A stretch of DNA of 64,000 bases, taken from the NCBI RefSeq assembly GCF_031769215.1, contig NW_026781971.1, forward strand, positions 434,001 to 498,000, read 5' to 3'. This document shows positions 1 to 64,000 of the stretch, piece by piece. The stretch's first letter is position 1. The number at the start of each line of letters is the position of its first letter. A program made the translations under genes and the position numbers. The stretch is from Ylistrum balloti (taxonomy: Eukaryota). Below the pieces are notes generated by a model. It was not told where the DNA came from. It made no database searches and was given only the letters and a program-made list of their open reading frames with translations.

Positions 1-264
1 AACAAAGCTAATCATGATCAGAGCCTCGATTTGAATTCTTGTTATCCAGTTATTCTGTTAATTTCAGAGTGTTGGTGCTTTAAGTTTTGGAAGCATGCAA
101 TGTGTGACAGGAAAATACGAAAGCTCAAATGTTAACGAAACTCTATAGATATTAATACGTATCAAAATTCCTTGTTGAATAACCTAACGAAGCGAAAAAC
201 AACTATATGTCAATGACATAAGTTTGGTATAATAGAAAATGCAATGGTATTGATGGTGAAATAC

Positions 265-3200
265 GTTTTTGCTGAGATCGGGAAATTTATCACTTTTGAA
301 CGGGAAGGACTGGTCGTCAACCATATGCCAGTGCAGCACATTCAACTTGTTTTGAGCCATTCCTTCCTGGAAAAAAAGAAGATTATAATAAAATTAGACT
401 AATATTTGATATACTCTGGCTACTATGATGGTGTCTGTAGCCAGGTTTTATTAACAAAGTTTAAATGTAGTTAAAGAATGAACTTCTTGATCAATTTCTC
501 TTCCATTTTCACTTCCATGTAAAATCTAAAGCTGGGGAAAGTTATGATGAAGCAAACTTCAAAAAGTAAACATTTTTATTTCAACTGAAACTTATGACTC
601 TTGAGGGTTAAAAATAACCTCTTATATTGAGATTTTAATGTTATAATCAGCCCATTGCCGATACCTGTATAAAACCAGGAGAGTAAAACAGTAACGTAGC
701 CAATGAATCTTAAGTGTATTTCAGTTAAAATTATCCTCGACGTATGTAACGCTTGATCTTAGCAAAACATACTGTAAGAGTTTTATTTCAAATGGAACAT
801 TTTATTTTTATAATTTTCGACAATGAAATTAAACCACGAAAAAGATTAATTAAGATTGTAAGGATTGTGAACTCGATAATTTCCATGCAAAAACGTGCGT
901 TTTGCTTAATTGTTTTTAAGATTTGACATACGTGTAGGAATTTACCGGTTAAACCATTATTTTTTAAATATAATAATAATGAAGAAGAAGTACGCACCAA
1001 AACATCCAATATGACCTGTTTTGTGATGAAGTGTCTGGCAGTATCCAGTAGGAAGCCCCTATACTTATACCGAGGAGCATCACGTATTACAGTTTGGCGG
1101 ATGTAGAACTGAAATGAGATAAAACCCGATGTATGTTAATCTTGACCAGCTATTTATGTGACGATCGACATGATGCATTCTATACAGACCTACCGGCGAA
1201 TCAGCCATATTTATCTTTTCGAATCATGTTTATTGTATTGACATTATATTTGTATAGTATTTTATGAGGTATTTCTCTTCTATCTCTTCTGCAGATAATT
1301 GAATTCCATTGGAATTATCAATCAGTCGCTTATGATACGTAATAACTTATGTAAAAATTGAATGAGGGACAAAAACGCAAACATACCTGTCCGGCTTTGA
1401 TGACTACTAACTGACTTAAAGTTTCTAGCCCTCTAATCACTCCCCAAGCCTCATCTGCTTCTAGTTTTATTCCAGTGGGAGCTACCGTCAACCGATCTAC
1501 CCGAAATAAGAAAGGAGAGGACAAAGTAACGTTATCCAACACTGAAGAACAAGATGCCAAACAGAAGAAAAGATTTTTCTTTTTCGTGCGAGTTCTATAC
1601 ATTGAAATGAGAATATTTGGTTCTCGAAACAAGGAGAAGAATTAATCATTAATAATGTATCACGAAGATCGAACTTTTCCTCATTTCGAATATTTAAAAA
1701 AAAATCCGATCAAAGCACTGTTGATACTGAATATGAGTAAAAATCCTCACCAGCATTATTACGTCTAATCTGTAATATCAGCGACGGCTACTGATAAAAA
1801 GAGTTACCGTTTGAAGATAATAATACACTATTGAAACTGACAGAAGAGACATGACCACATTTATATCAGGCACTGGATGAAACAACGGAAATTCTAAACG
1901 AACATCAGTCTGAAAAATATACCTGTTACTGTGAATAAAGTGTATATGTTTACATTAAAGAAACAGTGTTGTTTTTAAAAGAATTGCAACAACCTGGAAG
2001 TCACAATAACGAGGAATTGCTTAGCAACCACTTACATGATTCATCTGAGGAGGCGCTAGGGTAGGCAACACAGTCCCGTTCTATACGGATGTGTAGGTAG
2101 GGCACGGAAGGTACGTCAATAAAGTTTAAATCAAGTCTCATTTCATCTTTGATTTTAGATTTTGGTGCATTGAAATAGTTCTCCTCAGATACTTCAATGG
2201 AGTCTTCGAACAGTGTTCTATTATAACGAAGGATGGCATCATTTATGACGTCACATGAGTGTGATTTGACCTCAATAGAGAAGTTGTGAGCGTGAAGTCT
2301 GTACAAGGTTTTCGTCGGTTTGAACACGCGTGGTATCGGCCAAGGCTCGGCTATAGAGGATCTAAGAGATCGGCGAATGTTGACTGGATTTCGTAGGCCA
2401 TCAAAAGTGACTTCATAACTATCAGGGCCTCTTTGCCAGTTGATGGCATCATTTATTTTGATTGACTTCTCGCTGACTGCACGATTAAACAGAAAATAAA
2501 TCCCTTCTTATTGAAATGTGCTAAAGCATGCAGCTATTAAAGTTGCAGAATCATTATTTGTCGTTAACGACCTGGGTCATTATTCAGTATGATTACTCTG
2601 GTTTAATCTTTCTATGACAATGCCTTAATATCACAATCTTTATCATTATGTTTTTAACACGAACTTGTAGAAGCACAAAAATACTCTTAAAATGACGAAT
2701 GAGTCGGATTGCTATACATTGTTAAATGCGTCAAATTGATTTTCTTTAATAAATGAGACAAATTGATTTCTTTTATAAAAATTAATATCCACTCATTAAT
2801 GAGTCAAATGGATTTATATTCATTCATTAGTCGCATTAATTTTCACAGATAAATGGGTCGAATTAATTAATGAGTCGCATTAATGTTAACTGACAAATTA
2901 TTAAAATTGATATCCATTGATAATGAATCAAATTTATAGTAATTGATAAATGAGTCGCATTAAAATCAATTAATAAATGAGTAAAATTGATATATATTAA
3001 TTGATTAATCGAATTAATATTCATTGATAAATGAGTCACATTAATATTCACTGATAATGTGACAAATTGATATTTATTTATTGATGAAAGGGCTTGATTT
3101 CTTTTGATTATCTTCATCAAAGTATGGTTTATTATATAGTCTTACTACGGAATATTTTTTCGGTTCTTTGTAAAATGTATCTTTTTTTGCAAAAACTTAA

Positions 3201-3369
3201 ACTTACCATTTGCGTGAACAATCCACTGCTCAGACAAGGAAGATATCTCTTTACGCAGTTGTTCTATGATGTTGAGGTCTTCCTCTCTGTTTGGCGCGAC
3301 ATCTAGTGGTAGACATCGCACCGTGTAAATAATCGTTGTCAGCAGTAGGCAGGATTCATCTATTTTCAT
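265..3369 (-). CDS. HEXA/HEXB-like: Beta-hexosaminidase (GH20) paralog 1, 5' part; gene continues beyond the left edge
   Basis: Exons 3369-3207 (ATG, signal-like [19 protein letters not shown]), 2476-2036, 1496-1387, 1108-998, 366-265, all GT-AG with matching phases. Motifs [57 protein letters not shown]. Confidence 0.93.
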
Positions 3370-6083
3370 CACCTGTAGAGAGGTCACGTGATACTTCTGT
3401 TGTTGAATATAGTTAGGCCCTCGGCAGACATGGAAGATGTCTTTTTTCGACAAACAATAATATAAACCAAGCTAATAATAACACCATCTACAATTTTTAT
3501 ATTTGAACTCACTGACACTTTCATATGTGTTTTAAAAAATCTATCCTTGGAATCCTACATATGGAAAATTGACATCCATGACTCCGGGACGACATTTTGT
3601 CCCTAATGACCTTTTATCTGTTGACGGGCCGTTAAGAATGTAATAATGATAATAAAGAGACGAAATTTGATGCATATCGTATCTAGCATTAAGCGAAAGA
3701 CTCAAGAAAAAAAATTCCTTCTAGGTTTTTCCTTTCTTTAATATTTTTTTTCTGAAATAGTTTATATACAATTTCAGTACACATTGAAATACTAACACGC
3801 TGTGTGATGTAACACACCTTGCGAATTTTTTTAAGAAGAAATTTATAAACAGGTATCGAAATGTGATTTAGACTTTTATTTCGATTTTTCTGCAATATGT
3901 TTAATTGATTGACAGTAACAGACTATTAAAGAAGGTTAATTGAACGCGTGCATTCAATTTATACATATAAGTATTAAGTATAAATTATTCTTTCGTAAGT
4001 TGTTTTATGTTCCTTCAGCCATAAAAAGGTAGATAACTCTTCTTGTTTTGTAGTTTCAAACTGCATTTTATCAGCCCTTGTTATTTTACGTGTTCAGTGT
4101 TATTATCAAAATTAGTATACTTATGAAACAGATATATAAATTTTCAAGACATTAACAGAATTATAATAATTATTGGAATAATTAGAACGACAGATTTTAA
4201 ACTTTCATTTTTATATTAAATGTCAGACTTACTTAATAAAGTCTTTCGTTTCATATCTATATCTTAAGACACCGCATTTAAATCTTAGAAACGTAAAAAA
4301 AAATACAAAAAATAATGAATGTCACAGCTTACCCGTGCGCCGTCAATAACAATTTCTTCACTTCCCTTGTCTTTAAACTTCTATGTATGCAGTGCTCTTT
4401 GCAGTAAGACACATGTGCCTTGATTACCGATGATAAATGAGATAAGCGCTCTGCGGTCCGAGCTGGAACAGGCAACACTAAAGTTAAATCTAGAATTACC
4501 AGACAGAAGATCATCTGTCAGATAAATTAGTCTAACTGTAGCATGTATATCTGCATGACTTTGCATGATAATTGATATCTAACGTTAACCTTAAGATCCA
4601 ATCACAGTTTATGTTGATATTTCATTTACAGCAAAATATTTTTTTTTGTGAAACTTTACTTTTAATTTCAAAGACATATATTTGTGGTTTTAATGTATGA
4701 ATGTTTTGATGAATTGTCGAAGATTTCATTAAGCATACCGTTCTTAAGAGTCCAACTCAGACCACGCATGGTTGACTGACCAGATTGAGACCGACCTGTA
4801 GTCTATAGAATCACAGCGGCGCTATTGATCGATCTGTTGTTAATATCTCTGTCAGTCAGTAGAAGCACTATTTGACGGCCATATTACAAGTAACCGCAAA
4901 CATTATTGTACAAACAACATTTCATATCTCAAACAGAGTTTGAAATTTTGCGTTCCTCTAGTAAAGCTATACGGTAACATAGATATATTGTGAAATAATC
5001 ATGATTTTCGTGGCACATCTTCAAAAAATATTACGGCGTGTTTCTGTGAATCTCTATCGATAAATGAAGTGTCTATTTTTTAACACAATTGAATATGTAT
5101 TTAAATGAATTCAGTATACAGTATATCTAGGGTAAGCTTGGATGGATCGAACACGATTTGCGGATGCCCAATTTCATGAATTCAAAGTGTTTGTCTTATC
5201 ATTACTTTGTTGTAAAAACCGATGTTTTCGTGGGACTCAAATTTCGTGGATTATAAAGAAAAACCATTTCATGTGCATTTGATTTCGTTAAAGTCAAGAA
5301 ATTTAACAGTTGTAACAATGGATTGACTTGTTAACATTCGTGTAACTATAATAACCAGGAAATCAAAGCAAATAAATACCTCACTAAAATGAATAATTTT
5401 AAAGTACTGGATAATGTCCCAAGTTACCCGGTGAATCTTTTTCGAGTATGTGTTTCATATTATTTGATATCATTAGCCAAACCTCTGATTTACGTACAAA
5501 TCATCTGTTGGTTACTGCAATAGTAACTACCCAAACTCAAGGCCATCTGTAGTGTAGATATGAGCGAGGTCTTTGCTACATTATACTTTCGTATAATACC
5601 AATAAATAGACAGAATAACACATCAATGAATGTCTACTAATGACAAAATGGAACCAAGCTGTGAAGGAATGTCATTTATTCAAAATAGGTCGTAATAATT
5701 TGTGCAGTTATGTTAAAACGAAATAAGTCTCTCTGGACCAGTTTGTTGTTGCATGTTGTTATTCACAAGGTTGAACAAAACGTTTAGTGGAGTAATATCC
5801 CCAAAATAGATTTCATAATTTGGAAATAAATATCTTTATCGTCTAATCATGTAGTGCAGTCACAAATTGTTCCTTCGATTTCCCTTTAGTTGATATATCT
5901 CATGACTTTAATTTTACATTGAACATTCCTTTCCTTAGTAGTAACATACCAGCTTAACGTATTGTTTTATTTGTTATAACAACTAAAGCTTGAAGCGTCA
6001 ATTATTTACTGTTAATTATGCCAATATCCTTCTTATTAATGTATTGCAGGAGAAGATTATATCGTTATCAAATCTATGCCATT

Positions 6084-6810
6084 AGTGTGTCAGTGTTCAA
6101 TGTGTGTCAGTGTTCAATGTGTGTCAGTGTTCTGTGTGTGTCAGTGTTCAATGTGTGTCAGTGTTCAATGTGTGTAAGTGTTCAGTGTGTGTCAGTGTTC
6201 AATGTGTGTCAGTGTTCAATGTGTCAGTCCTCAATGTATGTCAGTGTTCAATGTATGTCAGTGTTCAGTGTGTTTCAGTGTTCAATGTGTGTCAGTGTTC
6301 AATGCGTATCAGTCCTCAATGTATGACAGTGTACAGTGTGTGTCAGTGTTCAGTGTGTGTCAGTCCTCATTGTGTGTCAGTGTTCATTGTATGTCAGTGT
6401 TCAGTGTGTGTCAGTCCTCAATGTGTGTCAGTGTTCAATGCGTATCAGTCCTCAATGTATGTCAATGTTCAATGTGTGTCAGTGTTCAATGTGTGTCAGT
6501 GTTCAGTGTGTTTCAGTGTTCAATGTGTCTCAGTGTTCAATGTGTGTCAGTGTTCAATGTGTGTCAGTGTTCAATGTGTGTAAGTGTTCAGTGTGTGTAA
6601 GTGTTCAATGTGTGTCAGTGTTCAGTGTGTGTAAGTGTTCAGTGTGTTTCAGTGTTCAATGTGTGTCAGTCCTCAATGTATGCCAGTGTTCAGTGTGTTT
6701 CAGTGTTCAATGTGTGTCAGTGATCAGTGTGTAAGTCCTCATTGTGTGTCAGCCCTCAATGTGTGTCAGTGTTCAGTGTGTTTCAGTGTTCAATGTGTGT
6801 CAGTGTTCAA
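6084..6810. repeat. 17-bp minisatellite (GTGTGTCAGTGTTCAAT), ~43 copies
   Basis: Direct reading. Confidence 0.97.
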
Positions 6811-7165
6811 CAAAAAACAACACGAAGGATATCTGAGTACTTTATAAAGCGGCTTAGTATTTATTTTTGCCTTCATATTCTCGGAAACTTTTCGGATTTA
6901 TAAATGACGTCATAATGATGGATGGTCGATTGGTTACAATTTTCATTATTTAAGTCACTCTCCCTATCGATCTCGGCGTTGTACCATCGCCAACCCTTAT
7001 TGTAAAATGGTGAAGAAATGACGTCATCAACGTTACTTTCAAAAGGATATATAATTCCAGGAATGTTTGTCTTCAACATAAATGCATTGTGTGATATACC
7101 ATCACGTGACACAATCTTGCTCTCTTTATATGTCATGACAGAAACAGAACATTAGCCTGTCATTA

Positions 7166-7171
<6 letters not shown>

Positions 7172-7222
<51 letters not shown>
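7172..7222. repeat. (AT)n microsatellite
   Basis: Direct reading. Confidence 0.98.
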
Positions 7223-7230
<8 letters not shown>

Positions 7231-7684
7231 AATTCTATTTACTCTAGATCTCTTCACACTCAATGAACCGAAGATTTATATCATTTTTTTCAATAGTTTA
7301 TTCAATGTTTTATTTATTTGAGGTCCATAGAGTAATTTTAAAGCATGCATGAATAGTATTTGTATCAAAGTTGTCACGTGTCCTCAACTCGTCTCCTTGT
7401 AGGTTCGTTTCGAACGTCTAATATATGTGTCATGAATAGTAAAATATATCACTAACGCTCCTGCACTCGTTATATTTTAACTTTGAATGATCTTTAAGGC
7501 AGTCGAGAAACAATTCTTACTTTCAGGTGTTCATTGAAAGCATTGACAAAAACATAGCAAAACAATATTATTGATACATAACTACACTTGAAACACACGT
7601 CATACATTTGGAAACACTTTTAATGTATGTCTGTGTCACAGTCATATGTCATACATACGGGAATTCACACTGTTGATGTATTTT

Positions 7685-7960
7685 TACGTCACAGGAACAT
7701 AACAAACATCCGGGAACACTGTTAATGTATAACGACGTCACAGATGCTCGTTATACATCCGGGAACACTGTATTCTGACGTCACAGATGCACTTTATACA
7801 TCCGGGAATACTGTTAATGTTTATCGACGCTACAGATGCACGTTATACATCCGGAAACCCTGTATGCTGACGTCACAGATGCACGTTATACATCCGGAAA
7901 CACTGGTAATGTATATCGACGTCACAGATGCACGTTATGAATCCGGAAACACTGTTAAAG
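7685..7960. repeat. Minisatellite with alternating 43/49-bp units
   Basis: GACG(TC/CT)ACAG starts at 7734, 7777, 7826, 7869, 7918. Confidence 0.9.
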
Positions 7961-9014
7961 TGTTTGATGATTAAGAGAACTGTTAAACTGTTTAACGTCT
8001 ATGCTTTCTACGTAACATCATTAACGTGATAGATAGTACTCCAGTCATAGACAGTGCTAGACTCGTCAAATGGATCAACTAAAACATAAAACCGACAAAC
8101 ATGTTGAGTGAAGTTAATCATATACTACATAAACATAATAGTTTGTATATACCTTCTTACCGTCTGTATTTTCTTAATTGTTTGACTACAATAAAACATG
8201 GACTGACGAAATATTAGCAATATGAACTAATACTATCTTTAATAAAATGATGAAAACGCAACATAGAAACATTAAAATGAGTTGAAAACATTCAGCAAGA
8301 TAATTGTTGATATATCTTATGAGTTAATGCTCAACTGAATTCAAATAAATCGTTACATTTTACTTTCATGGCATACTCCTTAAAATCGTGTATTTTCGTG
8401 GGATTAATTGAATTCATGAATACTAACTGTAAAAGTTGAATGGTATTGAAAATTGAATTCATGAGTGAAGATTAAGAATAACAACAAAAACGACGCCACC
8501 AAATTCCTCACGAAAATTGACGATTTCACAGTGTAACGATCTTAAACCATGTTTACTCAGTGAATGCTAATAATTATTAAGTTTTAGAAACAGCAATTTT
8601 AGGCTTCAAAATGTACTTATTTTTACCGTAAAATATCTTTTTACTGAAATTGGCATTAAAGAGGTTACAAACCTTCGAACCTTATCTCCTGTCAGTTTTT
8701 CTGTTTATCAAATAATGGACGAATGTTTACAGGAAAATACACATATAAAATTCTATTTCGTTGATTTGGAAAATGATCTTACAATAAATAGACTTGGTCA
8801 CTTTAAATGCTTTCTGTTTTATTTTGCATACTCATTTAAAACCACAGAAGCGATTTCATTGATACTTAAAATGTACCATATTTGCTTTTATATTGATTTA
8901 AATATATTGTCCCGTATACTGTTTTAATGATGTAATATAAACATGTACAGATAGAAAGCTACATCATATATAGTGTAAAGTCTATTTCATAATCTAGACC
9001 CTCATGCTCTCCGT

Positions 9015-9335
9015 CGTGCTTACCGTATGATCTCTAATGGTGGCACCTTACATCACATATACCGTAAAATCTTTGTCACCCTATTTTAGGATATCATTGT
9101 CTCATTCATGCTTACCGTATGATCTCTATTGGCGACACTATACATCACATATACCGTAAAATCTTTGTCACCCTATTTTAGGATATCATCGTCTTATTCA
9201 TGCTTACCGTATGATCTCCAATGGTGACACCATACATCATATATACCGTAAAATCTTTGTCACCCTATTTTAGGACATCATTGTCTCATTCATGCTTACC
9301 GTATTATCTCTAATAGTAGAAACATAAATCACATT
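9015..9335. repeat. 92-bp tandem repeat containing the hex2 exon end and splice donor
   Basis: CTTACCGTA at 9019, 9111, 9203, 9295. Confidence 0.92.
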
Positions 9336-12300
9336 CGGGGCATCTGTATATTTTTTTAGTCTGTCAATCAAACTATCGAATTCGTTTTCAGAAAAATATT
9401 GTTGATTTTTATTTTGTTGTGATTGTTTAGATCTGACCGTGTTCCCTCTGACGCAGTACTCTGGTCCATTTGCGAATCCTACTTCAAGTCCACGCCTATA
9501 ATAGAATTAGATATATGTTTGTGAAAGTGTCCGTCAACAATACCATAAAATTTAAGTTTGCCTTTATGTATATTTTATCATTAAATTTTGGGAAGGGGCG
9601 GGTTGCGGTATTATGCAGAATCCGGGTAATCTATGTGATCAAACAAGTGGTCACGTACATTTTTCGATTATGAACCAAACCCTAGTCGTTTGCCTAAAAG
9701 GCAACTGTGTGGCCGATATGTGTCATACCCGAATCATACTGCAAATCATTAGTGATTGTTATTGCTAACATAATAAAAGTTTATGAAATGAAAATATTAA
9801 TATTATCATATTGAATATCTCTTACCTTAACATACGACAGCGCTGTTCTGATAACCTCCTGGATACCTCAACTAGACTTCTAGGCTTTCGGCTACTCCAT
9901 AGCTTCTCCGCAACCGCTGAACCACGTGGCCTAGACAAAGTAAACGATCTAAATATGATACGATATTACTACTTAGCCACAATGACCAGGTAGATACTGT
10001 ACATGGTTTATGAATGAGTGTTAAGGAATTTTGAAATGGAACTCAAAATCGATCAAACAAGTCCAAAACCTAAACAGAAAACCATTCACACAGAGACATT
10101 TGAAACGAACAAGGAGAATAAAACCGTGTGTTCCGGAAGTAAAAGCGTCTTCCGCATCATCGACAACTACCACTATGTAAGTCAGGGTCAATTAAAGTAG
10201 AAAATCAACAAGAGACTAGCGAAAGAATAATCAGAAATATGGAAAGATGGTTGAGGTTAGTTTTCTTTCCTTCTCAATTAATATTGTTTGCATTTGTGCC
10301 AATGTGCACATACAATTCCTGTAAATTTGTATTGATTTTTCGATGTTTTATGCACATGCTCTTTTCGTAAACAGCTAGCGTGTCACCAGCATACTATCCT
10401 GCCGACTCGTCAATCAGTAATATAGACACATACCACAGCATGCTCATCACCATCTCATTGCTGACGTACTCGCCCCAAAGACAGGCCTCTCCACCAAGAA
10501 TCTGAGTACCCTCCATTGCCTCGATTTCTGAGTAATATAAATTTGAATAATTAAAGTAAATTATTTTTGCGTTTTGTTTGTGTTTGTATCCTCCCTCACC
10601 CTTTTTTCAACACGTTTATGAAACCATGAAACGCATAAAAACACGATTCCATCCAATTTTTAAGGGATTAGTTTTGGAGCCCTGAATAATTGCGACTTTT
10701 TCAGTTAAATGCATTTATTGGATGACAATAATGTTGCCACTTAAAGAAATAGTGCAATAAATATCATGATTGTAAATAGAGATACTTGACTAATATATTT
10801 TGGGAACGTGCCATTTGTCAAATTTGCAATGGAGGTCTAATATCATTTTGTTCTGTTGAGAATGAACCATATAAAATATATATAAATACATATATATACC
10901 GTTTGGTTCACAATTGTAAAAGTCCTGCCAGTGAACACCTCCTCGTACATGGTCTAAGTACCAACACGTGGAAAAAATGATGCGATAGCCTTTCCGGACG
11001 ATGGTACCAATTTCGTGAGCATTTGATTTCCACACTTGTATAATTGTGTCTTTTTGGATCTAGAAAATAAAATACACAAGTATTACCAAAAAGCGACGTA
11101 TGAATATTGACTACATGAGACAGAAAAGTGTAAACATCAACCGTTGTGTAAATATTGGCAAACACGACATACAAATATAAGAATGTGATGTACATGTGTA
11201 TATTCTCAACCATGCGACAATTCGAATGACCTATAACATATCATACCTGTTAAACATCGACAGAAGCTGCTGTGGTGCAATCCAAGTAACATTAATGAAA
11301 TTCTTGTGAAAAAATCAACCTTAGATAATGCAAGGTGCATGTCTACCTTTCTTTTGATAAATACAAAACAATTACTATCTTATCACTTCTAACAAGAAAG
11401 ATATCAGAAATTACTATTGTAATGCTTTATTTTGTATGTATAAGTATTTGGTATGATAAACAGAAATCATATCTGAGTTTAAGTGTTAGACTTACGTTTG
11501 CTCCTTGTTGTAAACCATCCTGCCACATAATGACATCTAGGCCGACCTCACGGTCACGTGCAATCACATCTAATTTATCTTTTAATCTGTAGACAAAGAG
11601 AAATATCATCATTAGCAGCGGCAGCAGAAAAAATACATTCCTGTTTTGATTGTTGCATCAGTAAGACAAATAAATCTGCAATAAGATAAAAAAACAAAGC
11701 TAAGAAACTTAATTGTTATGATCCAGACTACAACTGCGGGTATTGTTAATCTTACCTGTTGTTGAAATAATCCCAGATATATGCCGGAAGAAGTTCATCT
11801 ATCTTTAATGAATTTATAATCTTGTGCAGTTTTCTGAAAGCAGAATATTTCAGTGTTGGACATTTGAAATGGATATGTTAAAACATTATTATTGCATATT
11901 GGTGTCGCTATCGGTTCTTTGTATGATTGTATTAAATGTATATTGTCACTAATTATGATGTCACATTTAAGATTCTGCAAAAGACATACACATATCGCCT
12001 GTCAATATGAATTTTGAACTAGAATTAATTAAACTGCATCATACAGCCGTTTCGTCCTTCTAGAACTCGTCAGTGATGCTAAGTGCATTACTTTTACCTT
12101 GTAGCGATAAAGGAAGTAAAACTATGGTCAAAATATCAAAATCTCTCCAATAACACCAATAAATTTAGTAACCTTAAGCACATGTGTATATATTTTGAAT
12201 CTTGCCACTAATTTAGTGGAGACTAGCACTGTCTACCACCTGAAATATCGACGGTTATACAAAAGACACACCTATACTGAAATATAATACATCAATTTAA

Positions 12301-15300
12301 TATCCGTTATCATCGGAATTGCTTGAAAGTGCTCGTCATATGTCTAATGATTACCTTCATTCTTTCATACTAAGTTATTCTGACGTGTTATCAAGTGACA
12401 TTTGTTCATCGTTTATAGAAATCGAATACCAATATATATGTTATCTAATAAAAAGTTATTTCTACGGTAAAATAAATGCCAGTAACAGTAATTAAATAAC
12501 TTTCCATGTATGTTATAAGAATATTTATTGATAGGTATTAATAGATTAGTTGAAAATATACCAACATGGTTCTTATGGCTCAGCAAGTCTATAACATCAT
12601 ATTGGGCATAGTACAAAATGATTTGTGTAGCATAGGTGTGTCTATTAGACTTACTTGATTTTGTTGCGTAAGGCAGCTGACATTTGATTTTCAGTTAGAA
12701 GGTCTGTGATATTCGTAGAAGTGGTGTTGTTGGTAAAGTGCGTCGATTTAGATTGCCTTAGCTGGGATTTTAGATTATCTTTGATGTAAAGCGCCCGGAA
12801 TAGCTCTAACACGTTTGGATTTGATTCCCTGAAAACGAGTTCATTAAAGAAAAACATGAACAAAGGCGTACAGGTCAATTGCACCTTTTCATGCAAATTT
12901 AGAGTTAGATACAGTAGAGCCAAACAATAAATGAAATTGAGTCATAGACCTATTTCTTCCCTCTAGGACTCGTCAGAGATGCTGAGAGCCTAAATTTGGA
13001 AGCCTAGGAGGCGACCAAGGAAACTCCAGTGTTCGAAAGCAAGGTCAAAAGCTATGGTAAAATGCAGTAAGTAGATTGCAATTTGAAATACAAAAACTTC
13101 CGAGAATGTGAGCTTATAATCCAAATCGGGTTAAAGAGATATGAACTGTTTACTTACCAACAATTAGTGTTAACTTCGTCACCGCCTAGATGAACAAATC
13201 GATCCCTGAACACATTCGTTACTTCCTTGAGTAGTTTGCTGAGAACTTTGAACACATTTTCGTTGGTAGGATCTAACGGCCCGAGAAATGCTGGCACTGG
13301 TTTGTTATTATGATAGCATTGGGTCAGCAGGCTTGGATAGGAAAGACCCCAGGAGTATGTATGACCTAACGAACACAAGTAACGCCTAAGAAAAATAATT
13401 ACTTGCGAAAAAAATGTTAGCAAGTCATAACTACAAAAGACTATATTATTGTACACAGAGATATCTAAAATTGAGAAACACCAAAATATTTAATAGTAAA
13501 CACGTCTGTTGTGAATTATCGATTTATCAAAACATGGAATTGGTGTTGGCAAAGTTGCATTTTTTGCGAAAATATTGACAGAGAGCGAAAACATTTACGT
13601 ACCAAAAATGCATTCATAGAAATATTGTCAAAACTTGGGTATTCACATTGCGAATAGACTGAAAAGGCAATAAAACATGAAGACGACTTTTGTGCATAAA
13701 CTTGCCTGGTATATCAAACTCTGGTATGACGCGGATGCCCCGGAGACGTGCATATTCTATGACGTCATTGATGTCATCACGTGTGTAGACCATGTTTGGA
13801 TTGTATGCCCCCTGTAGTAAAAAATATCAAAAAATTATAATTTCGATTGTTTAATAAAACTAAATATCGAAACCATGGCTAAAAGCAATTGAAATATGAT
13901 GTTGTTTTCTGGTCTTCGACAAATTACTTTACTTAGCTAAATATTACTCTAACTGAAAAACTCTATTATGGGGAAACGACACTTACTCTTAACAGAAAAA
14001 TGAACAAATATTCTTGACCGTGCAAAATTATATCAAGCTCCGTAAACGTTTTACCTAATGGTTTTGGTCCTTTAGTTCTTATTACCATACTACACATCAT
14101 GTATTGTTTCATAGATCTGAAAGCTTTGTAAGGTAACCTTTTTTTACATACCAATGAATTAAGGCACCATAACCTAAGTTAGAAATTACATTTTGTAATT
14201 CTATCCACCACATGTGCGTAAGTTTATAGATATTATTGTTATGTGTAAATATTACTTTTTCGTCCAATGTCGATGTTAGGTGTTCCATTTCCGATTTATA
14301 TTTGTCTTTGTATGTACATGGGAAAGGAATTAATATAAGCTTTAAGCTTGTTTTCCCATCCCATAAGATTAAATGTACCTGTCTGTAACTAAATGCTAAT
14401 TATTGAATAAAATATTGTTTAAACTAAGGTATGTAAAATACAGTTCTCACCTTTTGACTGAAGTCAGGAAATTCGTCACTTTTGTAAGGGAATGACTGGT
14501 CATCTGTCAGATGCCAGTGTAAAACGTTCATCTTGTTTATCGCCATTCCTTCCTGTCAGTACAAAGTCAACAATATAAACAAGTACATTATTTGTATCCC
14601 TAGATGGTTTATGGGTTGCTAAAAATACGCACAGACATGCTTGGACAATGTATAATTCATGATGTCTCTATTCATATTTCGTTTAAACGTTGATTAAGTT
14701 AAACAAAAACTCCGTGAGGAAGATATTGACGACTCAATCTGCCTTATCATATATTCATAAATTTAAAAAAAAATTACAGATCATTGAATAATTTGCATAA
14801 TTATTCTAGTTTTATTTTCGATCTACTTTATTTTCGAACATCGAAAACTTACTGCTACTTTAATAAATCTTCTATGACTAAAACCTTACACATAGTTCGT
14901 AGAACTATTTCCACTATTTTAAAAATAGGTGATTTTCTTATCTTTAAAACTTTTTTTAAAAAAATAATCAAATAAATAATACTAGATTAAAAAAACTGGT
15001 AACCTACCAAGACGTCAAAGAGGACATCCTTCTGTATGTAATGTCGTGAAGAATCTATTAGAACTCCCCTGTGAGGAAACCTGGGGAAGTCTTCAATCAT
15101 TGTCTCCTTTATAAAGAACTGAATTTAGACAGATAGTATACAATTATATCAAGTCCCATTCAAGTTTTCTGCGTCATTAGATAATAGTTAAATTCATTAT
15201 CCAGCTCGTTGTGTGATTTTGAAATTGGGTTTTACGAAAGGTTTTTTTTCACTTTTTGTCTTTTTCACACTCTTAAAAAATATGTGATTTAAGACGTTTA

Positions 15301-16290
15301 GAAATCAATAATACTGCACTTGTATTGATATACCGTATATATTGCGAAATATGCTTTATAAAATTGAAAGCAGATAAAATTGGATCAGCTAAATTTCTCT
15401 CTTTAGACTCAACGAGTCACGTAATATCAGATAGTAATTTTAACTATACCAGACCATGATAATATGTCACAAGCTGACTGAGTGTTTCAAGACCACGGAC
15501 TACACCCCATTCCTCATCAGCACTCAACACAATTCCTGTAGAGTTCACTGTCAGCATGTCTACAATATATTTGATAATCATGTATTAGTGAAGATGTGCT
15601 TCAAGCCTGAAAAATATAATTAACATACACTCACCCGCTCCAAATGTTCAATTGAATATGTTCATTTCCAGCTAAAATATTCTAATTTCTTGAACAGAAA
15701 CCTTGTCTCCGGATGATGTAAATTTTTAAAATGCCTTTAGTCCAGAAATGGTCACATGATAGCTATTAAAATCGATAATACTAAACTGATAAGGACAATG
15801 TCGCCTTACTTACATGACTCGCTTGAATTCAGTGAAGGGAATGGATTGCACGTTGTCATAGATCGGTTTGCTGGAGTGACGTCACAGACGTAGTTCACTT
15901 GTATCGTGAGAATTTCTATATATTCAGCATTCATATAACTAAGTTCGTCTCTATCATACTGCATCTCCTTGTTAACGTCAGATTTGGGTGCGTTTCTAAA
16001 ATTTTCTTCTGTAACTTCAATGGAATGTTCAAAAATTATCTTTCTGTATCTAATTATAGCTTCGTTTATGACGTCATTTGTGACGTTTCTGTCGACTTTC
16101 ATTTTGAAGTAAGTAGGGTGTAGTCTAAACATAGTTTCCCGTGTTTTGTACTCCTGAGGTAGAGGCCAGGGTTCCCCCTGAGTTGCACGCAGAGCACGTT
16201 TAATATGAAGTCGGGAATCACCCCATGCGAACTCCACACCAAAACTTGCTTCAAGTTTTTTCCATCTTATGTATTCTCCGTTACCGTCAT
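9270..16290 (-). CDS. HEXA/HEXB-like: Beta-hexosaminidase (GH20) paralog 2; first exon not located, last exon may be spliced further at 9300
   Basis: Exons 16290-15814, 15559-15450, 15118-15008, 14552-14451, 13811-13706 (GC donor), 13365-13158, 12828-12655, 11833-11756, 11586-11496, 11059-10900, 10527-10434, 9930-9826, 9495-9270 join in frame (~680 codons). Motifs [66 protein letters not shown]. Confidence 0.93.
12036..12079 (-). ncRNA. Solo minimal type I hammerhead ribozyme, intact
   Basis: Minus strand reads GCATCA-CTGACGA-GTTC-TAGAA-GGAC-GAAAC-GGCT-GTA-TGATGC: 6-bp stem I, full core, stem II with one G.U pair, GUA site. Confidence 0.88.
12940..13020 (-). mobile_element. Degenerate hammerhead plus conserved flank (small dispersed element)
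   Basis: GCATCT-CTGACGA-GTCC-TAGAG-GGAA-GAAAT-AGGT-CTA-TGAC; adjacent plus-strand CCTAAATT...CCTAGGAGGCGAC is shared with 33626-33700. Confidence 0.65.
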
Positions 16291-18860
16291 CTTATTAAAA
16301 AAAATTAATACGTTAAAGCTAAACTAAAATATCTTCAAAAAATAGTTATGTACCAGCATCAAAATATTACACTTACTCGTCTTTGGGTTAAAGAAATAAA
16401 TGCCACCATATAGCTGCTAAGATTTTTGCAGTGGTTTTTTATGAAATGAGAAAAGTCGACGAAGGTTTTTGAATGTATACTAAGTATAGAAGACCTTACA
16501 CAAGTGTAAAGAGTTTTCACTCATATAAAATATTGATGAAATTAATTTTAGAATTTCTCATTTTACCGCAGTACTGAGAAATGAAAACCGTAGCGAGTTT
16601 CATAAAGCTCATATCAAATTTAAAAGAGTGTAATGTTCTGTTTGTTACATAATTTGGATGTTTTTGCAACCATTTCGAACACATTTTACTAAATTGGTCC
16701 AAATCTCAATTGACGATATTCTCACTCCGTTCGGTAACGCCATGTAGTTTCATAAATACCAGAGGAAATTAAAACGTTTGTGAGATTCTGTTTATAACAT
16801 AACTTGGGTACGATATTCCCATCCACACTATATCTCATTCTTTGGTGATGTCACAATAATCATGACGCCATGCAAGTATGACGTCACAACAAATGGAAGC
16901 CATCGACAATCATAACTGCACTATGCAATTTTACACAAGTGTGATAAAAAAATAAGTATTATGTGTCATTACACAGGTAACAAGGTGGTATATGTTCGTT
17001 ATTATTTGTCTTAGTGTCTGTTCGGACAAAGAGATATGTGGTAACAGAAATTAATATTTCCTTGACGGAAACAGAAAATGGTACTTTTTACAATGACTCA
17101 CCGATTATCAACGCCGCTTTTCTCTTCTGATCTTCAACAAGTGCTTTAAGTATGAAACTTTGGTCAGGGACGGGTTTGAACACCGGACCACACTGACCAA
17201 TATCCACTAAACACGTGACCAAAAGTATGTATACAATAGCTGACGTCATCGTCCGTTTAGTTCACTAAACTATATTTAGCATCTATATATGTCTTACATT
17301 TTATTGTGTGTGACAAGAAATGCGAAACACATGATATCTCGAAGTCTTTATAACACGTAACATGTGGATACCTCGATTTTCAGATATTTTTACGGTCCAA
17401 ATGTTTCCTCGGTGACATCATGAACTTCACGTCTACCTTTTTCACCGACAATCACAAATATGACACGTGATAAATGTAGATTCTAGTAGTTCTATGTTAT
17501 TGTTATATAACACAACTTCTACCAAGAGACAGGATACCTCGAATTCAGAATCTTTCAATTTGATACGGGAAATACAACGGGGCCAGAACTATCTAGACAC
17601 AGGAAACACGACATATCGAGTCTGGTAGTTCCCACTTGTGCACGATTTGAAATCTGAATGATCAACTTCTTCAACAATATTGAATAGTGCAAATAAACAC
17701 ATCCGGATCAAAACAAATTATTTCCTGTGACAATCACTATATATACAAATGGTCAATGTTGACATAATTCACACTACTTATTCTCCATGTATCTCCAATA
17801 GAACAACGTGTTTATAGCAGGGAGTACACACTAACTTCTCTTTATTTAAAAGCCTTAACTGGAGCACAATAGCGTGTGTCACTTTAAACATTTAATCCAC
17901 CTGCAGATTGAGATAGTGTCAGTTCATCGACCCTGACGGTCACAAGGAATTCTTTTCAACACGTCTCAATAGTTTGATATATTTCCAAACATTTAAAATG
18001 AATGATATTGTTCTACTTATTTTACAATCGGAATACAGTGGGTGGTGCAGATTCTACAGTCTTTTTTTCAGTTGGTTACACTGCAGTACAAATCACACAT
18101 TTAAAAATGGACACAAGCAAAATATTCTCATTTTGATTCTCAATATCTACGTTTTTTTCATTATTGATTCAGTTGTAACAACTGTGCATCATATTACGGT
18201 AGCTTAATCCGACGTTAAAAAGGTCTTATTTAAACTACTGATATCTTTTTATTTGGAAAAAATATCACCATTAAAACACACTTTAAAAATAAAAAAAAAT
18301 ATTTCAATTTCGATTAATAAAATCGATTTAAACAAAGAACGAATTCAAATGTAATTGAAATTATTTTATCAAGAAACAACTGAAAGAATATGTGCCTGTG
18401 TATTAAGGCAGACGGATATATTTACCTGGGTAGTAGGATTGATAGTATGTATATGACAATATAGGTTCATTACCTTGCTGACCTATTTGTTATAAGGTAA
18501 CACAATAACACAAACACGTGAACCGTGACAACTAGTCTACCTTTAATATTAAGTAACAAATAATTAATGAATGTTAATTCTCAAGTTCAGTTAGTATTGA
18601 CATTTTAATTAAGTTCCCGGTGTGTGTATAGTTGAAATAAAAAATTTGAAAAAAAAAATTGTCTTTAATTGCCATGTACAGATAGACGAGACCTCTGTCG
18701 TAATATTAGTCTCTTTATAGATTCTGGCAGCTGAACCTTAGATCAGTTTGTTAAACATTAACTAGATAATGACATTTCATTTATCAAACATGAAAATAGT
18801 GTATACTATACGGAATATTATTATATAACTTTTTTCTACATGTAAGTAATGAATGTAACT

Positions 18861-18903
18861 GCATCATACACTGTTTCGTCCTTACAGGACTCGTAAGTGA
18901 TGC
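18861..18903 (-). ncRNA. Hammerhead ribozyme copy with a core substitution
   Basis: GCATCA-CTTACGA-GTCC-TGTAA-GGAC-GAAAC-AGT-GTA-TGATGC; G5>U in the core, stems I and II perfect. Confidence 0.75.
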
Positions 18904-19326
18904 CAAGAACCTAAATGTATTTTCCCTGTCCTGTAAAACAGAGGGGTCTCGTGCAACATATTTTATTTAAAAATCATATTTTTTCTGTATTCTCTATAAT
19001 TACAAATTGGAATTACAAATATTTTCCCAATTTTTCTCTGTTATCTGACAAGTTTTACGATCACGAACGAACTCCGCTTACAGCGAAATAGAATCAAAAT
19101 AAGAAAGCAACATAGATGTATTAAATAGTTATCTTTATGTCAATGTCAAAATTCAAAAGTGTTTTCTGATAATAAATTCATCATCTCCCGTAGTTATTTC
19201 ACAATTGAATGATGCGAGTTTCTTCCTACATTTCCGTATGATGCACATTACGTCAATATATGACTACACTCAGTTTAAACTTTCATGCACATTTTGTCTT
19301 TTGTGCTATCAATGCAGGACAAACAA

Positions 19327-19560
19327 ACAGGTAATTCTATTCATACAGGTAATATCATTCATACAGGTAATAGCATTCATACAGGTAATTGCATTAATAT
19401 AGGTAATTCTATTCATACAGGTTTTTCCATCCATACAGGTAATTACATTCATACAGGTAATTGCAATAATAAAGGTAATTATATTCAAACGGGTAATAGC
19501 ATTCATACAGGTAATTGCAATAATAAAGGTAATTCTTTTCATACAGTTAATTCTATTCAG
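19327..19560. repeat. 18-bp minisatellite, 13 copies (ACAGGTAATNNNATTCAT)
   Basis: Direct reading; open in both orientations. Confidence 0.93.
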
Positions 19561-19942
19561 AAGAGTTTCAACAATAAACATGTTAATTATAAGCTGATAT
19601 GACTTAATAACATCACAATGAGATTCTTTCTTGTTGATCAATCAGTTCATATTTATATGGCCTGTAACGAATATTGTCAGAAATTATGAATAATGGTGAC
19701 TTCTCACGTCAAATGATCAACGCTGAACTACCCTTATATGTTGTATACATACTTTTTTACGAATACGTTCAAAATTGAGAACATAAGATTTTCTTTCCTT
19801 TTTTTGCCCCATCCCACATTCGGTTTAGTCAAGAGATAAAATTGAAACATTGCCATACTGCACTAGTACTAGTAGTAGTGTACGACTGTGTAAATCCGAC
19901 ACATATGTTATATAGATACACTTGTGAAACTTATCATATTTC

Positions 19943-19975
19943 CTGACAAGTCCTAGGGGGACGAAAAAGTCAGTT
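19943..19975 (+). ncRNA. Degenerate hammerhead core remnant
   Basis: CTGACAA-GTCC-TAGGG-GGAC-GAAAA; G8>A, stem II intact, stems I and III not recognisable. Confidence 0.5.
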
Positions 19976-22699
19976 GGTCAGTTTAAATAACTTTCAATTA
20001 TACTTTATCATTTCTAACATGTATATAAATGTATTATTAACGTGTGTGTCCATCTTTTTAAAACAAATTGAAGAATGTTGATGTCATATTACAACCAAAA
20101 AATCTATTGCCAAATAACATGATGACAACGTTTCATTATTTACCATTTTGATATCACGATCGTTTAGGATTAGTATTTTCTGTTCAATAAGCGTTTACGT
20201 ATAAAAATGAAGCCGTACTTCATATACGACAATGATAATGAAACAAAGGGAACTAACTCCTGTCTTTTACATGATAAAAATGAAATAAATGTTCCTGTGT
20301 TGTATTATTGTATTGTAGTCGACTGGTTTTTACCTTATTTATAACATTTTCATTATTTATTCGAAGGAAAGTAGACGAAGTGACACTGATGGAGTATCAC
20401 ATTGTCAGACACGTGACTGTATCAACTTGTATAATGTTACGGTAATGGTAAGTGCATCTACACCTAACCTGTTTGTAAATAGAAATATTCGATTTGTTTA
20501 AGCATTCTATTTCCACAATATGTTTCCTTGACACGCTCACCATAAAGTGCTGACTGAATGAATAATTGTTTGTTTCAAATCACGTTTACACTTACTTTTG
20601 AAATAGCGGTATTTTAAGTAACAAAAAGCAAACGATAAGATATCATATTCTAAAAATACCACAACGTTGTATAAAATGCATTAGTACTTCAGAAATTGTA
20701 CGATGTTAAGTAATAAACATTGGCTTTGAATAAAGAGATATTTAAATATGAATCGATTTTGAAATAATCAAACTATGGATATTTCATTGAATTTGTTCTG
20801 AAGTTACTTTATATGATGCGGTGACGTAACAACATATGAGGTGTCTTGAAATATCCTGTAGAGCTGAAGACACCGTTATGCTTTTAAAGAAATCTCATTC
20901 TATCAACATGGTTGTCATATCAGACCCTCCATGGTGAATAAAAAATAGCTATCACACGACATTTTCAAATATGTTTTCCATTGTGCCTACTTCATTTAAG
21001 AATATTTTTTAAAAACAAATCAGTCTCCAGTGTCTGTGAATGTGTATCACAGAATTTGTTTTTTTCAAGTCAGTAAACGATGAATACCACTATGAAAATA
21101 TATTGATGTTGTTATATGTGAACTTTACTGATGTACAGGTAAGCTATAGTTCTATTTCTGTTGTGTCTTTACACAATGACTTGAACAGCAGAAACAAACA
21201 CTGAACGCTTCAATCGAAACAGACTTCAACAAGTCGAAGGGTGTCGACTGCTGTTTAGAAGGCTTACAACCTAGAGAATTTGGTGGATTCAGGTTAATGA
21301 AGAGTATGCACGGTTTTATGGTCTCGCCGTGATCCTATTTGGATACGTCCTTTTGGTATATGAATTTGAACATCTAAAATGGGACTTGATATCACATATA
21401 CTGACATGACGTGTGATGGCGATGAAGCAGAAGATGCTTACCCTTTCGGTACACCTGGTCTTATAATCTGTATTCTTTCTTTGGATTATACTTTTTCTCG
21501 TCTCATCGCCTTCGAGTTTAAATTATGATTATGTTAACATGGCGATATTTTCCCTCGATTTCAGTGACACGTTTAAGCCAATTTCAATATCATGTCTATC
21601 ATTAACCACATCTTCAATGAATAAATAATTCACTTAGAAAACGAATGCTTTAAAATTTGCAATTATATAAGTGCGTTTTACAGAGTGATGTTATTATTCC
21701 TGTCTTTAAAGGGTTCGCTAACCAAAGTAATGATACCTGTAGAAATTGATTTCCCACCAGGGCCCTGCGAAAAAAGGACGACAACATAAAACAAACATTT
21801 CTCAACTGATAGTAACGAATGCATGAAAGTGATGTAAGTGATGTTGAGCTATAGTCAACATACCCTTTTCCTTAGACTTACTCTCATGTATATCAGACAA
21901 AACATTTGAAAACAAATTTTTTTTCGCAGATATACATTATTTACAATGAGAAACAATACCAGTTGAACGATATCGCTTTTAACCACTTTCATTTACTCTT
22001 GGCGTTCTTCTAAGATGATCAGTAATATGAAAAAACGAAATATATTGAATTCTCGTTCTAATGCTTCTCTCAATCTACATTTCTTTTTGTCGATTTGGAT
22101 TTTCTGCTTCTCCTAGATTCAAAAATTTAAGTCCTTAGCATATTTACGGAGTCCTTGAAGGACGACAACTTAATGTCATGGATTTAAAAACGATTTTCCT
22201 ATTTTTAAGGCTGAAAGGGGTATGCAATATAGAGTGAAATTGCAGTTGCAAATAATTGAAACCTTTGATTGTTTAAAAAAAAATATCAAAAGTGACCAGA
22301 AGTTAATTGCCACAAAAATCAATCAGCTGCCTACGATGGCTTATATTGAAAAGCCTATTTACGTATTTTTGAAGGAAAATGGTATATTGATACAGCAAGG
22401 CTAGTAAGCTCAGAGTTGATTAGCTGTATCTTAAAAAAGACTCAAAGAGACAGTATCTTGTCCCTTCATTATAAGTCACTATTGACTGTTGTCTATACAC
22501 CTTTACACATCAAAGGCTTTGTTGTGAAGACTGACTGACAGAAAAAAGACGATACGTGACAATCCAATACACGAAGAAGATGTAAAACGACGTTTTTCAT
22601 GTAAACATGTACTACTTCAGTACTGTATTGATTTTCTTATGTAAATGTATTTCTGTTATCAGCCTGAAATAACAAGAAAATGCCAACATTTCAACAGAA

Positions 22700-23050
22700 T
22701 AATAATCCAATTTCAGATTCAATCAAAAATGATGAACAAAAGAAAATAATACACGGAAACTTCTGAAAATGTACAAGGTGAATAAAACCAAGTGTTCCCG
22801 AAGAGAAAACGCCTTCTGCTTCACTGCCGACAACAGCCATGTTAATCTTGCTAAATCAAAGCAAGTAATGTCATGTTTCAAAATGAGAACAAGGCACGCA
22901 GACAGGTAGAACCATCAGGCATTCTATAGAGCATCAAACACGTCCAACTTTATTTCGCACAAAGAAATAGAATTTTACAAAGAGATCATTATGACGATCG
23001 TAAAACTTCCTCGTTAATTTCATCAAGATGTATCAACGAAAACCATGTGT
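22700..23050 (-). mobile_element. Dispersed ~150-350 bp element; other copies at ~10040-10200, 21400-21465, 35200-35420, 36140-36410
   Basis: Shared core resembling TTACATGGCGGTTGTCG-N-GATGAAGCAGAAGACGCTTACCCTTCCGGAACACCTG; longer copies also share GCATCAAACACGTCCAAC and TTATGACGA(C/T)C-TAAAA. Class not established. Confidence 0.6.
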
Positions 23051-26000
23051 TGTGAGTATGTCTGCCATTTGCCAACATCTTGAAAACCTTGAGCTATGGG
23101 TAATTTTTTCTCGTTGTTTTTATGTTGGGGTATTTTTTTAATCAGGGACACAAAATGCCGAAGTAAGGCAATTGACCCCGTCCTGTCCACGTCAGTTTAT
23201 GGCACCAAAAATACAATAGCAAAGCCAGTACACTACGAGGACATCTTATATGGCTCTGCTTTCTTTATCAAGGGTTTACATCCTTGTAGCAGTTGCTTTC
23301 AGAAAACTGTTGTTTCGAAGATTCATTTTAGGGCACACAATGTATCAAGAAACGATTTGTTCTTGTTGATTGTAAAACTACATAAGTTTGTAATAAAAAG
23401 TGTGTTTAACCCTTTAACAATGAACTACCTAGTTAAGGTTTTCTTCAGTTGGACCGATAACTCTCAAGTCATGGTTTTCTAGATGTACATCAATGAATCA
23501 CTAGAAAAGGGATTTCTTCTTTTTTTTCCGGTCGACTACTTAAGGTTGATAAATCGTTGACCGATCGACAACTAATGTAAGGCTTTCGACCAATATACTT
23601 CATAGAAATGTTATCGACTCGATACTTCACTTGTTGACCGGTATGCTTCCTAGATAGGCAGTTCTTTTTTTAACTAATCATCTACTTATTGACGATAATT
23701 CTTCATACACAGGGATATATACAATGTACAATTAACTGAGTCAAGAATTTCTTCTGTTGACCTATAATCTTATTTCGAAATTTCTAACTATTGACTAAAC
23801 CATAAAATAGATGAAGCCTAGTCACACATTAATATGTATTGAGTCTTGCTCTCCCGAGGCTTGCCAACTTATATAGTTTTGGAATATTCATTCGATATCA
23901 ATGAATTCTTGCAGTGATATCATCTCTTCCCTTCTCTCTTAAGGATATGACAAGGCAATCTTTCCCTAATAAAAGTGTGGATACACCTGTCCGGGGTAAG
24001 AGAATAACCTAGACAAGCTGCTCTTCATAGGAGGTTTCGAGTTCAGCCATGTTGCAATAATCATCACGACTAGACATCAAACTATACTATGACTTAATAT
24101 AGCCTATGTACAGTGTGTCTAAGCGATGTTTTTGTCTATTCTTTAATGTTAATACTATTGGATTATTTGAGAACCAGTTATCAACGAAATCAGATGCCAA
24201 AGAACTACTGCAGTGGAAACAAAGAAATTCGAAAACATAAAATTTATAGTATAGGAAAATCCAATTCTTCCGGAACACTGTTCTTGCATGACACATTTTC
24301 TCTTGTTTCCTTGTTTGGGTCTACTGTATCTCACTCTAAATTATGAAAAGGTGTTATTCACTTGTGTGTCTGTTGTACAATCTTTGTCAGGTCAATGGTT
24401 CTGGTTACTTTGTTTTGCTTAATACACTTACTGGGTGACAGAACTTGCCAACATACAATCGATAGAATCATACAGAATACAGGTTAAGGAATATTCAATC
24501 AAGTTTTTTTCTAAAACTCACGATCGATAGTGCATAACATCTAAAAGTCAAAACAAACGGATATATATAATAAATGATGAAGAGTGTTTGTTATCTAATA
24601 CACAAGACATTTTGTAAAACACAATTTCCACGTATTTTTATGATTCTTTAAATGGAAACTTGATTTTTTTATGATTTTAAAATGTCATGTGTACCTTTGA
24701 TGATGAAACAATAAATTTGCATAATGTCATTGACAACCAATTAGGTACACTAATAATGATGAATATACTTTGTCCGGTCAATGTTTTTTTTAAATAAGAT
24801 CATCAAATACTTGGACAGTTATAAATATTTCACTTTCCCATGTCGAGTTCCTTCTTCAGTCGGTTTATCCCTGAAAGTTTTGTATGCGAAAATGTCGGGA
24901 GAATAATAAAGAACTTGCACGGATCTACCATTAACCCACACGTCCTTAAAAATCGATTACCTCTTCATTTTAACCGTAGTCTATTGTAAATTTCGTAATC
25001 TGATATCTGTCAAAATATCTTTTAATGTTTGATGCCAGTAAGGTGAGTTTATTTGCATCACACTACAATTTTTGTCTTTGATGTTATCATTCATTTGGTT
25101 ATGTAATTACACTTGCTGAAGAGCTCGATTGATACAAACAATAAAGGAATGGAATGAGATATGCTACCATATTTGACTTTTCTCAATATACGTGCTAAAT
25201 CGTGCGGTTTTTATACCATTTATAAAGATATCTAGAGATATCTAAAGGTACCAAGATATCTAAACCGGAGTGAAGTAGACGTGGTTTTATCTACTCTATA
25301 CGATCACAAAATATCTATTACCCCAATCGATTTTGAATAAATCATAAAGTTTATTCAGATTTCTGACTCGCTGGAATTTTATCCAATCACATCGCAATAG
25401 AAAACATCATTCCATTATCTGAAATACAAAATGCAAATAACATTAATTTGATCATAAGTAGATGGTTATGGTTTGATGTTAAAAAATTATCAATCTGTAA
25501 CAATTCGTGTATCATACATTTTTGGAACAGAAACCCGATGTTATCAGTAAGGAATAAGGAGACTTTGTGCTATATTGAAAACATAGCGATATGAACTGTT
25601 TTGAGTTATGGTTGATACATACCGTAGTATGAAAGAAACAGAGCAATGCATATAATTTCAAAATATATTTTATTAATAAAATAGAACTGACAAATAGAAA
25701 AAAAAGCACATCGAATTTAATCAAACAATCCTATCTATCGTGAAATACACAACGATTTAACAACGATGCTATCACGTGCGAAATCAAATATCTAATTACA
25801 TGCGAATCGATCACTAATTTTTTTTCTCCTCTTCTCGTTTTTCTTACTTTTATTTTTACATTTGTCAGACTTTTTTTGTCTGTTTGTTTGTATTATCCCC
25901 ACATAAAGATATCATATGTACGTTTTCCCCTATATTGAGAGAAAATGGTAAATCATTACATTCAAACTCTCAACATAGGTTTTAAAATTTTTTCTTTATG

Positions 26001-28958
26001 AAATGGAGGGGAAGGAAGGGAACAAGCTGCGAATATCATGACAAATTTTCACAGAAAAAATACGAACGAAAGATGTAGACACAAATTCTGACAATATTCA
26101 ACAAGCAAAAGCGATCAGCACACACTATCAATACGATTCAAGAAATCTGTCATGTAAATGACGTAGAATATTACAAAATATTTTTTTAATATCATTTTCA
26201 ATTCTTGTAAATGATTGATCGACCTGTTACCCGAAACCGAGAGAGATTTCGCCATGACATATTTTTCACATTTCAAAAGTAGCAAATGTCAATTGCAAAA
26301 CACATATACTCAACTGAATTTCCTCATAAAAGGAGATCAGATAGTCACAACTTGAATCTAGGTTTGTGTAAATTGTAATAATTGTGTAGGAAATATAGTG
26401 TTGCTCATTTCAACTGATGTTTTCATCATACCTCTCTTGGTTTCAGGTACTAGGTATACTGAACATATTGCTGAGCCAAGTTTTATTTCATTTTTTACAA
26501 GTAACTTTAATGAGTGAACAGATCTTCTGGGTCATTTCTCCACGTCTGCTCTCTGATAAGGAGAGTGTATAATCCATTAGTATAGAATAATCAAACATGA
26601 AACGAGAACCTAACGATTAAGGATCTAAACACTAAATAAGAAATGATATCTCCTTTTGATGGGAAATTCAGGAATCCAATGATGTATTTTCCCTAGTCTT
26701 TCTTGATCTAAGATGAAAAAGGATATGAGTAGTTTCGTCGATTTTTATACAGCATAGAAATAGACCGAGGACGATGTCAATCACTCAATCAATAATGCTC
26801 TTTATAGTACTAATAATCTACACTTTTATGCTATTTCTTTTTAGCTAAATATCCTTTTTCTCCATAACGATTCAAAACGGTAATTAACATTGTGTTTAAC
26901 CATTTTCTATGGCGTCAAATAAGTCATGCATGATGTATAGACACCAAATATACGATCATGGATTGATCAATGTTTCGCATTCATACTACAAATACGTATA
27001 TCAAAGTCAACTTTCGACTCCACATATCATTATTTTGATGAAGACCATTCTGAATCTGTCTAAAGCTCTACCGAAAGCAATTTTAAACTTTCAATTATTA
27101 TATATTTTTTAAGATCATCAACTCATAGGGAGATATACAAGTTAAGAAATTCAAAATTTACAGCCGGTAACAAAAAAAAAAAATAACAATAAATTTTCAA
27201 AAATATCAATCACCATTTTTTTTTATAATTTGCTAACGGATTTTTAATCTGTAATTTTCATACAAACATGTATCTATAAATAATCAGAGCATGATAATCG
27301 TCATCACTGGAATTTTATTTAAGTGTGACTGAGCTGTAAAGGCCAGGATAATGTGCTTGAAGTGTATGATACACCTTAAATCATTAATATTTTCATCATT
27401 TTACTATTTGTCAACCATAATAACGCATTGCAGTAGCAATACTGTGATGTGAAGTTCTATTTTAAGATAAAAAGATCACTTAATCAATGAAGAACTTTAC
27501 CAATCTATGTAGTAGAAAAAGTCAAAAATGGAAGTTATCAGTATTGTGATGGAATAGGCCTCCGTATATAATACGTTGTATATATTCTGTTTGTTCTGTT
27601 ACAACTAAGTAATACAGAAGTAAACATCAGTCGTATATATTGGTATAAAGAATCTCACAGTTTGCTCTTTTCTATAAAATATATATGTAATGTTGACTTG
27701 ACGACAAGGTCATACACATGAAATACCGCATAGCCGTTCATTTCCTGACGTATATAATTCAAAAGTGTTTACAACATTGTACAACAATAAATGTAAGCAA
27801 CACACATGAATAGCACCTTTCAATACTAATTAGGAATACAACACAGCCCAACAATGAATTGAATTGCATCATAAATAAAACTTGTTGTGTTCCTTTTAAT
27901 CAGTGATACTATGAACCAAATATATTAGGAGTGAAAGAGGAAAAAAATACGAAAACATAGAAAGGAAATGCACATATTTAAAAAAAAAAATACAGTATAA
28001 CTGGTACTTATCAAGGGTCAAAATTTTCGTGATTTTTTTATGGAGTTAAATTTCAACGAATTTGAATTTCTTACTCTGTATGTTAGAGGACATCTCAAAA
28101 TACGTCTTTCGTTATTTCACGACCATTTAATGTACTGCGAAAATAAGTGACAATAAGGTACATATTTTTTATAACTTCAATTACGTGTGTATATTCTGAA
28201 CCATGTCAATATTCAAATGATTTATCAGGGTTATAGCATGCCATTTATAAGACTTATTCATGTAATATTATTAACATATATAGACTGATATTATATATTA
28301 TACAACTAAAAATATTCAAAATTCCAAATAGAGACGTCTATATGTCTATAATGTTTGATTGAATTTAAAAAAGGTATATAGTAATTGCATTGAATTTAAT
28401 GTATAATTCTATGTCATCAGTATTGTGACGTCATGCTCGTTTTATGACGTCTTAAACAATGACGTCACTTTTTGTTTTCAATTAGTATATTGCCGATAGG
28501 AAATCGATATCAGAGACATAATTTTCATATCTTTACTCATTGTTTCTACTACATCTCATCTCGAACAAATCAAAACTTAATGATTTGGTATCTTCTGAAA
28601 ACACAGAAGTACAGAACTTAGGTTTGGTTTAGGAAGTCCAGACGATAGCCCTTAACCATCAGACATTTCAATAATTCATTGTTTTCATTTCATTATTGCT
28701 TATTATTAGAAGCCTCTGGACAACAGGCGGCTAAATCGGCGAATGCACCAAGTCCAACATAATTGGCGAATTTGTTGTTTTAGTTTATTTCACAGTTCAT
28801 GTTGTTTCCCTGTTTTGTTTCTTGTGTGTTCAGAGCACAGGACTTGTTTCTTCGTTTCTGTGATATTTTATCATTTATGCCTAAAATCTTAATATTATCG
28901 TTGTTTAATCATTTTTCCCATTTCTTCCTATGACAATTTTGCTAAACTTTTGACCACA

Positions 28959-31900
28959 CTACATATGAACAGAATTCACTTGGTCATTTCCATCATCGTT
29001 CAATCTTCTGTTCAGTCTCTTTGTCTGCACTTCTTTCGCCGAACAAAAGAACTTGAAAACTATACACATTAAGATGATCAGAACTGCAACACAGACGAAG
29101 CCAACAAGCAGACCGATCATCATATCCTGAAAGGTTGAAAAAGAACTATCTTTATTAGTCATCTAATAATAATGATGATATGAAAGGACAATAGAAAACA
29201 TATTGTCCGTTGATATTTTAAGTTACATAATTTATTAGAAAAATTACTACAGTTTACAGTCGGAAACGACGGTGCTGATTTTGTTTCACTAACAAAAAAA
29301 TGAAAAAATGAGTTAATGAATTAAAAAATGACAAAAAGGGAGATTAGTTGACCTAGTATTAAATGAAAACCTCACCTGCTTGCTTTTTTCAGTCTTTTCT
29401 GCAGCGTGTACACCTGATAACAATAAAAGGACAGTGATTAAAGCTAATTTGTGAAACAGTAGATTAAGACAAGGTGTTCTCAGTAACAAAGATTGGTGAT
29501 TTTTCAAAACGACTTTCAGTATTAAGAATAGATAGTACTTAACTAACACTTTTTCAATCCACTGTTAGTAAAATGCATACAATACACTGAATATGGAATG
29601 TGTACATCGTGCACGTGTAGTTATTTTTTTCCGTTTAAGACTGTAATTTGAAATTATAAATTTACATTGGAGATTTATTTCCGTTGATTACGATGACGCT
29701 CTTAATCCACGAATATATATGTCCACGAATTGTTACAATAAGTAATGATATTTTATGGAGCTATCCACGACATCAAATATCCGCGAAATATATCTATTTT
29801 TTCATTTACATTATCTCATTTTTTTTATCCTCACTTAATTTCTGATTTCACAGTCAGCAAATACCAAATAGATATATCAGGTGTGATATATGGATGATTT
29901 GGGCACTAACTCAAATATGTAATTTTTTTTTTTTTTTTTTTTGTAAATTTACATATTAAATGATTTTAGAAACATGTAACACCGTTTTAAATTTCAAATC
30001 TGAGAAATTGTTTCAGCTACGAACCAGTAGGTGATAGGTTACCGACTAAATCACATTTACGAATACTAAGATATCGAATATTCTTTCATCATCAATCAAT
30101 AGATCATAAATCAATGTGTAGGATCAATAATTAAATGTGTAGGTAAAGCGTGTGTGTGTCATACTAATGTGTAGGTAAAGCGTGTGTCCTAAGACGCCCC
30201 AGTCAGAACTCATACTAATGTGTAGGTAAAGCGTGTGTCCTAAGACGCCCCAGTCAGAACTCATACTAATGTGTAGGTAAAGTGTGTGTCCTAAGACGCC
30301 CCAGTCAGAACTCATACTAATGTGAATATTTTTCACGCTAATTTTATTTCTGTGCTTTTTGTGAAGTAAGTATGGAACTATAATGTTAATGTACTAATTA
30401 CATTGTCCCTATGTTTTTAATATAGCAACTGTGGCCGATACGTAAATTTATCAATGCGCTAATTTGTGATTAGATAAAGTACGTTAACAATATACGGGAA
30501 ACTACTTAACAGTCTGATTGATTGTATTGTTCTTTATATTATTCGACGTTTATCCCTAAATTCCATAAGTATCAGAAGTAGGGCGGATAAGGGGAGGGAG
30601 GATGTATTTTACGTTGACGCTTCCAAAGCTTTCAAAACTATGAACAAAAAATATTTGCTTCTTTGCCAGATTTATTGTCAGGATTAACTTTCCAGAGGAG
30701 TTACAGTAAAGTGTCTTGTCCAAGGACGCAGGTACTACAATACATAATGATCTGTTTCTCAGATTCCCGAAAAAAATCACCTCTTAATGATCATGGAACT
30801 ACATTACTCAGATCTTCATCTGATGATACGTAGTCTGATCTTCTACCGACTGAGCTTTGATCTTCCCTATTGTGATAACTCAATGACACATGATACATAC
30901 TATACACTGCCACTTCAAACATACGTTCACAAAGAATAACTCCCTTGAAACTCATTACTGCATTCCGATTAATTTGGGGTAATTATCAATGAATAATTTA
31001 ATTGTCGATTTTCTTTGTTGTTTTGATACATATGATATCCTTTATGATTCCGCTTGATTGATGTTCTTTTCTAAACATGTAAATTTCTATCAGAATATTG
31101 AATAGGACTGTTGCATCTGAATGTTTAGCAGTGTTTGCTTACTTCATAGTAAGCCATCAAACATGCACTAGACTAGAACTGAGACTATATGTATTGTTTT
31201 CCTTATTAGGCACTGACCATGGCATAGAAGTATTCAAGACACTTTGTGTCTTTTTGAAATAAGCCGTTACACTATACTAAAGCGTCATTCGTTACCAGAC
31301 GCATACCTTTGATTTCATTTGGACTGATTGATAATTTGTGAGCCTCATACCTTAGGACTTATCTGTTAGCGGACATATTGCATTATTTTTCAACTCAATC
31401 CCCTGAAGTATCAATACACTTTTGCCAGCATTGTTTTAGGGACTCATTGCCACTTTTAAAGAAGCAATTTTCTTTATCGTTAGGAGAGTGCTTCACTGCA
31501 TGCATAATCTAACCGAAAGTAGGTACCGAAAATGATATATTTGGAAATAGATGAAATTCTGATGGAGCGAGTTCAGGGGGATAAGCCAGATGTTCAATTG
31601 ATTCAAAGATTCAATCGTTAATGGCATTCAAGGCAATGACAGAGTTGTGAATTGGGGCGTTGTCCTGGTGAAACAACACCTTTACTGAGTTTTCTATGGT
31701 GCTTGAGTTTGATATTTTCTCTCGGCTGCCTAAGTGATGCATTATATGTGCCATTGACTGTTTGTTCTCTTTGAAAATAATTTACCATCTGAATACCCTC
31801 ATCATCCCAGAAAACCGAGGCTATAACATTTCACTTTGATTTCGATCGTTTCTAGACGAGTCCTTTTAATTTCACTCGTTACCAGACGCGTCCCTTTGAT

Positions 31901-32497
31901 TTCGATCGTTACCAGACGCGTCCCTTTGATTTCGATCGTTACCAGACGCGTCCCTTTGATTTTGATCGTTACCAGACGTGTCCCTTTGATTTCGATCGTT
32001 ACCAGGGGTGTCCCTTTGATTTCGATCGTTACCAGACGTGTCTCTTTGATTTCGATTACTACCAGACGCGTCCCTTTGATTTCGATCGTTACCAGACGCG
32101 TCCCTGTGATTTCGATCGTTACCAGACGCGTCTCTTTGATTTTGATCGTTACCAGACGTGTCCCTTTGATTTCGATCGTTACCAGGGGTGTCCCTTTGAT
32201 TTCGATCGTTACCAGACGCGTCCCTTTGATTTCGATCGATACCAGACGTGTCCGTTTTATTTCGAATGTTCCAGACGTGCCCCTATATATAGTTTTAATC
32301 GAAAAATCTAAGGATTCACATAACAAAATTTGTCTTCACTTCACACATAGATCTTTCTATAAACTGTCTTTCATGTCATTTTCTTTTCTGGAAAAGCTAT
32401 TTCGTTTGAGTGAAATGGTTACATAATTTGTCTTACCTGTGGTGTGGATGATAAGCAGCGCTGTTAAAAGACTGAGATAGAAGTACGATAAATCCAT
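28959..32497 (-). CDS. Small single-pass membrane protein, 88 aa, unknown family
   Basis: Exons 32497-32437 (MDLSYFYLSLLTALLIIHTT-G, GTAAG donor), 29413-29376 (VHAAEKTEKSKQ, GTGAG donor), 29126-28959 (DMMIGLLVGFVCVAVLIILMCIVFKFFCSAKEVQTKRLNRRLNDDGNDQVNSVHM*). Phases match; signal peptide, TM helix and basic cytosolic flank form a coherent topology. Confidence 0.75.
30140..30325. repeat. 51-bp tandem repeat, ~3.5 copies
   Basis: CATACTAATGTG at 30160, 30211, 30262, 30313. Confidence 0.95.
31321..31800 (-). mobile_element. Tc1/mariner transposase 3' remnant with TIR-like end
   Basis: Frameshifted translation gives VLFHQDNAPIHNS, YPPELAPSEFHLFP, CWQKCIDTSGD*VEK*; mariner-like terminal sequence GGACTGATTGATAATTTGTGAGCCT at 31321-31345. 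Confidence 0.85.
31830..32285. repeat. 30-bp minisatellite, ~15 copies (TTTGATTTCGATCGTTACCAGACGCGTCCC)
   Basis: Direct reading; a solo degenerate unit lies at 31285-31320. Confidence 0.96.
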
Positions 32498-33625
32498 GTT
32501 GTGTCCTCTTTTCTTCACACCGGTGTTGACCAAAATATGAAAATGTGCTCCCTATATATATGTACGTCAAATTTCACAATACTCCGTTAAGTTACCACAA
32601 CTGATATTCCAAAACTTTGTACAGTTTTGTCAGTTTATAACATTAATGTACAGCTATTCAGTGACGATCGTCTCAAATGAATGTTTGAAATATATTTAGT
32701 TCGATTTTATATATTTTTTCAGATATTTTCGGAATGTTCAAAGTAGAGACAGAAATAATCTTCAAGGTAGATACTAGATTGTCCTCGGTGTAATACCAAT
32801 TGCTATGTATCATCTGAGTTATTGATTTTGATAAATATATCACGTGGTTTTAATAATTAATTCTGTCGAACGAAATAGTTCTGGGAAAGAATATCTGAAT
32901 AGTCACATAAACATACAACAAGAACGTCACGCCGTGCTAGGCATATGTATTGTCTACAATGCAGTTGTAGTGTAAATATATGTATCCCTGAAATGGAGCA
33001 TTTTTATCCACGGTTGGATGAACTAGGAACGAACGACAGATCACCAGATAACTAACTGAAAATTATTTTACACTTTTGAAAATACCTCTCTCAGGTTAAT
33101 ACAATCCAAAATTCACTTCAGTCAAAATAAATAATTGAAAAGAAAATAATGTTATATTCATGGAAGAACACAATCATTATATATTTCAATCAAATCACTA
33201 TGATTCCCAAATGGAAAAAAAACAAAGCTGAAATGATTACATCCTCAATGAAAGGTGTCTTCATTGAATCAAAATTGATATGGAAATAACTTGGATGATG
33301 AAATTCCTAAAACTGAGTTCGGGTTACTAGGGAGATGGTGGTTTTTTTTTTTTTTTGTTTCATGACTCACAATTGATTGTCGTAAGAAACCAATTATCGA
33401 CCTTCCCACAGTTTCCACTATAATACGGTCTAGTGTACTAGATACCTAGAACATCAGGACAAGTTCATAGATCAACACAGGAATAATTTATCATGGATAA
33501 TGATTAATGTCTTTTTACAGGCGTACGAAAAGATCCCGTGCATTACAATAGTGGATGGAGTGAATAGCGCCTTTCTAAACAAATCTAGCATTTGATACAG
33601 TAGAGAAAGACAATGAACTATACTT

Positions 33626-33700
33626 CATAATACAGTTGTTTTGTCTTTGTTGGACTAGATGACCAGGGCCTAAATTTTAAAAACCTAGGAGGCGACTGAG
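33626..33700 (-). mobile_element. Hammerhead-family element with deleted core
   Basis: cataatacagttgttttgtctttgttggact aligns to the family consensus catcatacagctgtttcgtccttctaggact, lacks the CTGACG box, then shares the flank seen at 12984-13015. Confidence 0.55.
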
Positions 33701-34399
33701 AGAAACAACCAAAACGATTTCTTTACGAATCATACTATGAAACAGACATTCACTTAAACGAGCATCAATGTCGATAAAAAATATGGAAGTGTTAGATTCA
33801 TGTATGCAAATTGTAGAAGTTTTATGAACGAACTCAATAATTTCATATTAAAAATCATTCTTCGTGTTACTATTCAGGAACACCTGGTCTTTGCCTCCTT
33901 TCACTTTTCATGAGTTTCCATGTAAATCCTTCTTTTATTCATATTTCGTCGAATTGAGATTGAATTCTGATTCCGTGAACATGTTTTTATTTCCTTTGTT
34001 CTTTCTGTCCTTTTCAATCCTGGTCAACCAGTGCTCGACAGAGTTTAAAAGGTAAAAATATTAAAAAGTCATTGCCAACTAAAAGCTGCGTTCCGACACA
34101 GTTACTGCAGCAAAACGGCAAAGTGTAGATGGAATCTGATAACTACTACTAGTATACAGATTCATGAAATATTTATTGCAATGATAAAAAGTACAATACA
34201 TCGATTATTGTAAACATGAAAAAGCTGATTTTACATTTTCTTTGATCATAAACACATGATACACACACACATAACCCCCACATAATGACACTGTCATTTT
34301 TCATCCCTGATTGAATAATTCCTTCCTTAAATAATTCTTATCTGATAATGATTACCTATCTCGATATTGAAATTTCTTTCGATCAAAGTTATGCCCTTA

Positions 34400-34846
34400 G
34401 CAACACTGACGAATCCCGGATGGACGAAACAGCTGTATGATACAGCATTACTTACGAGTCCTAGAAGGACGAAACATCTGTATGATACAGCATCACAGAC
34501 GAGTCTTAGATGGATGAAACAACTGTATGATAAAGCATCACTGACGAGTCCTAGAATTGCGAAACAACAGTATGGTACAGCATTACTGACGAGTCCTAGA
34601 AAGACGAAGCAGCTATATGATACAGCATTACTGATGAGTCCTAGAAGGACGAAACATCTGTATGATACAGCATTACTGAGGAGTCCTCAAAGGACGAAAC
34701 AGCTATATGATACATCATTTCTGACGAATCCTAGAAGGATGAAACATCTGTATGATACAATATTAGTGACGCGTCCTAGAAAGACGAAACAGCGATATGA
34801 TATAGCATCACAGACGAGTCTTAGATGAACGAAAAAACTGGATGAT
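34400..34846 (+). ncRNA. Tandem array of ten 45-bp minimal type I hammerhead ribozyme units
   Basis: Cores start at 34406 and recur every 45 bp to 34811. Consensus GCAT(C/T)A-CTGACGA-GTCC-TAGAA-GGAC-GAAAC-AGCT-GTA-TGATACA: CUGANGA box, 4-bp stem II, GAAA box, palindromic stem III ACAGCTGT, GUA cleavage triplet, short stem I. Confidence 0.88.
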
Positions 34847-35559
34847 TCATACATCAGTTCATTGTATTTACTGTATCTTATCCACATTTGTATCTAATGG
34901 TGATATTTATCTGTGTGTCATTTGTACAATCTCCATCCTTTAACTTATTGTTATGTGTTAAAATATTCTCAATACCTCAACTAACCATTGCCGTAACTAT
35001 TACCTGACACAATTTCTCCGTTATTTAACATTTCTTTTATGACCCCCCCCCCTCCTTCTGCCACACGGAGGGTCAGCCATACTCTTTATTCAAATGTCAG
35101 AGTTTCACCTCAGGATGCTTCAAACAAAATTTGGGGAAAAAAATTCTATACAAAGGATCTTGTTTTAATGGTAGATATATTGTATGAAAATAATGAGGAA
35201 GCTGTACAGTCGTCATAATTTTCTCATTGAGAAATATTCTATTTCTTTGTGCGATATGAAGCTGGACGTTTTTGATGCTCTTTAATTTGAATGTTTGTGC
35301 TGTTGAGAATGGGACATTACTTACTTAGATTAACCAAGATTTACACGGCGGGTGTCGTCGATGAACCAGAAGACGCTTACTCTTCAGGAGTCTCCGTGTA
35401 AATTTTTCTTTTGTTTATAGTTTGTTTGTATGTTGGTATATTCTTGTTGCATTTTTTCCAGAACCAACTCCTCAAACCTCCTGGGCCGAGACCCTTTATT
35501 TATATAAAACTGGTTCCCTTTCCATCAATGATAGTGCTTCCCCAAAGGATACTTCTGAC

Positions 35560-35830
35560 AAAATTTACTTAAAATGCCCAAAGCACAACAAAAGAGATTC
35601 TAAATCTTTTCCTCTATTTTCTCCATTTGGCCCCTTCCCTCTGCCCCCACGGTGCCAAACCTACAGTTTATACAAAATTGAGTTCCCTCTATCCAAGGAT
35701 GCTTTGTACCAAATTTGGACAAAATTTTGCAATCCCTATAGAGGAAAGGTTTTACAGTTGTTCATTTATTTCCTCTTTTAAGTTTGATTCATCCGCCTCC
35801 ATGATGTCAAGATCCACAGTTTATACAAAA
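35560..35830 (-). mobile_element. DINE-like core repeat monomers
   Basis: Homologous to 60620-60730; related monomer fragment near 35040-35140. Confidence 0.5.
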
Positions 35831-36750
35831 TTGATAGCTGTTATCCCAGAAAATCTTGTCTATTATGATGACGAGGCTGTAATATAACAACACTTTGCTG
35901 GCATCCTTTACTACACAATTCCTAAACATTTTCAGTTAAATACACCTATCGAGCCGAAGTTGAAATATTTGGTTTTTATCAAGATGGTGGTCATATTGGA
36001 TTTCTTACTAGCCCAAAACAATAACGACACCACTTGGTTTAGGCAGTCCCAGGATCATTCCTGCCAATTTTAGCTAAATCCAACCTTCGGAACTTGAAAC
36101 TTGCAAAATGTGAAAAAATCAAGCGAGACACACAACAGTGACTACAAGTCAAATAAAGAACCAAATGCAGTTTACACGGAGACCTTTCAAACAGTACAAA
36201 GAGAATAGGACAAGGTGTCACGGAAGGGTTAAAACGTCGTCTGTTTCACTAACGACATCCGCCATGTAAAATTTTGATCAACAACAACTAAACCACTAGT
36301 TACACTAATGAATATCAAACACATCTAACTTCATCAATAGAATGTTATGACGACCATAAAATTCCTTATTGTTTCACTTGAATTTGTTTTGTTTTATCTG
36401 TCAACTGTAACTATATTTTATGGTAATCTAGAAATTTGGAAGTATTCGGGTAAATGTCACACTGATGAAAAAAAAGAGAAAGTTATATTTTTGCTTAAAA
36501 GGATATCTGTGATAATTTATTAAAAATGTCGCGTTACTCTACAAGAAACACTGAAACATTCCATAATTGAAAATACCTAGTGACATTGTTGATAATGTGA
36601 TTTGATTCAAAAAGTGCAACGCATCTTATACATATGGGACAGTACGATGATAAGGCAAGGACAAAGCCCATTGTAATGGATAAGACTGGTCAGAAACAGG
36701 CTTAATGCTATATCAACAGCGATCATAAATCAAGCCATTTGATAGATTGC

Positions 36751-38258
36751 ATACACCGGCTCGAGTAGGAATCGGTACATACACCGGCCCGAGTAGGAAT
36801 CGGTCCATACACCGGCCCGAGTAGGAATCGGTTCATACACCGGCTCGAGTAGGAATCGGTTCATACACCGGTCCGAGTAGGAATCGGTACATACACCGGC
36901 CCGAGTAGGAATCGGTTCATACACCGGCCCGAGTAGGAATCGGTTCATACACCGGTCCGAGTAGGAATCGGTCCATACACCGGCCCGAGTAGGAATCGGT
37001 ACATACACCGGCCCGAGTAGGAATCGGTACATACACCGGCCCGGGTAGGAATCGGTACATACACCGGCCCGAGTAGGAATCGGTACATACACCGGCCCGA
37101 TTAGGAATCGGTACATACACCGGCCCGGGTAGGAATCGAGCCATACACCGGTCCGGGTAGGAATCGGTACATACACCGGCCCGATTAGGAATCGGTACAT
37201 ACACCGGCCCGAGTAGGAATCGGTACATACACCGGCCCGATTAGGAATCGGTACATACACCGGCCCGGGTAGGAATCGGTCCATACACCGGCCCGAGTAG
37301 GAATCGGTACATACACCGGCCCGATTAGGAATCGATACATACACCGGCCCGAGTAGGAATCGGTTACACCGGCCCGAGTAGGAATCGGTACATACACCGG
37401 CCCGGGTAGGAATCGAGCCATACACCGGTCCGGGTAGGAATCGGTTCATACACCGGCTTGAGTAGGAATCGGTTACACCGGCCCGAGTAGGAATCGGTTA
37501 CACCGGCCCGATTAGGAATCGGTCCATACACCGGCCCGAGTAGGAATCGGTACATACACCGGCCCGAGTAGGAATCGGTACATACACCGGCCCGAGTAGG
37601 AATCGGTACATACACCGGCCCGGGTAGGAATCGAGCCATACACCGGTCCGGGTAGGAATCGGTTCATACACCGGCTTGAGTAGGAATCGGTTCATACACC
37701 GGCCCGAGTAGGAATCGGTTACACCGGCCCGAGTAGGAATCGGTACATACACCGGCCTGAGTAGGAATCGGTTACACCGGCCCGATAAGGAATCGGTCCA
37801 TACACCGGCCCGGGTAGGAATCGAGCCATACACCGGTCCGGGTAGGAATCGGTTCATACACCGGCTTGAGTAGGAATCGGTTACACCGGCCCGGGTAGGA
37901 ATCGGTTCATACACTGGCCCGATTAGGAATCGGTTCATACACCGGCCCGAGTAGGAATCGGTTCATACACCGGCCCGAGTAGGAATCGGTACATACACCG
38001 GCCCGGGTAGGAATCGGTTCATACACCGGCCCGAGTAGGAATCGGTTCATACACCGGCCCGAGTAGGAATCGGTCCATACACCGGCCCGAGTAGGAATCG
38101 GTACATACACCGGCCCGAGTAGGAATCGGTTCATACACCGGCCCGAGTAGGAATCGGTTCATACACCGGCTCGAGTAGGAATCGGTTCATACACCGGCCC
38201 GAGTAGGAATCGGTACATACACCGGCCTGAGTAGGAACCGGTTCATACACCGGCCCGA
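36751..38258. repeat. 28-bp GC-rich minisatellite, ~54 copies (ATACACCGGCCCGAGTAGGAATCGGT(A/T)C)
   Basis: Direct reading; some units carry short deletions. Confidence 0.97.
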
Positions 38259-39224
38259 GAAGTATTGAACCACTCATCGCGGATCTTCACTGTCATGATG
38301 CTATAAGATATGACTTTCTGAATACTGAGTGATACATACGTTTTATACATCATTTTTCTTGATTGTGAATGTGACAATGAAAATGTAATGCTAGTCACTG
38401 AAACACCAGACAAACCTTGCTCTTTATAAAAAAAATACCGTAGTAACAAGGTAATGTCATAGTTGTGTGATAAAAATCATCTGAACAAAAATAAACATAC
38501 GTAAATAATGGATAAAGAAGACATTTTCTTTTGTTTTTCTTCACTACGGATGGGTAAACCATGCCATTAAAGTTTATAATGCATGGCCATCTCGAACACT
38601 AGGAGTCAATAGAGAAAAAGAACAGTCTGTCTTTCCAGTTTTGTGATTATGGATCAAGTATATTCACTTTTCATAGAGCTATGAAAAGAAAATCAATAGG
38701 GTCTCCTTTAAAAATTAACATGTATAGCTTTTTTCTCTATATCATAGTGGATATCTTATGGAAATTGGTCGAAATCATGTTTCCCATGTCAATGGCTGTT
38801 CCAAACGTTATCTCTTATCATGTATACTCCACTTAGCGGAAACAAAAAGAATATCATGAGTTGAAAATTGCCACCACAAGGTGGCAAGTCTGTACCAGCT
38901 TGATATAAAGATAAGTAACCTTTAAGTTCCCAAACGATATAAATTTTAGTGTGAGGAATCAAGACAATCTGAATCAATGCCATAGTGTATTTTTACAAGA
39001 CGGTTCAGGTATTCTTACCTACCTAGGGAATTACTACACTCGCTGCCACCAGACATGTACCGTGACCATGCACTCTCTTACCCTGTATCACAGGGACCTG
39101 AGAATTCATTATAATCAAGTATGGATTTATCATCGTGCGCTAAAACATTTTTTGAAAGTTTTCGGGGTCAAGGTCTAAATAAGCAAGGTTTCCTCACAGG
39201 ATTATAAACAAACATCTATATAGA

Positions 39225-39860
39225 TATTCTAGAGAGAAAGAGAAGAGAAAATAGATATTCTAAAGAGGAAATAAAGATATTCTAGAAAGAAGAAAAAATA
39301 TGTATTGTAGAGAGAAGAAAAAACAGATATTCTAAAGAGGTGAGAAAATAGATATTCTAGAGAGAGAAGAGAAAATAGATATTCTAGAGAAGAGAGAAGA
39401 GAGATATTATAGAGAGAAGAGAAAATAGATATTCTAGAGAGAAGAGAAAATAGATATTCCATAGCGAAGAGAAAAAAGATATTATAGAGAGAAGAGAAAA
39501 TAGATATTCTAGAGAGAANNNNNNNNNNNNNNNNNNNNNNNNNNNNNNNNNNNNNNNNNNNNNNNNNNNNNNNNNNNNNNNNNNNNNNNNNNNNNNNNNN
39601 NNNNNNNNNNNNNNNNNNNNNNNNNNNNNNNNNNNNNNNNNNNNNNNNNNNNNNNNNNNNNNNNNNNNNNNNNNNNNNNNNNNNNNNNNNNNNNNNNNNN
39701 NNNNNNNNNNNNNNNNNNNNNNNGAGAAAATTGATATTCTAGAAAGGTGAGAAAGCATGTATTTTATAGAGATGAGAAAACGTGTATTCTAGAAAAAGAG
39801 AAAATAGATATTCTAAAGAGAAAAGAAAATATATATTCTAGAGAGAAGAGAAAACATGTA
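39225..39860. repeat. Purine-rich ~26-bp minisatellite spanning an assembly gap
   Basis: AGAGAAGAGAAAATAGATATTCTAG units on both sides of the N run. Confidence 0.9.
39519..39723. other. Assembly gap (N run)
   Basis: Ns in sequence. Confidence 0.99.
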
Positions 39861-41005
39861 TTCTCTCTCTCTTTCTCTCATATATATATATAAATATACA
39901 CTGTTTATATTGTCTGATATTGAAATAAGAACATAATGAGAAGAATATTAAGGTTTGAAAAAAATTGTCTGAATCTCACATCGAGCATTGCATTAGTTAT
40001 ACTAAATATTACGCGTGAAATAATTATGTAGAAACTGAAAAACAAATAAATAAAACGTTTTGAAGAAAGCGTAACTGTCGTGTTTGTAAAATGTCCGAGT
40101 TGTTGAATAAACGATGTTTATATACCAAAGCGTTTTATTTTCATAAAATGCTTGAAAGTTCGTCGTTAATGGAATCCCATTAAACATGTCTATAATGTCC
40201 ATTGTTTATTCATGAAGTGAAACATATCGATAATTTTTCATAACAGACATTCCTGTATGTTTTCGTTTCATCAACAGCCGATATCTAATTTCCAATATAT
40301 ACAACAAACAAAACATGCCGAGTTATTGAACCTGGTACAATTCTTATTTTTATCATTTTCTGTGCAGAGAAATAATTATCTTTGATTGCTTGTAGCATGT
40401 TTTGTCTTGTAGGAAACTTTGGCTACACCATGTATGTATCATAACTTTTATGTTCCGGGGATATGTCAATGAGTACATGCAAGTCTTTGATATTGGACCA
40501 CATAAAATTTCCAATGCGTGGCACATATAGATTCATTATCAGACTCGTATCTATTGATCGTTCTAGTTCGAAAAGTATCAATAATCCCATTGTTAACAGA
40601 TGAAATCCGATATATCATTTACTGTGTAGTCGTTGACATACAGCTTGTGGTTATAGTGATTTTTTCCCTTCATGTAATGTTTATTACGCACCGTGGTTTA
40701 TTGGTGCAATTTCGCCTATCGTACCTCTCTATCCAATTATAAATAGTTGGAGGTAAAATTTAACTTAATTTCTAATGAAGTTTATTATGTCATTGAGTGT
40801 AATCAGACTGCCGAGTTGGAATTTCAGTGCATAGGAAAACATGAAATAGTTTTAACTTTAAGCTTCATAAATTAAAATCAATATGTAGCTGATTTCATAG
40901 GATCAATCATTGCTGAGTGATCATTAGTGAATTTATCTGATTTATTTCGCGATGTGTGCTGTATTTCATGTCTCTTTATATTGGATAACTAGAGTTTTGG
41001 TCTCA

Positions 41006-41041
41006 GAAGAAGAAGAAGAAGAAGAAGAAGAAGAAGAAGAA

Positions 41042-41092
<51 letters not shown>
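41006..41092. repeat. Compound microsatellite (GAA)12(GAT)17
   Basis: Direct count. Confidence 0.97.
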
Positions 41093-41179
41093 AAATAAAC
41101 CAGTGCGGAGATCACAAATAAGTGTTTAGAACATTGACCTATTTTCTGTACGTGCTTGGCCTCTGACTCTGACCGTGAT

Positions 41180-41630
41180 TCGCCTCTAAATTATTTTTTT
41201 CGAAGACTTTGTTGGCATGTTTCGAGTATTGTTTTTATCTCCTCGCTATTTATTAGTCCCCTATGGGAAAATATCTTGGGCAAATTCGAGTTTCAGGATC
41301 GTTAAATCAAGGTCATTGTTACAACTTTTTGGGGTGGGGGATAGTTGTCAAGCATCCCGGGGGCTTGTTTTAATAAGGGATTCTTATAAAATTGTACACG
41401 GTTATAAAGCATAAAGCATTAAAATATCTTAGATAGGTTCGAAATTTCATTGTGTCAAGGTTACCTTTACTATTTTTAGACAATCTTTGTCAGAGCTCTA
41501 GCGACTTCATTCCTTTACGAATTATCATAAAATTTCACACGTTTATCTAGCATTAGATTATCTTGGATAAGTTCAAGTTTCAGTGTTGTTTGGTCAAGGT
41601 CAAGGTTACCCTTGTCATTATTTTAGTGGC
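41180..41630. mobile_element. Degenerate DINE-like repeat
   Basis: Recurrent TTCGAGTTTCAG / GGTCAAGGTCAAGGTTAC-type motifs in 2-3 internal subunits. Confidence 0.35.
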
Positions 41631-41899
41631 TCTTTTTCTTATGTAATTTTGATTTACAAATGACCATAACACATTGCTATTACACATTGGTGATGAAACA
41701 GTATTGTCAGTATGTCAAATCTATCCATTGCATTGGTGCTTTAAAAATACAAAGTAAATGAACATTTTTCTTTTCTTTCTTTTTTTCAACAACTTAACAC
41801 CGAACAGTTTCGTCTTTATATATCATTAAAGTGTAATAGCTTGCGGGGTCTGGTTGTTGACAATGTTCACCATGCCTATTTAAATATATTTTGTTGCTG

Positions 41900-42285
41900 C
41901 AAGGGATGAGGCATCGCCATGAAAGATAACTAACAGCATCATTAACAAGCTGGGTGAATCCTGATAATAGTATGGCCCCATATCATCTTCAGTGTAGAAC
42001 TACATAGGAGGATAAACACTGTATCCCCGTCACTAGCGAATGGGATGGTGGTGGATTCGGCACCCAGATTCCATCAAAAGGGTAGCAATGAGATGGACAC
42101 CTTAAGATAAGAGAAAGACAGGAAGACCAAAGAAGACTTGGGGCGGTCGGTCGGTCGGTCGAGGAGGAAATGGAGGAAGAGTGATGGACGTGGGGACAAG
42201 TTAAACAATCTAGGGACAGGTAGTATTGGGAGTCTCTGGTGATGGCATTGTGTGCGACACCGCACGAAGAGGATTTAGTAAATAG
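41900..42285 (+). mobile_element. RTE-clade LINE 3' end remnant
   Basis: Degenerate translation LIIVWPHIIFSVELHRRIN, RVAMRWTP*DKRKTGRPKKTW, WESLVMALCATPHEED matches the RTE ORF C-terminus pattern. Confidence 0.8.
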
Positions 42286-42887
42286 GGGATGTAAAGGGAC
42301 TGGGCACCATGAAGTTATCTAATTTTTACAAGATCCCTTCCCATTTTTTCCCTACTCCGGTCCTAACTTTGTATGTTCCCTATGTTAAGCTTATAGTGAT
42401 GTAGACTGATTAAGATTGTCTCAATATTCTATTGTTATCGGTGTGATATCATTGGAAAACATTTGATTTCCTTTGAAGTACGAAATGAAGCTAGATGTGT
42501 TTAATGCCGGCAAGATTTTTAATATAGCCTTGCGGTGCACATTTGAAAACGCGATATAAGATGTTTGAATTGTGTCATTTCAGATTGTCTGTTCTTGTTT
42601 TTTTTTAATTTTTCCTCGTTTCACCGACTAAGAGTTTAGGAGTTTAAAAATAAACATCTAAGTCTTATCAAAGATGTAGGAATCGAATAAATATTATATG
42701 TCTGCTAAATTTTGTATGTCTGCTTATAACCATTTAAGATTTTAAGCATTTGCCTTTTACCTTTTAGTTTGTTAGGTTTTTTCCTTTTTTGATCACTGTG
42801 TGTTTCACCTATGGTTGATGTCCCTAATGACCTCTTTATGTGTTTGGCGGGCCATTAAGACTATAATAATAGCGAGCGCTATATGGT

Positions 42888-42889
<2 letters not shown>

Positions 42890-42922
<33 letters not shown>
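42890..42922. repeat. (GT)n microsatellite
   Basis: Direct reading. Confidence 0.97.
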
Positions 42923-42924
<2 letters not shown>

Positions 42925-43364
42925 TAATTCAACTCCAACAACCTGCCCATATGATCAACTTTAAACGGAAGTGTGGCCGTAACTTCATTACCCACAATAC
43001 ACTTGCTGCAGCACGCAACGAAAATTGCCGACCCATTGAAAGGCATTTTATGTTTTGTTGATTATCAGAACGAAAACTCTCAATAACAAAGAGAAAAGAA
43101 AACGGTGGGAGAGAACATTCTGATTTTAATCATGAAAACTCGTTAAACATATAAGCACCGCCTTCACAAATCCGACTAAAACTATAATATATTGTCTTTC
43201 GCCATATTTTGACTACAAAATCCTTTCTTTTTTAAAGCAAAGATAATAGATAGTCCTCTGCAATATCTGTAACTATAAAAGGGAAACTCTTGTGCATTTA
43301 TTTTGAAGGTCTTTTTGATCAATTTTTATAGTCTAGATATGTGGTCAAAGACTTTATTAATACA

Positions 43365-43690
43365 TTTATTGTTACCATGGAAACCGATAAACATCACAAA
43401 TTTAAGTTTTTCTGAGCCAATACTCTGACAAGGTAATTGCTCAAAACTTTTTACGCTTATTAAGCTAGTTTCTTTTGCTATGGGGAAGTTCTCCATTTAA
43501 ATACTTTTTATGTTACCATGGAAACAGATAGGCCAATCACAAAGTTCAGTTTTTTCAGACCAGTTCTCTTAAACCATTCAAGGTAATTACCTGTTACTCA
43601 AAGCTTTGTACAGGCATCAAGCTAGTATTATAGTAGAAGTTCTCAATTTCAATACTTTGTATGGAACAATTAGAAATAACAAATAGAAAT
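43365..43690. repeat. Two-copy ~141-bp tandem unit (TE internal repeat-like)
   Basis: GTTACCATGGAAAC at 43371 and 43512 with alignable downstream sequence. Confidence 0.6.
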
Positions 43691-45436
43691 TAACTTGTTG
43701 TAATATTAACACATACATGTATATATATGGGTGAAAGACAAGTGTGTTACAACTGTGCCACCAAACCACACCCTGATCACGGTGTTACATTGTTTTCTAG
43801 AAGAAGAAGACGTGTCGCTGATGGTTGATATATTGGTACATTTGTATGTGCCGATGTTTTGTTAAACATACAACAAATTAAAAAAAACAAGCTTCGGTGC
43901 AGACGGATCAGGCTGTTCAATTGTGCATCTTGTTGGCCAACTTGCGCTCGCTTTAGGCAGTGCCTATTTCATATTAATAATTGTATGTCTGCTGATTATA
44001 TAAATCAATACATGTATCAAGGGAAACAACTCGCGTCAAACATTTTTTTCATATTCAAGTTCAAAGGATGCTCAATGGGAACACAAATGTAATACATGTA
44101 GTATTAGATTATTTTTGGCTCTATTTTTTCTCGAAATTCTTTTATTTTTCAAATAATGCAGGCAGTAGCAATGTGTCTTAACAGTTTGTGGAAGTCAATC
44201 ATTTTTAAAAAGAAATATGTGTTTGAAATCTATGTAGAAGGATCGACTGTTCGTCATATATTGTAAATTGTTTTGTCTTCCTAATTGTTCTTTCGTATTT
44301 ATTAGTTTCCGTTTATACTGTATGTCGTCTTAGAGTATAGTCTAGTATCGTCTGCTAGTATCGTATCGTGTGGTCAGTGGTCAGTTTAGTCTTTGTCTTA
44401 CGTCATAGTCTTATGTCTTATTTTATTTGCTCGTCGATTTCGCGGTAGTTTTGATGTTCCGGTCATTGCTTCATTGTGTGACCGGCCGGCAAAGGACGAG
44501 CATTGTAAGTTTAATCTTTATTATCCTGTACTCTCCTACTAGTGGTATTTAATTATTATATTTATAAAGAGTAAGATTTATATTACTTTGATGTCAAATA
44601 GTTTCATTGTTATGTATTGGTACAAAACTACGGTAAACCAGTAATGAATTCAAATAACATATTATTTAAATATGTTGAAATCCATTTTTCGATATATGTA
44701 CATTATAAGATTATATAATGATACAGATAATTTAGTCCGGATTTCTAGTTTCTTTGTTTGTAACTTTACAGACTTGCCCTACCATACATAGTGGTCGCAA
44801 TATGTAAAATAATTGACAAGGTACCTACAAACTCTGTGCCATACACAGGTAATTGATTTTATATGTATTCCACTTAGAATGTAGATAATTTATAGTATTC
44901 AGGTTTAATCATAATACTTACCTCATATTGTAAATAATAAACTAGGAACGCATTGTTCATAGAAATATCTATATATTCCTATTATTATTCGCTATATCTG
45001 TAATGGAATTATGTAACATCAGTTTAATATAATTCAATATAACTCAATGTTGTACTAGTGTTGCAAGTATACAGTTAAATTATCTTTTTGTCAAAGTGAT
45101 ATATGTATGTTTTGCGTGTGTGATATTTGTTATATGGTTAATGTTATTTGTGTATTGTCATTGCATAGTTCGTCTTGTACGTACACCTGTCTATGTTGGA
45201 ATAAACGGACCGAATGGTCCACCTGAACTTACGCAGGCGTCATGTAATATATATATATGCATGAAAATCTGACCCTGTAACAAATGCATATTTTTTATTT
45301 AAAAAGTTTCGATTAGTATATAAGAATAAACTTATCCTCCATACGTATTTCATGAAAGTAAAAGTTATAATAAATTGTATTATATTAGTGTTGATGAGAT
45401 TATATTATGGTCTGAACAGAGTTAGTGCCCTTCCTA

Positions 45437-45464
45437 GTCATGTGATCAAAATTTACCCGGAAGT
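45437..45464 (+). promoter_or_regulatory. Candidate VPS4 proximal promoter: M-box-like GTCATGTGAT and ETS-type CCGGAAGT
   Basis: Both motifs lie 135-160 bp upstream of the ATG; short motif matches only. Confidence 0.4.
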
Positions 45465-45597
45465 GGCTATCCTCCATTTCTGACAGCAATGAATCAACCG
45501 AAGATAGGCGTCTAGAACCGGGTGTTACCCTTGATATTTACTTACGTTCTTACCGTTGTAACACACATATTTGTCACAACGTACCGATATTTTCTTC

Positions 45598-55465
<9,868 letters not shown>

Positions 55466-58400
55466 TGCTTTGTCAATCGTTTTTGTTGTGAAAAGTACTA
55501 TGATGCAACTGTGACTTTAACAGTCTGACATGGATTCATAAATAACGTGCAGAAGATGATCACTTACACATGAAGATGGTGCACACCTGCATGTCCCTGC
55601 GTTTTTGAAATGATGTTGAATGGAATAGGAGTTTTTAGAAAACCTTTCATCATTTCTGAAGAAACTTGTAGTTAAGCTTATCATTAGGCCAACCTTGACA
55701 TACGTTCATGGCCATAATTCATTATTTACAGTCATTGGCATATCACCATTTTACATGTATTTACAAAGCGATTGTTATTTCTTGTGCACAAGAGCTGATT
55801 GTGACAATATTTCTTTCTTTGCTGACAATGTGATAGATTAAAGATAGACATGTAAATCAGCTTGATATGTGACCAATGTGGCGATGTTTTTTTTTTTTTT
55901 CAAGATTTGTGTTTCTATGTCTACTTTAATCACCTGAAGAATTTATTTCCTCAATTTTGCCCCAAAAATAACAATGGCCATTTATTTCACAAAGGCCAAT
56001 TAAATAGAAAAAGAAAACACCATCTTGCATCTTGTTATATATAGGCCCTGTTGCTTTTTTGGTCTTGATTTCCACAAAGTTTTGATAAATGATGTACATC
56101 ACGGAAGTTTTTTCATACTTTATTGTATTTGACATTGATTTGGAAATGTTTTAAGTAAATACTAATGACACCCACCTGCTGTTGAGAAGGAGATAATTAC
56201 CGGTGACCTCTGGCTTTGGTATCAATAAATGCTGTTGAGATTATTTTCCCAACTTCTGAATAAATGTTGATAAGATGAAGGGAAAGTCGTATCATGATAT
56301 GATGAACCTGCTTGAAACTGAGACATGTAAAACAGAAGTCTACAGAAGTTTCGTCGCTGCTTTCTTTTTTAATACAATGAAGGTAAATTCCTTATAAAAT
56401 CCCTTCTTCTAATTATAAAAAGATTACTGAAACTTGTTTCCTTCTCAATTTTGGTTTGTGTGGCCTTAAGGAGTTATATATATGTCTACTGACTTTTCCA
56501 ACATGATTTCTACTCAAAACCCTGGATGCTTGAGTTAGTAAATAAGATGAGCATATAATTTATTAGAGGAGATGTATGTTTGCATTGAAAAAGTTTGATT
56601 TTGAAATTGATTTCTTGGAATTCTTATGAGTAAAAATGAAAGGGAGATGATTTTGGCCGAAGTCACAGCTATAATTAAAGAGGTTAATGATGAACATTGT
56701 CTGTTGTGTTTCTTTTCCATAATTTCATGCATAGAAAATAGTGTACACATAGATATTTTTTATTTAACAAACTTAACAATATTTTTGCCACACTTGAACA
56801 TTTTTGCATTCAAAATCACAAATTTATGTTTTAAAAAAAAAGAAAAATAGGGGAGATTATTATGAATTAGGTTATTTTTTAACAAGACATTTTTCACAGA
56901 CATGATTATACCTATAAGTATTCATAAACCCTCCGTTTCCCTAATAGGAACACATACTAGTATCCCAAGATTTGTTTGCCAATATCTTCATTAACACATG
57001 ACTCGGAGTCCTTCCTGTGTATGGTTGAGATGAGTTTGACCCTAGTCGTCATACAACTGATATGATGCTAACCTTGATATACTTCCCTATACTTATGTTA
57101 TACTTACCATTTATCTAGAGATGTACACACCTGTATAGATCTATATATGGATCTGCCTATGGCAATATTGGCTAAGAAAAACACAGAATTTCAAATATTT
57201 GATGTATTTGCACTGACCCTCGGTGCTTTTAAATCTTACAAGTTTTTCTTTTCTTACAAACAAGTAAAAAGGTTCATCTTTTAACATAATTTCTCCTTGT
57301 TTTTGCCATCGTCTTCAGGCTGGTCAGCTGTCTGTACAGTCATAGATTTTATAATGATGTAATACACAAAAGTCATTCAACTTTCTTGTCTCCAATTTCT
57401 AATTATTAGAAAGAAAAAAGAAATAAAGGATTTCCCTGAACTTTACAAGACTTCTTGTTGCTTAAAGTGATTTAGAAATTTCTTACAAGTAGAAACTTTT
57501 GTATTGTCTTGTTTGATAATTATTTTTTTTGTCTTGAGTTTTAATTTATTGTGATTTTATCTGAGTACATGATGGAAAGAAGATTTTATGCTAAAATGGA
57601 AAATCTAAAATTTCTTATGGAATAATATCTCCTGGAACTTCTGCGAGATAGATTAGATTTCTTGTCTCTATTTACACAACAGAAGTACAGAAAAAGATAC
57701 ATGTACAGTACCATGAGAGACTATTCAATGAGTTGTGAGTGACAAAGTTCAATTATAGAACTTGAGTGAGCTAATTTCCAAGTCAAATGCAAATTACTTT
57801 TGACTACTTCCATCATCCAAGAGATAAACAAAATGTAAGACTGATCCACATGTATCATTCATAATGTAATTTTATGAACTGAAGTATCGTAAACTTTCTA
57901 GCTGTTCATGTAAAAGAAAAAAAATATCTATGGAGTATTCTGTTGGTATATTATAGGATTAAAAGAAAATGATTAAGCAATATACAGCAAAATATGAAAA
58001 TGATTAAGCAATATACAGCAAAATATACATTGCAGTGAGTAATACTTACATAAACGTGAATAAATGATTGAGAAAAAAATGATTAAGCTGAGGGGAAATT
58101 TATAAAACACATACAGTGAATTCTTTTACTGTTTATATTGTGGAAATATTAATAAAGTTTTAATTCAAAACAATTCATAACTGTGTACCATTGTTTATCA
58201 TAGCAGTTATCTCCCCTTACATCATATTTTCATGGAATACAACAGTAGATGAGAATGTTGTGGCATTGTTCATTGTCTGAAGTTGATAATAATAATAATA
58301 ATAGTAATAACAGAATTAAGTATTATACCATGTGAAAGAAATGATTCGAAATCTTCTTTCCAGAAGAATTTCATAATAACAAGTTTATTCAATGTTATTC

Positions 58401-59359
58401 TTGATCTGTAAATTACTAGGGTAAGGGCGACTGCATTAAATATTTTTTCTCAGGAGACATGGATTGCACACTGATCCAAAATATATTAATTCTTGGTTAG
58501 TTTCATAAACGTGTGAAATGATCCATGTTTAGTATTTTCTAATTTGTTACAGTTTGCAATTTTTGATAGTTTGCACCTATAAAAAATTGTAGAATTCAAA
58601 ACCTATTGCTCTGTAGTGAGAATGAAGGATGTCCTCACCTCTGCTCTGTCTGGCTGTAACTAGAGTTTAAAGCTTTCATTTTTGTGATTATTTCAAATTT
58701 GAACAAAAGAGTGATATGTTGCACCTAAATTTTATCATTCCTAAACAAAATTGCCAACAACTGCTACTGAAATATTGAATTTTAATATACGATTGAGTGT
58801 TTTACTCTAAAAGGAATCTTCATACAAATATATGGAAAATTTTCATACCTAGATATGTTGAATATGGTTTTTCTATAAGACAGTAAAATTAGAATTGTTA
58901 TATTCTAATATGGACATTTTACATTTAAGGCACACTTATTCTAACATGAAATTAAAAAAAAAAAAACATGTAAGAGAACAGAAAGTTCATCAAAATAGAA
59001 ATTAAGTGCTCTGAATGAAAATTAAGTGTGATGTTTGCATATTTGTATTTAACTATTGAGAGGCATATGGAAAATTCATATTAAAATTTATCATATTTGT
59101 ATAATACTTATAGATACAAAGAATGTTTTGTGCTAGTTAACAGTTTTGAGTATTGGTTTTGATTGATGTGAATTTGATGTAATTAGTGTATTTGGCTGTC
59201 TGATAATTTTTGTTTAAAAATATCTTGTTTTCTCTGATGGAAAGAATAAAATGATATATAGGCTTAACTGTGAATAGATAGCTTCAGTGAGTTAGAAGAC
59301 CGCAAATATTGATATCTTTAAGAATGATTTTAATTAGGGTAAGCATACCTTGACCTTAT

Positions 59360-59500
59360 CATAAAATATACATTGTATATTATGTTATGATAAAACATGC
59401 ATTGTATATTATGTTATGATAAAATATGCATTGTATAATATGTTATAATAAAATATACATTGTATTTCAATGTTATAATAAAAATATACATTGTATATTA
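59360..59500. repeat. ~29-bp AT-rich minisatellite, ~5 copies
   Basis: ATAAAATATACATTGTATATTATGTTATG units. Confidence 0.88.
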
Positions 59501-59740
59501 ATTTTATGTACATTCGGAATGATTTAACATTGGTGTATCAACTTGTATGTAAATAAGTATATTTAATAATAAGCACAACTAAGATTAAGACTATATGTAA
59601 ATAATAAAATCCATCCAAATGTTCCCCACGATTTGTCAATATATACATTCAACAGAATCCTACTGTGACGAGGCTCTGTACAGGTAGGATACAGGAATAA
59701 CTTCTATGTTTATCATGATATAGGAGCTTTCATGGATTAA

Positions 59741-60042
59741 TTTTAGGTCATCTGACTGAAGGGTCTGATGACCTATTGCGATCGCCTTTTGTCGGGCGTT
59801 GTCCGTCGTAAACATTTTCAAGTTCTTCTCAAGTTCTTCTCAAGTTCTACATTTCTCATTGAGCTGAAACTTACCTGAAATGATCGTGACATGACCCTGA
59901 CCAAAGTTTGTTAATTTTGGGTTGGTCCGAAATCCATTATGGCCGCTATCATGAAAACATATTTTCGACTCCTTCTCAAGTTCAAAATTTGAAATCTTGT
60001 ATCTTATGTCAGATGACCATTAAGGCAATGGGCCTCTTGTTT
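59741..60042 (+). mobile_element. Helentron-associated / DINE-like non-autonomous element
   Basis: T-run start, 5' GGTCATCTGAC with nearby partial inverted copy, exact subterminal inverted copy GTCAGATGACC at 60008-60018, 3' stem-loop AGGC...GCCT then T-run. Confidence 0.7.
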
Positions 60043-60549
60043 ATCTCTTCTTCTTGTTCCTTAAACAATGTGAATTGATTCTATTGCCTCATGAAACAAA
60101 AGGTATGTTGTTTCAAGAAAAAATACTATGTGTTCTTGACTTTGTGGAGATCAATCTGTAAAATTTAAAGATCCTTGCTTTCTGGCTTACTATATATAGC
60201 AAGTGCCAGTTGTGTTGTCATACTGCAACTGGAGGTTAAGTCGCCCTGTAAACAGCCAGGATTATCCTGCAAGAGAGTTTAAATGCAGTACTTAGCTGAT
60301 GACTACCAGTGATGCTCTCTAAAGCTTTTTAGGCAAAGTGCATTGTTCAAGGTCACAACCAGCAAGCACAGAACAGAGGATATGTGCCATATATACAGTG
60401 ATTTGAGTGTGAATGCACTGCAGAAACGCCCTTGAGTGGTGACATTTTTTTGTCTTCAAACAAAACGAAACAAGCAAGTAATCGACTGTAATGAGACGAA
60501 ATCTTAAATGCCACGAGGCATACTTTTCTAATTTGTAGATGTAATATCT

Positions 60550-60917
60550 TACAGAAAAAGTCTGAAGAGCCAGGATAGGTTATGGCGTACTGCAGTGTCT
60601 GTCTTCCGCCAGTCTTCCTCTGTAGGAATGCCGAGATTCTGTCCCAATTTAGTCTGAAGCATTCTTGGTTGAAAGGTAATCAATTTTGTATAAATGGTAG
60701 GTCCCATACCCCAGGGAGAAAACAGGCGGAGTCTAATAGGGAAATAGAGCAAATTCTTCTTCTGTAAGAATGCGTTGATTATCTCCAAATTTAGTCTGAG
60801 GCATGCTTTTACGAAGGAGACTTTTGGATAAATGGTTTGAGTGATACCTTTGAGACAGATTGATGGGCCAAATTGGAAAAGTCAAGTGAGCGATACATAC
60901 CGGAAGGGCCTCTTTTT
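60550..60917 (+). mobile_element. DINE-like element; core homologous in reverse to 35600-35760
   Basis: Reverse complement of 60620-60730 aligns with 35640-35750; 3' end CAAGTGAGCGATAC...GGGCCTCTTTTT. Confidence 0.6.
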
Positions 60918-61306
60918 TCGTTTTGACGTCATCATTTGATTCCTTTCTATTATGGTATGGAAACTGATAAAACTCGTACTGAGCAGAAAGGACTACATAG
61001 CAAGCCTAAGAATGGCGGGAAAAGGTTTACAGTATTGCATTAAAATGTCTGGAGGAATGAGTCACCTCAAAGCAACCATATACAAATTACTGTTGACATC
61101 GGCGGAGGAATTATCTCTAGTTTTTTTCTCCTTGCGTTTGTTTTCATAAATCATTACCATGATATGTAGAAAATCCATTGAAAATTAACTTTTAATCCAG
61201 ATATAAACACACTAGTTATTCACAAGTGAAAAATACGTATGGGTCTTACCAATCAAGATCAAGACCAACACACATGAGAAGCACAAAGTTTTTAGAGAGT
61301 TCAATG

Positions 61307-61514
61307 NNNNNNNNNNNNNNNNNNNNNNNNNNNNNNNNNNNNNNNNNNNNNNNNNNNNNNNNNNNNNNNNNNNNNNNNNNNNNNNNNNNNNNNNNNNNNN
61401 NNNNNNNNNNNNNNNNNNNNNNNNNNNNNNNNNNNNNNNNNNNNNNNNNNNNNNNNNNNNNNNNNNNNNNNNNNNNNNNNNNNNNNNNNNNNNNNNNNNN
61501 NNNNNNNNNNNNNN
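61307..61514. other. Assembly gap (N run)
   Basis: Ns in sequence. Confidence 0.99.
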
Positions 61515-62999
61515 GTACAATATGACTCCTATGCATATGTACTTCCATCATATACAAACAGTATTAAACACTTGAAATCTTTTGACATTTATTTAGTTCA
61601 ATACACGCACAGAAGTTGTACACCATCCCGTTTTTAAAAAGCCGGGTTTACCGAGTCTAGAGTGTAAATTAAACATAATAGAGAAAACGGTGGATACAGC
61701 GCTTCACTACATACATACAACTACTAGAGACAACAGCTAACAACTCTAACCACACAGGGAACAATTAGTCGACAGGTTGTGTGTTATATACGTCTCTGAT
61801 TTTATAAAGGCAGGTGATATATTTATAAAAAAAAATATCATAATCAAACTCAAACAAACATTTGGTTCCAGTTTGGCATAACTCTTGATCACTAATACAA
61901 TTATAAATGCCTTTTGATTCCTTTTTACGTTTGAAAAAAAAATATTGGAACAGATGGGTGAGATGAAAATACTGTTATTCTGGAAACTCTTGGGTGATTT
62001 TTTTTTCTTAATTTTCTTAGCGTTCGTAGCAAAAATAAACGCACCTAGACACTTACCTTGTTTGAGTTCAGTACTGTATGGAAAACAAAACTTGGACAGT
62101 AATTGTAGACTTTTATTGATTTAATAAATGTTACCAGTTAGATGATATCTATAAAGCAGTGTATGGTGAACTTCTACCTTTTGAATATGTCATTCTCACA
62201 GTAAGAGTTGCCGCCCCTTAACCGGAAATCAATTGTATTAGGCATGTAAACAAAATGCCAACTATGGTTGTTCGGCAAATCGTTGGATTGGAATATGATT
62301 GCCTATTTTCACTGACATCCTAATGTCATACTTTTGTTTTGAGTGACTCTAGATGTTCATCGATAATTGATCGATAATATTGACTTGTTATGCCACTAAA
62401 TGTTAAATACCACTGGAACAATCGATGCTATTTATGTCCGATTGACACCGCCTCACGTGCATGGGTAATTCATAGGTAGTCATGTCCTAAATAGTCTTGA
62501 TTTTGATTGGCACAACAGTTCTATCACTATACAGGCAAAATGGCAAAGCATAAATGGTCACAGTCTGTGTTTGATAAACCGTCGGAACAGAATAGAGATG
62601 GAGGTAATTTATATATTTTTTTTCTCTTTTCCTTTCCCGATTCTTCTGCTAAATGCTACGATTTGCATAGGGACATGTATACTGTTGATCGGTGAAGGTT
62701 ATCACCTCCAATAAATTTTATAATCATTTTGAGATATAATGATGAAGCAGTTTATAAGTATCTTTTGAACGTGGCACATTATAAACATCGGGAATCATTT
62801 TGTTATTCATTTAATAGCCATCATGTCAATGCAGTGAGAACATTTTTAGGCAATTTCATGGCATGTAGATCTCGCATCAAGCTTAAGAAATATTTTTTTC
62901 TCATTTTCATCAAACGTTTGAATTATACACTGTTTTAGTAGCTTTTAAAGTTTAAAAATGCCTTTATATATATATTGTATATACATTTTTATAAAAAAT

Positions 63000-64000
63000 A
63001 AAACAATACAAATATTTAAATGTTTGAAATCTACTTTGTAGCTGATCTTTTTTGTTGTAATTCAATCCTGTTGGTTTCAAATGCTTCAGGAGCTATAGTG
63101 ATGGAAAAACCCAATGTTAAATGGGATGATGTGGCTGGACTTAACCAGGCTAAAGAAACATTAAAAGAGGCGGTCATTTTACCTGATAAATTTCCTCATC
63201 TCTTCGCAGGTAAAAATCTGTGCAGTTTACTAATGTGTTATAAAAGTATATAAAATGTTTCTGCTAAACACTGAAAACATTTTCTAGAAAATAGTTTCAT
63301 GAATAATGAACTGTCTCATAAATTTATTTGCAGGATGTAGTGAAGTAAATTACTTTGTAAATAATAAGTGTCTTTGATGACAAAAGCAATGTTTTTCCTG
63401 CTTTTACAATACACATAGTGTACAAGTTGAGCTTTCAATATTTTGTTTTTTCTCTCTATCCCAATATGGAATTTCAGTAAAAAATCACTTCATCTCCCAT
63501 TGTAGGAACATCTTTGAGCTATGATTTCTGTTTAAGTCAGAATGTTTGATCATATAAAAAACTTTTTTTTTTTTTCATACAGGTAAACGCAAACCTTGGA
63601 AAGGAATTTTATTATTTGGGGTAAGTTGGAATTATGAAACTTGTACAAATAAATATGAAAATGTTACTTTCACCTGTGAGATTCCTAAGAGAGAATTTGA
63701 ACTGATATATCTACCTAATACATTGCTGCGGTGTAATGTTGTAATAAATTTAGACCTAGGAAAGGTGTTTTGACCAATCAATGTGTAAGAAAAGTGACAG
63801 GCATATAATAGTGCTTATGTACTATGTTTTACCAAAGTAATGCTCTTCATATATAACAATCTGAGAAATATAGCCTTAAGAAATTTGGATTAATTTCAAA
63901 ACTATTCCTAAGTCTCAAAAAGAAAGAAAAAAAAATTGAAAACTTTGACTATAAATATGTTGCATATTTTTACTTCCAGCCTCCTGGTACCGGAAAGTCA
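63000..64000 (+). pseudogene. VPS4: Partial diverged VPS4 duplicate (exons 5, 6 and start of 7); runs off the right edge
   Basis: Exon copies at 63090-63209, 63583-63620, 63980-64000 with intact splice sites and alignable introns. Five amino-acid changes in 53 codons (Y>N, S>T, V>D, T>A, R>K). No copies of exons 2-4 seen upstream. Confidence 0.7.

What the first reader, a model, noticed from the sequence alone, without database searches (positions are those of the whole stretch)
34400..34846. A minisatellite whose 45-bp unit is exactly one hammerhead ribozyme (10 head-to-tail copies)
Seen: ten cores at a strict 45-bp period; the consensus has CUGACGA, stem II GUCC/GGAC, GAAA, palindromic stem III ACAGCUGU, a GUA site and stem I. 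Unit 6 (34631) is fully canonical (predicted cut after 34662); unit 8 has a compensatory A-U stem II base pair; units 1 and 7 are one mismatch off. Established: minimal type I hammerheads with a palindromic stem III occur in Penelope-like elements and metazoan non-LTR retrozymes and cleave as dimers, with retrozyme monomers usually about 150-400 nt including cargo. Inference: this is a cargo-free limit case, a polymeric ribozyme that could cut a transcript into 45-nt monomers or multiples, possibly circularising, and the array may have arisen by reverse transcription of a concatemer.
Basis: partly seen in the sequence, partly recalled or inferred. Interest (0 to 1): 0.92.

Follow-up and report, generated by a model that had tools for sequence, protein, structure and literature searches.

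The report
Decayed hammerhead-ribozyme minisatellite in mobile element
This 440-base repeat really is ten back-to-back copies of a 45-base self-cutting hammerhead RNA motif, but it is one worn-out copy of a repeat found all over this invertebrate genome, sits inside a small mobile element, and seems to have grown as ordinary repeat DNA.

Summary
Observation confirmed: window 34405-34846 holds 9.8 copies of a 45-bp unit, and the unit is a hammerhead ribozyme (HHR). The scan had already found this same satellite on other pieces of this genome; my tests agree with those notes.

- **This copy is decayed.** Its units stay below Rfam's cut-off (best 27.2 bits against 34). Five of ten catalytic cores are mutated. 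Only the junction of units 6 and 7 (cut after 34662) still looks competent.
- **The family is a true hammerhead.** Better-kept arrays elsewhere pass Rfam's cut-offs as type I (single unit) and as type III (across a unit junction). The consensus junction folds into a complete hammerhead.
- **It is not cargo-free.** Most sampled arrays, this one included, lie between the same two arms of a 310-400 nt dispersed element with thousands of copies. Solo-hammerhead copies of that element lie in this window.
- **Growth looks DNA-level.** Core and non-core sites mutate equally, and core-killing variants spread in blocks. Reverse transcription of a concatemer is not supported.
- **Not tested:** expression and cleavage, because no RNA data were available.

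I found no description of a spacer-less 45-bp hammerhead unit in the papers I could search.

The parts
34405..34846 (+). 45-bp tandem array, 9.8 units; each unit is one hammerhead motif with no spacer
   Evidence: TRF; unit table; core status
34625..34668 (+). Best single-unit hammerhead (unit 6, type I reading); predicted cut after 34662
   Evidence: RF00163 full-length match, 27.2 bits, below the gathering score of 34
34654..34706 (+). Junction of units 6 and 7 read as a type III hammerhead. Site GUA 34660-34662, core and stem II of unit 7, 4 contiguous helix III pairs next to the core. The only junction here that still looks competent
   Evidence: its lowest-energy fold is not the hammerhead
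34430..34480 (+). Junction of units 1 and 2 matched by Rfam's type III model, but the core of unit 2 is mutated (CUUACGA)
   Evidence: RF00008, 25.4 bits, gathering score 48.5
34354..34404 (+). Remnant of the host element's left arm, with an internal deletion of about 45 nt; it ends in the helix I 5' strand
   Evidence: flank alignments
34847..34932 (+). Degenerate last unit plus the host element's right arm, ending in TGTACAATCT
   Evidence: flank alignments
33529..33851 (-). Inverted, degenerate copy of the same element with a single broken hammerhead
   Evidence: inverted repeat; alignment to the element model
12898..13054 (-). Copy of the same element with one hammerhead (core 12952-12976) between the left and right arms
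12036..12079 (-). Solo hammerhead of another copy of the element; that copy has the terminal-repeat motif at both ends
18873..18897 (-). Solo hammerhead-like core (CUUACGA, core mutated) with a left-arm end upstream
19943..19967 (+). Degenerate solo hammerhead-like core

Best explanation
The array is a decayed member of a genome-wide minisatellite. That minisatellite arose by tandem duplication of the 45-nt hammerhead module of a small non-coding mobile element.

The element is about 310-400 nt long, with a left arm, the hammerhead, a right arm and about 40 nt of terminal redundancy. It resembles a retrozyme or a Penelope-dependent element.

The ancestral element carries one canonical metazoan type I hammerhead: helix I of 6 bp, helix II of 4 bp, and a short palindromic helix III that needs a partner. 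Because the duplicated unit is exactly the ribozyme, the helix III palindromes of two adjacent units pair in cis and helix I closes as a local hairpin. Each unit junction then forms a complete type III hammerhead.

Shown: the anatomy, the family membership of well-kept copies, and the nesting in the element. Inferred: arrays grow and turn over mainly as DNA, by slippage or unequal exchange, without selection for catalysis.

The copy in this window is mostly dead. At most the junction of units 6 and 7 could still cut a transcript, after 34662. That any array is transcribed and cuts itself in the animal is inference only.
For: - Period and copy number.
- Hammerhead core, helices and cut sites per unit.
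- Sub-threshold Rfam matches here. Matches above the gathering score in better arrays: RF00163 35.8-37.8 bits against 34, and RF00008 50.3 bits against 48.5.
- The consensus junction 53-mer has the three-way hammerhead junction as its lowest-energy fold: -17.5 kcal/mol, z = -2.97, 1 of 200 shuffles as good.
- The family is genome-wide, with 2129 first-look candidates and arrays of up to about 92 units.
- The same arms flank 10-12 of the 19 arrays and the solo copies. The arm family has 3457 first-look candidates at about 72-75% identity.
- Terminal redundancy and unit length.
- Private substitutions per site: 0.037 in the core against 0.032 elsewhere, p = 1.0.
- Core-killing variants are clustered in blocks: C427 cleavage-site A to G in 16 of 30 units, z = -3.3; C564 C3 to A, z = -3.6; C167 G5 to U, z = -3.3.
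Against: - No RNA data, so transcription and cleavage are untested.
- At positions 28, 39 and 41 the same two alleles recur in many arrays and are interspersed almost at random. Simple stepwise DNA duplication does not predict this.
- Variants that became the majority of an array largely avoid the core (1 of 27). This could mean some selection on source copies, although shared descent inflates the count.
- Seven or eight sampled arrays lack a recognisable left arm. I read this as 5' truncation or decay, but it could mean that arrays move on their own.
- No autonomous partner element was identified.
Confidence: 0.72

Rival explanations
1. Functional polymeric ribozyme, or ultra-minimal retrozyme. 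Arrays are transcribed and cut themselves into 45-nt monomers or multimers, which are ligated or circularised and reverse-transcribed. Arrays are then built and spread at the RNA level.
For: - The consensus junction is a complete type III hammerhead above Rfam's cut-off.
- 51% of sampled junctions are complete.
- Near-random mosaics of two alleles at positions 28, 39 and 41 in many arrays would fit assembly from a pool of variant monomers.
- Some arrays lack a left arm.
Against: - Most arrays sit at one fixed point between the same arms.
- Dead-core variants expand in blocks.
- There is no excess conservation of core sites.
- Arrays at different loci share no unit order: C881 matches the window array equally well in two registers, 88% and 87%.
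- No RNA evidence is available.
Confidence: 0.1
2. The duplication happens during reverse transcription of the host element. The enzyme slips or switches template on the palindromic, hairpin-rich hammerhead, so new insertions are born with several units. DNA-level turnover follows.
For: - Very many independent element copies carry arrays at the same internal site.
- Arrays without a left arm but with a right arm look like 5'-truncated insertions of RNAs that already carried arrays.
- The unit contains a strong alternative hairpin, positions 28-33 with 37-42.
Against: The same hairpins would also promote replication slippage in DNA. The block pattern of private variants shows growth after insertion in any case. 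Nothing here tells the two apart.
Confidence: 0.15
3. An ordinary satellite that resembles a hammerhead by chance.
For: The window's own units are below Rfam's gathering score, and substitutions are spread evenly.
Against: - Family members pass two curated Rfam cut-offs with full-length alignments.
- All invariant core bases, three helices and a GUA site are in the consensus.
- The motif count is 13 against 0.01 expected.
- Solo copies sit in a retroelement-like unit.
Confidence: 0.02

Closest known systems
Metazoan non-LTR retrozymes (Cervera and de la Pena 2020, PMC7229834), e.g. the mussel Mytilus galloprovincialis repeats of 350-390 bp
   Same: - Canonical type I hammerhead with a 6-bp helix I, a 4-bp helix II and a short palindromic helix III.
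- AT-rich non-coding unit of a few hundred nt (the host element here is about 310-400 nt).
- Thousands of copies, in a genome that also holds Penelope-like elements.
- A 30-nt stretch of the left arm weakly resembles the cloned mussel retrozyme (z = 3.6-4.5 in 3 of 6 copies).
   Different: - In published retrozymes the tandem unit is the whole element (170-400 nt; the smallest shown is 174 nt). Here the tandem unit is the 45-nt ribozyme alone, and the host element is dispersed rather than tandem in my sample.
- circRNA expression is not shown here.
Minimal hammerheads of Penelope-like elements (Cervera and de la Pena 2014, PMC4209133; Lunse, Weinberg and Breaker 2017, which I could not read)
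   Same: Type I topology, a palindromic helix III that requires dimer formation, massive copy numbers, and frequent tandem or inverted arrangements.
   Different: - The Penelope-like family sampled here has a different hammerhead: a bulged base before helix II GCCC/GGGC and an ACCGGU palindrome.
- The satellite's arms match none of 25 Penelope-like loci.
- In Penelope-like elements the hammerheads are kilobases apart in the pseudo-LTRs, not head to tail.
Classical hammerhead satellites: newt satellite 2, Schistosoma Sm-alpha, cave-cricket pDo500 (from my own knowledge and the reviews PMC6765202 and PMC7761336)
   Same: Tandem genomic repeats that each encode a type I hammerhead. Newt and avocado sunblotch viroid RNAs cut through double-hammerhead structures formed by two copies (Forster et al. 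1988, cited in PMC4209133).
   Different: Those units are about 330-500 bp with non-ribozyme sequence between the hammerheads. Here there is no spacer, so the same RNA reads as type I within a unit and type III across a junction.

Membership tests
Hammerhead ribozyme, type I (Rfam RF00163) | Invariant core CUGANGA ... GAAA ... UH | tested here: met
   Intact in units 1, 4, 6, 7 and 8 of this array and mutated in units 2, 3, 5, 9 and 10. Core plus stem II are intact in 376 of 532 units sampled genome-wide.
Hammerhead ribozyme, type I (Rfam RF00163) | Score at or above Rfam's gathering cut-off (34 bits) | tested here: not met
   This window's units score 27.2, 21.8 and 15-17 bits. The satellite family does meet it elsewhere: 35.8-37.8 bits for dozens of units in L019, L012 and L002.
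Hammerhead ribozyme, type III (Rfam RF00008) | Helices I and II closed, helix III open, score at or above 48.5 bits | tested here: not met
   The window junction 34430-34480 scores 25.4 bits. Junctions of the C564 array reach 50.3 bits, and the consensus junction's lowest-energy fold is this structure.
Hammerhead ribozyme (any type) | Site-specific self-cleavage | not testable with these tools
   Needs in vitro transcription or RNA end mapping. No RNA run was available.
Metazoan non-LTR retrozyme | Tandem repeats of 150-450 bp, each with one type I hammerhead and non-ribozyme cargo | tested here: not met
   The tandem unit is 45 bp with no cargo. The host element is the right size, but no second hammerhead lay within 1.5 kb of any of the 19 arrays, so element multimers were not seen.
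Metazoan non-LTR retrozyme | Expressed as small circular RNAs | not testable with these tools
   The only run found behaves like genomic DNA contigs.
Metazoan non-LTR retrozyme | Co-occurrence with Penelope-like elements in the genome | tested here: met
   51 GIY-YIG matches. A 751-aa ORF carries RVT_1 and GIY-YIG and is repeated every 5.36 kb.
Penelope-like element pseudo-LTR hammerhead | The hammerhead lies in the repeats flanking an RT/GIY-YIG ORF | tested here: not met
   No similarity between the arms or unit and 25 Penelope-like loci. Those loci carry a different hammerhead. Only a sample of families was examined.

The most novel reading that the evidence does not exclude
The 45-nt unit is a self-sufficient RNA replicon-like module. 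Array transcripts cut themselves at every junction into 45-nt RNAs. These are re-ligated in random order or circularised, then reverse-transcribed by Penelope-like enzymes. That would build arrays from pools of variant monomers, which would explain the random two-allele mosaics at positions 28, 39 and 41. If so, this would be by far the smallest retrozyme-like element known.
Probability: 0.07. Interest if true: 0.85.

Novelty: new variant of a known kind. Interest (0 to 1): 0.42.

Why it matters
Hammerhead-bearing repeats have been known in animals since 1987 and are now seen as retrozymes that make small circular RNAs. In every published case that I could read, the repeat carries a few hundred bases of other sequence.

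A satellite whose unit has shrunk to the ribozyme alone shows that the hammerhead module can expand on its own. The same RNA then reads as type I within a unit and type III across a junction. It also offers a natural test of whether dimer-dependent hammerheads become efficient when a partner is supplied in cis, and a possible natural source of 45-nt RNAs.

This particular locus adds little. It is a decayed copy in a repeat-rich region, and the scan had already met the family on other pieces of the genome.

Tried and rejected
- **Rfam at gathering threshold over the whole window:** no hit.
- **Expression:** the single run found (X1) has flat depth of about 11x on the unique flanks and behaves like genomic DNA contigs. 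It says nothing about RNA.
- **Same hammerhead in autonomous Penelope-like elements:** a strict motif scan found none. Rfam found none at E up to 1 in 50 kb. BLAST of the arms found none. Only a different hammerhead was seen.
- **Higher-order repeat periodicity:** mean differences are flat across lags 1-10 in this array and in large arrays, so there is no fixed multi-unit period.
- **Whole-array homology between loci:** rejected, because C881 matches the window array in two registers equally well.
- **Selection on the core:** none in private substitutions.
- **Homology to the mussel retrozyme Mg353:** only a weak 30-nt similarity. The full 353-nt construct has no reference and was not typed in, so the full comparison was left out.
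- **Lunse et al. 2017 (PMC5785218):** not held.
- **ORFs near the array:** no Pfam family at or above its cut-off with a matched stretch. The 153-aa ORF across the array and the 239-aa ORF at 36730-37449 are artefacts of repeats.
- **Organism:** earlier notes call it a scallop or other bivalve. I did not verify this.

Full report
**1. The observation.** Tandem Repeats Finder reports one array at 34405-34846, with period 45, 9.8 copies, 80% matches and no indels. Cut into register, each unit reads A-CUGANGA-GUCC-UAGAA-GGAC-GAAA-CAGCUGU-A-UGAUACAGCAUU. A 25-nt core pattern allowing 3 mismatches is found 13 times in the window against 0.01 expected, and nine of these lie in the array.
- Unit 6 has an imperfect helix III palindrome (ACAUCUGU).
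- Half of the units (2, 3, 5, 9, 10) are mutated at invariant core bases, and unit 4 has lost helix II.

**2. Is it a hammerhead?** No Rfam family reaches its gathering score anywhere in the window. A permissive scan of the array alone gives full-length matches to the 45-position type I model RF00163: 27.2 bits for 34625-34668, then 21.8 and 15-17 bits, against a cut-off of 34. It also gives a full-length match to the type III model RF00008 across a unit junction (34430-34480, 25.4 bits against 48.5). By itself this locus therefore fails the curated test.

The family does not fail it. The assembly (648.5 Mb, 1372 contigs) gives 2129 first-look candidates for the array. Long arrays lie on dozens of contigs, the longest sampled having about 92 units. 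In three better-kept arrays Rfam reports 43 matches above the gathering score: type I at 35.8-37.8 bits for single units, and type III at 50.3 bits for 51-nt stretches spanning a junction.

**3. Anatomy of the family.** I took 532 units from 19 arrays. The consensus is ACUGACGAGUCCUAGAAGGACGAAACAGCUGUAUGAUGUAGCAUC, with every position 87-100% conserved except 28, 38, 39 and 41. Its parts are:
- helix I, GCAUCA with UGAUGU (6 bp);
- helix II, GUCC with GGAC, closed by loop UAGAA;
- helix III, reduced to the palindrome ACAGCUGU;
- the cut site, GUA.

This matches the canonical metazoan type I architecture described in PMC4209133: 6-bp helix I, 4-bp helix II, and a 1-2 bp helix III with a palindromic loop that acts as a dimer.

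Because the units abut, the palindromes of two neighbours can pair in cis (8 bp) and helix I closes as a local 5-bp hairpin. The 53-nt stretch from position 25 of one unit to position 32 of the next has this three-way junction as its lowest-energy and centroid fold: -17.5 kcal/mol, z = -2.97, with 1 of 200 shuffles as good.

By simple criteria, 376 of 532 units keep core plus helix II, and 245 of 479 junctions are complete hammerheads.

The subfamily in this window (A38, C39, U45) has a weaker helix I and a stronger competing hairpin, positions 28-33 with 37-42, which hides the cut site. Its idealised junction folds at -12.7 kcal/mol as a hammerhead against a lowest energy of -15.8. None of the real junctions in the window folds as a hammerhead. 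Only the junction of units 6 and 7 combines an intact core, full helix II, a GUA site and four helix III pairs next to the core. This array has 0 of 9 complete junctions, the lowest count among the 19 arrays.

**4. Context: the array is nested in a mobile element.**
- Ten of 19 arrays share a conserved left arm and twelve share a conserved right arm ending in TGTACAATC.
- Here the left arm survives only at 34354-34404, with an internal deletion, and the right arm lies at about 34847-34932.
- The distal right-arm motif recurs 180-280 nt upstream of the hammerhead. A full copy is therefore about 310-400 nt with about 40 nt of terminal redundancy. This recalls the 30-40 bp tails at the ends of Penelope-like insertions (PMC8557442).
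- The left arm alone gives 3457 first-look candidates at about 72-75% identity, so the family is old and abundant.
- Copies with a single hammerhead between the same arms lie in this window at 12898-13054 (-) and around 12049 (-). There are degenerate ones at 18873 (-), at 19943 (+), and an inverted one at 33529-33851 (-).

The 45-bp array is thus an internal expansion of the element's ribozyme module, not a free-standing cargo-less element.

**5. How arrays grow.**
- Substitutions private to a unit, measured against its own array's majority, are as frequent at non-CpG core sites (0.037 per site) as at other non-CpG sites (0.032); Mann-Whitney p = 1.0.
- Variants that inactivate the ribozyme reach high frequency inside arrays and lie in contiguous blocks. 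In C427 the cleavage-site A is changed to G in 16 of 30 units (runs z = -3.3). Other cases are C564 C3 to A (z = -3.6), C167 G5 to U (z = -3.3), and C42 G12 to A and A9 to C.
- Blocks are what local DNA duplication (slippage, unequal exchange) produces, and they show that growth does not need catalysis.
- There is no fixed higher-order period.
- Arrays at different loci share no unit order: C881 matches the window array at 88% and 87% in two registers.

These points favour DNA-level growth over reverse transcription of a concatemer. I cannot exclude that the first duplications happen during reverse transcription of the host element.

Two things do not fit neatly:
- Positions 28, 39 and 41 carry the same two alleles in many arrays, and the alleles are interspersed almost at random (z between -1.2 and +0.9; notebook entry).
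- Variants that became the majority of an array fall almost entirely in helix I (21 of 27) and only once in the core. This may reflect selection on source copies or merely shared descent.

**6. Relation to Penelope-like elements and retrozymes.** The genome holds Penelope-like elements. There are 51 GIY-YIG matches and a 751-aa ORF with RVT_1 and GIY-YIG repeated every 5.36 kb on C422. One family carries a hammerhead just downstream of the ORF and again in an inverted copy. It is a different one: CUGAUGA, a bulged A, helix II GCCC/GGGC, GAAAC, and palindrome ACCGGU. The satellite's unit and arms match none of 25 such loci.

The host element resembles published non-LTR retrozymes in size, composition and hammerhead type (PMC7229834). 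A 30-nt stretch of its left arm weakly resembles the cloned mussel retrozyme Mg353 (z = 3.6-4.5 in three of six copies). The full 353-nt comparison was left out because that sequence has no reference.

In my sample the element is dispersed, not tandem, and no circular RNA could be looked for. I therefore do not file it as a retrozyme; it works like one, or derives from one.

**7. Expression.** The one public run found (X1) gives flat depth of about 11x over the unique flanks and very large summed depth over the array. It is evidently genomic DNA of another individual. That confirms high copy number only. Transcription, cleavage and circularisation remain untested.

**8. Surroundings.** The array lies in a repeat-rich, AT-rich stretch. 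Nearby are the inverted element copy 750 bp upstream, a high-copy repeat at about 35206-35539, a 28-bp satellite at 36750-38259, and 25-bp repeats at 39239-39864. No nearby ORF has a Pfam match at or above its cut-off with a matched stretch, and the long ORFs are artefacts of repeats. On the minus strand of the array only chance-level snoRNA-like matches appear.

**9. Literature and novelty.** Already known:
- hammerheads in satellites and tandem repeats of 150-450 bp;
- dimer-dependent type I hammerheads with a palindromic helix III;
- minimal hammerheads in Penelope-like elements (PMC4209133, PMC7229834, PMC6765202, PMC7761336, PMC8557442, bioRxiv 10.64898/2026.07.22.740005).

The smallest retrozyme shown in PMC7229834 is 174 nt. 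Searches for a hammerhead satellite in bivalves or scallops returned nothing relevant. Lunse et al. 2017 could not be read. A spacer-less 45-bp hammerhead satellite that passes both the type I and type III models therefore appears undescribed in what I could search. It is a new variant of a known kind.

The scan itself has reported the same satellite on at least eight other pieces of this genome. My independent tests agree with those follow-ups. Earlier notes call the organism a scallop or other bivalve; I did not verify that.

**10. Verdict.** This copy is decayed. 'Cargo-free' and 'made by reverse transcription of a concatemer' are not supported. Interest is moderate for the family and low for this locus.

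Noticed in passing
window 36750-38259: A GC-rich (about 57%) 28-bp satellite, 54.6 copies at 90% identity, with consensus CATACACCGGCCCGAGTAGGAATCGGTA. It creates spurious ATG ORFs of up to 239 aa on the minus strand.
   Followed up: partly
window 39239-39864: Purine-rich 25-bp tandem repeats (AGAGAAGAGAAAATAGATATTCTAG) in two blocks, next to a very AT-rich stretch with GC of 0.15 at 39500-39999.
   Followed up: no
window 35206-35539: A second very high-copy dispersed repeat. The summed contig depth is about 70,000 against about 11 on the unique flanks, with many loose ends at 35222-35247 and 35383-35389 that mark its borders. Its identity was not determined.
   Followed up: no
L055:6990-7040 (+) and 4180-4230 (-); also L046, L041, L047: A Penelope-like element family carries a minimal hammerhead unlike the satellite's: CUGAUGA, a bulged A, GCCC-AAUUAGAA-GGGC, GAAAC, CGGUA. 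It is present downstream of the GIY-YIG end and again in an inverted copy. Rfam does not detect it at E up to 1.
   Followed up: partly
L051 (G000:C422:243000-252999): Penelope-like elements lie in head-to-tail tandem with a 5.36-kb period. Each has a 751-aa RT/GIY-YIG ORF preceded by an overlapping 332-477 aa ORF with no Pfam match.
   Followed up: partly
19 sampled arrays (L001-L030), unit positions 28, 38, 39, 41: The same two alleles recur at these positions in many independent arrays and are interspersed almost at random within arrays, unlike private variants, which form blocks. The changes at 38, 39 and 41 are all transitions. Unexplained.
   Followed up: partly
It is on the same strand as those exons.
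   Followed up: no
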